Below are positions 1-55,536 of a DNA stretch of 55,536 bases, piece by piece (position 1 is the stretch's first letter; each line of letters opens with the position of its first letter). Position numbers and translations under genes: made by a program. Source of the stretch: Gammaproteobacteria bacterium (GTDB taxonomy: Bacteria; Pseudomonadota; Gammaproteobacteria; Burkholderiales; SHXO01); NCBI GenBank assembly GCA_041488355.1, contig JBGPPC010000002.1, positions 1-55,536 on the forward strand, read 5' to 3'. The notes under the pieces are model-generated. The model was given only the letters and a program-made list of their open reading frames with translations, searched no databases and had not been told where the DNA came from.

Positions 1-14
1 CAATCGCCCCAACA

Positions 15-1346
15 GTGACACTCTCGCCACGAACTGCAGACCTGATCATCACCGCCCGCTGGATCGTCCCGGTCGATCCTGTGGGGAGCGTGCTGGATCG
101 CCACGCGGTTGTCGTCAGCAAGGGCCGCGTTGTCGCGCTGTTGCCGTCGGACCAGGCAAGCGAGGCCTACGCCGCCGCAACCACGGTGGATCTGCCCTTT
201 CACGTCCTCATTCCCGGCCTCATCAACCTGCACACGCATGCGGCCATGACCCTCATGCGTGGCTTAGCCGACGATCTGCCTTTGATGGAGTGGCTCAACC
301 AACATATCTGGCCTGCGGAAGGCAAGCATGTCTCGCCGCAGTTCGTCTATGACGGCACACTGCTGGCGTGCGCCGAGATGCTGCGCGGCGGAGTGACCTG
401 CTTCAACGACATGTACTTCTATCCCGAGCAGGCCGCGCGCGCGGCGTTGGACGCGGGCATGAGGGCCGCGATCGGCATGATCTGCATCGAGTTCCCTACG
501 AGCTATGCAACCGATGCCCAGGACTACCTCCGCAAGGGACTGGCGGCGCGCGATCGCTTTCGCGCCGAGCCGCTGCTGTCTTTTTGCTTGGCGCCGCACG
601 CTCCGTATACTGTAAGCGACCGCAGCTTCGAGCAGATCGTCACCTATTCCGACGAGTTGGAGGTGCCCATCCACATGCATCTGCATGAGACACAGGATGA
701 GATCCGCGAGAGCTTGACGCGCTTTGGCGTCCGGCCGGTGGAGCGGCTCCGAAAGCTCGGCCTTCTCGGGCCGTCCCTCATCGCCGTGCATGCCGTCCAT
801 CTCTCGGAGGAAGAGATCGACCTGCTGGCCGCACAGGGCGCAAGTGTGGCGCACTGCCCTTCCTCCAACCTCAAGCTTGCGAGCGGCATGGCACCGGTGG
901 CCCGGTTCGTCGAGCGCGGGCTCAACACCGGGTTGGGAACCGATGGGGCTGCCAGCAACAACCGGCTAGATCTGTTCGAGGAGATGCGCATCGCCGCGCT
1001 CCTCGCCAAGGCAACCTCGGGGCGCGCCAACAGCGTGCCGGCGGCGACCGCCTTACACATGGCTACGTTAGGCGCGGCACAGGCACTCGGACTCGATCAA
1101 CACCTTGGCAGCATCGCACCCGGCAAGATGGCCGATTTGTGCGCGGTCAACCTCGACGCAATCGGCCTATCGCCCGTGTACCACCCGCTGTCGCACTTGG
1201 TCTATGCGGCCGGCCGTGAAGATGTGTCCCACGTATGGGTCGCCGGCCGCCTCGTTGTCGACCAAGGGCGCCTGACAGGGCTGGACGCTGGCGAGCTGCG
1301 GGCCAAAGCGCGAGCGTGGCAGACGCGCATCGCAGAGCAGTCATGA
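15..1346 (+). CDS. mtaD: Amidohydrolase-superfamily deaminase (MTA/SAH deaminase, TRZ/ATZ family)
   Basis: 443-aa ORF with family motifs INLHTHAAMTLMRG, HMHLHET, VAHCPSSNLKL and GTDGAASNN. Its stop overlaps the ubiG start (ATGA). The mtaD-ubiG-HAD order is known from pseudomonads. Confidence 0.8.
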   Translation: MTLSPRTADLIITARWIVPVDPVGSVLDRHAVVVSKGRVVALLPSDQASEAYAAATTVDLPFHVLIPGLINLHTHAAMTLMRGLADDLPLMEWLNQHIWPAEGKHVSPQFVYDGTLLACAEMLRGGVTCFNDMYFYPEQAARAALDAGMRAAIGMICIEFPTSYATDAQDYLRKGLAARDRFRAEPLLSFCLAPHAPYTVSDRSFEQIVTYSDELEVPIHMHLHETQDEIRESLTRFGVRPVERLRKLGLLGPSLIAVHAVHLSEEEIDLLAAQGASVAHCPSSNLKLASGMAPVARFVERGLNTGLGTDGAASNNRLDLFEEMRIAALLAKATSGRANSVPAATALHMATLGAAQALGLDQHLGSIAPGKMADLCAVNLDAIGLSPVYHPLSHLVYAAGREDVSHVWVAGRLVVDQGRLTGLDAGELRAKARAWQTRIAEQS

Positions 1347-2041
1347 GTGTCAACGTCGATCCGAAAGAGCTGGAGAAGTTCGGCCAGCTCGCTCACCGCT
1401 GGTGGGATCCCAACAGCGAGTTCAAGCCGCTGCACGAGATCAACCCGCTGCGGCTGAGTTGGATCGATGAGAAAGCCGGCCTGCTCGGCAAGCGAGTGCT
1501 CGACGTAGGCTGCGGCGGCGGTATCTTGTCCGAGGCCATGGCCGCGCGCGGCGCCGAGGTGACCGGGATCGATCTCTCCGACCCGGCGCTCAAAGTGGCC
1601 GAGCTGCATCTGCTGGAAAGCGGCGCGCGCGTCAAGTACATGCAGGCGGACGCCGAGGAGCTGGCGCAGCAGCAGCCCAGCAGCTTCGACGTGGTGGCAT
1701 GCATGGAAGTGCTCGAGCACGTGCCCGACCCAGCGCGACAGGTGATCGCGTGCGCACGCCTGCTCAAGCCCGGCGGACACGCTTTCTTCGCCACCATCAA
1801 CCGCAATCCCAAATCCTTCCTCCTGGCTATAGTCGGCGCGGAGTACGTGCTGGGGCTCCTGCCCCGCGGGACGCACGAGTATGCAAGGCTGATCCGACCC
1901 TCAGAGCTATCCGGCTGGTGCCGGCGCGCGGGCTTGAGCGTGGAAGCGATCATCGGCATGCGCTACAACCCGCTCACGCGCATCTATTCATTGGGTCCTG
2001 ACACCAGCGTGAACTACATATTCCACGCCCGCGCCGCATGA
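1343..2041 (+). CDS. ubiG: Ubiquinone biosynthesis O-methyltransferase
   Basis: Internal ATG at 1343 gives MSVNVDPKELEKFGQLAHRWWDP..., with SAM motif VLDVGCGGGILSE. The ORF-track start at 1235 is an out-of-context upstream extension. Confidence 0.92.
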   Translation: MSVNVDPKELEKFGQLAHRWWDPNSEFKPLHEINPLRLSWIDEKAGLLGKRVLDVGCGGGILSEAMAARGAEVTGIDLSDPALKVAELHLLESGARVKYMQADAEELAQQQPSSFDVVACMEVLEHVPDPARQVIACARLLKPGGHAFFATINRNPKSFLLAIVGAEYVLGLLPRGTHEYARLIRPSELSGWCRRAGLSVEAIIGMRYNPLTRIYSLGPDTSVNYIFHARAA

Positions 2042-2730
2042 ACAGCGTGCCCCCCTCTATCGCGTCGGGCGCGGTCTTGTTCGACCTCGATGGCACACTC
2101 GCCGATACCGCCCCCGACTTGGCCTATGTCTTGAACCTTCAGCTGCGCGCCCACGGCCGCCCGGAGCTGCCGGTTGGCGCGTTGCGCCCGTATGTTTCGC
2201 ATGGCGCGCGCGGCATGCTGCGCGCCGGCTTCGGGCTGGAGGCGGGCGACGCAGCCTATCTCGCCTTGCGTGACGAGTTCCTGGACTTGTATGAGCGCAA
2301 TCTGTTTCGAGAGACGAAACTGTTTCCCGGCATGGCCGAACTGTTGACCAGCCTCGAGCAAAGAGCCATTGCCTGGGGCATCGTCACCAACAAGCTCGAG
2401 CGCTTCACTTTGCCTCTGATCGCGGCGCTCGGCCTGGCTGGGCGAGCCGGGTGCGTAGTCGGCGGAGACACGACCGCGCGCGCCAAACCCTTTCCTGATC
2501 CGCTGCTCGAGGCGAGCCGCCGGCTCGGCGTCGAGCCGGGACAATGCACGTATGTCGGCGACGACGAGCGCGATGTCCAAGCCAGTCACGCCGCGGGTAT
2601 GACCCCGGTCGTGGCTCTGTACGGCTACCTGGGGGACGGCAGGCCGCCGCAGGAATGGGGCGCAGACGCCTACATTGAGCATCCCCTCAAGCTCTTGAAA
2701 CTGCTAGAGACATCTCCATCTGTGGGATAA
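2038..2730 (+). CDS. HAD-superfamily phosphatase (phosphoglycolate phosphatase Gph / MurNAc-6P phosphatase MupP-like)
   Basis: HAD motif I LFDLDGTLADT and motif IV VGDDERDV. The start overlaps the ubiG stop. Confidence 0.8.
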   Translation: MNSVPPSIASGAVLFDLDGTLADTAPDLAYVLNLQLRAHGRPELPVGALRPYVSHGARGMLRAGFGLEAGDAAYLALRDEFLDLYERNLFRETKLFPGMAELLTSLEQRAIAWGIVTNKLERFTLPLIAALGLAGRAGCVVGGDTTARAKPFPDPLLEASRRLGVEPGQCTYVGDDERDVQASHAAGMTPVVALYGYLGDGRPPQEWGADAYIEHPLKLLKLLETSPSVG

Positions 2731-2894
2731 TTGTCCGGGTCGAGAGTCGATCGTCGAGTCGGTGCCATTGCTGTTTCTTAAACCGATTCCCTGACTCCTG
2801 ACATGGGGGCGACCTGGTTTCGACGTGGGTCGCGAAGCAGCGCAGCGCATGCCAAGGTCCAGTCACCTTGTAAATCAGCTGGAAATCTATAGTC

Positions 2895-2927
2895 GCCAAC
2901 GACGACAGCTACGCTCTAGCCGCCTAA
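2895..2927 (+). other. tmRNA tag reading frame encoding ANDDSYALAA followed by a stop
   Basis: AAATCTATAGTC precedes GCC AAC GAC GAC AGC TAC GCT CTA GCC GCC TAA. This parallels the E. coli AUAGUC-GCA resume context and the ...YALAA tag. Confidence 0.85.
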
Positions 2928-3161
2928 TACCGGCTAGACTCTGCTCCCGGTGTGCTCATGGGCCGGATCTGATCCCGCAAGGGTGATGAATGCAGAGTCA
3001 TTCGCATGAGATCGTGCCACGCAGGGTTACTTTGCTCGGCACTAAATCGCTAGGTAACTCGCCAATCATCAGCCCGCCGGCCGGCGGTTGAGCGGTTAAA
3101 TCAAATGGCCAGGCTAAGCATGTAGAGCTGACTGTAGAGGACTTGCGGACGCGGGTTCGAT

Positions 3162-3462
3162 CAGTTCGGGTCGCCTCTGCCCGTAAGGGCAGAGTGAACA
3201 CGGGGCTCACATCGGTGAAACCTGACGCCGCCGAAAGGCGGCATGGCAACGCCGAGGGGTAGGGAGAGGGCCAACCTCAGACCTGCCCTGTAGAGACTCA
3301 TAGACTGGCTGACACCGGGCAACCGGTGAGAGCGAGCACTAGGATTCGTCGATTGAGATGACGGATAACACGCCCCGCATCCTGGACCTGCCACGGTGTA
3401 TGGCCGTGACAAGACAGGATGAAGGCATAGTCCAGCCTGTCTCGAAAGAGACGGATATGCTG
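3162..3462 (+). mobile_element. Group I intron (IC3-like core) inserted in the tmRNA T-loop
   Basis: It follows a U and ends in G. Complementary segments occur in group I order. P1 is 3158-3161/3170-3173, with U:G at the splice site. P2 is 3175-3182/3187-3194 with a GUAA loop. P3 is 3201-3206/3372-3377 and P4 is 3212-3217/3250-3255. The P5 hairpin is 3227-3232/3237-3242 with a GAAA loop. P8 is 3378-3384/3415-3421. A J8/7-like AAGGCATAGTCC lies at 3422-3433. P9 is 3437-3443/3448-3454 with a GAAA loop. TCGGTGAAACCTGACGCC...ATGGCAACGCCGAG resembles the Azoarcus tRNA-Ile intron P4-P5 region as I recall it. Confidence 0.85.
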
Positions 3463-3487
3463 TCCCGCCGCCTCCACCAATGCCCCG

Positions 3488-3524
3488 ACGCCGAGCGGAG
3501 TTTCCGCTCGGCGTTTTCTTTTTC
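3488..3524 (+). terminator. Rho-independent terminator of ssrA
   Basis: Perfect 11-bp stem ACGCCGAGCGG/CCGCTCGGCGT with loop AGTTT, followed by TTTTCTTTTTC. It begins 9 nt after the CCA end. Confidence 0.8.
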
Positions 3525-3533
3525 AGGCGACCT

Positions 3534-4022
3534 ATGGACTACTATCGCGCCGTTAGACAACTTACCGCAGCAGATGCAGCGTACATCGCAGGCCTCGTGG
3601 ATGGAGAAGGCACCGTTACACTCACCACGATGCACCGCGGTGACAACCGGCCGTTGGTGGTAAGCATCTCCAACACCGAGCGTGGGCTGTTGGAGTTCGC
3701 TCAAGCGGCCCTGGGCGCGGGGCAGATCACCGGCAAGCGAACCTACAACGTTAAGCACACCCCCAGTTTCGCCTTCCGCGTCACCAGCCGCCAAGCCGTC
3801 GAACTCTTGCGTCAGGTCGCTCCCTATCTGCGATCCTACGAGGCCGTGCGTTCCTGCGCCCCACCAGCACCCAAACGCCGAGCGGAGTCCCCCCCGGCGT
3901 TCTGTTTTCTTCCTCTCGGAGGTCGGCGTCCAGAGGATCAGGCTTGGCTCATGCGGAACCAAACAAGCCCCACCCGCTCGAAGTTAGAGCAGCGCTCCAG
4001 CGCCTGTGCGGAGTTTTTGTAA
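3534..4022 (+). CDS. LAGLIDADG-family homing endonuclease, probably C-terminally truncated or decaying
   Basis: Starting at the ATG at 3534, the product reads MDYYRAVRQLTAADAAYIAGLVDGEGTVTL... and carries the LAGLIDADG motif. The following beta-beta-alpha-beta-beta-alpha pattern parallels I-CreI up to APYLRSYE. From codon 107 (nt 3852) the frame runs into the duplicated tmRNA 3' fragment and becomes low-complexity. Confidence 0.75.
   Translation: MDYYRAVRQLTAADAAYIAGLVDGEGTVTLTTMHRGDNRPLVVSISNTERGLLEFAQAALGAGQITGKRTYNVKHTPSFAFRVTSRQAVELLRQVAPYLRSYEAVRSCAPPAPKRRAESPPAFCFLPLGGRRPEDQAWLMRNQTSPTRSKLEQRSSACAEFL
3852..3913 (+). repeat. Decayed second copy of tmRNA exon 2 plus its terminator (displaced 3' end, attR-like)
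   Basis: TCCTGCGCCCCACCAGCACCCAAACGCCGAGCGGAGTCCCCCCCGGCGTTCTGTTTTCTTCC aligns by eye with 3463-3524 (TCCCGCCGCCTCCACCAATGCCCCGACGCCGAGCGGAGTTTCCGCTCGGCGTTTTCTTTTTC) at roughly three quarters identity. The acceptor strand is 2 nt short and the terminator stem is broken. Confidence 0.75.
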
Positions 4023-4143
4023 CGCCCGGAGCAGGGACATTCACGGTTACAGGCGTAACAAACGCGGCGACCAATGGAATCCTGTCGTAAGGCCCGAGCA
4101 CTACTCTGCGTTATAACGACGTGTTGGGAGTTGGAGAACGAAC

Positions 4144-4752
4144 ATGAACATAGCATCCGACCGGCCCAGACCCTGGCATCTGACGATGGCTTTGGCTGCA
4201 ATCAGCGCTTTTATCCTGGTCCACCCAGCCGCAAGTCGGGCCGATGACGCCGGCGTTTACGCCGGGCGCTCCCTGCCCTCGGGCCTACCGGCCACCGCGC
4301 AGAAGGATCAGGGGCAGCTCGCGCTCGAACCGGGCAGTGCAGCACTGGGCGGAGATGCGACGCGCCTGGAGGGACAGCGCATTTTCGCTGGTTACCGATT
4401 GGCACCTGGGTTTGCGTTGGAGGGGGCCCAGATCCGAAGCGGCGCTTCCAACTTCGGGACGGGCAACGAGACGATCGTGGTGGCCGGAGTCGGCTCGGTG
4501 CCGCTGAGCGATTCTGTCAGCCTACTGAGCAAGTTAGGGGTGAGCTATCAGACGTCGGCGTTCGCTGGGGGCGGTGCGTCCCTATCGGAGGTCACGAGCG
4601 GCGCGCCGGTTTACGGGCTCGGAGTGTCCGTGCAAGTCCGCGACAACGTCGAAGTGCGTGCGCAGACTGAGCATCTCGGGCGGCCTGCCAGCGCCGTGCA
4701 AGGGCCTGCAGCGTCTGATTCGGTGTTGCTAGGCGCCAATGTCCGCTTCTGA
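4144..4752 (+). CDS. Small outer-membrane beta-barrel protein (OmpA-like/OmpW-like beta-barrel domain)
   Basis: Signal-like N-terminus ...MALAAISAFILVHPAASRA, alternating Gly/aromatic strands, and a C-terminal ...LLGANVRF ending in Phe. The start may be the internal Met near 4186. Confidence 0.55.
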   Translation: MNIASDRPRPWHLTMALAAISAFILVHPAASRADDAGVYAGRSLPSGLPATAQKDQGQLALEPGSAALGGDATRLEGQRIFAGYRLAPGFALEGAQIRSGASNFGTGNETIVVAGVGSVPLSDSVSLLSKLGVSYQTSAFAGGGASLSEVTSGAPVYGLGVSVQVRDNVEVRAQTEHLGRPASAVQGPAASDSVLLGANVRF

Positions 4753-4975
4753 CGGACGTGTGCGGCATCCGTAGTCTCTTGGCAGGAATTGTGGCGTCGT
4801 TAGCACGGCACGCGTTGTCGGCTCCAGAAGCCTGTCGCATCCGGCGGACCGCAGCCCAATCACTGTAGCCGCGCGCTGCCGGTTCGGCGCGAGCGCGCCC
4901 TTTCGCAGTCGCTAATCGATCAATGCCTTGAAGCGGGGCGCCGATATCGGCGCCCCCCAGGGCGAGCCATCGCCC

Positions 4976-6865
4976 ATGAAAAGCAGCGTGCCTCGAGGCA
5001 CTGACCTAATAGATCCGATGCAGCCCGAGGGGGCGGGTAAGGGGAACAAGCCCGAACAACTCGGCCTTCTGGAGGAGATCCTCGACAATCAACTGCTCGA
5101 GGCTCACTTCCAACCTATCCTGGATCTGGGCAGCGGTGAGGTGATCGGATTCGAGGGCTTGATCCGCGGACCGGCCAACACGCCGCTGCGGCCTCCGATC
5201 GAGCTGTTCCGCTGCGCCACGAAGTACGGCCATACTCTGCGCCTGGAGCGGCTGTGCCGGCAAACCGTGCTGCAGACGTTTGCCGGACTCGGCCTGCCGC
5301 ACAAGTTGTTCCTCAACGTACGGCCGCAGTGCCTGGCGCTCCCCGGGTTAGGCATTGCAGCCACCGGCGAGCTGCTCACGCGCCTCGGCTTGTCGCCCGA
5401 GCGCATCGTGATCGAGCTCACAGAGAACTTGCCCATTTTCGACTTCGCGTCGGTGCGCGCGGCGCTCACCAGCTACCGCAATATGGGGTTCAGTGTCGCG
5501 ATCGACGACTTGGGCGAGGGCTTCGCGAGTTTTCGAACCTGGTCCGAACTTCGGCCCGAGTACGTCAAAGCGGACATGCATTTCGTCCAAGGCATCGACA
5601 GCGACCCGCTCAAACTGCAATTCCTCAAGTCCATTCAGCAGATCGCCGACACCTGCCGCTCGCACATCATCGCCGAGGGCGTCCAGACCGAGGCCGAGCT
5701 CGCCGTGATCCGCGATCTAGGCGTTCCCTACGGTCAGGGAAATCTGATCGGGCCACCGCTCGCTTCGCCCGCGCTTCATTCCCCGAAAAATGTGCTGCAG
5801 ATCCTGCGTCAGAGGGAGATTGCGGTTTATCCCGAGAACCTGGTCCTGCACAGCAACACGGTCACGGCCGCGAAGCTCTTGATCCACGTCGACCCAGTCG
5901 CCTCGGCGACGCCCAACGCAGACGTATATGCTCGCTTCGCGCGCAACCCGTCGCTGCACGCGATCCCGGTTGTAGAAAATGGGGTCGTGTTAGGACTGCT
6001 CAATCGCCACGCGTTCATCGACGCATATGCTCGCCCTTTCCGCCGGGAGCTGTTCGGGCGCAAACCCTGCCATCCGTTCATGGATGCAGAGCCTCTGGTG
6101 GTGGAGAAGGACATCACCATCCAGGAACTTTCGGCACGGCTGGTGGACGCCGAAAGCCGATATCTCGCGGAGGGCTTCGTGCTCACTGAGCATGGGCGCT
6201 ACGCCGGGCTGGGCACCGGCCGCGACCTGGTGCGCGAGATCACCAACCTGCAGATCACAGCGGCGCGCTATGCCAACCCTCTAACCCTTCTGCCTGGCAA
6301 CGTTCCCGTCAACGAGCACATCGAGCGCCTCCTGCGTGCGGGTGGCACGTTCGTAGCCTGCTATTGCGATCTGGACCACTTCAAGTCCTTCAACGACGCC
6401 TATGGCTACCGGCGCGGCGACGACATGATTCAGCTCACCAGTCGCATCTTGTCGGAGGCCTGCGATCCGCGCCGCGATTTCATCGGACACATCGGTGGCG
6501 ACGATTTCATCGTCCTGCTGCAGAGCGCCGACTGGGTAGCGCGCACGCGCGAAGCGCTGGAGCGTTTCGATCAGCAGAGCTCGAGCCTCTATACCAAACA
6601 GGACCTCGCGCGCGGCGGGTTGCTGGCCGAGGATCGAAGTGGAAATGCGGTGATTCACCCACTCGGCGCGCTATCCATCGGCGCCGTGCTGGTTGAACCC
6701 GGCGACTACGCCTCGCACTACGAGGTGTCTGCCGCAGCGGCCGAGGCCAAACGACAGGCGAAGCGCGCTGCTGGCAGCAGCATCTTCGTTGAGCGTCGCA
6801 AGCCCGGCCTGGAACACAGATCAGCGAAACCGCCATCCGACCAAGATGGCCTCGCGAAGACTTAG
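4976..6865 (+). CDS. c-di-GMP signalling protein with EAL, CBS-pair and GGDEF-like (GGDDF) domains
   Basis: EAL motifs are EGLIRGP, IELTE, AIDDLG, KADMHFV and IAEGVQTEAE. A central CBS-like pair follows. The C-terminal NPLTLLPGN...DLDHFKSFNDAYGYRRGDD...IGHIGGDDFIVLL is a GGDEF fold with GGDDF in the signature position. Confidence 0.85.
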   Translation: MKSSVPRGTDLIDPMQPEGAGKGNKPEQLGLLEEILDNQLLEAHFQPILDLGSGEVIGFEGLIRGPANTPLRPPIELFRCATKYGHTLRLERLCRQTVLQTFAGLGLPHKLFLNVRPQCLALPGLGIAATGELLTRLGLSPERIVIELTENLPIFDFASVRAALTSYRNMGFSVAIDDLGEGFASFRTWSELRPEYVKADMHFVQGIDSDPLKLQFLKSIQQIADTCRSHIIAEGVQTEAELAVIRDLGVPYGQGNLIGPPLASPALHSPKNVLQILRQREIAVYPENLVLHSNTVTAAKLLIHVDPVASATPNADVYARFARNPSLHAIPVVENGVVLGLLNRHAFIDAYARPFRRELFGRKPCHPFMDAEPLVVEKDITIQELSARLVDAESRYLAEGFVLTEHGRYAGLGTGRDLVREITNLQITAARYANPLTLLPGNVPVNEHIERLLRAGGTFVACYCDLDHFKSFNDAYGYRRGDDMIQLTSRILSEACDPRRDFIGHIGGDDFIVLLQSADWVARTREALERFDQQSSSLYTKQDLARGGLLAEDRSGNAVIHPLGALSIGAVLVEPGDYASHYEVSAAAAEAKRQAKRAAGSSIFVERRKPGLEHRSAKPPSDQDGLAKT

Positions 6866-6933
6866 GCGCCACAAATAGCACACCAAAGCCGGCCCGGCGA
6901 GGGAAGGGAGGCAGCGTGCGGCTCCGCCGTAAC

Positions 6934-7938
6934 TCAGCGTGGCGCCGTGGTCGCGGATTGGCCCGGGGCCGCAGCCGGGATCTGCTGAGTCAAGGCAGCA
7001 CGCAACCGCGCTTCGCGCTCGGCCAGTTTTTGACGGAACTGCGCGATGGCTGCCTGTCCGGCCTGCTCACCCTCGAGAATGGCGAGATGGCGGTTCTGAA
7101 AATCGGTCGAGCTGAGCTTGCTGATGTCTGGTTTGATAATTACGTCCGCTCCGCTCAGCTCCTCGCTGGCGATCGTGTTGCCCATGATCGTGAAGGTCTG
7201 CAAGAGAATGTCGAGCGTACCCTCGATGGGCTTGAGCGACGGCTTGGCGGAGATGTCGGACGCTATCACGATGTCCGCTCCAAGACGTCGCGCGATCTTG
7301 ACCGGGACGGGACTTACCAGTCCGCCGTCCACATAGTCGCGGCCGTTGATGCGCACCGGTTGGAACACACCTGGTACCGCGCTGGACGCGCGTACCGCCA
7401 TGCCCGTGTCCCCGCGCTGGAACACTATCGCTTCGCCACTTTGGAGGTCGGTGGCCACCACCGCCACTGTGCGGTTCAGCTTCTCCAGCGGGCGGTTTTG
7501 CACGGCCTTGTTCACGAACTGCTGCAACGCCTCGCCCTTGAGAAAGCCGCGGTCAGGCAGCGAGTAGTCGCTGAACATGGACTCGTTGAGATCCAACGCG
7601 ATGCGCTGCAGCGCGAAGCCGTCGTTGCCCGCGGCATACAACACACCAACCAAACTGCCCGCGCTGGTGCCGACGATGATTTCGGGTTGAATGCCCTGCG
7701 CTTCGAGGGCTTTGATCACTCCGATATGCGCGAAGCACTTGGCCGCACCACCGCCCAGCACCAACGCAATGCGCGGCGCCGGAAGTTTAACCTCGGGGAC
7801 AGCGACCGGCACAGTTGGGCTCGCCGCGGGTTGCCCCTCGTCGGACTTCTGCGACTCGACTTTGGGCGCGCTCTTCGCCGCGCAGCCGGCGAGCAGCGCG
7901 AGACATACCAGCGCAGCGGCGGCCGCACGGCGGATCAT
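6934..7938 (-). CDS. Patatin-like phospholipase (RssA-like) lipoprotein
   Basis: Lipobox LLAGC, oxyanion motif LVLGGGAAKCFAHIGV, nucleophile GTSAGS, and DGG near the C-terminus. Confidence 0.85.
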   Translation of the reverse strand: MIRRAAAAALVCLALLAGCAAKSAPKVESQKSDEGQPAASPTVPVAVPEVKLPAPRIALVLGGGAAKCFAHIGVIKALEAQGIQPEIIVGTSAGSLVGVLYAAGNDGFALQRIALDLNESMFSDYSLPDRGFLKGEALQQFVNKAVQNRPLEKLNRTVAVVATDLQSGEAIVFQRGDTGMAVRASSAVPGVFQPVRINGRDYVDGGLVSPVPVKIARRLGADIVIASDISAKPSLKPIEGTLDILLQTFTIMGNTIASEELSGADVIIKPDISKLSSTDFQNRHLAILEGEQAGQAAIAQFRQKLAEREARLRAALTQQIPAAAPGQSATTAPR

Positions 7939-7996
7939 CGCAGTAGAGAGTTCAGAGGCAAAGGCTTCGCGGTACCGGGATCAGCGCCCGACTGGG

Positions 7997-8461
7997 TCAC
8001 ATCTGAGATTGCATGTAGTTCTGCAGGCCGACCTTGGCGATCAGTTCGATCTGCGTTTCCAACCAGTCGACATGCTCCTCTTCGCCGTCCAGGATGTCCT
8101 CGAGCAATTCCCGGCTGATGTAGTCGTCGCATGACTCACAATGGGCGATCGCCTCGCGTAGCAGCGGGATCGCTTCCATCTCCATGCGCAAATCGCACTT
8201 GAGCGCGTCTGGCGTATCTTCGCCCACGTACAGCTTGTTGAGCTGCTGCAGATTGGGCAACCCATCAAGAAACAGGATGCGGTTGACGAGCTTGTCCGCG
8301 TGCTTCATCTCATCTACGGACTCGTGGTACTCGTAGTCATCGAGCTTCTTAAGCCCCCAGTGGCGGAACATGCGCGCATGCAGGAAATACTGGTTAATCG
8401 CAGTGAGTTCGTTGGTCAGTACCCGGTTCAGATAGTCGAGGACCTTGGTATCGCCCTTCAT
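7997..8461 (-). CDS. bfr: Bacterioferritin
   Basis: [36 protein letters not shown]..., a 154-aa canonical Bfr. Confidence 0.95.
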
Positions 8462-8632
8462 GTCGGCTCCAGTGGGATCGGGGCGCGGCCATTATAACCA
8501 GGCGGGGCGCTGTACCAACGTATACCACGCAGGAAGGCGGCTACGGCAAGCGGAACTTAGGGACAGAACGCCGGGGTCAAACCACGAGTACCGGGCTCGC
8601 TTGGGCAGCAGCCCGTCTACGCGGCTTGGGGC

Positions 8633-8830
8633 TCAGGCCGCGGCGCGGTTCTCAGGGAGACCGAGAACCTGCAGTGTTTCGTCCAGGACTTGGCTAGCAA
8701 ACGGACGGCAGCAACCGCAAGCGGCCGCGACACCGAGCTTGGCGCTGAGCTCACACACGGACGACGCACCATCGCAGATCGCTTCGCGGATCTGCTGCTC
8801 GGTCACTCCGTTGCAAACGCAAATATACAC
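8633..8830 (-). CDS. bfd: Bacterioferritin-associated ferredoxin
   Basis: A GTG start at 8830 gives (M)YICVCNGVTEQQIREAI...CGCC, a BFD-like 2Fe-2S motif, upstream of bfr. The longer track ORF to 9010 is an extension. Confidence 0.85.
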   Translation of the reverse strand: MYICVCNGVTEQQIREAICDGASSVCELSAKLGVAAACGCCRPFASQVLDETLQVLGLPENRAAA

Positions 8831-8863
8831 AGTTGCGGCTCCTAAGCTTCTGAGAGCATAAAT

Positions 8864-8882
8864 CACAATGAGAATGATAGTC
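8864..8882. promoter_or_regulatory. Candidate Fur box in the divergent bfd / FTR1-permease intergenic region
   Basis: CACAATGAGAATGATAGTC matches 13 of 19 positions of GATAATGATAATCATTATC, and lies between two iron genes. Confidence 0.45.
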
Positions 8883-9084
8883 AATAGCGATGTAGCAATG
8901 ACTTCGATCGCGGATCCAGGACCCAGCCGCTGAGTGAGACTGCCGCGGCCAACCGTCAGTACCAGATGTTTCGAAAACCAAACCAACCATGCGGACAAAC
9001 GGAGATCCAATGCTTATAATTCGCATTTACGGGACCCTATTTCACAACGGCAACTAACGTTTCGCCCAGACTGCTTTCACCCCA

Positions 9085-11013
9085 ATGCTGTCCAGGTACT
9101 GGCGACCGCTCACACTGCTTCTATTCCTGGCCTTCCCAGCGAATGCCGCGTTGGCACAGAACATCGCGGCACCCGACCGCGGGCCGCAAACCATCCTTCA
9201 CCTGCTCGACTACGTGTCGGTTGAGTATCCGCAGTTTGTGCAGGCTGGTAAGGTGGTGAACCCGGGAGAATATGCCGAGCAGGTAGAGTTCGCTGGCCAG
9301 ATCAGGGAGATGGTCGCTGCCTTGCCGGCTGACCCCAGGCGCGAAATGTTTGTGCACCAGGCAGAACAGCTGCTTACGCTGATCAACACCAAGGGAGACG
9401 GTGCCCAGGTAGCTGTTCTTTCACGCGGGCTTCAGCACGACCTGATCACCGCATACCGCATCCCCGTGGCGCCCAAGCAAGCGCCTGATCTCGCTCCCGC
9501 CGCAGCGCTTTACACCGCGCGTTGCGCAGCCTGTCACGGGTCCAGCGGAGACGGCGTAGGTCCGCTGGCAGCGAAACTCGAGCCTCGGCCAAGTAACTTT
9601 CGCGACGCCAAGCGTCAGTCCGCTCGCAGCGTATTCGGTTTGTTCAATACGATTACGCTCGGTGTCGACGGCACGGCGATGACCGCATTCAGCGACCTGA
9701 GCGCCGAAGAGCGGTGGAGGCTCGCGTTCTATGTAAGTCAGTTTGTGGCCAGCGATGCGCAGCGCGCGCAGGGAGCGCAGGCCTGGGAGCGCGGCGAAGG
9801 CCGCGTCATATTCAGTTCCCTCCCCGCGGTCGTAACCATGACCCCGGCCGAGGCCCAGCAGCTAGGAAGCAACGCAGAATCCATCCTCGCTTATCTGCGG
9901 GCGGAACCGGCCCAGGTGGAGCCATCGGCACGCACGCCCATCGCCTTCAGCATCGCGACCCTTGGGCGCAGTCTGGAGGCCTACCGTTCTGGTAACCCTG
10001 AGGCGGCGTATCAGCTCGCGGTCACCGCTTATCTGGAGGGCTTTGAACTGGTCGAAGCCAGCCTGGACAACCGCGACCGGGAACTGCGCACACGCACGGA
10101 AGCGGCAATGATGGGCTATCGCAACGCTATCAAAGCCGGCAGGCCGTTGGTCGAGGTCGAAACAGACCACGAGGCGGCCGTAAAGCTGCTCGAGGAGTCG
10201 CAGCACCGGCTGACCGGCCCTGCGGCATCCCCGACGGCGGACTTCGTAAGTTCGCTCATCATTATCCTGCGCGAGGGTCTCGAGGCAATTCTGGTCCTCG
10301 CCGCCATGGCCGCGTTTCTAGTGCGCACCGGCAGGCGCGAGAGTCTTCCATGGCTGCACGTTGGCTGGATCGCTGCGTTGTTGCTGGGCGGACTTACGTG
10401 GGTGATCGCGAGCAAGCTCATTGCCATCAGCGGCGCAAACCGTGAGGTGACCGAAGGCATTACCGCCCTGGTCGCCGCCGGTCTTCTCTTGTACGTCGGC
10501 TTCTGGCTGCACAGCAAGGCGAACGCCGCCCGCTGGAACCAGTTTATCAAGAGCCAGATGACCACCGCTCTAAGCAGCGGGGTGCTGTTCAGCATTGCGC
10601 TCGTGTCTTTTCTCGCCGTCTATCGCGAGGTGTTCGAGACAGTTCTGTTCTATCAGGCTTTGTGGGCGCAATCGGAAGGCGGCGGCCAGACCGCAGTCGT
10701 CGCGGGATTCGCGATCGGCGTGGCCGCGCTCATCGTCCTGGCCTGGCTGATTGCGCGCTTTAGCGTGCGCCTACCGCTGGGGACGTTCTTCGCTGCGAGC
10801 TCCGTCTTGCTAGCGGTAATGGCCGTCGTATTCGCCGGCCAGGGCATCGCGGCCCTGCAAGAGGCGGGCAAGCTTGCGTCTAACCGGATCGACTTCCCCT
10901 CGATTCCACTGCTCGGCATCTACCCGAACCTGCAGGGCCTCACCCTGCAGCTTGCGCTGGTGACGCTCATCGTCATCGGCTTCGTCTACCTGCGCGGCAA
11001 CCGGCGCGCCTGA
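9085..11013 (+). CDS. Cytochrome c domain fused to an FTR1/EfeU-family high-affinity iron permease
   Basis: Signal peptide, heme motif CAACHG, then a multi-TM FTR1 region with REGLEA (REXXE). Confidence 0.85.
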   Translation: MLSRYWRPLTLLLFLAFPANAALAQNIAAPDRGPQTILHLLDYVSVEYPQFVQAGKVVNPGEYAEQVEFAGQIREMVAALPADPRREMFVHQAEQLLTLINTKGDGAQVAVLSRGLQHDLITAYRIPVAPKQAPDLAPAAALYTARCAACHGSSGDGVGPLAAKLEPRPSNFRDAKRQSARSVFGLFNTITLGVDGTAMTAFSDLSAEERWRLAFYVSQFVASDAQRAQGAQAWERGEGRVIFSSLPAVVTMTPAEAQQLGSNAESILAYLRAEPAQVEPSARTPIAFSIATLGRSLEAYRSGNPEAAYQLAVTAYLEGFELVEASLDNRDRELRTRTEAAMMGYRNAIKAGRPLVEVETDHEAAVKLLEESQHRLTGPAASPTADFVSSLIIILREGLEAILVLAAMAAFLVRTGRRESLPWLHVGWIAALLLGGLTWVIASKLIAISGANREVTEGITALVAAGLLLYVGFWLHSKANAARWNQFIKSQMTTALSSGVLFSIALVSFLAVYREVFETVLFYQALWAQSEGGGQTAVVAGFAIGVAALIVLAWLIARFSVRLPLGTFFAASSVLLAVMAVVFAGQGIAALQEAGKLASNRIDFPSIPLLGIYPNLQGLTLQLALVTLIVIGFVYLRGNRRA

Positions 11014-11065
11014 CCCTTCCTCCGCACGTCTAGGACGCGGCTACCGCTTCGCACTCTCTCGTCGA

Positions 11066-11620
11066 TCAAGACGAGCGGCGTGGCAGCATGCGGAAGAACA
11101 CACCATCTTTGTCGAGCAGCAGGTGCTTTAACGCACCGGCAATGTGGATGCAAATCACGATCACCAGGACCTCGGAGGCGGCGTGGTGGATACCCTGGAA
11201 TACCTCGTACAAGGCCTTGTTCTCAGGGAACAGTGGTCCGATCTTGAACAGCCCGAAGTAGGTGACTCCATACTTGTTGAAGTTGGAGGCGGTAAAGCCC
11301 ACAACCGGCATCAGGACCAGCAGGGCATAAAGCAAACCGTGGCTCAGCTTCGACGCATTCACGACCCAGCCCGCCGTGCCCGAGGGCAACGGTGGCGGCT
11401 GATGGTTCCACCGCCACACCACACGCATCAGCACGATGAGCCCCAGCGTTACGCCGATCGACTTGTGCAGGTTGAAAAAGAACGCGCGCTGTGGCGTGCC
11501 CTTCGGAATGTCGGTCATGTACCAGCCAAGGCCGATCATTACGAACACACCGACCGCCACGAGCCAGTGCAGCGCAATGGCGACCCTGTCGTAGCGACGG
11601 ACGCTGATAGAGCTTGCCAT
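11066..11620 (-). CDS. cybB: Cytochrome b561 family protein
   Basis: RYDRVAIALHWLVAV..., 4-TM with conserved His residues; 184 aa. Confidence 0.85.
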   Translation of the reverse strand: MASSISVRRYDRVAIALHWLVAVGVFVMIGLGWYMTDIPKGTPQRAFFFNLHKSIGVTLGLIVLMRVVWRWNHQPPPLPSGTAGWVVNASKLSHGLLYALLVLMPVVGFTASNFNKYGVTYFGLFKIGPLFPENKALYEVFQGIHHAASEVLVIVICIHIAGALKHLLLDKDGVFFRMLPRRSS

Positions 11621-11787
11621 GTACCCCCCCGTACGCGAAAGCGAAGTATGTTACACCCGGATGCCACGACCAAAACCTTGCCGCGGATGTGCTGCGTGCC
11701 AGCGCGTCGCGTTACGTTGTCAGTCTCCGCCGCCGCTGCCATGAGAGTACCTGGCCATCCTCGCCGCGAATCGCGATCGCGCTAAAC

Positions 11788-11817
11788 GAAAAGGGCTGCC
11801 CGCAGGCAGCCCTTTTC
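11788..11817 (-). terminator. Hairpin terminator downstream of the orphan pqqA
   Basis: GAAAAGGGCTGCC/GGCAGCCCTTTTC, a 13-bp stem with loop CGCA and T-rich flanks on both strands. Confidence 0.6.
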
Positions 11818-11832
11818 GTGAGATTAGTTCAG

Positions 11833-11904
11833 TTACCGATTGTAGATGTACATCGTGACTTCGAAGCCGAAGCGCATTTCGGTGAATTCAGGTTTTGTCC
11901 ACAT
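11833..11904 (-). CDS. pqqA: PQQ precursor peptide, second (orphan) copy
   Basis: Not in the ORF track because it is under 60 aa. The reverse strand reads [23 protein letters not shown], containing the E-x3-Y core (EVTMY). An AAGGAG SD lies 7 nt upstream. Confidence 0.85.
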
Positions 11905-12066
11905 AATGTTTCTCCTTAGTTTTTGGGTCTGGTTCAGCTAACTTCAACGGGGGAGGAGTACATCTTATTCCCGGTCCCATTGTGTCCACCCTCGGTCCTG
12001 GCAGCCAGCGGAAATCGCTTAAATCGCCCTCATGATTTTCATTAGATTTAAAAGCCCCGCTCCGGC

Positions 12067-12711
12067 TCAAGGCTCAACCAAGCCGGCCCGGATCGCCATG
12101 ATGGCCAGCTCAGCGGAGTTGGATGCTCCCAATTTCTGTTTAATATTATAAAGATGCGTTCCCACGGTGCGCGGACTGAGCGACATCACCTCGGCGATCT
12201 CTGCGACCGACTTGCCTTTGGCGAGCGCTAGAAACACCTTGAACTCCTTTTCGCTGAGCATGTCGACCGGGCTCTTATCGCCGCTCAGCTGCTGGAGGGC
12301 GAGCTGCTGCGCGATGGATGGCTCGAGATAGGTCTTGCCCTGTGCAACTTGGCGGATGGCGTCGATCAGCGCCTCGGCGGCACTGCGCTTGGTGAGGTAG
12401 CCCACCGCACCGGCCTTGAGCACCCGCCTGGCGTGCATACTGTCCTCATGCGCCGAGAGCACTAGGATCCGCGCCTGAGGTTCGCGGGCAAGGATACGGT
12501 CGATTGCCTCCAAGCCACCGATTCCCGGCATCGAGATGTCCATGACCACAACGTCCGGCTTCACCTCCGGGAAAGTGCGCACCGCTTCCTCGCCACTGTT
12601 CGCTTCCGCGGCAACTTTCAGGTCAGTTGCTCCCTCAAGTAAAAGCCGGAAGCCCATGCGCACTACCGCGTGGTCGTCAACCAGCATGACGCGAATCGGA
12701 GCCTGCGTCAT
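12067..12711 (-). CDS. NarL/FixJ-family response regulator (REC plus LuxR HTH)
   Basis: VMLVDDH...DVVVMDISMPG receiver, and C-terminal LSEKEFKVFLALAKGKSVAEIAEVMSLSPRTVGTHLYNIKQKLG. Confidence 0.9.
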   Translation of the reverse strand: MTQAPIRVMLVDDHAVVRMGFRLLLEGATDLKVAAEANSGEEAVRTFPEVKPDVVVMDISMPGIGGLEAIDRILAREPQARILVLSAHEDSMHARRVLKAGAVGYLTKRSAAEALIDAIRQVAQGKTYLEPSIAQQLALQQLSGDKSPVDMLSEKEFKVFLALAKGKSVAEIAEVMSLSPRTVGTHLYNIKQKLGASNSAELAIMAIRAGLVEP

Positions 12712-14471
12712 TTCGCGACCGCCTTCACTTGCAGCTCCGGGCTGTCGGTCCCCTCAGGAGCAGTCGACCGGATGGGGATGGCTGCGCTCACTCTGAGCCC
12801 CTCTCCTGCCAGAGACTCGAGCCGGAACTCCCCGTGCAGCGCTTGTACGCGCTCGCGAAGTCCCATGAGGCCGAAGCGCGCTGTCTCGCTTTCGTTCCCT
12901 TCGCCCAGCCCCTTGCCATTGTCCACCACACTCAAATGAATCACACCACCGTCGCGCCTGATCTCGATCTCGGCGCGGGTAGCATCGGCATGGCGCAAGA
13001 CGTTGGTCAAACACTCTTGAACCAGACGGTACGCGGTGATGTTGATCGCCTCACCCAGGTCGGCGAGATCCCCAGTCAGGTTCAGCACGCAGACGATCTC
13101 CGGGTGACGCTCGCGCCACGTATTGACCATGTCCTCGACGGCTTCTTGCAGGCCCAGGTTGTCCAGTGCACTTGGGCGAAGCTGGCGGATGATCCCGTGC
13201 ACCACGTCGTAGATGTGGCTCGCCACGTCGACGATGGTCTGCGCGCTGCGGTGAATCTCGGGTGCCACGGTCTGGGTGCGGTTGGCAATGGCAGCGCCGA
13301 TGGTCTTGATCGCCGTGACGCACTGCCCGAGCTCATCGTGCAGCTCGCGAGCGATAGATCGGCGCTCCTCCTCCAGGCGCGTTTGGATCAGTTGCGTCAG
13401 CCGCCGGTTCTGTTCCAGCTCCTTCTCGGTCTCTTGCGCACGCTTGCGCTCCGTGATGTCGCGCATCCTGCAGATCCCCCCGATCACCTCGCCGCTGTCG
13501 GGGTCGACCAAAGAGGTAGCCGACAGCGCCACATCCACTAGGCGCCCGTCTCGCGTCAGCCGGTGCGTCGCGACGTTGTCTACTACCCGCCGCCGCCGAA
13601 TGGTCTCGAGATGTTCGGCCACTTCGGCCTCAAATCCAGGCGGAGTAAGCAACGTGGCTGAATGTCCCACAATCTGTTCGGGCATATAGCCGAACAGCCG
13701 TTCTGCTGCCGGGTTCCAGAACGAGATTCTGCCCTCCAGATCGTGGATCAGGATCGCGTCGGTGGACTGTTTGGCGACCAGTGCCAATCGCATGTTTTCG
13801 GCATGGGTTTCTTCCAGCGCCTGCGCCATGCGGTTGAAGGTATGGCTGATCGAATCGAACTCGCGCAGTGAGAATTCAGGCAGTCGCGTATTCAGCCGCC
13901 CGCGCTCCATCTCCGATAGGCCACGCAGGATCGGGGTGACCGGCCTTAACGCGCGGCCTAGCAGCCAGAACACGACAGCATTGACGAGCAGCAAGAACCC
14001 CAGAGCCAGCCCGATCAGATTCTCCATGTCGTCCCACGCGTCGAGGACGGCACGCGAGGCATCTGGCGTCACCCTGATCTTGCCGCCATTGACGCTCAGC
14101 TCCGCGTCGGGCAGGCGAGGCGACACCAGGCGCGAGAACCATTCCGGCGCGGCGCGGCCGGCTTTGTATAGAGGCGGAGGCGAGGTGTAGACCAACGTGC
14201 CGTCGTCCGCATACAGCCGGATCTCGTGCGCGCGCACGCGCCCGAGACTGTGCAGGAATGGGAGCAGGACCCCGAGGGGCTCGTGTGATCGAGGAGCGAA
14301 CTGACTGCTGTAGAGCACCGTGCTCAGCAACTGCTGGGTGACTTTGGTTCCGGCCTCCATCTCCTCGCGGATGGAGCTGCGCATGTCGTCCAACACGATC
14401 TTGGCGGTAACCAAGGAGAACAGCAAGATCACCACCGTGATGATGAGGTTGATGCGAAAGCGCAGGCTCAT
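12708..14471 (-). CDS. Sensor histidine kinase (TM, HAMP, PAS, HisKA_3, HATPase_c)
   Basis: Start at MSLRFRINLIITVV... (ATG at 14471). H-box ELHDELGQ, and an ATPase region with DNGKGL. The stop overlaps the response-regulator start. Confidence 0.88.
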   Translation of the reverse strand: MSLRFRINLIITVVILLFSLVTAKIVLDDMRSSIREEMEAGTKVTQQLLSTVLYSSQFAPRSHEPLGVLLPFLHSLGRVRAHEIRLYADDGTLVYTSPPPLYKAGRAAPEWFSRLVSPRLPDAELSVNGGKIRVTPDASRAVLDAWDDMENLIGLALGFLLLVNAVVFWLLGRALRPVTPILRGLSEMERGRLNTRLPEFSLREFDSISHTFNRMAQALEETHAENMRLALVAKQSTDAILIHDLEGRISFWNPAAERLFGYMPEQIVGHSATLLTPPGFEAEVAEHLETIRRRRVVDNVATHRLTRDGRLVDVALSATSLVDPDSGEVIGGICRMRDITERKRAQETEKELEQNRRLTQLIQTRLEEERRSIARELHDELGQCVTAIKTIGAAIANRTQTVAPEIHRSAQTIVDVASHIYDVVHGIIRQLRPSALDNLGLQEAVEDMVNTWRERHPEIVCVLNLTGDLADLGEAINITAYRLVQECLTNVLRHADATRAEIEIRRDGGVIHLSVVDNGKGLGEGNESETARFGLMGLRERVQALHGEFRLESLAGEGLRVSAAIPIRSTAPEGTDSPELQVKAVAK

Positions 14472-15406
14472 ATCGGCGCGATCAGCCGTTTCATATCTTG
14501 CGTGGCCTGAACCAGGGCGCGCACCATGGCAGGATGCATGGACGAGTGGCCGCCCTCCTCCACTATCCGCAATTGCGCCCCAGGCCACTGGCGCGCGACA
14601 GTGTACGCGGTGCTCGGAGGGCAGACCAGATCGCGGCGGCCTTGCACCAAGAGCGCGGGCAGCCCGACGAGGTGCTCAAGCCCGCGCAACAACTGGCCGG
14701 GCGCGAGAAAGCAGCCGTTGACGAGGTAGTGAAGCTGGATACGAACGCGTGCCAGCGTACCCATGTCGGCTGCGGGTAAAGCAGGCGGCGCCTCGCCGAC
14801 AGCCATGACCGCCGACTCCCACGCGTTCCAACGCCCGGCGGCGGCTACGTCGTCCAGCGCGACGCGCTCGTGATAGCGCCGCAATAGCCCTGCGCACGAC
14901 TGGTCGTCGCCGCCGGACGCGAACGCACTCCACGCTTCGGGCAAGAAGCGGCTCAGCCCGGTGACGAACCACGCTACCTCATCGTCGGAGGCCAAGAACA
15001 ATCCGCGCAGCACCAACCCGCTCACTTCCCCTGGATGGGCCTGAGCGTACGCCAACGCCAGAGTGCTGCCCCAGCTGCCACCGAACAGCAGCCAGCGCTG
15101 GATATCCAGCGCGACGCGCAGTCGTTCGAGGTCGCTGAGCAGCAGCGGCGTCGTGTTTGCGCGGACCTCACCGCGCGGCGTGGAGCGCCCGCAGCCACGC
15201 TGATCCAGCAAGACAATGCGATAGAACGCGGGGTCGAAGAAACGGCGATGATCGGAATTGGTACTGCTGCCGGGCCCGCCATGAAGGAAGACCACTGGTA
15301 CGCCTTGCGGGTTGCCGGACTGCTCGTGCCAGATCCGGTGCCCGTCGGTGCTGTCGAGCCACCCGGATGCATAGGGTTCCAGCGGTGGGAACAGTGCGTC
15401 GGACAT
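14468..15406 (-). CDS. pip: Proline iminopeptidase (prolyl aminopeptidase)
   Basis: HGGPGS, DQRGCGRS and the nucleophile elbow GGSWGSTL; 312 aa. The stop overlaps the kinase start (ATGA at 14468-14471). Confidence 0.9.
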   Translation of the reverse strand: MSDALFPPLEPYASGWLDSTDGHRIWHEQSGNPQGVPVVFLHGGPGSSTNSDHRRFFDPAFYRIVLLDQRGCGRSTPRGEVRANTTPLLLSDLERLRVALDIQRWLLFGGSWGSTLALAYAQAHPGEVSGLVLRGLFLASDDEVAWFVTGLSRFLPEAWSAFASGGDDQSCAGLLRRYHERVALDDVAAAGRWNAWESAVMAVGEAPPALPAADMGTLARVRIQLHYLVNGCFLAPGQLLRGLEHLVGLPALLVQGRRDLVCPPSTAYTVARQWPGAQLRIVEEGGHSSMHPAMVRALVQATQDMKRLIAPI

Positions 15407-15428
15407 TTCCAGAGCCGTCCGGCAACTA

Positions 15429-16997
15429 CTACTCGCGGTCGCGCAGTTTAAATAGGAACAGGATATCGACGCTGAACTCGCGCTCGCGCAACTCGTCGGG
15501 TATGTTCGGAAGCTTGATCTCCCGGAGCTTCGAGACTGCGCGGTCGTCCAACACCGAGAAATTGCTGCTCTGAGTCACCGTGACCACCTTGAGGCGACCA
15601 TCGTGCCCGATCGTCATACGGGCCATCGTCGAACCCTGCCAGCCCCGATCCCGCGCAAGGCGAGGATAGTCTCGCTCCGAGACCACCTTGCCCACGATGC
15701 GCTGGACCTCCAGGGCGTAGCGGGTCAACGCCGCATTCTCGTCTCCCCGTTTCAGCTTGGGCGGCGTGGGGAGAGGGGTTTGGGCAACAGGTTTGGATGG
15801 GGCGGCCCCCCCGGAGGGTCTGGTCGGCCCCGGCGGCAGGGGCGCAGCCAACGGCGTGGGTGCGCTCGGCTCCGAGCGCGCTTCGTATTGAGGCTGTGGC
15901 TTCGGTTCGGAGCGAACTTGCGGCTCCGCTCGCGGGAGGGGCAACGGTTCTGCGCGTGGCTGCGGACGCGCTGAAGTAACCGGCTCGGGCGTCGGTGCAA
16001 CAGGCTGCGGCGTTGCGCTAGGTGCTTGGACCTGGGGCTGCTGGCGCGGGGCGAGCGTTGGCTCCGCCCGAGGCTCCGCTTTTGCGGCGAGCTGCGGCTG
16101 CGCTCGCGGCTCCGCGCGTGGTGCATCTAACCGCGGCGCGGTGACCGGTTCGGCGCCCGGCTCGGGACGCAAGACCGGGACGGATTCGCGCTGCGGCTCC
16201 GGCCGCGGCTCGCTGCGCCGTACCGGAGCCGGCTCGGGTCTCGGCTCGACGCGCGGCAGCGGCGTTTCCATTTTCGGCGCTGCCGCGGTCTCGGGTCGCA
16301 CGTCGGGGCGTGTCAGGGGCACCGGCTCCCGCTTAGGCTCCAGCCTTGGCTCCGCGCGCGGGACGGTTATCGGCTCCGGCCTTGGTTCCACGCGCTGCAG
16401 AGGCCGCGCCTCGGGGGTCATCTGGGGACGGGGGTCTGCACGCGGCTCGACCCGCGCCTCCGGTTTCGGTTCCTGCCGCGGCTCCAGCCTGGGCTCGGCG
16501 CGCGGTTCGGGCCTGAGGTCGGAACGGGGCTCAGCTCGCACCTGGGGCAAGGGCTGGACCCGCGGCTCGGGGCGCGGCTCTACGCGCGCCAGCGTCTGAG
16601 GGGATGGTGCGACTTCGGGTCTGGCCTCGACGCGTGGCTCCGCGCTGGGCTGGGGCCGGACTTCGGCGCGCGCTTGCGGCTTGGGAGTAGGCACCGGGAT
16701 TGGCGCCGCCTGAACATCCTGGCGCTGGAACGGTTTCTGAACCTTTTTCGCGGGCGCTGACTTGGGCTGCGCTTTGGGTTGTTCCTCGCGCGCCGCGGGC
16801 GGTTCTGGCGCTGGCGCCAGCTTCACGGTCAATACGTTCTGCTTCGGGACAGGCGTGCGTAGGCCAGGAAGAAGAGCTATCGCCACAGCGTGTAGCAGCA
16901 GCGACACCGCGAAGGCCACCGCCACGGGGCGATCGTGGTACCACGGCCGGCCCAGCCAGGGCGAGAACAGCTCGCCGTCGAGGGTGGCGCTAGTCAT
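15429..16997 (-). CDS. TonB-family energy transducer with a greatly expanded proline-rich linker
   Basis: N-terminal TM segment VAVAFAVSLLLHAVAIALL, a roughly 360-aa linker of (E/A)PR-rich repeats, and a C-terminal TonB-like domain (YPRLARDRGWQGSTMARMTIGHDGRL). Confidence 0.75.
   Translation of the reverse strand: MTSATLDGELFSPWLGRPWYHDRPVAVAFAVSLLLHAVAIALLPGLRTPVPKQNVLTVKLAPAPEPPAAREEQPKAQPKSAPAKKVQKPFQRQDVQAAPIPVPTPKPQARAEVRPQPSAEPRVEARPEVAPSPQTLARVEPRPEPRVQPLPQVRAEPRSDLRPEPRAEPRLEPRQEPKPEARVEPRADPRPQMTPEARPLQRVEPRPEPITVPRAEPRLEPKREPVPLTRPDVRPETAAAPKMETPLPRVEPRPEPAPVRRSEPRPEPQRESVPVLRPEPGAEPVTAPRLDAPRAEPRAQPQLAAKAEPRAEPTLAPRQQPQVQAPSATPQPVAPTPEPVTSARPQPRAEPLPLPRAEPQVRSEPKPQPQYEARSEPSAPTPLAAPLPPGPTRPSGGAAPSKPVAQTPLPTPPKLKRGDENAALTRYALEVQRIVGKVVSERDYPRLARDRGWQGSTMARMTIGHDGRLKVVTVTQSSNFSVLDDRAVSKLREIKLPNIPDELREREFSVDILFLFKLRDRE
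15744..16817 (-). repeat. In-frame periodic proline-rich coding repeats (EPRPEPR/AEPR units)
   Basis: Repeated RVEPRPEP, RAEPRLEP and RSEPRPEP units. The opposite-strand frames read GSGLGSTRGSG repeats, which reflects the same periodicity. Confidence 0.8.
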
Positions 16998-17047
16998 CGC
17001 ATCGGGGTCAGGGCCACTGCCCTCACCGAGTGAGAGGGCTTTCCAAA

Positions 17048-17064
17048 CTCATGAAAATCATGAG
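17048..17064. promoter_or_regulatory. Perfect 7-3-7 palindrome (candidate operator, weakly Fur-box-like) between the TonB-like gene and pqqA
   Basis: CTCATGA-AAA-TCATGAG. The surrounding 19-mer matches 13 of 19 Fur consensus positions. Confidence 0.35.
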
Positions 17065-17249
17065 CAGCATTTGCTGATTTTGATGTGGGTGGCTACACCT
17101 GAAGTGGCCGAGAATGACTGTCGGCTTTACCTGTCTGTCGGAACCCCGGTCGGCGCATGCAGGCCGGGCGACTTAAGGCGGGTAGGGTTCGCCAAACGCG
17201 GCCCTCGATGACCGCACCTAGGTAACTGTATCATTATCTGGAGAAGACT

Positions 17250-17321
17250 ATGTGGACCAAGCCTGAATTCACGGAAATGCGTTTCGGTTTCGAAGTGACG
17301 ATGTACATCGCCAACCGCTAA
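17250..17321 (+). CDS. pqqA: PQQ precursor peptide
   Basis: [23 protein letters not shown], with a GGAGAAG SD upstream, immediately preceding pqqB. Confidence 0.93.
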
Positions 17322-17338
17322 GTCTCATCTGCGGGCTC

Positions 17339-17371
17339 AACGAAAGCCCCGGATGGGGCTTTCGTTGTTTT
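17339..17371 (+). terminator. pqqA-pqqB intercistronic hairpin (partial terminator or attenuator)
   Basis: AACGAAAGCCCC-GGAT-GGGGCTTTCGTT, a 12-bp perfect stem followed by GTTTT. Confidence 0.6.
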
Positions 17372-17416
17372 GGGCAGATGCCGGCTCGCCAATCGCGCAA
17401 CATATAGAGCTTCGTC

Positions 17417-18331
17417 ATGCAAATTCGGGTCCTGGGTGCCGCGGCCGGCGGGGGGTTCCCACAGTGGAACTGCAATTGCCGTAACTGCGATGGCGTGCGC
17501 AAGGCCACTATCCGCGCGCAACCGCGCACGCAATCGTCGATAGCCGTGAGCGCGGACGGGGTCGACTGGGTGCTCTTTAACGCCTCACCAGACCTGCTGG
17601 CACAGATCAAATCCTTCCCTGCGCTGCAGCCCGCGCGGGCGATCCGCGACACCGGAATCCGGGCGATCGTGCTGGTGGACGGGCAGATCGACCACACTAC
17701 CGGGCTGCTCATGCTGCGCGAGGGCAAGCCGCTGGAGCTGTGGTGCACCGACATGGTTCGCGAAGACCTGACCACAGGTAACCCCCTGTTCAACATTCTC
17801 GGCCACTACTGCGGGGTAAACTGGCACCACCTGCCAACCGCGCGCGGGAGCAGCTTTTCTATCGACGGCATCGATCACTTGAGCTTCAGCCCTGTCCCGC
17901 TCAAGAGCAAAGCCCCGCCCTATTCGCCGCACCGAAACAACCCGCACGAAGGCGACAACATCGGCATGCGCATCACGGACCTGCGAAATGGAAAGCAGCT
18001 TTTCTACGCGCCCGGACTGGGTGAGATCGAGCCGCATCTGCAGCCCCTGCTGGAGCAGGCCGACGTCGTGATGGTAGATGGGACCTTCTGGACCGACGAT
18101 GAGATGATCAAGCTGGGCATTTCGAGCAAGCGGGCGCGCGACATAGGTCATTTGCCTCAGTCTGGCGCGGGCGGCATGATCAGCGCGCTACAGCCGCTGC
18201 CGGCCACGCGCAAGATTCTCATCCATATCAATAACACGAACCCGATCCTGGACGAAGACTCGGCCGAGCGCGCAGAGTTGTCCCGCGCCGGCATCGAGGT
18301 GGCTTACGACGGGCTCGAGGTCACACTCTAG
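17417..18331 (+). CDS. pqqB: PQQ biosynthesis protein B (MBL fold)
   Basis: [24 protein letters not shown]... with pqq operon context. Confidence 0.95.
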
Positions 18332-18339
18332 GAGAACCC

Positions 18340-19083
18340 ATGGGCGCACCCGAAGCCATGCCGTGGAGCCGCGACGAATTCGAGCAGAAGCTGCGGGCGA
18401 AGGGCAAGCGCTACCACATCTATCACCCCTATCAAGTAGCGATGAACAGCGGCAAGCTCACCAAAGATCAGATCCAGGGCTGGGTTTACAACCGCTACTA
18501 CTATCAGATCAGCATCCCGATCAAAGATGCCGCGGTATTGTCCAACATGCCCGACCGCGACCATCGCCGGCAATGGATCCAGCGCATCATCGACCATGAC
18601 GGGACACAGAGCGACGAGGGCGGGATCGAGGCCTGGATCTGGCTGGGCCGGGCCTGTGGCCTGAAGCGCGAGGACGTGACTTCGCTCAAGTACGTCCTTC
18701 CCGGTGTACGCTTTGCGGTGGACGCTTACGTCAACTTCGCTCGGCGTGCACCGTGGCAAGAGGCGGTGTGCTCCAGCCTGACCGAGTTGTTCGCGCCCGA
18801 GATTCACAAGGAGCGGCTATCCAACTGGCCGCAGCACTACCCGTGGATCGACCCATCCGGTTACGCCTATTTCCGCAAGCGCCTGTCCGAGGCGCGGCGC
18901 GACGTCGACCACGGGTTGCGTGTGACCTTGGATTACTTTACGAGCCGCGCCCAGCAGCAGCGTGCGCTCGAGATTCTGCAGTTCAAGCTCGACATTCTGT
19001 GGTCCATGCTGGACGCTATGCAGACCGCCTACGGAGTCGGTCCCGAGCGCCTGGGCGCCGGCGCCGCGATGCCCGATGAATGA
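18340..19083 (+). CDS. pqqC: Pyrroloquinoline-quinone synthase
   Basis: 247-aa TENA/THI-4-like protein (YHIYHPY, NRYYYQ) in pqq operon context. Confidence 0.95.
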
Positions 19084-19366
19084 GCGTCTGCTCACTCCCG
19101 ATGCGGTATGCACGCTCGAGCGGCAGTATCGGTTCCAGTGGGAGCCGGCGCAGGACTCTTTCGTGCTGCTCTACCCGGAAGGCATGGTCAAGCTATCGGG
19201 GAGCGCGGCCGAGATCATGAAGCGCATAGACGGGAAGAGCTCGGCCTCCGATATTGCGCGCGGGCTCGAGGAGGCCTTTCCCGGCGTCGAGCTGCGCCAG
19301 GACGTGATGGATTTTCTGGAAGCAGCCTACGCAAGGGGCTGGATCCGCGCTGGGCAAACGGAGTAG
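19076..19366 (+). CDS. pqqD: PQQ biosynthesis peptide chaperone
   Basis: Internal ATG at 19076 gives [11 protein letters not shown]...[30 protein letters not shown]. It overlaps the pqqC stop. Confidence 0.9.
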
Positions 19367-19373
19367 AACTCAA

Positions 19374-20510
19374 ATGACAAACCCGCTGTGGCTCAACGCT
19401 GAGGTCACGTTCAAGTGCCCGCTGCACTGCGTCTACTGCTACAACCCGGTGGACTACACGCGTTTCGGCCCCGAACTGACTACCGACGAATGGCTGCGCG
19501 TTCTGCGCGAGGCGCGTGAGTTGGGCGCGGTGCAGCTCGGAATCTCGGGGGGCGAGCCCCTGATGCGCGACGACATCGAAGTCATGATCGCCGAGGCTCG
19601 CCGTCTGGACTATTACACCAATCTGCTCACTTCAGGTGTGGGACTAACCGAGAAGCGCATCGCCGCTTTTAAGCAGGGTGGGCTGGACCAGATTCAGCTG
19701 TCGTTCCAGGATTCGACGCGCGAACTGAACGACTTTCTGAGCAGCACGCGCACCTTCGAGTTGAAGTCGAAAGTGGCCAAGCTCATCAAGCAGTACGAGT
19801 ACCCGATGGTGCTCAATGTGGTGCTGCACCGGCTCAACATCGACCACATCCAGGCGATCCTGGAGATGGCCGAGGCGATAGGTGCAGAGCACGTTGAACT
19901 CGCCAACACCCAATACTATGCTTGGGCACTGGTAAACCGCGACCAGCTGCTGCCCAGCGCAGAGCAGTTGCAGCGTGCGGAAGAGATCACGAATCAGTTC
20001 CGCGCCCGGGTCGGCAAGAAGATGAAACTGTACTTCGTCGTACCCGATTACTACGCGAACCGCCCGAAGGCATGCATGAACGGATGGGGCTCGGTGTTCC
20101 TGAACGTCGCCGCAGATGGCGTCGCATTGCCCTGCCACGAGGCGCGGATGTTGCCAGGCCTTACCTTCCCCAACGTGCGCGAGCATGATATGCGCTGGAT
20201 CTGGTATGAGTCGCCTGGCTTCAACGCGTATCGCGGGGATGGCTGGATGAAGGAGCCTTGCCGCAGCTGTCCGGACAAGAGCAAGGACTTCGGCGGCTGC
20301 CGCTGCCAGGCTTATATGCTCACCGGTGATGCGACCAACACCGATCCAGTCTGCGACCTGTCGCCCAACCATCACCTCGTCACCGACGTCGTGGCAAAGG
20401 CCCAGAGCGCAGCACAGCCGGTCACCGTGCATCCAATCGTCTTCCGCGACGACAAGAACTCCCGCAAGCTCAGCGCAAAGAACCGACCCGAGACGGCGCC
20501 AGCCGAGTAG
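19374..20510 (+). CDS. pqqE: PQQ biosynthesis radical SAM/SPASM enzyme
   Basis: CPLHCVYCYNP radical SAM CxxxCxxC motif and a C-terminal SPASM Cys cluster. Confidence 0.95.
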   Translation: MTNPLWLNAEVTFKCPLHCVYCYNPVDYTRFGPELTTDEWLRVLREARELGAVQLGISGGEPLMRDDIEVMIAEARRLDYYTNLLTSGVGLTEKRIAAFKQGGLDQIQLSFQDSTRELNDFLSSTRTFELKSKVAKLIKQYEYPMVLNVVLHRLNIDHIQAILEMAEAIGAEHVELANTQYYAWALVNRDQLLPSAEQLQRAEEITNQFRARVGKKMKLYFVVPDYYANRPKACMNGWGSVFLNVAADGVALPCHEARMLPGLTFPNVREHDMRWIWYESPGFNAYRGDGWMKEPCRSCPDKSKDFGGCRCQAYMLTGDATNTDPVCDLSPNHHLVTDVVAKAQSAAQPVTVHPIVFRDDKNSRKLSAKNRPETAPAE

Positions 20511-20566
20511 TCCCCTGCGGCAGGGAAGTTACGCGCAGAGCTTCCCTCACCTACAATCGACGCAGG

Positions 20567-21502
20567 ATGAACGACACACGCGTAACCATGCACGACCTCG
20601 CGGTCCGGGCGCAAGGCCTGACCAAGCGTTACGGCGACGTGCTGGCCGTTGACGGGCTCGATCTGGACCTGCCCGCCGGCCAGTTCTTCGGCTTGCTCGG
20701 TCCGAACGGTTCCGGCAAGACCACCACCATTCACATGCTCTCGACCCTGGTTCGGCCCAGCGCAGGGACCGCACTGGTGGCAGGGCACGATGTCGCGCGC
20801 GATCCCGTGGCCGTGCGCGGAGCCATTGGACTGGTCTTCCAGGAATCCGCGCTCGATCGTACCTTGACCGTCGCCCAGAACCTGCGCTTCGCGGGGCTGC
20901 TGTACGACCTGCCACCCGCCACCATCGAGGAGCGCAGCCGCGAGCTGCTCGAACTGTTTGGCTTGAACGATAAGCGCAATCGCCCCGTAGGCACACTGTC
21001 CGGCGGCATGCGCCGCGCGCTCGACATCGTGCGCGGCGTGATTCACCGACCCCGCATCCTGTTCCTGGACGAGCCCACCATTGGCCTCGATCTGCCCAAC
21101 CGCCGCGCGATTTGGCGCTTCATCGAACGGCTGCGTGCCAGCACCGGCATGACGGTGCTGCTCACCACGCATTATTTGGAAGAAGCGGACGGCTGCGACC
21201 AGGTGGCCTTCATCAAATCCGGCAAGATCGTTCGGCGCGGTACGCCGACCGCGTTAGTGGACTCGCTCGGCCGGCATATCATCGAGATTGAGGCAGAGGG
21301 GCTCGACGCGCTCGTCGCCGGCCTCGAACCGCGCCTCGGGCCGGCGCTCAGCGACGGCGACGTAGCCATGTTTCGTCATCCCGACGAGGACGCCAGCGCT
21401 TTGGCCGTGCTGCAGAGCGAGCTTGCAGGTAGGGTGTCGGCGCTGCGCGTCCGGCGCCCGAACTTGAACGACGTTTTCCTGTGGGTCAACTCGCCGCGTT
21501 GA
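20567..21502 (+). CDS. ABC transporter ATP-binding protein (ABC-2/DrrA-like)
   Basis: Walker A GPNGSGKTT, signature LSGGMRR and Walker B ILFLDEPT. Confidence 0.9.
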   Translation: MNDTRVTMHDLAVRAQGLTKRYGDVLAVDGLDLDLPAGQFFGLLGPNGSGKTTTIHMLSTLVRPSAGTALVAGHDVARDPVAVRGAIGLVFQESALDRTLTVAQNLRFAGLLYDLPPATIEERSRELLELFGLNDKRNRPVGTLSGGMRRALDIVRGVIHRPRILFLDEPTIGLDLPNRRAIWRFIERLRASTGMTVLLTTHYLEEADGCDQVAFIKSGKIVRRGTPTALVDSLGRHIIEIEAEGLDALVAGLEPRLGPALSDGDVAMFRHPDEDASALAVLQSELAGRVSALRVRRPNLNDVFLWVNSPR

Positions 21503-21545
21503 TCTGACTCCTTCACTGCCGCCGCCTGGCACCCGGGCAATCGAG

Positions 21546-22352
21546 ATGATCCTAAGACCGATCTACGCTGTGATAGAGCGCGAAGTGGTGAAGATGTTCC
21601 GCCAGCGTACGCGGCTGATTTCCGCCATGGTGCGCCCGCTGATCTGGTTGTTCGTGATTGGAGCGGGCCTGGGCGCCGTGATGGGGCGCACGGGACAAAC
21701 CGACTACCAGCAGTTCCTCGCGCCGGGAGTGCTGGGCATGACGATACTGTTCGGCGCCATGCTAGCAGCGCTGACCATGGTCTACGACAAGGAGTCCGGG
21801 GTGATGCGCATGCTCATTATCGCCCCCGTTGCGCACCACTGGATCGTGGTGGCCAAGACGCTCGCCGCCGCCCTGGCCGGATTGATCCAGGGCTTGCTGC
21901 TGCTCGTGGTGCTGGCAGCCCTGGGCTTCCTGAGCTGGAGAATGAACTACCCGCTGCTGCTGAGCGCGATCCTCGTGACGTCCCTGTCCTGCGCTGCGCT
22001 GGGCATATTGGTAGCGGCTTTCACTCGCACTTTGGACAATTTTGCCGCCATCATGAATTTCGTGATCTTTCCCGTATTCTTTCTGAGCGGTGCGCTGTAC
22101 CCAATCGCGAACCTGCCGCTCGCTCTGAAAACGGCGGCGATGCTCAATCCTTTTACTTATTGCGTGGATTTGCTCAAGCACGCGATGCTGGAGCCCCTGG
22201 GATCGGGCCCAGCGTCAGACCTGCGTCCCGGGCTGGATCTGCTCGCGACCTTCAGCTTCACGTTGCTGGCGGTGATCGCGGCGAGCTGGCGGTTCTCGCG
22301 TGAAGAGGTCTATGCTCCCCTGATTCGGGTTCTAGCGGGCAAGCGCGAATGA
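21546..22352 (+). CDS. ABC-2 type transporter permease
   Basis: 268 aa with about 6 TM segments, immediately downstream of the ATPase. Confidence 0.85.
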   Translation: MILRPIYAVIEREVVKMFRQRTRLISAMVRPLIWLFVIGAGLGAVMGRTGQTDYQQFLAPGVLGMTILFGAMLAALTMVYDKESGVMRMLIIAPVAHHWIVVAKTLAAALAGLIQGLLLLVVLAALGFLSWRMNYPLLLSAILVTSLSCAALGILVAAFTRTLDNFAAIMNFVIFPVFFLSGALYPIANLPLALKTAAMLNPFTYCVDLLKHAMLEPLGSGPASDLRPGLDLLATFSFTLLAVIAASWRFSREEVYAPLIRVLAGKRE

Positions 22353-22376
22353 CCTTCGATGGTCGTGCTGTGCCGT

Positions 22377-22856
22377 TCAGTGATGATGGCCACCGGCGCC
22401 ATGCACGTGGCCGTGAGCCAGCTCTTCGCGGCTGGGTACGCGCACGTCTGTCACAACACAGGAGAAGACCAGCGTTTTGCCAGCCAGAGGATGGTTGCCG
22501 TCGACCGTCACGCCTTCGTCGCTAACGGCGGTCACCGTGTAGACCCGGCTTTCGCCCGAGTCTTCTCCACTGCCATCGAACTGCATACCCACCTTGACGC
22601 CCGCGGGAAACACTCCGCGTGGCTCGACGCGGACCAAAGCGGCCTCGTAGCGGCCAAAAGCATCGTCGGGCTCGAGCTGGACGCGGCATGTGTAGCCCGC
22701 CTGCTTGCCCTCCAAGGCCTGTTCCACGCGCTGGAAGATGCCGTGATGACCGCCGTGCAGGTAACTCACCGGCTGGTCCGTCTTTTCGATCAACTCGCCG
22801 CCGAGCGCCAGCAGCTCATAGGTCAGCGACACAACGGTGTTCTTAGCGATCTGCAC
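22377..22856 (-). CDS. slyD: FKBP-type peptidyl-prolyl isomerase SlyD with a His-rich tail
   Basis: A GTG start at 22856 gives (M)QIAKNTVVSLTYEL...NHPLAGKTL, with C-terminus HGHVHGAGGHHH. The longer track ORF is an upstream extension through bcp. Confidence 0.88.
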   Translation of the reverse strand: MQIAKNTVVSLTYELLALGGELIEKTDQPVSYLHGGHHGIFQRVEQALEGKQAGYTCRVQLEPDDAFGRYEAALVRVEPRGVFPAGVKVGMQFDGSGEDSGESRVYTVTAVSDEGVTVDGNHPLAGKTLVFSCVVTDVRVPSREELAHGHVHGAGGHHH

Positions 22857-23332
22857 TAGCCGATTGCCTTTACCAGCTTGAGGACCTCCTGCGCGTGACC
22901 GCGGGGGCTGACGCCATATTGCGCATGGCGCAGAACGCCCTTGCGATCGATGATGAACGTCGAACGCAGCACCCCGGTCTTCTTCTTGCCTTCGACTTCC
23001 CTCTCGTGCAGCACATCGTACTTCCTGCACACGTCGCCATCGGTATCGGCCAGAAGCTGCACCGTAAGCCCGTGCTTGTCGCGAAACGACCCGTGGCTCA
23101 TACAGTCATCCATGCTGACACCCAGGACCACCGTGTGCACCGAAGAGAAAGCGTCTTCTAGCTCGCTGAAGGCAATCGCTTCCAGCGTGCAGCCAGGGGT
23201 GTCGTCCTTAGGATAGAAGTACAGCACGACGTTCTTGCGGCCGGTGAAGCTGGAAAGGCTGACCATCTCCATGTCCGGATCTGGCAAGTCAAAGGCCGGT
23301 GCGGCCTCGCCCTCCTTCAACATAACTCCCAT
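22856..23332 (-). CDS. bcp: Peroxiredoxin Bcp (thiol peroxidase)
   Basis: FYPKDDTPGCTLEA peroxidatic Cys motif. Start taken at MGVMLKEGEAAPAF. Confidence 0.9.
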   Translation of the reverse strand: MGVMLKEGEAAPAFDLPDPDMEMVSLSSFTGRKNVVLYFYPKDDTPGCTLEAIAFSELEDAFSSVHTVVLGVSMDDCMSHGSFRDKHGLTVQLLADTDGDVCRKYDVLHEREVEGKKKTGVLRSTFIIDRKGVLRHAQYGVSPRGHAQEVLKLVKAIG

Positions 23333-23448
23333 GCTCCAGCCACAAGACTGCGGCGATTCTAACCGATTTTGATCGGCGGTGAAGCTTAACGCAGAGCGCG
23401 CATTCATCACGTCCGAATGCGCTCACAAGCAAAGATATAATCTTCTTT

Positions 23449-24612
23449 ATGCCAGCTCACGACGCCGCCGCATTGCTCGGCGGTTTGCCCCCGCGCCGCT
23501 TCCTCGCGCAACACTGGCAGAAAACCCCGCTATTGGTCCGCGCCGCCCTGCCCGGTTTCAGCGGGGTGCTCACGCCAGCGCAGTTGCTGAGGCTGGCGTG
23601 TCGCGACGATGCGCAAGCGCGCCTCGTGATTCGAAACGCGCGCCGCTGGGGGGCGCACGAGGGCCCGTTCCAGCGCGGCTTCTTCCGTGGCCTGCCCGCA
23701 CGCGGGTGGTCGGTGCTGGTCCACGAGGTGGACCGCTTCCTCCCCGAGGCTCGCGCCCTGCTGGAGCGCTTCAGCTTCGTTCCCTATGCACGGCTGGACG
23801 ACCTGATGGTGAGTTACGCGGTGCCGGGGGGCGGCGTCGGACCGCACTATGACTCGTACGACGTATTCCTCCTGCAGGGCCATGGGCGCCGGCGCTGGCG
23901 TGTGGGTTATCAGCGCGACGCCGCGCTCGTAGCAGGGGCGCCACTCAAGCTGCTGCGCGATTTCCGTCCGCAACACGAATGGGTGCTGGAACCAGGCGAC
24001 ATGCTGTACCTGCCTCCGGGCTGGGCGCACGACGGCGTCGCGCTCGATCCATGTATGACCTACTCGATCGGATTTCGAGCCCCCGCTTGGCAGGAGCTCG
24101 GCATTCACTTTCTGCGCTTTCTCGAGGATCGGCTCGAGCTCGAGGGGCTGTACCAGGATCCGGGCCTCAAACCCCAAGACAGCCCCGCGCGCATCGCGCG
24201 GACAATGGTTCGTGAAGTCACACATCGCCTGGACGGCATCCGCTGGACCAGCTCCGATGTCGCGCGCTTCCTCGGCCAGTACCTGACGGAGCCGCGGGCA
24301 CACGTCTTCTTCACGCCTCCGCTCCGGGGGCTACCGCTCGCTGCTTTCGCCGCGTGCGCCCGCCGCAGTGGAGTGACTCTCGAGCTGCGCAGCCAGATGC
24401 TGTACCTCGGCGACCTGTTCTTCATCAACGGCGAGATTGTCGCAATGAAAGGGCGGGCACGTACTTCGCTCCGCCATCTGGCCGATACCCGGCGCCTGGA
24501 TGCTGTAGACACCACGCAGCGCGGTCTGGTCGCCCTTCTGCATCAGTGGTATGGTTCCGGCTACCTGAGTCTAAGCGCTCAAGCGCGCGCAATAGGGAGA
24601 AGGGAGCCGTGA
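23449..24612 (+). CDS. roxA: JmjC/cupin ribosomal protein oxygenase (YcfD/RoxA-like)
   Basis: FLAQHWQKTPLLVRAALPGF parallels the E. coli YcfD N-terminus. GGGVGPHYDSYDVFLLQ is an HxD iron motif. Confidence 0.8.
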   Translation: MPAHDAAALLGGLPPRRFLAQHWQKTPLLVRAALPGFSGVLTPAQLLRLACRDDAQARLVIRNARRWGAHEGPFQRGFFRGLPARGWSVLVHEVDRFLPEARALLERFSFVPYARLDDLMVSYAVPGGGVGPHYDSYDVFLLQGHGRRRWRVGYQRDAALVAGAPLKLLRDFRPQHEWVLEPGDMLYLPPGWAHDGVALDPCMTYSIGFRAPAWQELGIHFLRFLEDRLELEGLYQDPGLKPQDSPARIARTMVREVTHRLDGIRWTSSDVARFLGQYLTEPRAHVFFTPPLRGLPLAAFAACARRSGVTLELRSQMLYLGDLFFINGEIVAMKGRARTSLRHLADTRRLDAVDTTQRGLVALLHQWYGSGYLSLSAQARAIGRREP

Positions 24613-25100
24613 GCGAGGACGCCGTCCCCGAGCACCGCAAGCTCGAAGGAAACCTGGAATACGAGACAGCGCTCGACACGCTGTTCGCGCGCTCAGGGCG
24701 AAAGCTGCGAATCTTCGAACGCCAACTCGGCCCAGCGTACAACGGCCCCGAACGCAACGATCTGCTCCGGCGTTTTCTGCTCGCCAGCCGCACGCGTACG
24801 ATCCAGATCGTTCTACATGACGCTTCCAATCTTCAGCGCGACTGCCCGCGGCTGATCAATTTGTTGCAGCAGTTCAGCCACGCCGTCACCATTCAAGAAA
24901 CCGAGCCGCAGGCGAAAGGGGTGTACGACCCGTTCGCCGTGATGGACGATCGCGACTACGTGCATCGATTTCACTACGACGACTCGCGCGGCTTGCTGGG
25001 GCTGGACGATCCACACGAGGCAAGCGGCTTCGTGCAGCGTTTCGAGGAACTTTGGGAAGCCTCTACGCCAGCTGCCTCCGGAACAACCCTCGGGTTGTGA
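24609..25100 (+). CDS. Hypothetical protein, translationally coupled to roxA
   Basis: A GTG at 24609 overlaps the roxA stop (GTGA). The 163-aa product has ordinary composition and no motif I can name. Confidence 0.5.
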   Translation: MSEDAVPEHRKLEGNLEYETALDTLFARSGRKLRIFERQLGPAYNGPERNDLLRRFLLASRTRTIQIVLHDASNLQRDCPRLINLLQQFSHAVTIQETEPQAKGVYDPFAVMDDRDYVHRFHYDDSRGLLGLDDPHEASGFVQRFEELWEASTPAASGTTLGL

Positions 25101-25280
25101 CCCATTCAGCACTCCTCCCGGCCCGGACCCATATGCCATGCGGATTAGCCACCGCCGGCTACTGGATTTGTTAGGCAGATCTGCTAGTATTCGACCTTCT
25201 TCGGAGGGCCATCCTCTGGAGGAAAGGCTTCAAAGAATTCGATCGTTCGCCAACAGTCTGAATACCGCTAAGGAAACTAG

Positions 25281-25460
25281 ATGAGACACGCCCTCGTCGT
25301 TGCCGCCATCCTGGCTCTCGGCTTGACCGCCTGCAGCAAGAAGGAAGAACCCGCGCCGGCTCCCGCGCCAGCGGCCGCTCCCGCCCCAGCCCCGGAAGCC
25401 AGTTCCGGGACAGCTGCGACTCCCGCGCCGGCCGAGCAGAAGCCGGAAGAGAAGAAGTAA
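25281..25460 (+). CDS. Small Ala/Pro-rich lipoprotein (59 aa)
   Basis: Not in the ORF track. MRHALVVAAILALGLTAC lipobox, an AAGGAA SD 6 nt upstream, and a strong terminator downstream. Confidence 0.55.
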   Translation: MRHALVVAAILALGLTACSKKEEPAPAPAPAAAPAPAPEASSGTAATPAPAEQKPEEKK

Positions 25461-25497
25461 CACGTCATCCTAGCTGTGGCGCGGATGTACAGTAGGT

Positions 25498-25525
25498 AAC
25501 CGGCCCGCATGGGCCGGTTTTTTTG
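25498..25525 (+). terminator. Rho-independent terminator (possibly bidirectional)
   Basis: AACCGGCCC-GCAT-GGGCCGGTT followed by TTTTTT. Confidence 0.7.
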
Positions 25526-25584
25526 CGCCCGAAAGGTCCTCGTTTCTCGCAGCTTAGCCCCGACCCGTCTGTCGTCGAGCAACG

Positions 25585-26352
25585 TCACACGAGCTGCCGC
25601 CAGCTAAAGCCAGTGTTCTGATCGGCGATTGCGACCCAATGCGTTTCGCACCCGAGCACCTCTGCTAGTGCGGCGCGAGCCAGCTCGGGCCGGTTGTTGG
25701 TCTGGCTCAGGTGGGCCGCGATCACGTGCTGCAAACGATTGGCGTCGAGCGTTGCCAGCAAGGCTGCCGCGGATGCATTGTCGAGATGCCCCAGCCGGCT
25801 CGAGATCCGGGCCTTAAGCGGCTCGGGGTAGTCACCGGTGCGCAGCATTTCCGGGTCGTGATTGCATTCCAGCACCACGGCATCGCAATCTTTGAGACAG
25901 TGGCGAATGTGGGCAGTCACGTGACCGACATCGGTCAGCACGCCTAAACGGTGCGCACCATCCCCGAACACGAATTGGGCCGGTTCCCGCGCGTCGTGCG
26001 GAACGGGAAAGGGATCTACGCAGATGTCTCCGATGGAGAACGCGGCATAGCCTTGGATCGGACAGACCTCGACGTCGGGATCGAAGAGGTCTTCCAGACC
26101 GCGCAAGGTGCCGCCCGTGACCCAGACGGGTATACGGTGCTTCCGAGCGAAGCGCGCGACGCCACCGATATGGTCGTCGTGCTCGTGAGTCACGACGATC
26201 GCGGACAGAGCGTCCGGTGAAATACCGAGCCGGCCCAGCCGTCGGGTTGCGTCCGACAAGCCAAAACCGCAGTCGACGAGAATGCGAGTAGAGCGAACCT
26301 CGACTATCAGCGCGTTACCCTGGCTACCGCTGCCTAGCGAAGCGAACCTCAT
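25585..26352 (-). CDS. MBL-fold metallo-hydrolase (PhnP/YycJ-like)
   Basis: MRFASLGSGSQGNALIVE and VVTHEHDDHIGG (HxHxDH). Confidence 0.8.
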   Translation of the reverse strand: MRFASLGSGSQGNALIVEVRSTRILVDCGFGLSDATRRLGRLGISPDALSAIVVTHEHDDHIGGVARFARKHRIPVWVTGGTLRGLEDLFDPDVEVCPIQGYAAFSIGDICVDPFPVPHDAREPAQFVFGDGAHRLGVLTDVGHVTAHIRHCLKDCDAVVLECNHDPEMLRTGDYPEPLKARISSRLGHLDNASAAALLATLDANRLQHVIAAHLSQTNNRPELARAALAEVLGCETHWVAIADQNTGFSWRQLV

Positions 26353-26410
26353 GGCGTCCCGAACATTCTCCGGTCAGCCGTTAGGCGATCGCGGGCATAC
26401 CCCGTTCGCG

Positions 26411-27532
26411 CTATTTGAGATCCTCCTGCAGGACCGAGAGGATGCGTGTGGCCGCATCTGACTTCTCGGGCGCGCCGTCCGCGCTCAGCACCTTGACCTC
26501 CGATCCGCTTTTCGTATCCGCCACGACGATACGGTACTCCGCGGCCTTACCCTTAGAGCTATCGCTTTCCCAGAACGCCAATCGCGACAACAGCGAAGGC
26601 TTCTTGGTGTCGGCGTCCGGGTTCAAATACCGCACGTAGTACAGGCCCCCGGCGCGGTCGCGATCTTGCACCGTGAAGCCGAGCCGATCCAGCGACAGCC
26701 CCACTCGGCGCCAAGCGCGCTCGAAGTCATCTTTCATCACCAGCACCGGCGTACCGCCTGCTCCCTTGCTCACCACGGCGCGCGGCTCTGGCGGTGCGCT
26801 GGGCTTTGCCTGCACTTGTGGGGCCTCGATCGCCTTCCCACCGGCCAACTTCATCTGCAGGCGCCGCAGCATCTCCGCTTCCAGTTCCGGATCCGCTGGA
26901 CGCGGCTGCCATATCGTACGGCCCGTCTGCCGGAAGTTGGCATCGTTGACATACATTTCGTACATGCCACGGTGGGTGATATAGACCTCGGTGATGCCCG
27001 CCTGCTCACCGCGCTCGAGCCGGGCGCGGAACTTATCCCGCTCGGGCGTCGAGTAGGCCTGATCGATCACCTTACCCAGAAGGTTCCGCAGGGCATCCTG
27101 CGGGATTTTGGCGCGGTTCTCCGCCCAGTCTGTCTCCATAACCCCGGTCTCGGCATTCTCGGAGACGATGATGAAGCCCATCTCCTGCCAGAACTCTCTG
27201 ACCGCGGGCCACACCTGCTCCGGTGGGGCTTCCACCACCAGCCAGCGCTGGCTGCCGGCGCGCTCGATGCGGACCTTGCCGGGCTGTGGCAGCAGGCCTT
27301 GCAGGGTAGCCGCTTTTGCCGGCTGACCCTGGTTGTAGTCGGAATAGGTCGCCGCATTGGCCTCCGGTACGGTGAACCGGTCGCTCGCGTTCGGTGCTGC
27401 GAGATCCGGGGGCACTTCCAGGGGGCGTGTCTGCTTGCTCTCCGACTTGTAATCGATCTTCTTGTTTTCGATGCCGCACGCGCACAGGAATATCGAAACG
27501 ACAAGGGCGAGTCGGGCTGAAGGCTGATTCAT
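26411..27532 (-). CDS. bamC: Outer membrane protein assembly factor BamC (NlpB)
   Basis: Lipobox FLCAC; 373 aa; the classical position immediately downstream of dapA. Confidence 0.85.
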   Translation of the reverse strand: MNQPSARLALVVSIFLCACGIENKKIDYKSESKQTRPLEVPPDLAAPNASDRFTVPEANAATYSDYNQGQPAKAATLQGLLPQPGKVRIERAGSQRWLVVEAPPEQVWPAVREFWQEMGFIIVSENAETGVMETDWAENRAKIPQDALRNLLGKVIDQAYSTPERDKFRARLERGEQAGITEVYITHRGMYEMYVNDANFRQTGRTIWQPRPADPELEAEMLRRLQMKLAGGKAIEAPQVQAKPSAPPEPRAVVSKGAGGTPVLVMKDDFERAWRRVGLSLDRLGFTVQDRDRAGGLYYVRYLNPDADTKKPSLLSRLAFWESDSSKGKAAEYRIVVADTKSGSEVKVLSADGAPEKSDAATRILSVLQEDLK

Positions 27533-27554
27533 TGTCAGTAGCGTTAGGTCCGCG

Positions 27555-28448
27555 CTACACCACCGGCATGCGCGCGGCGATGCCGGCCTGTTCCATAGCG
27601 CCGCGCAGCAGATCGTGCAAGGACGAGGACAGGGGCGTCAGCGGCAGTCGGATGCCCCCCGCGATCATTCCCATCTCCTCGAGCACCCACTTTACGGGAA
27701 TCGGGTTGGCCTCGACGAACAGGTGCCGATGCAAGCCCAGCAGTCTGTTGTTCAAGGAACGGGCCTTGACCAGATCCCCGGCCAAGGCCGCGCTGCACAT
27801 TTCGTGCATGAGACGGGGCGTGACGTTGGCGGTGACGGAGATGACGCCGTCGCCGCCCATCAGCATCAGCGCCAGCGCAGTTGCGTCGTCGCCGCTGTAG
27901 ATGGCAAAGCCCTTCGGTGCGCGGCGAATCAAGTCGGCTCCGCGCTCGAGGTTGCCAGTGGCCTCCTTGATCCCCGCGATGTTGGGCACCTGTGCCAGCC
28001 GCACTGCGGTGTCGTTGTGCATATCGCACACCGTACGGCTGGGCACGTTGTACATGATCATGGGAATATCGACCGCCTCGGCGATAGCCTTGAAGTGCCG
28101 ATACAACCCCTCCTGGGTCGGCTTGTTGTAGTAGGGCACTACCGACAAGCACAGGTCGGCCCCCGCCTTCTTGGCGAAGGCCTGCAACTCGATTGCTTCG
28201 CTCGTCGAGTTGGCGCCGGTACCGGCGATCACAGGCACTCGGCCAGCGACGTGCTCCACGGCAACTTTGATCAGCCGGCAGTGCTCCTCGAAGTCCACGG
28301 TGGGCGATTCGCCAGTGGTCCCGACCACGACGAACCCGTCGGTCCCCTCGGCGACGTGCCAGTCGAGAAGGCGGCGTAGGGCGTCGAGGTCGAGGCTGCC
28401 GTCCTCGAGCATCGGCGAAACGATTGCCACCAGGCTCCCCTTCATCAT
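27555..28448 (-). CDS. dapA: 4-hydroxy-tetrahydrodipicolinate synthase
   Basis: [13 protein letters not shown]...GTTGESPT...[13 protein letters not shown]; 297 aa. Confidence 0.95.
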
Positions 28449-28739
28449 GTCCCTCCCGCCATCTTAGTGGGTTGCCACAAGGCCTGACTGCGATACCGCC
28501 AATTAACCGATAAGTTTAACCCAATCGTCTTGGGCGCGTGCCCTGCGGCAACCTTGCGTTGGACGGGCGCCCCAATGGTTCGTTCCCGGGATCGCAAGGC
28601 GCCTGGCAACTCTTGTCGCTGGTTTGACACTGGTGGACGCGAATGCTACAACCACCCACGCACGAACAGTGGCCGCGGCGCGCGACGAAAGCGCTGTGTG
28701 GCCGGCGCCCCGGTGACCAAGCGTTTGGGGGAATTGCGG

Positions 28740-29270
28740 ATGAGAACGCCCGTTGCTTTAATCGCGGCTTGCAGCTTACTTGCCGGCTGCTCCAGCATAG
28801 GGGTGCGCTCGCCCACCGCGAGCGCGAACCAGGGCCCGACCAAGGGTAACCAAGCGGCGGGGACCGTGACCTTCGTCCAGCATGGGGAAAAGGTAGTGGT
28901 CGACGCGCGAGTGAGCGGTCTAACTCCAGGGTTGCACGGCTTTCACGTACACGAGAAAGGCGATTGCACCGCGGCGGACGCCGCCAGCGCGGGAGGGCAT
29001 TTCAACCCGCACAAGGAGCCCCATGCCGGGCCCGACACTGTGCATCGCCACGCGGGCGATCTCGGCAATCTCACGGCGGATGCCAACGGCGTGGCCGTCT
29101 ATCACGTTGAGGTCAGCGGCATCACGCTGGACACAGGCCCGGACAGCATCATCGGGCGCGCGGTCATCGTGCATGCAAACCCTGACGACCTGCGCACCCA
29201 GCCGGCCGGTAACGCCGGCCCCCGGCTGGCTTGCGGGCTGATCAGTAAGGGCAAGGATCGCTGGTTCTGA
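28740..29270 (+). CDS. sodC: Periplasmic Cu,Zn superoxide dismutase (lipoprotein)
   Basis: Start at MRTPVALIAACSLLAGCSS. Motifs GFHVHEKGDC, GGHFNP, HAGDLGNL and GNAGPRLACG. Confidence 0.92.
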   Translation: MRTPVALIAACSLLAGCSSIGVRSPTASANQGPTKGNQAAGTVTFVQHGEKVVVDARVSGLTPGLHGFHVHEKGDCTAADAASAGGHFNPHKEPHAGPDTVHRHAGDLGNLTADANGVAVYHVEVSGITLDTGPDSIIGRAVIVHANPDDLRTQPAGNAGPRLACGLISKGKDRWF

Positions 29271-29274
29271 GCGC

Positions 29275-30003
29275 TTGATACATTGGCTTGAGCACAGTGG
29301 CGACTTTCCTCCCGTCGAGCAGGCGCTAGCGCGTCCCAACGGCCTGCTCGCCGCCGGCGGTGATCTCTCCCCCGAGCGTCTGTTGCGCGCTTATCGGCTG
29401 GGTATCTTTCCGTGGTTCAGCGCCGGTGAGCCGATCCTGTGGTGGAGCCCTGATCCGCGCATGGTGCTGGTTCCGGGCGAACTGAAAATTGCGCGCTCAA
29501 TGGCCAAGACGCTGCGCAAGGCGAACTTCGAGATACGTGTCGACAGTGCGTTCGAGCAGGTGGTCCAGGCCTGCAGTGAGCCGCGCCCGCGGCAGACGGG
29601 CACCTGGATCACCGATGCGATGCAAGCGGCGTACACGCGGCTGCACCGACTGGGCGTGGCCCACAGCATCGAGACCTGGCGCGGCGACGAGCTCGTTGGC
29701 GGGCTGTATGGCGTCGCGCTTGGGCGTGCGTTTTTCGGCGAATCCATGTTCTCGCGCTCAACCGACGCATCCAAGATCGCATTGGTTCACTTGGCGCATC
29801 AGCTCCAGAACTGGGAGTTCGGACTGATTGACTGCCAGATGCACACGCCCCTGCTCGCGTCCTTTGGCGCTCGCGAGGTCGCGCGCGAGCAGTTCACGCG
29901 CCGCGTGGCAGAGTTGGTAAAATATCCAGATGTACCGGTGCCCTGGGTCCTGGACAGGTTCAATGATCCGCGCGCAGCTGCGGTTGCCGGCAAGCGTGGG
30001 TGA
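29275..30003 (+). CDS. aat: Leucyl/phenylalanyl-tRNA--protein transferase
   Basis: PNGLLAAGGDLSPERLLRAYRLGIFPWF parallels E. coli Aat. TTG start. Confidence 0.92.
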   Translation: MIHWLEHSGDFPPVEQALARPNGLLAAGGDLSPERLLRAYRLGIFPWFSAGEPILWWSPDPRMVLVPGELKIARSMAKTLRKANFEIRVDSAFEQVVQACSEPRPRQTGTWITDAMQAAYTRLHRLGVAHSIETWRGDELVGGLYGVALGRAFFGESMFSRSTDASKIALVHLAHQLQNWEFGLIDCQMHTPLLASFGAREVAREQFTRRVAELVKYPDVPVPWVLDRFNDPRAAAVAGKRG

Positions 30004-30072
30004 GGCGCTAACCGGCGCTGATGCGTGCGCGTGCGTGCACCCGCGCGCGCAACCCCGGAGCGCGCGCTCGCT

Positions 30073-30840
30073 ATGACCCAGCTCAACGACCTGCCGTTTT
30101 CGGTCCTGCAGTTCTATGCTACGGCGCCCTATCCGTGCAGCTACTTGCCGGACAAACTGGCGCGTTCGCAGGTGGCAACACCGAGTCATGCGATCGACAC
30201 GCAGGTCTACAGCCAGCTGGTGCGTGCCGGTTTCCGGCGCAGCGGCGCGTTCACTTACCGCCCGTATTGCGATAGCTGCCGCGCCTGTGTGCCGGTGCGC
30301 ATAGTCACCCCTGAATACCGCGCTACCCGCTCCCAGCGCCGCGCGCGCAAGCGCCACGCGGGGCTGGACGCACGCATGCTCGATCTCAAGTATCACCCCG
30401 AGCACTACGCCTTGTATCTGCGATATCAGTCCACGCGTCATTCCGGCGGCGGCATGGACCATGACAGCCGCGAGCAGTATCGTCATTTCCTCCTGCAGAG
30501 TAACGTGACCTCGAACCTCGTCGAATTCCGCGAAGAGGGTCGGCTAGTGATGGTGAGCATCGTCGACCGTCTGGAAGACGGCGTATCGTCGGTGTACACG
30601 TTCTTCGAACCCGAACTGCCCGGCGCCAGCCTCGGGACCTTCAACGTGCTGTGGCAAGTCGAGCTGTGCCGGCGCCTGCGGCTGCCCTATTTGTACCTCG
30701 GCTACTGGATCGGCCAGAGCCGCAAGATGGCCTACAAGATCAACTTCCAGCCGATGGAGGGGTTGATCAATGGGCAGTGGCAGCGACTCAGGCCGCATTC
30801 CTCGGCGCTATCTGCTCTTGACCAGTCAGCGCCCCGCTAA
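30073..30840 (+). CDS. bpt: Arginyl/leucyl-tRNA--protein transferase (bacterial ATE homologue)
   Basis: Start at MTQLNDLPF... YPCSYLP...GFRRSG...[15 protein letters not shown] are ATE_N motifs. Confidence 0.9.
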
Positions 30841-30879
30841 GAGCGCCACCTTCGCGGCTGCCGGTAACCGCCCTCTGGC

Positions 30880-31659
30880 ATGAGCCTCGAACGGATCAGT
30901 GTTGAGGCTCGCGGACACGTCCTGCTGATCGGGCTCGATCGCACGGCGAAGCGCAACGCCTTCGACCTGCAGATGTATGCGGAGCTCGGCCAGGCGCTCG
31001 GAAATCTGCAGCGCGACGAACAACTACGTTGCGGCCTGCTGTTTGCGCACGGCGAACATTTCACCGGCGGTATCGAATTGCCTCAATGGCTGCCTTTTTT
31101 CCGGGATGGGCGCATGCCGCCGCTGCCGGAGGGCGCGCTGGACCCGCTGGCGCGCGACCCTGAGCGTACTCTCGCCAAGCCTCTGGTGATCGCGGTCCAC
31201 GGCTGGTGCTTGACCATCGGCATCGAGTTGCTGCTCGCTGGTGACATCCGAGTAGCTGCCGACGACACCCGCTTTGCGCAGATCGAAGTCAAACGCGGCA
31301 TTTTTCCGGTCGGCGGCGCAACCGTGCGCCTGCTGCAGGAGCTGGGCTGGGGCAACGCCATGCGCTGGCTGCTGACCGGCGACGAGTTCTCCGCGCACGA
31401 AGCGCATCGGATCGGGCTAGTCCAGGAGGTGGTACCGCCCGGCAGCCAACTGCAGCGCGCGTTCGCGATAGCGGACACGATCGCACGCCAATCGCCAGTG
31501 GGTGTCCAGGCTTCGCTCGCCTCCGCACGGCTGGCGCGACGTGAGGGAGAAGGCGCCGCCTTCAAGCGCATGCTCGGCGATCTGCAGCAGGTGATGGCGA
31601 CCGACGATGCCGTCGAAGGGTTGAGATCCTTCTTAGAGCGGCGCGAGCCGCGCTTCTGA
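30880..31659 (+). CDS. Enoyl-CoA hydratase/isomerase (crotonase) family protein
   Basis: LIGLDRTAKRNAFD and the crotonase fold pattern; 259 aa. Confidence 0.88.
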   Translation: MSLERISVEARGHVLLIGLDRTAKRNAFDLQMYAELGQALGNLQRDEQLRCGLLFAHGEHFTGGIELPQWLPFFRDGRMPPLPEGALDPLARDPERTLAKPLVIAVHGWCLTIGIELLLAGDIRVAADDTRFAQIEVKRGIFPVGGATVRLLQELGWGNAMRWLLTGDEFSAHEAHRIGLVQEVVPPGSQLQRAFAIADTIARQSPVGVQASLASARLARREGEGAAFKRMLGDLQQVMATDDAVEGLRSFLERREPRF

Positions 31660-31662
31660 GCC

Positions 31663-32682
31663 GTGCTGTACCCGCTGTTACGGCCGCTGCTGTTCCGGCT
31701 CGATCCGGAGCGGGCTCACCGCTGGACCCTGGGGGTGCTCGACGCGGCACATGGGCTCGGCCTCGGCCACCTGGTCGCGCCGAAGCCTCGTTGCGCTCCA
31801 ATCGAGACGATGGGCCTCGCTTTCCCTAACCCGGTCGGCCTGGCGGCCGGGCTGGACAAAGACGGCGAGCACGTAGATGCGCTGGCAGCGCTCGGCTTCG
31901 GCTTTATCGAAGTGGGCACGGTAACGCCGCGTCCACAGCCTGGCAATCCACGACCGCGACTGTTCCGCATTCCGCAGGCGCGCGCGCTGGTCAACCGCAT
32001 GGGATTCAACAATCTCGGTGTCGACCGGCTGGTGTACAACCTGAGGCGCATGCGCTACCGCGGCATCCTCGGGATCAACATCGGCAAAAACTTCGATACC
32101 CCGATCGAGCGCGCTGCCGCTGACTACGTCGCGTGCATGCGCAAGACTTATCCGCTGGCGAGCTATCTCGCCGTCAACATCTCCTCTCCGAACACCCCGA
32201 ACCTGCGGCGGTTGCAGGGCAGCGACGAGCTCGACCGTCTGCTGGCAACGCTCAAAGCCGAGCAGCAGACGCTGTTCCGCGCATCCGGCCGCTACGTGCC
32301 GCTGACACTAAAGATCGCGCCAGATATTTCCGAGGAGCAGATCGAGGGGGTCGCGCAGTCGCTGCTCAGCCACGGCATGGACGGCGTGATTGCCACGAAC
32401 ACGACGATCGCGCGCACCGGCGTGGAAGGGCTGCCGCACGGCGATGAAGTCGGGGGTCTGAGCGGTGGGCCGTTGCGTGAGCGCGCGACCGCAGTGGTAC
32501 GCCGGCTGCGTGCTACGCTGGGTGAGCGCATTCCTATCATCGGCGTCGGCGGCATCCTGCAAGGCGAGGATGCGGTCGAGAAAATCGCGGCGGGCGCGAG
32601 GTTGATCCAGCTCTACAGCGGACTCATATATGGTGGACCGCGCCTGATTGCAGAGTGCCTGCGCTCGCTCCGACTACACTGA
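31663..32682 (+). CDS. pyrD: Dihydroorotate dehydrogenase (quinone), class 2
   Basis: [16 protein letters not shown]-terminal membrane-association helix, GLDKDGE, and [20 protein letters not shown]. Confidence 0.95.
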
Positions 32683-32788
32683 CGCAAGCTACGCCGCCGC
32701 GCGCTTGCGCGGCTGCTATACTTGGCGCCGATTTTTTCGCCCACCACCCTGCGAAGCCGGGCATATCCATATTGCCAGCAGTTGTTTC

Positions 32789-35700
32789 ATGAACCGCACT
32801 GTCATGCCACAACCCGCGCTTGAGCTCGGTTTCGGGCTCGCGTTCGCAGACCTGTACCAGAGCGACGGACTGGTTCGCCTTGACCAGCAGTTCGTGGGGT
32901 GCCTGCGCGAGGTCGAGCCCGCGTTGGCCAACAGCCTCGTTGACGCGCGTGCCGATCCCAGTGCGCTGGGAGCCAAATCCGAGTCGGAGCTGCTGATTGC
33001 GCTGGCGCCTCACCTGGAAGACTTTCTCTCTGCGTTGTTCGGCATCGAAACAGCCGTCACCGATCTCGCTGCACGACACCACGAGCTGGCGCCGCTGTAT
33101 TCGTGCAAGCGAATGTTCGTCCAACGCCGGGCCATGAATCGGATCAAGCCGGAGGAAGCGGCCGCGATCGACGGTCCGGCAATTGAGGCCCGACTCGCTG
33201 CGCATATGGGTGGCAGCTTCACGGAGCTTGGCTTTGCTCGGCTGGTATCGCAATGGCATGCGGACGAGGCAGTCCATGCGCAGGACTTAGAGCTCGCGCT
33301 GCACTACGCGGCCTGGGCCGTGCACACGCCCGCGGGGCAGGCACGACACCGTCCTGGCGTGCTGTTCAAAGCACCCGTCAAGCTCGACTACTACCGGCTG
33401 GTGCCGGTCGTGGCCGATGACGGCACCGGGTTTCGCAGCTACCGGTTAGACCACCTGCGACGCCGCCGTGGCTTCGCGCTGACCGACCCTGGAACGGATC
33501 TCGTGGGAGCGCTCGACCAGACCAACTACTGCATCTGGTGCCACGAGCAGGACCGCGATTCCTGTTCGCACGGGCTGAGGGACAAGACGCCCACGGGTAG
33601 CGGCGCGGCGCCATTCAAGAGGACGGTATTTGGCGTGCAGCTGGCCGGCTGCCCGCTGGAGGAAAAGATCTCCGAGTTTCAGAAGATCAAGACCGAAGGG
33701 CTCGCACTGGGCGCACTGGCGATGATCTGCGTGGACAACCCGATGGTGGCGGCGACCGGGCACCGCATCTGCAACGATTGCATGAAGTCCTGCATCTACC
33801 AGAAGCAGGAACCGGTCAATATCCCGCAGGCCGAGACGCGCACACTGAAAGACGTGCTGGAGCTGCCATGGGGCTTCGAGATCTATTCCCTGCTGACGCG
33901 CTGGAACCCGCTCGATCTGCGCCGCCCCTACCCCAGGCCCGCTAGCGGCAGACGGGTACTCGTCGTCGGCACCGGCCCTGCTGGTTTTACGCTTGCCCAC
34001 CACTTGATGAACGACGGCCATCACGTGGCATGCATCGATGGGCTCAAGATAGAGCCGTTGCCAACCGACGTTTGCGGCGTGGGCGCGAGCGGTGAGCGCG
34101 CACCCTTCCATCCGATTCGCGATGTACGCACGCTGTACGAAGGGCTCGATGACCGAATCATGGCGGGATTCGGCGGTGTCGCCGAATACGGCATTACGGT
34201 GCGCTGGGACAAGAACTTTCTCAAGCTCATCCGGCTGCTGCTCGAGCGCCGGCGCGAATTCCAGTTGTTCGGTGGCGTGCGCTTCGGCGGTACGCTCACG
34301 CTCGACGACGCGTTTGAGGCAGGCTTCGATCACGTCGCGTTATGCGCGGGGGCGGGGCGCCCCACAGTGCTGGCGTTGCCCAACGGACTGGCGCGTGGCG
34401 TGCGCACCGCCTCGGACTTTCTCATGGCGCTACAGCTCACCGGTGCGGCCAAGGCCGACTCCGTGGCAAACCTGCAGATCCGACTCCCCGTGGTGGTGGT
34501 TGGCGGCGGGCTGACGGCAATCGACACGGCCACCGAATCGCTGGCCTACTATCCGGTGCAGGTAGAGAAATTCCTTCTGCGTTACGAGATCCTGGTGGCG
34601 GAGCGCGGTAAGGCCGCCGTACACGCGCTCTGGAACCCGGAGGAAAGCCGCATTGCCGAGGAATTCCTGGGGCACGCACGCGCTCTCCGCGCTGAGCGCG
34701 AAGCGGCTCGCGCGGAGGGTCGTGAGGCTCGCATTGTCGAGTTGCTCCAGTCCTGGGGTGGGGCGACAATCGCCTACCGCAAGCGGCTCATCGACAGTCC
34801 GTCCTACACGCTCAACCACGAGGAAGTGGAGAAGGCGCTGGAGGAGGGCATTCGTTTCGCCGAGGGCTTGACTCCGGTGGCGGTGGAGGTCGACGAGCTC
34901 GGACATGCCGCGGGCCTGCGCGTTAGCGTGCACCGTCCCGGCACGGACCAGTCGGCCGGTACGCCACCGGAAATGGTTTTGCCGGCCCGATCGATCCTCG
35001 TCGCCGCAGGGACTCAACCTAACACCGTGCTGGCCCGCGAGGATCCACACAACTTCCATCTCGACGGAAAATACTTCCAGGCCTGCGACGAGAACGGCGA
35101 GCCGGTTAAACCCGAGCACGCCGCTGCTAAACCGTTAGCGGTGCGCGTGCTGATGTCTAAACGCACCGACGGTCGCTTCGTCAGTTTCTTCGGCGATGTG
35201 CATCCGTCCTTCTTCGGCAACGTGGTCAAGGCGATGGGCGGGGCGAAGCAGGGTTACCCCGCCATCAGCCACGTTCTCGACAAAATCGCACCGGCCTCGA
35301 TACTGACGCAGGCTGAGTTCGAGGCACACCTGAACCGGGAGTTGCGCGCGAGCGTGCACGAGGTGATCCGTCTCACGCCTACGATCGTCGAGGTGGTGGT
35401 GCGAGCGCCCGCGGCTGCACGTCGTTTCCGGCCCGGGCAGTTCTATCGGCTGCAGAACTACGAACGCCACGCGCTGAGCGTCGACGGTACGCGTCTGGCC
35501 ATGGAAGGACTAGCTCTCACCGGCGCCTGGGTCGATCGCGAGAAAGGCCTGGTCTCGACCATCGTGTTGGAAATGGGCGGCTCTTCGGACTTGTGTGCGC
35601 TGCTGCAGCCGGGCGAGCCAGTGGTGCTGATGGGCCCTACCGGCACTCCGACCGAGATCCCCACCGGGGAGACCGTGATCCTGGTCGGCGGCGGGCTGGG

Positions 35701-36322
35701 CAACGCGGTGTTGTTCTCCATCGGTGCTGCGCTCCGGGCCGCCGGCTCCAAGGTGTTGTACTTCGCCGGCTACAAGAAGCTGATCGACCGCTACAAGATC
35801 GCAGAGATCGAGGCTGCCGCCGACGTGGTGGTGTGGTGCTGCGACGAGGCGCCGGGGTTCGCGCCAACGCGGCCCCGGGACCGTTCTTACGCGGGCAACA
35901 TCGTGCAAGCGATGCTGGCATACGCGGATGGACGCTTGGGCGCGCAGGCTATCGCCTTCAGCGCTGCCGACCGTATCATTGCCATTGGTTCAGACCGCAT
36001 GATGGCGGCGGTACGCGCCGCGCGCGATGGCGTGCTCGCTGCACACGTGAAGCCGCACCACTTCGCCATCGCCTCGATCAACTCACCGATGCAGTGCATG
36101 ATGAAAGAGATCTGCGCCCAGTGTCTGCAGCCACACGTCGACCCCAAGACGGGAGCGCGCAGCTACGTATTCTCTTGCTTCAACCAGGACCAACCGCTCG
36201 ACCATGTCGACTTCGCGGGGCTGGCCGCACGGCTGGCGCAGAACTCGGTGCAGGAAAAGCTCACCGCTCAGTGGATCGACCGCTGCCTGGTGCGCCTCCA
36301 GCGGCGCGCCGCAGCGGCCTGA
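32789..36322 (+). CDS. Fused multi-redox flavoprotein: N-terminal helical domain, Fe-S Cys clusters, GltD/NfnB-like FAD/NAD(P)H module and PyrK/NfnA-like FNR module with a 2Fe-2S motif
   Basis: Cys clusters [20 protein letters not shown] and [12 protein letters not shown]. Rossmann motifs [11 protein letters not shown] and [12 protein letters not shown]. The FNR-like part has [10 protein letters not shown] and [11 protein letters not shown]. The C-terminal Cys cluster (C-x5-C-x2-C-x16-C, in [11 protein letters not shown]...SC) resembles the PyrK 2Fe-2S site. Start taken at ATG 32789 (alternative 32804). Confidence 0.8.
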
Positions 36323-36351
36323 AGCGGGCGGCTTCGAACGTCGGGTTCTCC

Positions 36352-37032
36352 ATGACTGCGGACCTCATCGACCAGATCGACGCACTGCTGCCGCAGACGC
36401 AATGCACGAAGTGCGGCTATCTCGGGTGCCGTCCGTATGCTGAGGCCATCGCCAACGGAAGGGCGGAGATAGACCAGTGTCCTCCGGGCGGCGCGGCGGG
36501 AATCGCAAAGCTTGCGGCGCTTCTGGGCCCCGCGCCCAAACCCCTTAATCCAAGCTATGGAACGGAGCAGCCACGCGCGGCGGCGCTGATCGACGAGAAC
36601 TGGTGTATCGGCTGCACGCTCTGCATCCAAGCTTGTCCGGTAGATGCTATCGTCGGAGCCCCCAAACGGATGCATACGGTGCTCCTCGAGCATTGCACCG
36701 GATGCGAGCTGTGCTTGCCGCCCTGCCCAGTCGACTGCATCGAGATGGTACAGCTTGAGGAGCTGGTTCGTCGCGGTGCCTGCGTGCCCGATCTGGCGTC
36801 GGACCAACGCGCGGCGCAGGCGCGCGGGCGCTATCAGTTCCATCGAGTGCGGGCGCTACGCGAGCGCGAACAACGCGAAGCACGACTGGCCGCAAAGTCC
36901 AATGGCAGGCCCGGAAAGGCCGGCCAGAAGCCACCGCCCCTGGCCGATTCCGAGCGCAAGAGCGCGGCAGTGCGTGCCGCCGTGGAACGCGCCCGCGCCC
37001 GCCGGGCGGCAGCTAAAGCGGGAAGCGAATAA
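36352..37032 (+). CDS. RnfB/RsxB-like ferredoxin (stand-alone) with a basic C-terminal tail
   Basis: [33 protein letters not shown] and two 4Fe-4S motifs, [12 protein letters not shown] and [12 protein letters not shown]. The track ORF start at 35593 is an overlap artefact. Confidence 0.85.
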
Positions 37033-37096
37033 ACCGGCCTCTCTGGAATGATGCGAGACGCGACACGGTGCACCACGCGGGCTTGAGAAGCAGGGC

Positions 37097-37735
37097 ATGA
37101 ACGCCGTCAAGCGCGAAGAGATCTTTCGCCGGCTGCGGAGCTTGAACCCCGAGCCTGCGACCGAGCTGCACTATCGTAACGCCTTCGAGCTCCTGGTCGC
37201 TGTGGTGCTCTCGGCACAAGCCACGGACAAGAGCGTAAATCTCGCCACGCCGCGGCTATTTGCGGCGGCGAGCTCGCCCGCCGCGATGCTTGCGCTCGGG
37301 CAGGATGGCCTCGAGGCTTACATCAGGACCATCGGGTTGTACCGCACTAAAGCGAAGAACCTGCTCGCGGCCTGCGGGATTCTGCTCGAGCGGCACAGCG
37401 GCGAGGTGCCACGCGAGCGCGAGGCGCTCGAGCGGCTTCCGGGGGTCGGGCGCAAGACCGCCAACGTCATTCTCAACACCGCCTTTGGCGAACCCACCAT
37501 CGCGGTCGATACCCATATTTTCCGGGTCGCAAACCGTACCGGCCTGGCGCCTGGCAAGAACGTCGTCGAGGTGGAGAAAAAACTGCTGAAGCTGGTGCCG
37601 GAAGCGTACCGCAAGAACGCGCATCACTGGCTCATCCTGCACGGCCGTTACGTGTGTAAAGCGCGCACGCCCGAGTGCCCCACCTGCCCCATCCGGGACT
37701 TGTGCGAATACCGGCACAAGACCCGTGATTCGTGA
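37097..37735 (+). CDS. nth: Endonuclease III
   Basis: HhH-GPD motif LPGVGRKTANV and the C-terminal Fe-S cluster C-x6-C-x2-C-x5-C. The RnfB-like gene followed by nth is classical synteny. Confidence 0.95.
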   Translation: MNAVKREEIFRRLRSLNPEPATELHYRNAFELLVAVVLSAQATDKSVNLATPRLFAAASSPAAMLALGQDGLEAYIRTIGLYRTKAKNLLAACGILLERHSGEVPREREALERLPGVGRKTANVILNTAFGEPTIAVDTHIFRVANRTGLAPGKNVVEVEKKLLKLVPEAYRKNAHHWLILHGRYVCKARTPECPTCPIRDLCEYRHKTRDS

Positions 37736-37780
37736 CAAGAAGAGCCGTGATTCGTGATTCGTGATTCGTGATTCGAAACG
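37724..37780 (+). repeat. CGTGATT heptamer repeat block (1.9 copies, a 9-nt spacer, then 4 perfect tandem copies and CGAAACG)
   Basis: CGTGATTCGTGAC at 37724-37736 contains the nth stop codon. CGTGATT occurs 4 times at 37746-37773. Confidence 0.85.
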
Positions 37781-37825
37781 CGGGCAGCGTGCTAGCTTGT
37801 TGAGTTTAGTTTGAGTATCACGCGG

Positions 37826-37854
37826 CAAAAATGACAAGGCCGGCGAAGCCGGCC
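37826..37854 (-). terminator. Hairpin terminator after the minus-strand cytochrome c pair
   Basis: GGCCGGC-GAA-GCCGGCC stem-loop. On the minus strand it is followed by TTGTCATTTTTG. Confidence 0.55.
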
Positions 37855-37882
37855 CACTGTTTGCGGAAGGTGCCGCCTCTTT

Positions 37883-38206
37883 CTAATACTTGGTGACCAA
37901 GCCGGTCTGCCGCGAGAAATACCAGGCTACGTCCTTGATCTCTTTATCGGTGAGCGGCTTGGCCATTGGGCTCATCATGGCATTCTCACGCGCACCAGAC
38001 CTGTAGGCCTTCAGGGAGTGCTCCAGATAATCGTAGTGCTGACCGCCCAGACGCGGGATGTCGGGTGTGATCGGCTTGTTGCCATCGGCGCCGTGGCAGG
38101 CGCTGCAGGCCGTCGCCTTTTCTTTGCCTGCTTCATAGTCTCCCGCGAGCACCGGAGCGCTGGCGGCAAACATCAAACAGGCACTACTCACAATCAGCTT
38201 GTTCAT
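37883..38206 (-). CDS. Monoheme class I cytochrome c (periplasmic)
   Basis: Start at MNKLIVSSACLMFAASAPVLA (signal peptide). CSACHG heme motif and a distal Met region MMSPM. Confidence 0.8.
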   Translation of the reverse strand: MNKLIVSSACLMFAASAPVLAGDYEAGKEKATACSACHGADGNKPITPDIPRLGGQHYDYLEHSLKAYRSGARENAMMSPMAKPLTDKEIKDVAWYFSRQTGLVTKY

Positions 38207-38234
38207 CGTGCGCGCTCGGTCGAGGGTTTCCGAA

Positions 38235-38573
38235 TCACTTCCCATCGCCGCTGCCGGCATAGTAGGCCGCGATGTCTGCCATGTCCTGTTCGCTGAGCCT
38301 GGCCGCGATCGCACCCATGGTGGTGTTCTTGCGAGCGCCGGCCTTGTAGTCCTGTAACGCCTTGACGATGTAACCGGCACTCTGGCCGCCGAGTTTCGGT
38401 ACGGAATACACCTCGGGGTAAGCGGTGCGGTAGTCGGGGATGCCATGGCATCCCTCGCACGTCCATGTCTTCTGCTTACCGGCGGCCGCATCACCCTCCG
38501 CCCAGACCGATGCGGAAACCAGTGCAAAGAATGCCGACGCGCAGACCAGCGAAGTTATGCGATATAAGTTCAT
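38235..38573 (-). CDS. Monoheme class I cytochrome c (periplasmic)
   Basis: Start at MNLYRITSLVCASAFFALVSASVWA. CEGCHG heme motif. Confidence 0.8.
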   Translation of the reverse strand: MNLYRITSLVCASAFFALVSASVWAEGDAAAGKQKTWTCEGCHGIPDYRTAYPEVYSVPKLGGQSAGYIVKALQDYKAGARKNTTMGAIAARLSEQDMADIAAYYAGSGDGK

Positions 38574-38741
38574 CGTGGACTTCTCAAAGGCAGACGGTCC
38601 AGCCACAGCGTCGTGCTGCTCTAGGCCTCGAATCCAGCGCGAACTCTATCGGATAGGCGCGGGCCGGTCAATCCGCAGTACTGACCGCACCCGCGCGTGC
38701 AATAGGCCAATCCGGTCGCCGTGAGGCTTGCGGCACCGGAC

Positions 38742-39722
38742 TCACTCCTCCCATTCCAGCTCGGTGTAGGCAGCGGTCACGTTGCGGCGATGGAACTCCT
38801 CGAAGTCGACCCAGTTCTTCTCCTCAGACAGCCCGACCGTGTCGACGGCATCCTCGATCGTCTTGAGTTGCTTCAGCGCCAGGCGCGTCTGATCCCGTAT
38901 CAGCGTGAGATAACGGCGTTCCGGTTCGAGCGCCTGCCGCCAAGGAAGGTCGGCGCGACCGTGGCCGGCGACAAAGCGCATGACCGGGAGCGTGCGCATC
39001 TCGTCACTCACCGCAATGAAACCGGTGAGGCTGCCGTCCAGCACCGGCGTGTGCTGCAGGAACAACAGGTCGGATGCCCACAGGGTACCGGTCTGTTCGT
39101 CGAAAACGGTCAGGTCGTTGTCGGTGTGCGCAACGGGCCAGGCGCGCAGTGCAACGGTGCGGCCACCGAGATCCAGTCTGAGCTGATCCTCGACCAGCAG
39201 CGTCGGGACGACGACCTTGCTTCCCTCTGACGCCGCGCCCAGGTCGCGCTTGAGCCTGTCCAGGTAGAACCTGCCGCGCTGCTGAAGCGATCGCGGCAGG
39301 TTGTGGTGGCCGACAAAGACCGGCTGCTCCACTTCGAATGCAGCGGCGCCGAATACGTGGTCGGGATGGACGTGGGTAAGGATCACGTAACACACCGGCA
39401 GACTGGTACGCTGGCGCAAGGCGCTCAGTAGCGCCTCTCCGACACGGAACGAGCCGCCAGCATCCACCACGGCGACACAGCGGCTGCCGACAACAAACCC
39501 GATGTTCGCCTGGTCTCCGAGATTTGCAGGGGTGCGCTCCTCCAGCCTTCCGTAGTGGACGAAGTCACCAGGCGCGATCTCCTCCAGATCGAAGGACCGG
39601 GCCTGCTGGGCTGGCGAGAAATCCATCGCCACCACGCAGAGCACTGCGAGCAAGAAAGGGATTACGCGCTTTATGCCCACATGAGCTCGGGTTCCGATGA
39701 TCGGCACTCGAGCATGCCGCAA
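38742..39722 (-). CDS. Periplasmic MBL-fold metallohydrolase, SoxH-like (canonical metal motif)
   Basis: VAVVDAGGS...ILTHVHPDHVFG (HxHxDH), AHTDNDL and VAGHG. A hydrophobic signal-like segment is present. The true start is probably internal. Confidence 0.75.
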   Translation of the reverse strand: MRHARVPIIGTRAHVGIKRVIPFLLAVLCVVAMDFSPAQQARSFDLEEIAPGDFVHYGRLEERTPANLGDQANIGFVVGSRCVAVVDAGGSFRVGEALLSALRQRTSLPVCYVILTHVHPDHVFGAAAFEVEQPVFVGHHNLPRSLQQRGRFYLDRLKRDLGAASEGSKVVVPTLLVEDQLRLDLGGRTVALRAWPVAHTDNDLTVFDEQTGTLWASDLLFLQHTPVLDGSLTGFIAVSDEMRTLPVMRFVAGHGRADLPWRQALEPERRYLTLIRDQTRLALKQLKTIEDAVDTVGLSEEKNWVDFEEFHRRNVTAAYTELEWEE

Positions 39723-39818
39723 GCCATGGCGTGCCGCAATCCGCCATTGCCCGCCGAGGTCAACTCAAGTAACGTTGGGAGCGGGTTAGCGCCAGGTACG
39801 TCCATTCTCTCCCGCTCG

Positions 39819-40739
39819 ATGCCTCACCGCCTCGTCGCCTGTCTGATGCTGGCATTGTCCCCCGCGCTGCAGGCGCACGCGTTGGAGCCTGTGCTCCTGG
39901 CCGAGGACGTCTATGCTTTCATCGGTGATCCGGGTCCAATCGCGGCGGGCAATGGCGGCGTAGGCAATTCTGGCTTCATCGTGGGCAGCTCGGGTGTGAT
40001 CGTCATCGACACCGGCATCTCCTATCGACACGGTCGAGCAATGACGGAGGCGATCCGCCGCATAACCCGCAAGCCGGTTAAGCTGGTGATCATCACGCAC
40101 GCAGTGCAGGAATTCCTGTTCGGCAGCGCTGCGTTCGCCGAGCAGGGAGCGCCCTTGCTCACCCATGCAAGATCAGCGGAGCTGATGCGCAGCCGCTGCG
40201 AGCGATGTCTTGAGAACCTGCGCAACACGCTGGGCGAGGACGCGTTGGCGGGCACCCGACTCGTCATTCCGGGACAGACGATAGAGGGCTCGGTCGCGCT
40301 GGATATCGGGGGTCGCACACTCGACCTGTTGTATTTCGGCTCGGCCAGCACGCCCGGGGACTTGGCGGTGCTGGACCGCAAGAGCGGCGTCCTGTTCGCC
40401 GGCGGCCTCATCGCGGTTGGCCGCATTCCCGAGTTTCGCGATGGCGACCTCCGTGGCTGGCTGCAAGCCCTGGACCAGCTCGCCTTGTCCCCGGCGCGAA
40501 TTTTCGTGCCTGGTCACGGTGCACCCGGGGGCACGGACGCGATCACGGCGACCGCGTCCTATTTGCGTGACTTGGACACGCAAGTGCACGCGCTCTACTC
40601 GGGCGGTGCCAGCCTGATGGAAGCAATGGACAGCGCGGAATTGCCGGGGTATGCAGGCTGGGCACTTTATCCTGGGCTGCACCGCGAGAACGTGCTGCAC
40701 CGCTATCTCCAGCTCGAGATCGAAGAGCTGGGCAACTGA
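39819..40739 (+). CDS. Periplasmic MBL-fold paralogue with a degenerate metal-binding motif
   Basis: Start at MPHRLVACLMLALSPALQAHA. It aligns with the neighbouring MBL, but HVHPDH is replaced by HAVQEF and AHTDND by ASTPGD. Confidence 0.7.
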   Translation: MPHRLVACLMLALSPALQAHALEPVLLAEDVYAFIGDPGPIAAGNGGVGNSGFIVGSSGVIVIDTGISYRHGRAMTEAIRRITRKPVKLVIITHAVQEFLFGSAAFAEQGAPLLTHARSAELMRSRCERCLENLRNTLGEDALAGTRLVIPGQTIEGSVALDIGGRTLDLLYFGSASTPGDLAVLDRKSGVLFAGGLIAVGRIPEFRDGDLRGWLQALDQLALSPARIFVPGHGAPGGTDAITATASYLRDLDTQVHALYSGGASLMEAMDSAELPGYAGWALYPGLHRENVLHRYLQLEIEELGN

Positions 40740-40818
40740 GCCAGAAGCGCGCGTTGTGTGGCGTTTGAGCCAGCGCCTATAATGCCAACCCTTCGCCTCG
40801 AACCGGACGCGCAATCGT

Positions 40819-41385
40819 ATGGGACACCGACTCAGCAAGATCTATACACGGACCGGCGATGGCGGCGAGACCGGGCTGGGCGATGGCTCCCGCGTCGCCA
40901 AGAACAGCTTGCGCGTTGAAGCGATCGGCGCGGTCGACGAGCTGAACAGCTGCGTAGGCATGCTGCTGGCGGAGCCGCTGGACGAAGACTTGCGTTCCGC
41001 GCTGACCGGCGTACAGCACGACCTGTTCGAGCTGGGTGGAGAACTGTCCATCCCCGGGCACGACCGCATCGCGCCCGCGCACGTGCAGCGTCTGGAGCAG
41101 CTCCTCGACCGGCACAACGCCGACCTCGGTCCGCTCAAGGACTTTATCTTGCCTGGCGGCAGCCGCGCCGCGGCGCTCTCCCATCTCGCCCGCGCCGTGT
41201 GCCGTCGCGCCGAGCGACGGCTGGTTGCCGTTGCATCCAGCGGGACCTTCTCCCCGTATGGTATGCAGTACCTGAACCGTTTGTCCGACCTGCTGTTCGT
41301 CCTGAGCCGGGTGCTCAACCGTCGCGGCGGCCACGCCGACGTGCTCTGGCAAAAGGGCCGCAATCCGGCCGACGGCAGCAACTGA
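40819..41385 (+). CDS. ATP:cob(I)alamin adenosyltransferase, PduO type
   Basis: MGHRLSKIYTRTGDGGETGL... is the family N-terminus; 188 aa. Confidence 0.88.
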   Translation: MGHRLSKIYTRTGDGGETGLGDGSRVAKNSLRVEAIGAVDELNSCVGMLLAEPLDEDLRSALTGVQHDLFELGGELSIPGHDRIAPAHVQRLEQLLDRHNADLGPLKDFILPGGSRAAALSHLARAVCRRAERRLVAVASSGTFSPYGMQYLNRLSDLLFVLSRVLNRRGGHADVLWQKGRNPADGSN

Positions 41386-41427
41386 CCGCTGGCGCCAAGC
41401 GCGCGCGAATACCGCACCCGTTTCCTC

Positions 41428-41985
41428 GTGGCTAACCCCGACGCAATCGCCGAGTTGATGGCGCGCTGCGCGCTGCGCGACCAACGCGCCTTTGCGGAGT
41501 TGTACCGCTTGACGTCGGCGAAACTGTACGGTGTTGCGATCCGTATATTGAGAAGGAACGACTGGGCCGAAGAGGTCCTGCAGGAGAGCTTCGTCAATAT
41601 CTGGAACCACATCGTCGAATACAGCGCGGCGCGCAGCGCCCCGATGACCTGGATGACCGCTATCGTGCGCAACCGTTCGCTGGATTGGCTGCGCAGGCCC
41701 AACCTCGAACGGGGGGACGAAGACTATGATCTTCTGGTCGAGTCACTGCCGGACGAAGCGGCCGGCCCCGATATCGTGCTGGGCAATAACCGCGATGGGA
41801 TGGCCCTGGCCGAATGCCTGAAACAACTCAGCGGCGACCAGCGACAGACCATCGTGCTGGCGTATACGCACGGCCTGTCGCATGGGGAGCTGGCCGAACA
41901 TCTCAAGCAGCCGCTGGGCACGGTGAAAACCTGGATACGGCGCGGCCTCGAGCGGCTCAAGGGTTGCATGGAACGCGGCCGTTGA
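41428..41985 (+). CDS. ECF-type RNA polymerase sigma factor
   Basis: Region 2 (AEEVLQESFVNIWNH) and region 4 (LSHGELAEHLKQPLGTVKTWIRRGL). Confidence 0.88.
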   Translation: MANPDAIAELMARCALRDQRAFAELYRLTSAKLYGVAIRILRRNDWAEEVLQESFVNIWNHIVEYSAARSAPMTWMTAIVRNRSLDWLRRPNLERGDEDYDLLVESLPDEAAGPDIVLGNNRDGMALAECLKQLSGDQRQTIVLAYTHGLSHGELAEHLKQPLGTVKTWIRRGLERLKGCMERGR

Positions 41986-41994
41986 CGCAAACGG

Positions 41995-42699
41995 ATGAAA
42001 TATCACAATACACAACTGCGTGAAGCCTTGGCCGCCGAGTATGTGCTCGGCGTGCTCCAAGGCCGCGCACGCCGGCGTTTCGAGAGATCGCTGAAGGACG
42101 ACCCGCCATTGCGCGAGTTGGTTGCGCAGTGGCGCGATCGTCTCGCACCGCTCGACGCGCTGGCCCACCCCGTGCAGCCGCCGACGCGTGTCTGGCACGC
42201 GATCCGCGACCGGGTTCAAGTGGGATCGGGCCGACGAAGCCTCCGGGCCGGTCTGGGCCTGTGGCGCACCGCTGCGCTGATGAGCACGGCCGCGGCTCTA
42301 GCACTGGCTGTGTCGCTTGCAGTGCTCGTACCGGGTCAGCACACGCGCGAGACAATGGTGGTGGTCATGTCGGGGGAAGACGCGAGTCCCGCCATGACCG
42401 TCTCCTGGCCCGTGCAACCCAAGGGCGAGCCCAAACTCCGCATCCGCGTGCTCGGTCATCCGGAGATGCCGGCCGGCACGGCCTGGGAGCTATGGATGCT
42501 GCCTGGGGGCGACCAGAAGCCCGTCTCGCTGGGCCTTATCGGCACCGAGCCCACCCAGGAGCTCACGATCCCGCGCGGGCTTGCTCCGCTTGTCGATCGC
42601 GCCTGGGGACTCGCCATGAGCGTAGAGCCCAGCGGCGGGTCCCCCACTGGATTGCCGACGGGACCAGTGCTGTATAAGGGGCAGTGCACGAAACTGTAG
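41995..42699 (+). CDS. Anti-sigma factor (RskA-like, single TM)
   Basis: Adjacent to the ECF sigma gene. N-terminal AAEYVLGVLQGRARRRFE, a central TM segment, and a C-terminal periplasmic domain. Confidence 0.75.
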   Translation: MKYHNTQLREALAAEYVLGVLQGRARRRFERSLKDDPPLRELVAQWRDRLAPLDALAHPVQPPTRVWHAIRDRVQVGSGRRSLRAGLGLWRTAALMSTAAALALAVSLAVLVPGQHTRETMVVVMSGEDASPAMTVSWPVQPKGEPKLRIRVLGHPEMPAGTAWELWMLPGGDQKPVSLGLIGTEPTQELTIPRGLAPLVDRAWGLAMSVEPSGGSPTGLPTGPVLYKGQCTKL

Positions 42700-42728
42700 C
42701 GAGTGTTGCGGCCGCCGCACGACCCGTC

Positions 42729-43253
42729 TCAGCGCTCCATGTAGTGGAGCAGCGTGGAGCTGGTCTGGCGCAGCCTCTGGGACAGGAGGGTCACCAGCTT
42801 GATGAGAAGCTTGGCGCCCAGCCCAGGCTCTTCCAGGATGATGCGTACCATCGCGTCGCGCGACAGTACAGAGAACGTAGTGGGCTCGACCGCGATGCAC
42901 GTCGCGAAGCGGGGCTCTCCGTCGATCATGGACATCTCGCCGAGCGTCATGCCGGGACCGACGCTGGTCATCGCCTGGATCACGCCGCGTTTATCGGTTT
43001 TGACGATATCGACCTTGCCCTGGATGATCAGCAGCATGTAGTCGTCGATGTCGCCCTCGCGGATGATCATGAGTCCCGGCTCGGCGCGGTATACCTGCAT
43101 GAACCCCGCCAACATCTGCACATCGTCGCGACTGAAATCGGCAAAGAATTTCGAGTGGCCGATCATGTCGAAAATCTGCTGGGCCAGCGCGGTGCCCTCG
43201 CCCAGGTGCTCCAGGTTGTTGAGCAGTGCGTTTTTCGCAGCAATGTCTACCAT
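42729..43253 (-). CDS. Stand-alone cyclic-nucleotide-binding domain protein
   Basis: cNMP phosphate-binding cassette GEMSMIDGEPRFAT; 174 aa. Confidence 0.8.
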   Translation of the reverse strand: MVDIAAKNALLNNLEHLGEGTALAQQIFDMIGHSKFFADFSRDDVQMLAGFMQVYRAEPGLMIIREGDIDDYMLLIIQGKVDIVKTDKRGVIQAMTSVGPGMTLGEMSMIDGEPRFATCIAVEPTTFSVLSRDAMVRIILEEPGLGAKLLIKLVTLLSQRLRQTSSTLLHYMER

Positions 43254-43415
43254 AGGACGTCGGGAGGCCGCGCGGTATCGTGAAGGCGCGACGATTATGC
43301 GTTAAGCGACCGGCACTTGGCAAAAATGGCCCTAGCTAGGGAAGCTCTGATAAAGTCTCGCATGGACGACCTGATCAGAGCTTCCCTAGGTCTTACAAGG
43401 CAGGGAGCGCACCGT

Positions 43416-44534
43416 TCAGGCGAGCTGATGCCGCTTTGCCGCTTCCACTCGCTGCAAATAGGCTTCTCGCGCAATCCCCACGTCCTCGAGGAAATGCGCG
43501 AGCTCGGGCAGCTGCAAAGCCTGGGGCCCATCCACCAGCGCCTTGGGGGGATCCGGGTGAAAATCGATCAATACCATGTTGGCGCCGGCAGCCACCGCCT
43601 GCGCTGTCACGTGCATGAGATCCAGGATGCCGTCTGGCGCACGCGCACGCGAGCCGACCGAGTGGGACGGGTCCACGCAGACAGGCATGCGCGTGAGTCG
43701 CTTGACCACGGGGACGTGAGCAAAGTCGACGAAGTTGCGGTGCGGATCGCCCACGTTCGTCTTCATCCCGCGCAGTCCGAACACCACCTTGCTGTTGCCC
43801 TCGCTCGCCAGGTACTCCGCTGCGTTCAGGGACTCATCCAGCGTGATGCCGAAACCGCGCTTGAGCAGAACGGGAAACTCCTGCTGCCGACCGACCGCCT
43901 TCAGCAGCTCGAAGTTCTGGGTGTTGCGCGTGCCGATCTGCAGCATCGCGCCGGTCGGGCTGCCGGTCTGACGCAACGCTTCGCGGATTTCATCCACGTG
44001 AGACTCGTGCGTGACCTCCATCGCGATGATCTTGATGCCGTGCTTGCCGGCGATGTCGAACACATACCCGAGGCAGGCTCTGCCGTGCCCTTGGAACGAG
44101 TAGGGACTGGTGCGCGGTTTGTAGGCGCCCATGCGGGTACAGGTTTGCCCGTTCTCCTGCAGCGCGCGACACATCAGCTCTACGTGTTGCGGCGTATCCA
44201 CGGCGCATAGCCCGGCAAACACATGCAAGGTGTCTTGGCCAAAGCGCAGCCCCTGATATTCGAAGTAACTGGGCCGGCTGTCATCCTTGTGACGGCCCAG
44301 GATGCGGTATTCCTCGGATACCCTCACCACGTGTTCCACACAGGGCAGGGCCTGCATCTCATCGATCGACAGCTGCTTGGTATCACCGATCAGGTAAACC
44401 TCGGTCACCGCGCGCAGCTCGCCTTCGATGCGGTGCACTTTGACTTCGATGCCGGGAAACAGGCGCAGTGCAGCCATCAGGCGGCCGTACTCGATGCTAC
44501 TCGGGTCGGCTTTGTCGTTGAGGATCAGGATCAC
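43416..44534 (-). CDS. 3-deoxy-7-phosphoheptulonate (DAHP) synthase, class I-beta with an N-terminal regulatory domain
   Basis: GAYKPRTSPYSFQG, LQIGTRN, LLKRG and VDPSH motifs; 372 aa. Confidence 0.88.
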   Translation of the reverse strand: MILILNDKADPSSIEYGRLMAALRLFPGIEVKVHRIEGELRAVTEVYLIGDTKQLSIDEMQALPCVEHVVRVSEEYRILGRHKDDSRPSYFEYQGLRFGQDTLHVFAGLCAVDTPQHVELMCRALQENGQTCTRMGAYKPRTSPYSFQGHGRACLGYVFDIAGKHGIKIIAMEVTHESHVDEIREALRQTGSPTGAMLQIGTRNTQNFELLKAVGRQQEFPVLLKRGFGITLDESLNAAEYLASEGNSKVVFGLRGMKTNVGDPHRNFVDFAHVPVVKRLTRMPVCVDPSHSVGSRARAPDGILDLMHVTAQAVAAGANMVLIDFHPDPPKALVDGPQALQLPELAHFLEDVGIAREAYLQRVEAAKRHQLA

Positions 44535-44721
44535 GGAAGCTCAGCTCGGGACTTTCAACGCGGAAAGACTAGAAAACGATCGACCAACGGCGGATTTTAT
44601 CCCAAAGCCACAGGGGAGCGATGCGATTGACGAGCGGCTGCGTGCCGAGCGACCATCGCATCGTTGAAAACATGGCGCTGCTTCGGTACCTGCAGCTTGT
44701 AGCCGGCGCCAGACTTGCCGC

Positions 44722-45168
44722 ATGCGGGAGCATGACATGACCGATCAGGCCCTCACGCAGCTCTTAGTGCAGCTGTTCGCCGCCATCAAGCTGCTGTCGG
44801 GTTATCCGACGCCGGCCACCTTGCCCGAGATTCACCAATTGCCGCATGCACAGCTGGAGGCGCGCATCTGCGGGGGCGCCTGCAGCGTCAAGGCCTTTTA
44901 CCTCAAAGGTGAGGGGGTTTTCATCGACGAGGCACTCGATGTGCAGCATGACCCGCGCGCGCGCTCTATCCTGCTTCACGAGTTGGTGCACCACGCGCAA
45001 GGGGTCACCGGCAGGTTCGACTCGCTCCCCGACTGCGACGCATGGTACGCGCGGGAGTTCGAGGCCTATCAGATCCAGAACCGGTACCTGCACCAGGAAG
45101 GTTCCAGCGTCGGCTACCACATGGGCGGCTACGTGCACAATTGCGCGGTGGACACGGAGGGCAAATGA
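44722..45168 (+). CDS. Hypothetical protein with an HExxH motif
   Basis: The 148-aa ORF contains SILLHELVHHAQG. The start may be Met at 44737. No other recognisable domain. Confidence 0.5.
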   Translation: MREHDMTDQALTQLLVQLFAAIKLLSGYPTPATLPEIHQLPHAQLEARICGGACSVKAFYLKGEGVFIDEALDVQHDPRARSILLHELVHHAQGVTGRFDSLPDCDAWYAREFEAYQIQNRYLHQEGSSVGYHMGGYVHNCAVDTEGK

Positions 45169-45204
45169 GCCCGCTGGCCAAACCAACCGAGCCGTGGTCG
45201 CCGA

Positions 45205-46662
45205 TCAGCTGGCGGTGCCGCCGACGGTGAGACCGTCGATGCGCAGCGTCGGCTGGCCAACGCCGACCGGCACGCTCTGCCCCTCCTTACCGCAGGTGCC
45301 TACTCCCGGATCAAGCGACATGTCGTTGCCGATCATACTCACCCGGGTAAGTGCATCCGGGCCGTTGCCAATAAGGGTGGCGCCCTTGACCGGATAGGTG
45401 ATGCGACCGTCCTCGATCATGTAGGCCTCGGACGCGGAGAATACGAACTTGCCGCTCACGATGTCCACTTGCCCGCCACCGAAGTTCTTGGCGTAGAGGC
45501 CGCGCTGGACCGAGGCGACGATGTCGTGGGGATCCTTGTCCCCGGCCAACATGTAGGTATTGGTCATGCGCGGCATGGGCACATGCGCGAACGATTCGCG
45601 CCGACCGTTGCCGGTAACCGCCACCCCCATCAATCGCGCATTGAGTGCGTCCTGCATATAGGCCTTGAGCACCCCGTCTTCGATCAACACCGTGCGCTGG
45701 GTCGGGTTGCCCTCGTCGTCGATGTTCAGCGAGCCGCGGCGCCGTTGCAAAGTGCCGTCATCCACCACGGTCACGCCCGGTGCCGCAACCCGCTCGCCAA
45801 TGCGACCAGAGAAAGCGGAGCTGCGCTTGCGGTTGAAGTCGCCTTCCAAGCCATGCCCGATGGCTTCGTGCAGCAGCACGCCCGGCCATCCCGGGCCCAG
45901 GACCACCGTCATGGTGCCCGCCGGGGCTGGCCGCGCGTCCAGGTTGACGATCGCCTGCTCGACCGCCTTCTCCACGTAACCGCGCAACACCTCGTCGGTA
46001 AAATACCCATAATCGAAGCGCCCGCCGCCCCCAGCCGAACCCTGCTCGCGGCGGCCGTTCTCCTCCGCGATCACCTGCACGGACAGGCGTACCAAGGGGC
46101 GCACATCGGCGGCCATCACGCCATCCGAGCGCGCTACCAGCATGACTTCGTACTCTCCCGCGAGGCCGGCGATCACCTGCTTGACGCGTGGGTCGCGGGC
46201 GCGGGCGTGGCGTTCGACGGACTCCAGCAGAGCCACCTTCCTCGGATCCTGCAAGCTCGCCAGCGGATCTTCGGGCAGGTACAGGGTGCGCCCCTCGTTT
46301 CGCCTCGCGACGCGAGTGCGGCCATGCCCGCCCTGGCGAGCGATCGCGCGCGTGGCTTCCGCAGCGGACCGGAGCACTGGCAGGCTGATGTCATCAGAAT
46401 ACGCGAAGGCGGTCTTCTCACCGCTCACCACACGCACGCCCACCCCCTGATCGATGTTGAAGCTGCCGGACTTGACGATGCCTTCTTCCAGACTCCAGCT
46501 CTCGCTGCGGCTGTATTGGAAATATAAGTCGGCGAAGTCCACCTGGTGTGCGAGGATGCGGCCAAACACCTGTGTGAGCCCGCCGGCGTCGAGGCCGTAC
46601 GGCGCCAGCAATGCGCGATCGGCGGTGGCGAAAAGCAGTTCCGTGTTGGTCGGTGCGTTCAT
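45205..46662 (-). CDS. tldD: Metalloprotease TldD
   Basis: 485 aa with the [13 protein letters not shown] active-site motif. Confidence 0.95.
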
Positions 46663-46666
46663 AAGG

Positions 46667-46725
46667 CCCGTGACTCGTGATTCGTGAAAAGGCGCGTAGT
46701 TCGTGGCTCGCGGTTCGAAATGCGC
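46667..46725. repeat. Degenerate CGTGAYT heptad block, the left arm of an inverted repeat
   Basis: CCCGTGACTCGTGATTCGTGAAAAGG...GGTTCGAAATGCGC is related to the nth-proximal block (37724-37784), which also ends TTCGAAACGCG. Confidence 0.75.
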
Positions 46726-46791
46726 TGGTCCCTACCCTGTAGTCACAATAGCAGGACGGGCCTCGGTACCGCGATATGTGGGCGACGCGGG

Positions 46792-46857
46792 CCATTTACG
46801 AGCCACGAGTCACGGCCGTTCACGGCTTCTCACGGCAATTGACGGCCTCTCACGGCG
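46792..46857. repeat. Right inverted arm plus five units of (G)CCGTGA spaced about 10 bp apart
   Basis: The reverse complement of 46792-46816 is GCCGTGACTCGTGGCTCGTAAATGG, matching 46667-46692 at 20 of 25 positions. TCACGGC-like cores start at 46810, 46820, 46830, 46840 and 46850. Confidence 0.75.
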
Positions 46858-46860
46858 CGT

Positions 46861-47793
46861 CTACACCCGGTGTATGGTTCTGTGCTTCAGCGCCGGCAGG
46901 CTCCTGCGCAGCTGCGCCTGGTAGGTGGGGTTGATCCCGGCCACCACCACGCCTGAGCCGCGCGGCAGACGGTCGAGCACCACACCCCAGGGGTCCACGA
47001 TCATGCTGTGCCCATGGGTTTCGCGTCCGCTCAGATGATACCCGCCCTGGGCTGGAGCAAGTACATAAGCCAGGTTTTCGATGGCGCGCGCTCTCAGCAG
47101 TGCTTCCCAGTGGGCGCGGCCAGTGGTCTCGGTAAACGCCGATGGCACCACGATAACGTCGACGTCGCGCATGGCTCGATACAGCTCCGGAAAGCGCAAG
47201 TCATAACACACCGACAGCCCGATACGCCCCAGGGGCGTATCCACAACCTTCACCTCGTTGCCCGGATGAATGGTGCGCTCTTCGGAGAAACGCTCCTGAC
47301 CCAAGTCGAGGCTGAACAGATGGATCTTGTCGTATCGCGCCACGCGGCGGCCGGTGTCGTCGTAAACCAGCATGCTGTTGTGCACCCGCCCCGAATCTGA
47401 AGACTCCAGTGGGATCGAGGAACCGATCAGCCAGATTCGATGCTTGCGCGCCGTCGCAGAAAGGAAGTGCTGGATCGGGCCGTCGCCGTCTTTCTCCCGG
47501 ATGGCCAGCTTGTCCGTGTCCTTCAGACCCATGATCGCGAACCACTCGGGCAGCGCTACCAACCGGGCGCCCTGCTCCACCGCCATCTCGATCAGTCGAC
47601 GGGCCTCGTTGAGATTGGCCGAGACGTTGGGGCCGGAGGCCATCTGTACGCCAGCGATGCGAAACACCGGCGCCGCCGGTTGCTCCGTCTGGGTCTGACC
47701 CTTGTCTTCGGCCTTCGCGGTCGACCGCGGCCGCGCCCGCCCGAAGCTAGATCGGGCCGCCGATGGGGGCTTTTTCGTGCGCTTATGGTTCAC
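46861..47793 (-). CDS. Carbon-nitrogen hydrolase (nitrilase superfamily) protein
   Basis: RIAGVQM...LVALPEWF (catalytic Glu), then the catalytic Cys in GLSVCYDLRFPE. The basic N-terminal extension may not be translated. Confidence 0.85.
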   Translation of the reverse strand: MNHKRTKKPPSAARSSFGRARPRSTAKAEDKGQTQTEQPAAPVFRIAGVQMASGPNVSANLNEARRLIEMAVEQGARLVALPEWFAIMGLKDTDKLAIREKDGDGPIQHFLSATARKHRIWLIGSSIPLESSDSGRVHNSMLVYDDTGRRVARYDKIHLFSLDLGQERFSEERTIHPGNEVKVVDTPLGRIGLSVCYDLRFPELYRAMRDVDVIVVPSAFTETTGRAHWEALLRARAIENLAYVLAPAQGGYHLSGRETHGHSMIVDPWGVVLDRLPRGSGVVVAGINPTYQAQLRRSLPALKHRTIHRV

Positions 47794-47812
47794 AGTTGCG
47801 CCCTTCGATGCA

Positions 47813-50800
47813 TCATCTGCGCCCGGGCTCTGGCTCGATGCGCTCCCTCTTCTTCTTGGTCACGGTCGGAACGGTCCAGGTTCCAGCCACGATGTAGTTG
47901 AAGCCCAGCATCTGCCCGATCGGGTCATTGAGTGCCTTCTGCAATACCAGCGCCCCTAGACCTACCGCCGGGTTCACCAGCGCAGTACCCAACGCTACGC
48001 TCTCGCTCAAGGAGGGATAGATGTGGACGTCGAGTTGCTGCGTCTCCGACGCCAGGTTCACATCGCCGGACATCTTAACGCGGGCGGCCGGCCCATTCAT
48101 CTCGAAGTTCTGCGTATGCGCCACCCCGCGCGTGATGTCGACTTTGGCAGCGATCTGCTCGAACGCAAAGCCCTGACTGAAGATGTCGCGCAGGTCAAGC
48201 GTCACCACCTTGGGTAAGGTCTGCAGGCTGATCACGGAAAGCAGCTTGCCGATGCCCGGGTCGATCTTCACGAAACGCCCACCTTTGGCAGTGAGCGCCA
48301 GCTGGCCGGACAACGTCGCGAGATCGAGCGCGTAGGGCGGGCCTGCCCAGGTCAGGGGACCGTCGAGCCTGGCCTTGCCGCCCTGAATGCCCTGGGGCAG
48401 AGCCATGCGCGCGAAGAAACGGCCGATGTCGTTCACCTCGAGTTTGAGGTTGATCTGCGTGCGGGGATTGACGGCCCACGCCTGCCACACGCCGTTCACG
48501 CTGAACGCGCCGTCGGGGCTGGTCAGCTCCAGTCGCTCGATACGCCAGTCGGCACCGCTCGGGACGGCCAGCAGTGCCAGCTTACCGAATTGGCGTTGGC
48601 CCATACGGAAGTCATCCGCCGTAACGTCCACGGACGGCAAGTCTCGACCCCGGCCAGAGCGAGTAGCGCCCGGCTCGGGTGCGGGTTCCAGTTCGGCAGT
48701 CGGCGCCGGCAGCTGCAAACGGCTGAAGCGGCCCACGATCATGCCATCGCCCTCGGGCAACCATTTCGCATCGCCTGCCGCCTCGCGACTGTCCAGCCTG
48801 CCCTGCCAGGCGCCGTCGCGCTGCGTCGCTATCACGCGCACGTCGTGGAAGTCGCGGGAGAAAACGCGCGCTTGCTGCGCCGACACGTTGATCCCAGCGA
48901 CCGTTGCACCCTCCATCTTGGCGCCCACCGCGCGTGCCGTAAGCAGATCCTGCCATTGGTCCACATCGAAGTGGTCGAGCGTGCCCGAGATCCATATCCC
49001 ATCGCGCTGCGGCAGGGGCGCGGCTGCGCCCAAGACGATCTCGCCGCGCCGGATCCCGGTCTTGCCAATCTTGTCCAGCAACAGGTGTCCGGCTGCGATG
49101 TCGCCATACGCAAAGGAAAGCAGGTCGTGACCGCGTGTGCGCTCGCGTCTTTCGAAGCGCAGAGGCACTCGCTCCTGCGCTGACTTGGCGAACGGCCAAG
49201 GCAGCGACGATTCCACGCCGAGCAGGTTCGACTCGATCACGTAGTCGTGGCGGCGGTCGCGTACCGTGGCCGTCAGCCGCCAATCGGTGCTGCCGGTGAG
49301 ATATGCGAGCAGGGCCTGGTCGGCCTCACGCCGCAGCCGCGCGACATCCACCTGCCCGGTCGCTTGGATGCGCACGCCTCCGGTGTCCTCGCGCGAGACA
49401 CTGAAGCGCATGGGTCCACCGAACACGCGCGCAGCGCCATCTCGCAAGCTGACGTCGTTGTTTGTGAATGTCAGCTTGCCGGATAGCTGCGCAAGGACCG
49501 GCGAGCCCTCACCTGGGTCGAGGGTGTTGTCAGCGAAGGTGTAGACGCCGGACAGCTGGGTGTCCACGCTCCGGTTCAGTGGCACGTCGACGCGCAGGCT
49601 CAGCCGGCCACGGCCGCTGGCGCGCATGCCATCGATAAAATCGCCGACCCGCTCTTCGATCGGACTCTCCTGGACGTACCGCAACAGATCGCTGGTGGCG
49701 CCTTCGAGCTCGGCCCGCACCTCTGCGACGGGATCGGGCGAGGCGGCGTCGGGGATTGTGGCGGTGCCGCTAGATATGCTCGCTCCGAACACGCGACCGA
49801 CACTCATGGTGACCTCGATCCGGCTACCCCGGACCGCGATCTGGCCCTGCAGCGCGTCGAGCCTCGGCCAAGCCGTCGCGTATGCCACGGTGGCGTCGTT
49901 GAACGCACCGATGACCTCGAACACGCCGTCGCTGCTATGCGTCCACGGGAAGCGGCGCAGGTCTCCGCGCAGCTTGAGACGAACGTCGCGCCCGGTACCC
50001 GACACAAATGCGCGATGCAACCATTGGCGCAGAGCCTCAGTGGCCACCAACGGTACATAACGCCAGACCTCTGGTCCGGACACGCGCGCAAAGTTGCCGG
50101 CGAGGTCAATGAACCCGGGACCGCCAGCCACGGCGTCGTAGCGGCCCGACAACTGACCTGCGAGATCCTTGTTCGACAGGACCAGACGCTCGAGCGCAAT
50201 CTGGGGCAGGCCGTCGCGGACGGTCCAGGACACATTGGCCTGAAGCGCGTCCAGCGGAACCGGGGCCAGGAACAACGTCGGCATATCCAATGCCGCTGCT
50301 GTCGCGCTCACGGCAAGTGTGCCTCCGCGTTCGCTGGCGTCCACCTCGCCGTTGACATGCGACATGCCGGGCGTGCGGCCGGAGGGGTTGACGGTGACGT
50401 CCTTGAAGCTCCCGCTTACAGCATACGGACCGCTCCAGCTGAACGGCTCTCGCCAACGCACATGGAAGGTCCGCAGCCGCCCCCGCGGGTTGAGCTCGGC
50501 CAGCCGGGCACGCAACTCCGGATCCACCGGAAGCCGATCGAGGAGCCGGACCACAGCGTCGAGTTCTACGGCGTCGAACGCCAATTCGGCAGCGGGGGAC
50601 CGGTTCGTGCCCGGCCGCGTGCGCGAATAGCTGATGTCGGCGGGTGGTAGAAGGACACCGTCCGGCGTTGCGAATGTAAGGCCGCTTGCCCACAACTGGA
50701 ACGCGCGCGCGTCGGAGCGCCAGCCAAGGCGCCCGCGAAGGCTCGACACCTGCAGCTCCGGCACGTCGTCCGCCAGACGCGTGTGGACGTTGGACAGGGC

Positions 50801-51652
50801 TACATCGGCAGTGATTTCACGTGGGCGCCCATGCTCGAGATTGCCCCAGACCCGGAGGCTGCCCGAGCCCTGTGTAGTCTGCATCGGCAGCTCGACCCAC
50901 TGCCGCAGCGCGGCCAGATCGGCATAGGCGATTCCGAAGTAGACTTCGCCGGACCAGCCAGTTGGCTCTCCGAGCGAGCGCCCGAGCAAGTCGCCGCGAA
51001 TATCGATCGGGGAGGCAACTTCGATGGGGGGCTTGGCCCGTACGCCGAAACGATGCGTCCAGAACAGCTGCTCGACCCGCACTTCGACATCCTTCAGATC
51101 CAGCGGGACGCCGCCGAGCCTCTCGTCGACCCAGGTCAGACGCGAGTCGCGCACGACAATGCGGTGCTGCGCCAGCAGCCAGTCGCCCAACCCGCCATTC
51201 CCGCCGGACTGGCCGACTGGGATGCCGGCTACCAGGAGCCGTCCAGACTGGTCGCGACGGATCTCCAAGCTCAGGTGCTCGAGTTCGATCGAGTTGAAGC
51301 GCAGCTCCCCGGCGAACAGGGATAGCCAGGACAGCGTGCTATCGACCTGCTCCAGCTTCAGCCGCTCCTGACCCTCGGCGTCGAGCAAGCTCACCTCGCG
51401 CAGGATGAGACGCGGACGATATCCATCCCACTCGCCTTCGATGCGACCGATCTGCACCCGCTGGTGTATCGCGCGCGACAGCCTGTCTACGATCTGTTCC
51501 CGATATTCATCGACGTGGGGCAGGACCCAATATCGCAGCGTCAGCACCACGAAAGCGAACAGAAGCGCGGCCGTAAGCACCGCAAAAGTCAGCAGCCGGT
51601 ATACCCACAGGGAGCCGTGCTTGAACAGGTGAAACGCAAAACGCAGCGGCAT
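47813..51652 (-). CDS. yhdP: YhdP-family (AsmA-like) large envelope protein
   Basis: 1279 aa with an N-terminal TM anchor and a long beta-rich body. The yhdP-nit-tldD order is typical. Confidence 0.85.
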   Translation of the reverse strand: MPLRFAFHLFKHGSLWVYRLLTFAVLTAALLFAFVVLTLRYWVLPHVDEYREQIVDRLSRAIHQRVQIGRIEGEWDGYRPRLILREVSLLDAEGQERLKLEQVDSTLSWLSLFAGELRFNSIELEHLSLEIRRDQSGRLLVAGIPVGQSGGNGGLGDWLLAQHRIVVRDSRLTWVDERLGGVPLDLKDVEVRVEQLFWTHRFGVRAKPPIEVASPIDIRGDLLGRSLGEPTGWSGEVYFGIAYADLAALRQWVELPMQTTQGSGSLRVWGNLEHGRPREITADVALSNVHTRLADDVPELQVSSLRGRLGWRSDARAFQLWASGLTFATPDGVLLPPADISYSRTRPGTNRSPAAELAFDAVELDAVVRLLDRLPVDPELRARLAELNPRGRLRTFHVRWREPFSWSGPYAVSGSFKDVTVNPSGRTPGMSHVNGEVDASERGGTLAVSATAAALDMPTLFLAPVPLDALQANVSWTVRDGLPQIALERLVLSNKDLAGQLSGRYDAVAGGPGFIDLAGNFARVSGPEVWRYVPLVATEALRQWLHRAFVSGTGRDVRLKLRGDLRRFPWTHSSDGVFEVIGAFNDATVAYATAWPRLDALQGQIAVRGSRIEVTMSVGRVFGASISSGTATIPDAASPDPVAEVRAELEGATSDLLRYVQESPIEERVGDFIDGMRASGRGRLSLRVDVPLNRSVDTQLSGVYTFADNTLDPGEGSPVLAQLSGKLTFTNNDVSLRDGAARVFGGPMRFSVSREDTGGVRIQATGQVDVARLRREADQALLAYLTGSTDWRLTATVRDRRHDYVIESNLLGVESSLPWPFAKSAQERVPLRFERRERTRGHDLLSFAYGDIAAGHLLLDKIGKTGIRRGEIVLGAAAPLPQRDGIWISGTLDHFDVDQWQDLLTARAVGAKMEGATVAGINVSAQQARVFSRDFHDVRVIATQRDGAWQGRLDSREAAGDAKWLPEGDGMIVGRFSRLQLPAPTAELEPAPEPGATRSGRGRDLPSVDVTADDFRMGQRQFGKLALLAVPSGADWRIERLELTSPDGAFSVNGVWQAWAVNPRTQINLKLEVNDIGRFFARMALPQGIQGGKARLDGPLTWAGPPYALDLATLSGQLALTAKGGRFVKIDPGIGKLLSVISLQTLPKVVTLDLRDIFSQGFAFEQIAAKVDITRGVAHTQNFEMNGPAARVKMSGDVNLASETQQLDVHIYPSLSESVALGTALVNPAVGLGALVLQKALNDPIGQMLGFNYIVAGTWTVPTVTKKKRERIEPEPGRR

Positions 51653-51812
51653 TCAGTCTTTGTGTCTTGTCACGCCCGCGGCCACAGGATTTGCCAGGGC
51701 CGGCGCCAGGTCAATAGAATCGAATCAAGCAACGTCTCACCGTCGGCAGCCGTAGCGCTGCCGTTGTAACCTCAACGTAGAAATCGGTGTCCAAGGCTAC
51801 GGCGACCCCAGT

Positions 51813-54653
51813 TTGACACCAGACAAGGACAGCAAGTTGTCAACCGCTGCCCGCCGCGGATTCAGAGCGGACGTCTCAATGCCGGCAGCCGCCATTTTAT
51901 CGCCATGGAGTCCGATGCGACCACGCCAACCGGTCCAACCCACCTCCGCACCAGCAGTGGAAGCCAGCCGCGACCCCGGCGCGGTACTGGAGCATGCCGC
52001 AGAACTCAGCCGTTATGTACGACGGTTGCTGGCTCATCCGCCACCCCTGTTCGCCCCGGAGTCGCTGGCCACGCCGTGCACCCGATGCCAGATCCGGGCC
52101 TGGTTGCAGGCCGAAACCGTCGCCACCGAGGAACAACTGCACCGGCAGCTGCGCCAGGTGCGGCAAGCGGCGCTACTGCAGATCATCACCCGGGACCTCA
52201 ACGGCCTGGCTGATCTGGGTGAGGTGATGAGCAGCATCACCGCGCTGGCCGAAGAGACCCTGCGCTTCGCGCTTTCCCGGCTCCAACCCTGGATGCAGGA
52301 GACCTACGGCGTGCCGCGCTGCGCGGGCAACGGGCAGCCGCAAGATCTCGTCGTCGTCGGTATGGGAAAACTCGGCGGCGAGGAGCTCAATGTCTCCTCG
52401 GACGTCGACTTGGTCTTTGTGTACCGGGAGGATGGAGAAACCGACGGTAGCAGGCGTATCTCCAATCAGGAGTACTTCACCCGTTTGTCACGCCGGCTGA
52501 TCCGGGCTTTGTCCGAATACACCTCCGACGGACACGTGTTCCGAGTGGACATGCGGCTGCGGCCTTACGGCGACAGCGGACCGCTCGCAATGAGCCACGA
52601 CATGTTGGAAAACTACCTGCACGCCCAGGGCCGCGAGTGGGAGCGCTATGCCTGGGTCAAGGCGCGAGTGGTGAGCGAGCTCCCCGATCCGGAACTCGAA
52701 TCGATCGTGGCGCCGTTTGTGTTTCGGCGCTATCTCGACTACGGCGCGATCGCGTCGCTGCGCGGATTGCACGCCCAAGTCCGGGCCGAGGTCGCGCGCC
52801 GCGAGCTGCATGAGGACATCAAATTGGGCCCCGGCGGCATCCGCGAGATCGAATTCGTCGCGCAGGTCTTTCAACTGGTTCGCGGCGGCCAGGATCCGAG
52901 CCTGCGGCTACGCCCGACCCTGGCCACCCTGGAGCGGCTGGGGCGGCACCGGCTGCTACCAGTCGAGGCTGTAGCCGATCTGCGCGCGGCCTACGTGTTT
53001 CTGCGCAATCTGGAGCACCGACTGCAGTACCTGGAGGACGAACAGACGCAGTGTCTGCCCGCCCGCCGCGAAGACCAAGCGATCGTGGCGCACGCCATGA
53101 ACTGCGACGACTATGGGGCGCTCCTGGCTCGCCTCGACGGGCATCGCGATGCGGTGACCCGCCAGTTCGAGGCCGTATTCGCGGACCACCGCACCCCCGA
53201 TGCCCCGGATCCTCTGGGCCGCCTGTGGCTCGGTCGCGCGAGTGACGAAGAAAGCATCGAGATCCTGACCCAGCAGGGATACCGGAATCCCGCGGCGGTG
53301 CTCGCGCGCCTGCGACAGCTGCGTGAAAGCCAGGTCTATCGCCGCATGGCCGCCTCGACGCAGGCGCGAGTCGACAGGTTGGCGCCGCGGGTTATCGAGG
53401 CGGCCGCCCGCTACGACCACCCGGACCAGACGCTGGAGCGCTTGACGCGGGTACTCGAGAGCATCGGGCGACGCGAAGCTTACTTCGCACTGCTGCTGGA
53501 GTTTCCGGCCGCCCTCCAGCGTCTCGCAGCCCTGGCGGCGGCCAGCCCTTGGGCCGCGGACTATCTCGCGCAGCACCCGGTCCTGCTGGACGAGCTGATC
53601 TCACCGCAGGCGCTCGAGGCACCCGACTGGGCGGAGTTGCGCTCCCAACTCGTGGCCGATCTGGACCGAGAGCACGGCAACACAGAACGCCAGATGGACG
53701 CTCTGCGCCATTTTAAGCAGGTGCAGACGATTCGCCTGCTGGTGCAGGATCTCGCCGGCACGCTACCCCTGGAAATGCTGTCGGACCACCTGAGCGACCT
53801 CGCCCGTGTGATCTTGAGTCAGGTGCTGCGTTTGGCCTGGGCCGGGCTGCGTACGCGGCATCGGGACGAGCCGCGCTTCGCCGTCGTAGGCTACGGCAAG
53901 CTCGGTGGCAAGGAGCTTGGCTACGCCTCAGACCTGGATCTCATCTTCGTCTACGACGACGACCATGCCGAGGCGCAGGAAAACTACGCGCGCCTCGCGC
54001 AGCGCATGAACACGTGGCTCACCAGCTTCACTTCAGCTGGCGTGCTGTACGAGACCGACCTCAGGCTGCGCCCGGACGGAGCCAGCGGGCTTCTAGTCAG
54101 CCGCTTCGACACCTACGCGGAGTATCAGCAGACCAAGGCCTGGACTTTCGAGCACCAGGCCCTTACACGCGCGCGTTTCGTGGCCGGAGACGCCGACATC
54201 GGGACGCGCTTCGAGCGACTGCGCACGGAGGTATTGCGTCTGCCGCGCGAGCTGCCGCGGCTGAGGCAGGACGTGCTTTCGATGCGCCAGAAGATGCTAG
54301 ATGGCCATCCCAACGCGAGCGGGTTGTTCGACATCAAGCATGACCGTGGCGGCATCGTGGACGTCGAGTTTGCGGTTCAGTACCTGGTTCTGGGGCACGC
54401 CCATCGTTACGAAGAGCTGGCCGGCAACATCGGCAATCTCGCGCTGCTTAGGCTGGCAGCGCGGTTAGGCTTGATCCCTGAAGAGATCGCTGCCGGCGCG
54501 CATCAGAGCTATCGGGAGTTCCGTCGGTTGCAGCACCAGGTACGGCTGCAGGGGGAACGGTATGCGCGGGTACCCAAACAGCGAGTTGAGCCTTTGGTCG
54601 ATCCGGTGCTGCGGCTGTGGGCGGCCGTGTTTGGAACTCAGGAGGCCGAATGA
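51813..54653 (+). CDS. glnE: Bifunctional glutamine synthetase adenylyltransferase / adenylyl-removing enzyme
   Basis: Two nucleotidyltransferase modules (VVGMGKLGGEELNVSSDVDLVFVY and VVGYGKLGGKELGYASDLDLIFVY). The start may be internal (MPAAAIL at 51879). Confidence 0.93.
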   Translation: MTPDKDSKLSTAARRGFRADVSMPAAAILSPWSPMRPRQPVQPTSAPAVEASRDPGAVLEHAAELSRYVRRLLAHPPPLFAPESLATPCTRCQIRAWLQAETVATEEQLHRQLRQVRQAALLQIITRDLNGLADLGEVMSSITALAEETLRFALSRLQPWMQETYGVPRCAGNGQPQDLVVVGMGKLGGEELNVSSDVDLVFVYREDGETDGSRRISNQEYFTRLSRRLIRALSEYTSDGHVFRVDMRLRPYGDSGPLAMSHDMLENYLHAQGREWERYAWVKARVVSELPDPELESIVAPFVFRRYLDYGAIASLRGLHAQVRAEVARRELHEDIKLGPGGIREIEFVAQVFQLVRGGQDPSLRLRPTLATLERLGRHRLLPVEAVADLRAAYVFLRNLEHRLQYLEDEQTQCLPARREDQAIVAHAMNCDDYGALLARLDGHRDAVTRQFEAVFADHRTPDAPDPLGRLWLGRASDEESIEILTQQGYRNPAAVLARLRQLRESQVYRRMAASTQARVDRLAPRVIEAAARYDHPDQTLERLTRVLESIGRREAYFALLLEFPAALQRLAALAAASPWAADYLAQHPVLLDELISPQALEAPDWAELRSQLVADLDREHGNTERQMDALRHFKQVQTIRLLVQDLAGTLPLEMLSDHLSDLARVILSQVLRLAWAGLRTRHRDEPRFAVVGYGKLGGKELGYASDLDLIFVYDDDHAEAQENYARLAQRMNTWLTSFTSAGVLYETDLRLRPDGASGLLVSRFDTYAEYQQTKAWTFEHQALTRARFVAGDADIGTRFERLRTEVLRLPRELPRLRQDVLSMRQKMLDGHPNASGLFDIKHDRGGIVDVEFAVQYLVLGHAHRYEELAGNIGNLALLRLAARLGLIPEEIAAGAHQSYREFRRLQHQVRLQGERYARVPKQRVEPLVDPVLRLWAAVFGTQEAE

Positions 54654-54759
54654 ACAGTTGCGCGAGACCACACGCGTACAACCCCTTCTGATCGAACTAT
54701 GGGTGGCAAAGTGAAACGCCGACGGCAAGCGTTTGAGGCGAAAATCCAGTCGCGCGAGT

Positions 54760-55536
54760 CTAGCTGACGGCCTCCAGCCGCTTGCCCATGAGCTGGTAAA
54801 CCGTCATCTGCCCTTTGCCCTTGAAAGTCAGGTCCTGAGGGGAACCGAATTGGTAGCGGCCGCCCAGACGCCGATAGGTGGTCTTGTCCACGAGAATCTG
54901 GCCGGATGGCGCTTCCGAGGTGATCCGGCTGGCGACGTTGACGGTGTCGCCCCATAGATCGTAAATGAAGCGGCGGGCGCCGATCACGCCGGCGATGACC
55001 GGTCCGGTGGCGAAGCCCACGTGGAATGCGGCCTTGTAGCGCTTCATGACGTCGTCGTTGCGCGCCAGCTCCAGCATCTCCAGCGCCATGGCCGCCACCG
55101 CGTCGACGTAATGTGTCCCCTCGCCGGATAGCCCGCCGGCCACCATGTACGCATCGCCGATGGTCTTGATCTTGTCTACACCATGTTTCTCGGCAAGCTC
55201 ATCGAAGCGGGTAAACACACCGTCCAGGAAGCTAACCACTTCCTTCGGCGTCAGCTCCTCGGCCAGCGCCGTGAAGCCCACGATATCGGCGAACATGACC
55301 GTGACGTCGGCGAAACCGTCCGCAATAGTGGACTGGTCCCGTTTGAGCCGCTGCGCGATGTGTGTGGGCAGGATGGTGGTCAGCAGCTGCTCGGACTTCT
55401 GTTGCTCCTCTCGCACCAGCTCGTGCTGGCGCGAGAGCTCGGCCTGGAACACGTCCTTCTGTTGCACGAAGTAGCGCAACAGAAGATACATGATGCTGGA
55501 CAGGATGGTAAAGTTGAGCACGAAGAACACGGCTAC
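54760..55536 (-). CDS. Class III adenylate/guanylate cyclase domain protein, 5'-partial at the window edge
   Basis: VTVMFADIVGFTAL...KTIGDAYMVAGG...GPVIAGVIG...YDLWGDTVNVASR. The N-terminus lies beyond the window. Confidence 0.85.
   Translation of the reverse strand, partial: VAVFFVLNFTILSSIMYLLLRYFVQQKDVFQAELSRQHELVREEQQKSEQLLTTILPTHIAQRLKRDQSTIADGFADVTVMFADIVGFTALAEELTPKEVVSFLDGVFTRFDELAEKHGVDKIKTIGDAYMVAGGLSGEGTHYVDAVAAMALEMLELARNDDVMKRYKAAFHVGFATGPVIAGVIGARRFIYDLWGDTVNVASRITSEAPSGQILVDKTTYRRLGGRYQFGSPQDLTFKGKGQMTVYQLMGKRLEAVS

Follow-up and report, generated by a model that had tools for sequence, protein, structure and literature searches.

A tmRNA gene split in its T-loop

The window, by which we mean the whole stretch of DNA that was analysed (55,536 nt), carries on its plus strand a tmRNA gene (ssrA) in two parts, followed by a terminator, the remnant of a homing-endonuclease gene and a second, decayed copy of the 3' end of ssrA. 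The features are as follows.

2805..3161, + strand: ssrA exon 1 (RF00023, 160 bits; ARAGORN call on the spliced construct)
3162..3462, + strand: predicted group I intron, IA-type, 301 nt, without an ORF (covariation model on alignment A4; RF00028)
3463..3479, + strand: ssrA exon 2, the proximal, functional copy (sequence reading; ARAGORN on the spliced construct)
3487..3515, + strand: intrinsic terminator, a 13-bp hairpin and T-run, between exon 2 and the endonuclease gene
3534..3851, + strand: remnant of a free-standing LAGLIDADG homing-endonuclease gene, 3'-truncated (PF14528; homologues)
3852..3912, + strand: decayed relic of the native ssrA 3' end and its terminator (direct repeat; L212 alignment)

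The ssrA gene occupies 2805-3161 and 3463-3479, with an insert of 301 nt (3162-3462) in between, and reads ...GGACGCGGGTTCGAT up to 3161 and then, past the insert, TCCCGCCGCCTCCACCA at 3463-3479. Exon 1 contributes the 5' strand of the acceptor (with the G3 of G3:U), the pseudoknots, the frame encoding the tag (2895-2927, ANDDSYALAA and a stop codon) and, of the T-arm, the 5' stem strand GCGGG and the first six loop nucleotides (TTCGAT). Exon 2 supplies the seventh T-loop nucleotide, the 3' stem strand CCCGC, the 3' strand of the acceptor (with the U of G3:U) and ACCA, and all of its 17 nt are the same in almost every related locus. Past the CCA end is a strong intrinsic terminator (3487-3515).

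An earlier reading of this DNA, made from the sequence only, had the tmRNA body running to 3161 and the rest of the gene at 3463-3479, with a GCGGG/CCCGC T-stem, a TTCGATT loop, the G3:U pair and ACCA, all of which are seen in the two exons. It had asked for searches with the Rfam tmRNA model RF00023 and with ARAGORN. RF00023 scored 160 bits at 2805-3182 against a gathering threshold of 47, and the alignment was lost after 3161, past which the T-arm 3' half and the acceptor were unplaceable. ARAGORN called no tmRNA in the intact window, and after deletion of 3162-3462 it called a complete 374-nt tmRNA with the tag ANDDSYALAA, in agreement with the earlier claim that the joined halves make a proper tmRNA 3' end. 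Membership of the tmRNA family is shown by the RF00023 score over threshold, the G3:U pair, the tag frame and the CCA end. ARAGORN also accepts shifted junctions, and the exact boundary rests on other criteria: 3161/3463 is the only junction with a U before the intron (U3161), a G as the last intron base (G3462), both as originally described, and a 7-nt loop UUCGAUU. The insertion site is TTCGAT/T, splicing gives back the loop UUCGAUU, and the predicted spliced junction would be ...GGGUUCGAU joined to UCCCGCC.

The split of ssrA by the insert was confirmed in other DNA. An independent JGI metagenome contig (L001) carries the split gene, identical save for two substitutions in exon 1, showing that the split is not an assembly artefact. 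A split at the identical T-loop position, with U(-1) and G(omega), was found in 70 other species-level loci, a recurrence far beyond chance.

Comparative evidence for a group I intron

The Rfam group I model RF00028, a further search that the sequence-only reading had proposed, scored 26.3 bits (E = 8.5e-05, search space of 421 nt), below its gathering score of 50. It matched at 3301-3454, the half from P7.1 to P9, with a very good fit at J8/7-P7-P9, and a relative (L009) reached 43 bits. The RF00028 seed has been described as being without bacterial sequences, and a pipeline cutoff of 20 bits has been used (bioRxiv 10.1101/2020.01.27.920355). As the RF00028 score was weak if taken alone, homologues were gathered into an alignment (A4) of 70 non-identical homologous inserts with short exon flanks. 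A P1-P9 model was drawn on the window sequence, and its pairs were then counted across A4. The predicted helices, with the evidence for each, are as follows.

3158-3162/3169-3173, + strand: P1 (covariation)
3175-3182/3187-3194, + strand: P2, GUAA loop (covariation)
3201-3206/3372-3377, + strand: P3 (covariation)
3212-3217/3250-3255, + strand: P4 (covariation)
3221-3222/3245-3246, + strand: P5 (covariation)
3227-3232/3237-3242, + strand: P5a, GAAA loop (covariation)
3256-3263/3282-3289, + strand: P6 (covariation)
3266-3269/3275-3278, + strand: P6a (covariation)
3293-3298/3429-3433, + strand: P7 (invariant)
3301-3310/3331-3341, + strand: P7.1 (compensatory changes in 6 of 9 pairs)
3344-3350/3360-3366, + strand: P7.2 (compensatory changes in 6 of 7 pairs)
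3379-3384/3415-3420, + strand: P8 (covariation)
3434-3436/3459-3461, + strand: P9.0, 3 bp (A-U in 63 sequences, G-C in 5)
3437-3443/3448-3454, + strand: P9, GAAA loop (covariation)

In A4, 94.1% of the 5530 cells were standard-paired, compared with 36-43% when the 3' partners were slid by 1-3 columns, and 55 of the 82 pairs were altered on both sides; none of 500 shuffles attained any of the observed measures. All helices covary save P7, which is invariant and thus uninformative in this test. Catalytic-core helices are often invariant. The splice-site pair of P1, U3161.G3170, is U.G in 70/70 sequences and the adjoining pair covaries (G-C 64, A-U 4). Moreover, the exon reads TTCAAT instead of TTCGAT at four loci, and there the guide matches, GGTTGCC replacing GGTCGCC. 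The omega-G is G3462, with a G at that place in every correctly mapped locus, and P9.0 carries this terminal G to the core. The core junctions GUAGAGACU and GAAGG.AUAGUCC are invariant in the 70 sequences. P7.1 and P7.2 (3301-3366) lie between P7 and the P3 3' strand, with 93-95% of their cells paired and compensatory changes in 12 of 16 pairs.

These results support the proposal that the 301-nt insert in the ssrA T-loop is a genuine group I intron, for which covariation over 70 homologues is joined by a specific, if sub-threshold, RF00028 match; the intron is very probably functional. Several details of the fold proposed earlier were also recovered, namely a P1 with U:G at the splice site and the order of P2 (GUAA), P3, P4, P5 (GAAA), P8 and P9 (GAAA), and the 70 nt left without a place at the time (3290-3362) now fall into the covarying P7.1 and P7.2 hairpins. 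Two other proposals were dropped. A P10 at 3167-3169/3465-3467 overlaps the P1 guide sequence and shows no covariation; exon 2 is invariant but the intron side varies, leaving this pairing without comparative support. The suggested likeness to the IC3 introns of Azoarcus and cyanobacterial tRNA genes, which have a compact core without P7.1/P7.2, was rejected on the presence and covariation of both helices. The ssrA intron does share with the IC3 introns a small size, a tRNA-like loop, GNRA-capped P2, P5 and P9 and a similar J8/7-P7 consensus. However, the IC3 introns are found in anticodon loops and lack P7.1 and P7.2, whereas the ssrA intron has both helices and lies in the T-loop. In the 1990 classification of Michel and Westhof, subgroup IA is said to be marked by extra helices P7.1 and P7.2 between the P7 5' strand and the P3 3' strand, and we assign the intron to IA because it has both helices in that position. 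A tmRNA gene form with a group I intron in the T-loop was reportedly described by Williams in 2002, and the first-described tmRNA intron is said to have been classed as IA3.

Introns already catalogued in tmRNA genes

The sequence-only reading took a clostridial T-loop intron to be the sole known tmRNA intron and a proteobacterial example to be undescribed. Both beliefs are outdated by the 2025 tmRNA database (PMC11915505), in which 'intron' is one of three standard tmRNA gene forms. [quoted passage not shown] In that numbering, as read from the Figure 2 legend, the window's intron, between T-loop nucleotides 6 and 7, is at subsite 7. It agrees with the catalogued forms in host gene, subsite, the U(-1)/omega-G rule, P7.1 and typical length. 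The window's intron is thus a further member of a known gene form, Proteobacteria included, and by itself leaves the knowledge of tmRNA unchanged.

A truncated LAGLIDADG endonuclease gene past exon 2

The earlier reader ended at 3479, short of the LAGLIDADG gene and of the remains of the native 3' end, and therefore missed both. The endonuclease ORF starts at 3534, 54 nt past the CCA end of exon 2, and its product matches Pfam PF14528 (LAGLIDADG_3) with 28.3 bits against a cutoff of 22.5. The motif reads YIAGLVDGEG, with the catalytic motif IAGLVDGEG present, and D23-G24-E25-G26 are invariant among 50 homologues. A total of 549 homologues were found, mostly of 145-160 aa. Codons 1-106 (to nt 3851) are homologous to these intact relatives and the C-terminal third is absent. 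Although the ORF continues to 4022 (162 aa), it does so by chance: homology stops at about residue 106 and the last 56 codons are unrelated read-through into the relic, and we therefore rejected an intact 162-aa endonuclease. The window thus holds about 106 of the roughly 150 residues of a full-length LAGLIDADG domain.

With phmmer, the only match among PDB sequences was to the I-MsoI LAGLIDADG helix, so a fold search was needed. This was carried out with P0005, a close intact relative with 81% identity over the shared region, for which an AF2 model (50-sequence alignment) had a pLDDT of 89. The top PDB fold matches of the model were I-CvuI, I-CreI and I-MsoI, with TM values of 0.66-0.71 over approximately 148 residues. 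These three are homodimeric single-motif LAGLIDADG endonucleases from algal chloroplast rRNA introns. The family shares with them a size of approximately 150 aa, one LAGLIDADG helix and the conserved acidic residue and, going by the relative's model, the alpha-beta-beta-alpha-beta-beta-alpha fold, so that the endonuclease is, on this model, of the I-CreI-like LAGLIDADG type. It differs from them in identity (15-21%) and in that the gene is free-standing rather than intron-encoded; in addition, the window copy has lost its C-terminal helices. Where the model of the intact relative has helices 102-114 and 126-140, the window has relic sequence instead, and the window's gene is probably dead because these last two long helices of the fold are missing.

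Insertion block, relic and empty sites

The exon part of the relic (3852-3866) reads TCCTGCGCCCCACCA. 'CCACCA plus terminator' occurs as a direct repeat at 3474-3501 and 3861-3888, with 82% identity (z = 9.1 against shuffles), and the relic is contiguous with native downstream DNA. Intron-less ssrA alleles, which it had been suggested to look for in relatives, were found at three loci (L212, L217 and L216): their ssrA is uninterrupted, 374 nt long and encodes the same tag, and there is neither an intron nor an endonuclease gene. The order amidohydrolase, UbiG, HAD phosphatase, ssrA, OMP is common to these loci and the window. Exon 2 of L212 and the DNA downstream of it are colinear with window positions 3852-4149, as far as the OMP start codon, indicating that the distal, decayed copy is the native 3' end and that 3162-3851 is a single insertion of 690 nt. 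The parts of this block are the intron of 301 nt, a new 17-nt exon 2, a 54-nt spacer with the terminator and the 318-nt endonuclease remnant.

A second exon 2 copy was seen at 12 loci besides the window, and at 20 with a stricter pattern over all loci. It lies mostly 10-150 nt past the endonuclease stop codon (10-116 nt in most of the 12 loci, approximately 760 nt in L063), and in several loci it follows up to 12-13 nt of uninterrupted T-arm, as in L026, where the second copy reads GCGCGGGTTCGAT/TCCCGCCGCCTCCACCA. The T-arm 5' half is truncated or mutated in the relic copies. In the window lineage and in L019, L014 and L078, one host-specific terminator is common to the proximal and the distal copy. 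This sharing is not predicted by simple cross-species homing, and conspecific donors, gene conversion or in-situ duplication would be needed to account for it.

Linkage of intron and endonuclease gene across loci

The endonuclease alignment was scanned against one genome per species and gave 80 loci, nearly all of them gamma- or betaproteobacterial and some from cultured Thiocapsa, Thioalkalivibrio, Methylophaga and Halieaceae; the window and L008 bring the set to 82. Among the cultured carriers are Thiocapsa marina 5811, Thioalkalivibrio sulfidiphilus ALJ17, Methylophaga sulfidovorans DSM 11578 and Parahaliea mediterranea. A complete split ssrA was found directly upstream of the endonuclease gene in 72 of these, with the insert (250-453 nt) at the identical subsite and 46-186 nt from the exon 2 end to the endonuclease start. 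Five more were cut by a contig end or missed by the pattern, yet have exon 2 just upstream, giving 77/82. From the intron side, a pattern of the intron 3' core plus exon 2 matched in at least 120 contigs from metagenomes and 2 viral ones. Downstream sequence was sufficient at 108 of these loci: the endonuclease gene follows exon 2 by 44-187 nt, in the same orientation, at 75 and lies elsewhere at 7, and 26 have no endonuclease gene; introns with no endonuclease gene adjacent amount to about a quarter. A free-standing endonuclease gene adjoining a gene with an ORF-less intron, the arrangement that characterizes collaborative homing, is thus present in 77/82 and 75/108 loci from the two sides. 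On these figures, an endonuclease gene just outside ssrA appears to mobilize most of the introns in this proteobacterial family, and surveys of intron interiors alone miss it.

The nearest neighbours by intron and by endonuclease agreed in 33 of 59 cases, compared with approximately 5 by chance, and agreed with those by host tmRNA body in 41/59 (intron) and 42/59 (endonuclease). The distance-matrix correlations among intron, endonuclease and host exon 1 were weak (0.17, 0.13 and 0.27, with 0.17 for intron and endonuclease), too weak to support strict co-evolution of intron and endonuclease; the one clear signal is the agreement of nearest neighbours. Furthermore, two deep intron subfamilies share one endonuclease family without deep co-partition. 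Given the weak correlation and the missing co-partition, intron and endonuclease appear to be separable partners and not one locked unit.

A candidate collaborative-homing element

Taken together, our results make it likely that the window holds a chromosomal collaborative-homing element, now degenerate, in which T-loop subsite 7 of ssrA was invaded by the 690-nt composite block. In this reading the block comprises an ORF-less IA intron, a replacement 17-nt 3' exon with terminator and a free-standing I-CreI-like endonuclease gene. Transcription of the pre-tmRNA would cross the intron and run as far as the proximal exon 2 and its terminator. As the conserved covarying fold and the intact exons suggest, the ribozyme would then splice itself out, using U3161.G3170 in P1 and omega-G3462, and the T-arm would be rebuilt, so that trans-translation would depend on splicing. 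In other lineages an intact endonuclease would cut the uninterrupted ssrA T-arms of naive alleles, double-strand-break repair would copy the intron, exon 2 and the endonuclease gene together, and the carrier's own ssrA would be uncuttable thanks to the intron. The native 3' exon and terminator would be pushed downstream, to decay there (3852-3912 in the window). The window's element is probably immobile now, because its endonuclease gene lacks the 3' third, and the intron may have been kept because imprecise loss would destroy the tmRNA.

The predicted target is the T-arm, which in its uninterrupted form reads GGACGCGGGTTCGATTCCCGCCGCCTCCACCA. Three observations point to it: carriers of the endonuclease gene are nearly always split there, the relics are damaged in the T-arm 5' half, and L078 (Seongchinamella unica), which has an intact endonuclease and an intron-less ssrA, has a T-arm rewritten to GCCGG-TTCGAGA-CCGGC. 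The downstream relic of L078 has the standard sequence. A homodimeric enzyme would suit the palindromic T-stem.

If the endonuclease-like protein were mainly a maturase, that is a splicing cofactor in trans, its linkage to the intron would reflect help in RNA folding and not DNA mobility. Some LAGLIDADG proteins are maturases, the bI3 maturase is among the fold matches of the model, and the gene is tightly linked to the intron. We consider such a role improbable. The catalytic DGEG is invariant in the 50 homologues, the empty-site alleles and displaced 3' exon relics indicate insertion at the DNA level, and L078 keeps an intact gene without any intron. At 24 loci besides the window, the endonuclease gene is truncated and the intron intact; the intron therefore does not need the protein.

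Still less probable is an origin of the duplicated 3' end of ssrA as the attL/attR footprint left by an island of the integrase type, since reduced to the endonuclease gene, with the intron as an unrelated passenger. The ssrA gene is a classic integration site at which duplicated 3' ends are left behind, and in L214, a close relative, the uninterrupted ssrA is directly followed by an integrase-like ORF of P4 type. Against this, neither an integrase nor any other island gene was found in the 690-nt block, which is accounted for by the intron, exon 2, terminator and endonuclease remnant. More than 70 species with differing flanks have this minimal set of intron, exon 2 and endonuclease in common, and the edge of the repeat falls at the T-arm and the intron site. 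We rejected an island at this ssrA for want of an integrase in the inserted DNA.

Coincidental adjacency of endonuclease and intron, or mere syntenic inheritance in one clade, would fit the short-range agreement of both with the host tmRNA body (41/59 and 42/59). It has very little to commend it, as the flanking genes are wholly different between lineages (HAD phosphatase and OMP in the window, DHFR and a response regulator in L008) while the spacing from exon 2 stays constant, and empty sites occur within the same synteny. Finally, that this ssrA copy is a pseudogene with a non-splicing insertion of superficial group I likeness, the tmRNA coming from elsewhere, could draw on the RF00028 score below gathering and on the chance of a second ssrA outside the 55 kb in view, but is the least credible of all and was rejected on the 94% pairing and 55 compensatory pairs over 70 species, which reveal selection on the RNA fold, on the intact exons with an invariant exon 2 and on the universal U(-1) and omega-G, with 40 more intron forms having been recovered in genomes without a previously identified tmRNA gene (PMC11915505).

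Relation to other mobile elements

Collaborative homing of the kind proposed here is known from phages, as with T4 mobE and the I-TevIII-defective nrdB intron (PMC2790892) and, as cited in PMC3984707, with F-CphI and the psbA intron of cyanophage S-PM2 (Zeng et al. 2009). Such trans homing starts with a cut by a free-standing endonuclease, made at the intron site of the allele that lacks the intron; the carrier is protected by its intron, and intron and endonuclease gene are both copied in the repair (PMC3984707, PMC2790892). The ssrA element would resemble them in having the intron insertion site as endonuclease target, in intron immunity and in co-conversion. In contrast with the phage systems, it resides in a bacterial chromosome, would target a structural RNA gene, has a LAGLIDADG enzyme (HNH or Endo VII-like in phages) with a predicted cleavage step, and brings a 3' exon of its own, the native one being left as a displaced relic.

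Islands and prophages integrate into the ssrA 3' end, as cited in PMC11915505 (its reference 12, Williams 2003, 'Traffic at the tmRNA gene'). The likeness is that the incoming DNA gives a new 3' end and displaces the native one as a direct repeat, and the differences are that the ssrA element has no integrase, is 0.7-0.9 kb and not tens of kb, has an intron in its new 3' end and presumably moves by break repair and not by site-specific recombination.

Among the catalogued tmRNA intron forms, endonuclease genes were sought and reported inside introns only, in 36 of 883 (4.1%), either in P7.1 or after P9, and their rarity was remarked on (PMC11915505). By comparison, the endonuclease gene here lies outside the tmRNA gene, past exon 2 and the terminator, and does so in approximately 70% of this proteobacterial intron family. 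Among the papers searched for this analysis, none described an endonuclease gene in this external position. What the present analysis adds is the composite of intron, external endonuclease gene (truncated in the window) and native 3' end relic.

We lean, with some reserve, towards the wider view that the locus represents a widespread and so far undescribed class of chromosomal collaborative-homing elements of Gamma- and Betaproteobacteria. In such elements, a free-standing I-CreI-like endonuclease directed at the universally conserved ssrA T-arm, an ORF-less IA intron and a spare 3' exon would travel together, leaving an immune and functional tmRNA gene while the displaced native 3' end decays. 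If true, this would explain why tmRNA introns look 'endonuclease-poor' when interiors alone are searched, and would provide a natural intermediate in the proposed merging of free-standing endonucleases and introns into mobile introns. To our knowledge, most cases of collaborative homing documented to date are from phages; the present elements would add bacterial chromosomes to its range, together with an RNA gene on which ribosome rescue depends. The predicted target, being highly conserved, could be a useful meganuclease specificity. For annotation, ARAGORN overlooks intron-split ssrA genes and the Rfam tmRNA model misplaces their 3' end. The loci in the data form a series of states: the empty site, the full element with an intact relic, the decayed relic, the truncated endonuclease and the intron-less escape by change of the target site.

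Annotation of intron-form tmRNA genes

ARAGORN called no tmRNA at any intron-form locus among the window (2805-3479) and L003-L009. At the same loci the Rfam tmRNA model gave a full-length match, but its last ~20 positions were misplaced within the intron. Thus automatic annotation will overlook intron-form tmRNA genes or end them wrongly.

Variant arrangements of ssrA, intron and endonuclease gene

Some loci depart from the usual order of intron-split ssrA, exon 2 and free-standing endonuclease gene, among them one in Seongchinamella unica.

2445-3540, L078, S. unica GH4-78 (NZ_SMSE01000001.1): uninterrupted ssrA, endonuclease gene and second ssrA 3′ end

The T-arm of this uninterrupted ssrA is rewritten (GCCGG-TTCGAGA-CCGGC). 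Downstream come an endonuclease gene, which is intact, and a ~55-nt stretch that repeats the ssrA 3′ end in its standard form and shares the terminator. It looks as though the endonuclease has been evaded here by mutation of the target rather than by an intron.

507-2460, L210: tmRNA gene with T-loop intron; likewise in L211 and L155 (of the three, two are IMG/VR viral contigs, 275 and 152 kb long, and one comes from a metagenome)
1036-1479, minus strand: LAGLIDADG ORF within the L210 tmRNA intron

In all three contigs the T-loop intron is ~690 nt long and encloses a LAGLIDADG ORF on the opposite strand, and a tRNA gene array directly follows the tmRNA gene. These loci appear to be a phage-borne form in which the intron itself houses the endonuclease gene.

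389-3400, L024, MAG beta proteobacterium MFD06435.bin.2.147: ssrA body, group II intron and endonuclease gene
3497-4501, L214, close relative with the same synteny: uninterrupted ssrA, then an ORF

In L024, Rfam matches at 1173-1457 and 2904-2975 mark a group II intron that separates the ssrA body from the endonuclease gene, so that this one site has drawn a third mobile element. In L214, the ORF directly 3′ of ssrA has an N-terminus that, judged by eye, resembles P4-type integrases; this would be a classical integrase island on the same ssrA 3′ end as the endonuclease element of the window.

Endonuclease homologues were also found outside the usual context.

5001-5477, L007: endonuclease homologue
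412-831, L089 (Nealsonbacteria MAG): endonuclease homologue

The former has McrBC and a reverse transcriptase as neighbours, with no tmRNA within 5 kb, and the latter lies ~50 nt 3′ of an uninterrupted T-arm-like 3′ end (GTGGGTTCAATTCCCAC). In L003, the syntenic relative with an intact endonuclease, ~560 nt of extra sequence (5489-6048) separate the endonuclease stop codon from the return of native downstream DNA.

Partial intron duplication and inserts

1533-2855, L063: second exon 2 copy with second intron 3′ end
1576-3245, L131: second exon 2 copy with second intron 3′ end

In both loci an additional intron 3′ end (P9 and GCTG), rather than T-arm sequence, lies in front of the repeated exon 2, indicating that the duplication takes in part of the intron.

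A4 columns 330-380: palindromic insert in L011, L012, L047, L048 and L063
A4 columns ~255-300: similar palindromic insert in L040

This insert of ~50-70 nt (CCCTCTCCC...GGGAGAGGG), absent from the window intron, occupies the P7.2 or P7.1 loop of several introns in the 70-intron alignment A4, and may be a small repeat element.

Follow-up and report, generated by a model that had tools for sequence, protein, structure and literature searches.

The question raised by this locus was why a homing-endonuclease gene (HEG) of the LAGLIDADG type lies outside the group I intron of a split tmRNA (ssrA) gene, behind the gene's terminator and in front of a second copy of the gene's 3′ end. The stretch of DNA that was analysed, hereafter the window, is 55,536 nt long and comes from a gammaproteobacterium. 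A preliminary description had proposed that intron, replacement 3′ exon, terminator and HEG arrived as one cassette that displaced the resident 3′ end, and had named a deleted genomic island as the alternative. The obtained results favour a reading to which we assign a probability of roughly 70%: what is seen here is the 3′ portion of a composite homing element in ssrA, with a decayed HEG, which spread by collaborative homing. The features of the region are listed in Table 1.

Table 1. Features of the ssrA region in the window, with the evidence for each assignment
Feature	Position	Strand	Evidence
tmRNA (ssrA) exon 1	2805..3161	+	RF00023, 160 bits, E 2e-64; boundary from sequence and pairing script
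Group I intron, ORF-less, 301 nt, at T-loop position 7	3162..3462	+	RF00028 and homology
Proximal tmRNA exon 2, predicted functional, TCCCGCCGCCTCCACCA	3463..3479	+	Pairing after intron removal
Intact intrinsic terminator, proximal copy, 13-bp hairpin and T run	3487..3525	+	Terminator scan; fold
LAGLIDADG HEG remnant, free-standing, codons 1-106	3534..3851	+	Pfam PF14528 and relatives
Out-of-family ORF tail, codons 107-162 and stop	3852..4022	+	No family match; DNA collinear with the L101 intergenic region
Distal, displaced tmRNA exon-2 copy, TCCTGCGCCCCACCA	3852..3866	+	Alignments; collinear with native exon 2 of L101
Decayed ssrA terminator copy, broken stem CGCCGAGCGG…CCGGCG and T-rich tail	3876..3913	+	Aligns with the native terminator of L101
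Native ssrA downstream flank, up to the outer-membrane beta-barrel gene (start 4144)	3914..4143	+	Shared landmarks

The split tmRNA gene

Exon 1 contains the 5′ acceptor strand, the tag ORF (ANDDSYALAA), the pseudoknots and the 5′ half of the T stem, followed by T-loop bases 1-6 (…GCGGG TTCGAT). In its tag-coding sequence the gene matches Competibacteraceae-like genomes. The intron has U at position -1 and a terminal G at 3462, with splice junctions (marked by slashes) that read TTCGAT/CAG…GCTG/TCCCGCCGCCTCCACCA. It scored 30.5 bits against RF00028 (E 4e-5), under the gathering score of 50, which counts against the homing explanation. At the same T-loop site, 66 further unique introns are homologous to it and conserve the blocks GGGTCGCC, GTAGAGACTCATAG and GATGAAGGnATAGTCC; the P7/J8-7-like block GATGAAGGCATAGTCC is conserved, along with other blocks, in the 67 unique introns at T-loop position 7. 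Rfam contains no dedicated tmRNA_intron model. The ORF list and Pfam revealed no HEG-related ORF inside the window intron. ARAGORN reported no tmRNA on the window, and intron-form tmRNA genes of this kind are missed by this program.

When the intron was removed, the pairing script recovered 5/5 pairs of the T stem, 7/7 pairs of the acceptor stem and 3/3 bases of the CCA end (15/15 in total). The proximal exon 2 is identical in nearly all related loci. A tmRNA can, as judged from these pairings and with splicing predicted, be matured from the proximal exon 2. The proximal terminator folds with -26.9 kcal/mol (z -4.9), and the ATG of the HEG begins 54 nt past the CCA end. The HEG stands behind a strong terminator, and a scan of 2650-4250 detected no sigma-70-like promoter; this arrangement also counts against the homing explanation.

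Truncation of the endonuclease gene

The ORF at 3534-4022 encodes 162 aa and carries the motif YIAGLVDGEGT. A Pfam HMM search matched it to PF14528 (LAGLIDADG_3) over residues 14-78 (E 2.1e-6; 28.3 bits against a cut-off of 22.5), with a further weak match to PF00961, so that the LAGLIDADG ORF of the preliminary description stands. The acidic residue that ends LAGLIDADG helix 1 is present in the window ORF, and residues D23, G24, E25 and G26 were invariant in an alignment of 66 HEG homologues. A total of 549 homologues were found; among the matches listed, most were 140-165 aa long and covered only ~60-67% of the query. After …LRSYKAxRA the family consensus continues as ALALxxYxxLTPRNGKYxxExRxARxxFE, whereas the window departs from it after R106. 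The homology therefore ends at codon 106, as had been noticed before, and at the DNA level it stops at 3851, the last base of this codon. Over codons 1-106 the remnant shares 89-93% identity with the relatives P0002 and P0003.

The NCBIfam search of the HEG returned no family and the PDB sequence search gave weak matches to I-MsoI only; the fold was therefore assigned by structure prediction and Foldseek. The AF2 model of the full-length P0002 (pLDDT 88.8) matched the homodimeric intron endonucleases I-CvuI, I-CreI and I-MsoI with E values of about 1e-7 and TM scores of 0.64-0.72. P0002 has the complete alpha-beta-beta-alpha-beta-beta-alpha core and C-terminal helices, which the window ORF lacks: the remnant spans the LAGLIDADG helix, both beta hairpins and helices 2 and 3, while model helices 102-117 and 126-141 fall past the window breakpoint. 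The window thus encodes an HEG remnant and not a complete member of this I-CreI-type family, and its copy of the enzyme is most likely inactive.

The tail of the ORF (codons 107-162) had no homologue matches except for a chance 42% tblastn hit in locus L001. This locus, which came from a whole-ORF search with the single protein, was set aside as a chance match to the non-family tail, and an alignment-based search was used instead. The tail is read-through of non-coding DNA, comprising the distal tmRNA copy and the native intergenic flank, rather than endonuclease sequence. Comparison with relatives indicates that a deletion of about 285 bp, which removed codon 107 up to the distal copy, joined codon 106 of the HEG to that copy. 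The ORF therefore runs through non-coding DNA to a chance stop at 4022, without the conserved C-terminal helices. We considered whether the enzyme itself caused the deletion by cutting the distal copy, the right breakpoint being at T-loop position 6/7. This is unlikely, as in L007 the 5′ half of the distal T arm has already decayed beside an intact HEG.

It may be argued that the truncation is an assembly or consensus artefact and that the real genome holds a full-length HEG, given that the exact protein is known from one contig only, that of the window. However, the junction at 3851/3852 is clean and in frame, the two copies of the tmRNA 3′ end share no more than about 76% identity across some 60 nt, not enough for an assembly to collapse them, and several relatives carry other, different HEG truncations. 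We regard an artefact as extremely improbable. The lesions arose independently within the clade (the window, L225/P0003, L227/P0016, L061 and L016), which bears out the earlier impression that the endonuclease is decaying.

The distal copy and the native site

The second copy of tmRNA exon 2 and terminator that had been proposed at 3852-3913 was confirmed by alignment to 3463-3524. The local score of 44 compares with a best value of 28 among 2,758 other 80-nt segments taken from both strands of the window, and z was 11.7 against shuffles. The distal exon 2 differs from the proximal one by one substitution and two 1-nt deletions, so its acceptor strand measures 15 nt versus 17 nt (3463-3479). 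The terminator stem is broken (z -1.1). Both defects had been described previously, and the distal copy appears to be a dead remnant.

The preliminary description had suggested a search among relatives for empty sites, for intron-only and endonuclease-only states and for full-length HEG homologues, and each of these was found. Locus L101 is an empty site: its tmRNA gene is of the standard intron-less form, and from the 3′ end through terminator and flank to the next gene it runs collinear with the distal copy and flank of the window. The flank landmarks CGGAACCAAAC, GTTACAGnCGTAAC, GGAATCCTG and GAGAACnnACATGAA are common to the window, L101, L061, L007 and L225. Full-length HEGs (157-162 aa) occur in L007, L002 and L003, which have the same intron, exon 2 and terminator between the HAD-hydrolase and porin genes. 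The intact layout, as seen in L007, consists of exon 1, the intron, the 17-nt exon 2 with its terminator, ~54 nt, the HEG, the displaced tmRNA 3′ end with its terminator, and the native flank. L007 retains a decayed distal copy about 115 nt past the HEG stop, and both this copy and that of L225 share derived changes with the window's. The endonuclease-only state is represented by L090, which has the HEG without an intron and a compensatory T-stem variant (GCGAG/CTCGC), and the intron-only state by 28 loci. These relatives support the cassette of the preliminary description, inserted as a unit that displaced the resident 3′ end.

The flanking genes and the HEG gave different orders of relatedness. 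By its flanking genes the empty L101 is closer to the window (HAD 82.5%, OMP 77.7%) than the occupied L003 (81.0/72.6%) and L061 (79.8/71.8%). The window HEG itself is 85-87% identical to those of L003 and L061, which exceeds the flanking-gene values. Presence and absence of the element among relatives is accordingly patchy.

The earlier claim that the duplication starts at the 3′ splice site does not hold in general. The distal copies of relatives often include the T-loop without interruption, as much as 12 nt from the 5′ half of the T stem and the whole 3′ acceptor strand. The window duplication looks bounded by the splice site only because the right breakpoint of the deletion falls at 3852. 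These copies were found by reading the sequences and by fuzzy matching, for which only matches with ≤2 errors were used, as 4 errors were uninformative (33 loci versus 23.8 in shuffles); a short-word BLAST search that used the distal copy of the window as query missed them in the relatives. Exact or near-exact copies directly follow the HEG stop in 12 HEG loci, and such copies occur in 9/68 sampled loci versus about 0.15 expected. Where present in the HEG loci covered by the fuzzy matching, the distal copy starts about 10-110 nt after the HEG stop. Two points are less easily accommodated. That the distal copy extends as far as 12 nt upstream of the intron site is not accounted for by simple repair of a 4-nt staggered cut within the loop. 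Furthermore, L033 and L081 (the latter with its upstream part cut off) hold an intact HEG beside a distal copy with an almost complete, uninterrupted T arm, which would be a self-target if the cleavage site were centred on the T-loop and therefore counts against the homing explanation.

A different origin of the two copies would be a local tandem duplication of the ssrA 3′ end and terminator in the clade ancestor, with the HEG landing between the copies and no pre-assembled cassette. In the window clade both copies share a terminator type, which also fits duplication in situ, and the copies of the window, L061, L018 and L025 share a type that resembles the native terminator of L101. Elsewhere, however, the proximal terminator differs from the distal flank (L033, L041, L044, L054, L056, L074 and L090), and the proximal terminators of L018, L033, L041, L056 and L090 are alike (acggccacc…ggtggccgtcttctttt). 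The architecture moreover recurs in many diverse genomes, and between occupied genomes HEG identity exceeds flanking-gene identity. A tandem duplication is therefore distinctly unlikely.

The duplication of a gene end is also reminiscent of an integrase-borne island in the ssrA T-loop, which would have brought the replacement 3′ end, left the resident end as its far att site and later been deleted down to the HEG. The tmRNA gene is a frequent island site (PMC11915505), and the relatives' distal copies, with their T-loop, T-stem portion and acceptor strand, resemble an att duplication. The direct repeat of the gene 3′ end at both borders is present as well, but it is shared with the cassette model. 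Against an island, window positions 3480-4143 hold only the HEG remnant and non-coding DNA, with no recombinase or integrase gene, and the gene tables of L002-L007 show the HEG as the single gene between HAD hydrolase and porin. Many different genomes repeat this compact content, with the HEG 17-185 nt past the proximal CCA and the distal copy, where there is one, after the HEG. In addition, L089 carries a family member inside the homologous intron, and the HEG is associated specifically with the intron form of tmRNA. With no integrase in the tmRNA-to-porin interval, and only the HEG between the copies in the fully read loci, the island alternative of the preliminary description is very unlikely.

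Distribution of the layout among genomes

The link between HEG and ssrA extends well beyond the window clade. In at least 61/80 HEG loci the HEG lies 17-185 nt (median 63) behind a same-strand intron-form tmRNA gene, so that the earlier association of this ORF with ssrA was upheld. A position outside the intron and behind the terminator, which had been called unusual, is in fact the usual arrangement for this HEG family, and it fits collaborative homing (PMC3984707). In a further 3/80 loci Rfam placed a same-strand tmRNA in the matching position, 8/80 loci were on contigs too short to tell the tmRNA form, L036 and L053 have the tmRNA on the strand opposite to the HEG, and the HEG of L089 is within the intron. 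L090 is the only assessable HEG locus in which the HEG follows an intron-less tmRNA. Full-length members of the family also occur in cultured strains, namely Thiocapsa marina 5811, Thioalkalivibrio denitrificans ALJD, Methylophaga sulfidovorans DSM 11578 and Parahaliea mediterranea.

The reverse comparison used 70 intron-form tmRNA genes drawn by their intron/exon-2 junction (exon 2 TCCCGCCGCCTCCACCA), independently of the HEG. A full HEG was found in 28 of these genes, a degraded one in 12, none in 28 and a displaced one in 2. An HEG or remnant is thus present in 40/70, and a free-standing HEG lies directly behind 40-57% of the sampled intron-form genes with this exon 2. This spread of full, degraded and absent HEGs matches a cycle of invasion, decay and loss.

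Identities of HEG, intron and exon 1 were poorly correlated (Spearman 0.16 and 0.36), which was taken as a sign of mobility. For instance, the introns of L035 and L045 are 94% identical with exon-1 identity of 70%, and L024 shares 90-91% exon-1 identity with the window clade (L002, L003, L006 and L007) and 55-56% HEG identity. The intron and the HEG are separable, given that ~40% of the sampled intron-form genes have no HEG and that the two do not tightly co-diverge; their partnership may be looser than one cassette. Phage homologues of the HEG were distant only (≤36% identity), and the plasmid search found none on plasmids. An SOS-type CTGT-N8-ACAG box abuts the HEG start codon in only 3/87 upstream regions and is absent from the window.

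These data could also be read as those of an HEG that is an independent selfish gene, whose target would be the ssrA 3′ flank, the terminator region or the distal T-arm copy, and which shares its locus with a fixed, unrelated intron, without partnership or a single cassette. The weak HEG-intron correlation (0.16), the 28/70 intron-form genes without HEG, the HEG without intron in L090 and the opposite strands in L036 and L053 are in line with this. On the other hand, only one uninterrupted tmRNA was seen among the assessable HEG loci, and that one has the compensatory T-stem variant. A family member is encoded in the homologous intron of L089, and the structural relatives of the HEG are intron-encoded enzymes. 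I-CreI-like intron-encoded enzymes cut at their own intron insertion site. Independent homing of the HEG is, on balance, unlikely.

Proposed mechanism and implications

Under the composite-element reading, collaborative homing is likely to be the mechanism of spread, with cleavage predicted. The layout found here, an ORF-less intron in the target gene with the HEG adjacent but outside it, is that of collaborative homing, and HEG and intron-form tmRNA co-occur non-randomly across genomes (61/80 and 40/70). The intact enzyme would cleave intron-less tmRNA genes in the T arm (…GGACGCGGGTTCGATTCCCGCCGCCTCC…, the putative target), and the intron, by interrupting the cleavage site, would shield its carrier. 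Indirect hints of such a target come from the family member inside the homologous intron of L089 and from the T-stem variant of the intron-less carrier L090. Repair of the break would then copy intron and HEG together into the empty allele, and the tmRNA sequence beyond the HEG could serve as the right-hand homology arm where genome flanks differ. The HEG might be expressed through read-through of the terminator, or some lineages might use a regulated promoter of the gene itself. The window copy would be in the post-fixation decay phase of the homing cycle. A palindromic T arm as a symmetric 22-bp homodimer site was also considered; its half-site symmetry, scored by hand, was only 4-6/11 and it was not used as evidence.

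We see about an even chance that a broader statement holds, namely that numerous tmRNA introns of bacteria, rather than lacking an endonuclease, each form half of a widespread composite element that has not been described before. Its other half would be an I-CreI-type HEG outside the intron, behind a portable 3′ exon and terminator, with a further tmRNA 3′ copy as a built-in right-hand homology arm for invasion of ssrA across unrelated flanks. Such an element would explain at least part of the paradox that only 4.1% of these introns hold an HEG, and would be the first case of LAGLIDADG collaborative homing in a chromosomal RNA gene. No description of a downstream free-standing HEG at tmRNA genes was found in the searchable literature on tmRNA introns and homing endonucleases.

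By itself the window would be a dead copy of the composite element. The small number of tmRNA introns with an internal HEG leaves their spread unexplained, and a downstream HEG offers a testable answer for the subset with this exon 2. If this is true, collaborative homing, known from protein genes of phages, would also operate on bacterial chromosomes and in an RNA gene that is essential. The loci cover every stage of the homing cycle: empty sites, introns with an intact enzyme, an enzyme encoded within the intron, an enzyme without an intron, decayed enzymes and introns alone. They are therefore well suited as a natural system in which to study the joining and parting of introns and endonucleases. 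The HEG family represents a pool of several hundred small I-CreI-type enzymes, presumably with one highly conserved target. In genome annotation, displaced tmRNA 3′ copies can be mistaken for the att sites of islands.

Comparison with known systems

Group I introns in the tmRNA T-loop have been catalogued (883 introns, average 293 nt), with position 7 as the main subsite; an HEG is present inside 36/883 (4.1%), after P9 or in P7.1, compared with 54% for archaeal rRNA group I introns (PMC11915505). This study reports HEGs only within the intron, and its text contains neither "downstream" nor "free-standing". The window intron resembles the position-7 introns of that catalogue in the TTCGAT/T site, the U at -1, the terminal G, the length of ~300 nt, the lack of an ORF and the split tRNA-like domain. 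It differs in that the HEG lies outside the intron, past exon 2 and the terminator, and in the second copy of the gene 3′ end.

Collaborative homing has been described for F-CphI with the psbA intron of cyanophage S-PM2 and for T4 mobE with the td/I-TevIII intron (PMC3984707, PMC6083498, PMC2790892). The element proposed here would follow the same logic, in which an allele lacking the intron is cut by the enzyme, the carrier is shielded by its intron and both parts are co-converted. The known cases, however, concern phage genomes, protein-coding genes and non-LAGLIDADG enzymes, whereas the window-type element would involve bacterial chromosomes, an RNA gene and an I-CreI-type enzyme whose cleavage is predicted only. 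It also adds a replacement 3′ exon with terminator and, often, a displaced copy of the gene end.

I-CreI, I-MsoI and I-CvuI are encoded inside 23S rRNA introns of algal chloroplasts. Judged by the P0002 model, the HEG family shares with them a single LAGLIDADG motif, a size near 150-160 aa and the fold with its C-terminal helices. Their identity to P0002 is only 16-22%, and the window copy, unlike them, stops at residue 106 without the C-terminal region. The title of PDB entry 2o7m describes the C-terminal loop of I-CreI as essential for DNA binding and cleavage.

Integrase islands in tmRNA and tRNA genes likewise bring a functional 3′ end and leave a displaced partial 3′ copy on the far side. 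The window-type element, in contrast, has no integrase, carries one HEG as its sole cargo, measures about 0.6 kb and goes together with an intron in that loop. In fungal mitochondrial rps3, LAGLIDADG genes insert into the host gene and bring a substitute terminus. There, as here, the host gene is kept functional by an insert-borne 3′ end, and the original end is left downstream as a fragment. The rps3-type insertions are protein-coding fusions in organelles, whereas in the window the host is an RNA gene, the junction carries an intron and a terminator precedes the HEG ORF.

The tmRNA gene, its intron and the endonuclease remnant

The tmRNA gene (ssrA) of the window was found to be split in its T loop (see the table). 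The Rfam tmRNA model scored 160 bits over positions 2805-3182, and ARAGORN, from which the split caused by the T-loop intron hides the gene (2805-3479), called no tmRNA anywhere in the window. The standard Rfam model, with its 160 bits on exon 1, located the tmRNA 3' end wrongly; a pairing script scored 15 of 15 for the T stem, acceptor stem and CCA that proximal exon 2 completes. The insert matched the group I intron model with 30.5 bits (E 4e-5), which is below the Rfam gathering score. Another 66 unique inserts that occupy this position are homologous to it and share strongly conserved blocks. In its site, its U at -1 and its terminal G it fits the 'position 7' tmRNA introns listed in PMC11915505. 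A hairpin insertion of ~40 nt (...CCCCCTCCCTCTTTGAGAGGGCTAGGG...) was observed in the peripheral intron part of the L003-L006 lineage (L003, about 4785-4825).

The preliminary description had reported a LAGLIDADG ORF behind the terminator, with homology stopping at codon 106, and both points were borne out. The ORF gave an above-threshold match to Pfam LAGLIDADG_3 and had 549 homologues; among the matches listed, these were mostly 140-165 aa long and resembled it over its first ~106 residues only. The conserved family tail (ALALxxYxxLTPRNGKYxxExRxARxxFE) is missing from it. The AlphaFold model of a full-length relative, P0002 (pLDDT 88.8), resembled the homodimeric intron endonucleases I-CvuI, I-CreI and I-MsoI over ~145-150 residues (TM 0.64-0.72). 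As its helices 102-117 and 126-141 lie past the breakpoint in the window, the ORF is a remnant without the C-terminal part of the fold. The final 56 codons of the ORF are read-through of non-coding DNA.

A diverged second copy of exon 2 and the terminator starts at 3852. Local alignment of this distal copy with the proximal one scored 44 (z 11.7), whereas the best of 2,758 control segments reached 28. The distal acceptor strand has 2 nt fewer than the proximal one, and the distal hairpin is broken (z -1.1). These features had been described beforehand, and all factual statements made then about the window hold.

Features of the window and related lesions in other loci
Locus	Feature	Position	Details
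Window	HAD-family hydrolase gene	2038-2730	upstream neighbour of tmRNA gene
Window	tmRNA exon 1 end	3161	last bases ...GCGGGTTCGAT
Window	T-loop insert	3162-3462	301 nt, terminal G
Window	tmRNA exon 2, proximal	3463-3479	TCCCGCCGCCTCCACCA completes T stem, acceptor stem, CCA
Window	Proximal terminator hairpin	3487-3515	13 bp, -26.9 kcal/mol, z -4.9
Window	HEG-derived ORF	3534-4022	162 codons; start 54 nt past CCA
Window	Porin (outer-membrane beta-barrel) gene	4144-4752	downstream neighbour of tmRNA gene
Window	CCCGC to CCTGC	3852-3857
L007	CCCGC to CCTGC	1510-1513
L061	CCCGC to CCTGC	2907-2912
L090	CCCGC to CCTGC	2942-2947
L225/P0003	HEG lesion		joined near codon 98 to the tail of a further small ORF
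L227/P0016	HEG lesion		cut at about codon 80, larger deletion
L061	HEG lesion		cut at about codon 80
L016	HEG lesion		N-terminal damage

Full, empty and decayed states in close relatives

The syntenic metagenomic/MAG loci L007, L002 and L003-L006 carried exon 1, intron, exon 2 and terminator as in the window, together with a full-length homing-endonuclease gene (HEG) of 157-162 aa. The nearest of these, L007 (HEG identity 89%), bears a second tmRNA 3' end with terminator, now decayed, ~115 nt past the HEG stop. This copy shares the derived changes TCCT...GCGCC-CCACC with the window's distal copy; the same copy is better preserved in L225. Relative to L007, the window has lost ~285 bp in a deletion that begins at HEG codon 107 and reaches the start of the distal exon-2 copy. 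Its right breakpoint (3851/3852) falls within 1 nt of the intron-site equivalent in the distal copy, as seen against L061 (...aaTCGAT/TCCTGCC).

An empty site was identified in the related genome L101 (exon 1 95% identical), with a standard intron-less tmRNA, terminator and flank. As far as the porin gene, its 3' end and flank are collinear with those distal copies that the window, L061 and L007 carry, which identifies the distal copy as the resident tmRNA 3' end, displaced as had been proposed. The earlier view of a decaying HEG likewise agrees with the remnant in the window and the differing damage elsewhere in its clade, where decay is recurrent and by different lesions. The window itself holds a degenerate copy of the tmRNA-intron/HEG element. 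An extra small ORF, ending ...EYIRAATRLEDAIDAVRGSG, lies between HEG and distal region in L002 (5640-6000); a deletion in L225 (3290-3420) joined HEG codon ~98 to the tail of this ORF, giving the chimeric P0003.

Distribution of the arrangement

An alignment-based search for the HEG family, with one genome per species, yielded 80 loci from Gamma- and Betaproteobacteria, Nitrospirota and others, the cultured carriers including Thiocapsa marina, Thioalkalivibrio, Methylophaga sulfidovorans and Parahaliea mediterranea. In 61 of the 80, an intron-form tmRNA gene (introns of 251-453 nt) lay upstream on the HEG strand and ended 17-185 nt (median 63) before the HEG; three more had an Rfam same-strand tmRNA at the matching position, and in eight the contig was too short for judging the linkage. 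The tmRNA is on the opposite strand and convergent with the HEG in L036 (2501-3634) and L053 (2501-3372), so that HEG orientation relative to ssrA is not fixed.

For a HEG-independent sample, we scanned for the junction CYG/TCCCGCCGCCTCCACCA in loci with at least 700 nt downstream. Among the matches listed there were 70 intron-form tmRNA genes: 28 with a full HEG, 12 with a partial or interrupted one, two with a displaced one and 28 in the intron-only state. The endonuclease-only state was found in L090 (2026-2960), one of the 80 loci of the HEG-family search, where an intact 144-aa HEG lies 63 nt downstream of a standard intron-less tmRNA. Its T stem carries the compensatory variant GCGAG/CTCGC in place of GCGGG/CCCGC, a change that could render the site immune; its distal copy reads TCCTGCCGCCCCACCA.

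In L031 (673-2475), a group II intron (RF02001, RF01998, RF00029) lies between the group-I-intron tmRNA and the HEG, in keeping with the preference that some bacterial group II introns show for sites behind terminators; past the HEG there is a perfect distal copy of the tmRNA 3' end. The homologue P0019 (L008, 1-8477) has no tmRNA within 4 kb upstream, although a terminator-like spacer is still there, and its neighbours, McrBC, a reverse transcriptase and a Cap4-type nuclease gene, indicate a defence-island context. Phages yielded distant HEG homologues only, and plasmids none.

Distal copies and mobility

Exact or near-exact exon 2 copies were located shortly past the HEG stop in 12 of the HEG loci, and distal copies occurred in 9 of 68 loci of the HEG-independent sample (among the matches listed), against about 0.15 expected. 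They are usually preceded by an uninterrupted T-loop and 5-12 nt of T arm, as in L033 and L090 (cGCGGGTTCGAT/TCCCGCC), so that what was duplicated is the terminal ~17-29 nt of a tmRNA gene lacking the intron. The proposal that the duplication begins at the intron 3' splice site does not hold; the window copy appears splice-site-bounded only because its deletion ends there. Several Burkholderiales-type loci had alike proximal terminators and unlike distal flanks, as one would expect of an exon 2 and a terminator that move together with the HEG. Within the window's clade the two copies have one terminator type, so the donor was a relative or the duplication was local.

A change of CCCGC to CCTGC in the T-stem 3' half recurs in four distal copies, those in the window, L007, L061 and the unrelated L090. 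It could be a shared inheritance of the clade, a chance event in L090, or the result of selection against distal sites that can be cleaved. L124 (3735-4125, minus strand) and L117 have an intron-form tmRNA, proximal exon 2, a 74-nt terminator-bearing spacer and an uninterrupted distal T-arm/acceptor copy and lack any endonuclease gene, which represents either clean HEG loss or a HEG-less cassette form.

By flanking genes, the empty-site L101 is nearer to the window than the occupied L003 and L061, which resemble the window more in the HEG (85-87% identity) than in the flanking genes (72-81%). Across 50 loci, the identities of HEG, intron and exon 1 were poorly correlated: the introns of L035 and L045 are 94% identical against 70% for exon 1, and L024 shares 90-91% of exon 1 with the window's clade (L002, L003, L006, L007) against 55-56% of the HEG. 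The parts of the element move, though not always as a unit.

Proposed mechanism and comparison with known systems

The pattern fits collaborative homing (PMC3984707, PMC6083498, PMC2790892), in which the free-standing enzyme would cut intron-less ssrA at a putative target in the T arm, the intron would protect its carrier from cleavage, and repair would co-convert intron and HEG. Three difficulties stand against this mechanism: intact HEGs adjoin almost complete uninterrupted distal T arms (L033), no HEG promoter is evident upstream, where a strong terminator lies instead, and the founding event also duplicated bases upstream of the intron site, which the proposed homing does not explain. A LexA (SOS) box-like palindrome, CTGT-N8-ACAG, ends 2-3 nt before the HEG start in L008 (3943-4003), L018 and L033 and is absent from the window; its occurrence in 3 of the 87 unique regions upstream of HEGs, where the background is 0.0008 per 95 nt, hints at DNA-damage-inducible HEG expression in one sub-lineage.

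Both tmRNA introns and collaborative homing are already known. We found no description of a free-standing HEG downstream of an intron-form tmRNA in the searchable literature; the HEG count of the 2025 tmRNA database paper (PMC11915505) covers intron-internal ones only (4.1%), and a text search of it returned no mention of downstream HEGs. In L089, a Candidatus Fraserbacteria MAG (2476-3208) and one of the 80 loci, the HEG lies within the homologous tmRNA intron, between the 5' splice site, which it follows directly, and the conserved GGTCGCC block. The P1 loop is its probable location, which differs from the two intron-internal positions of that paper (after P9 and in P7.1). Given the tmRNA sequence past the HEG, the whole composite insert is bracketed by tmRNA sequence, as is an ordinary intron-encoded HEG, with the RNA predicted to be matured from the proximal exon.
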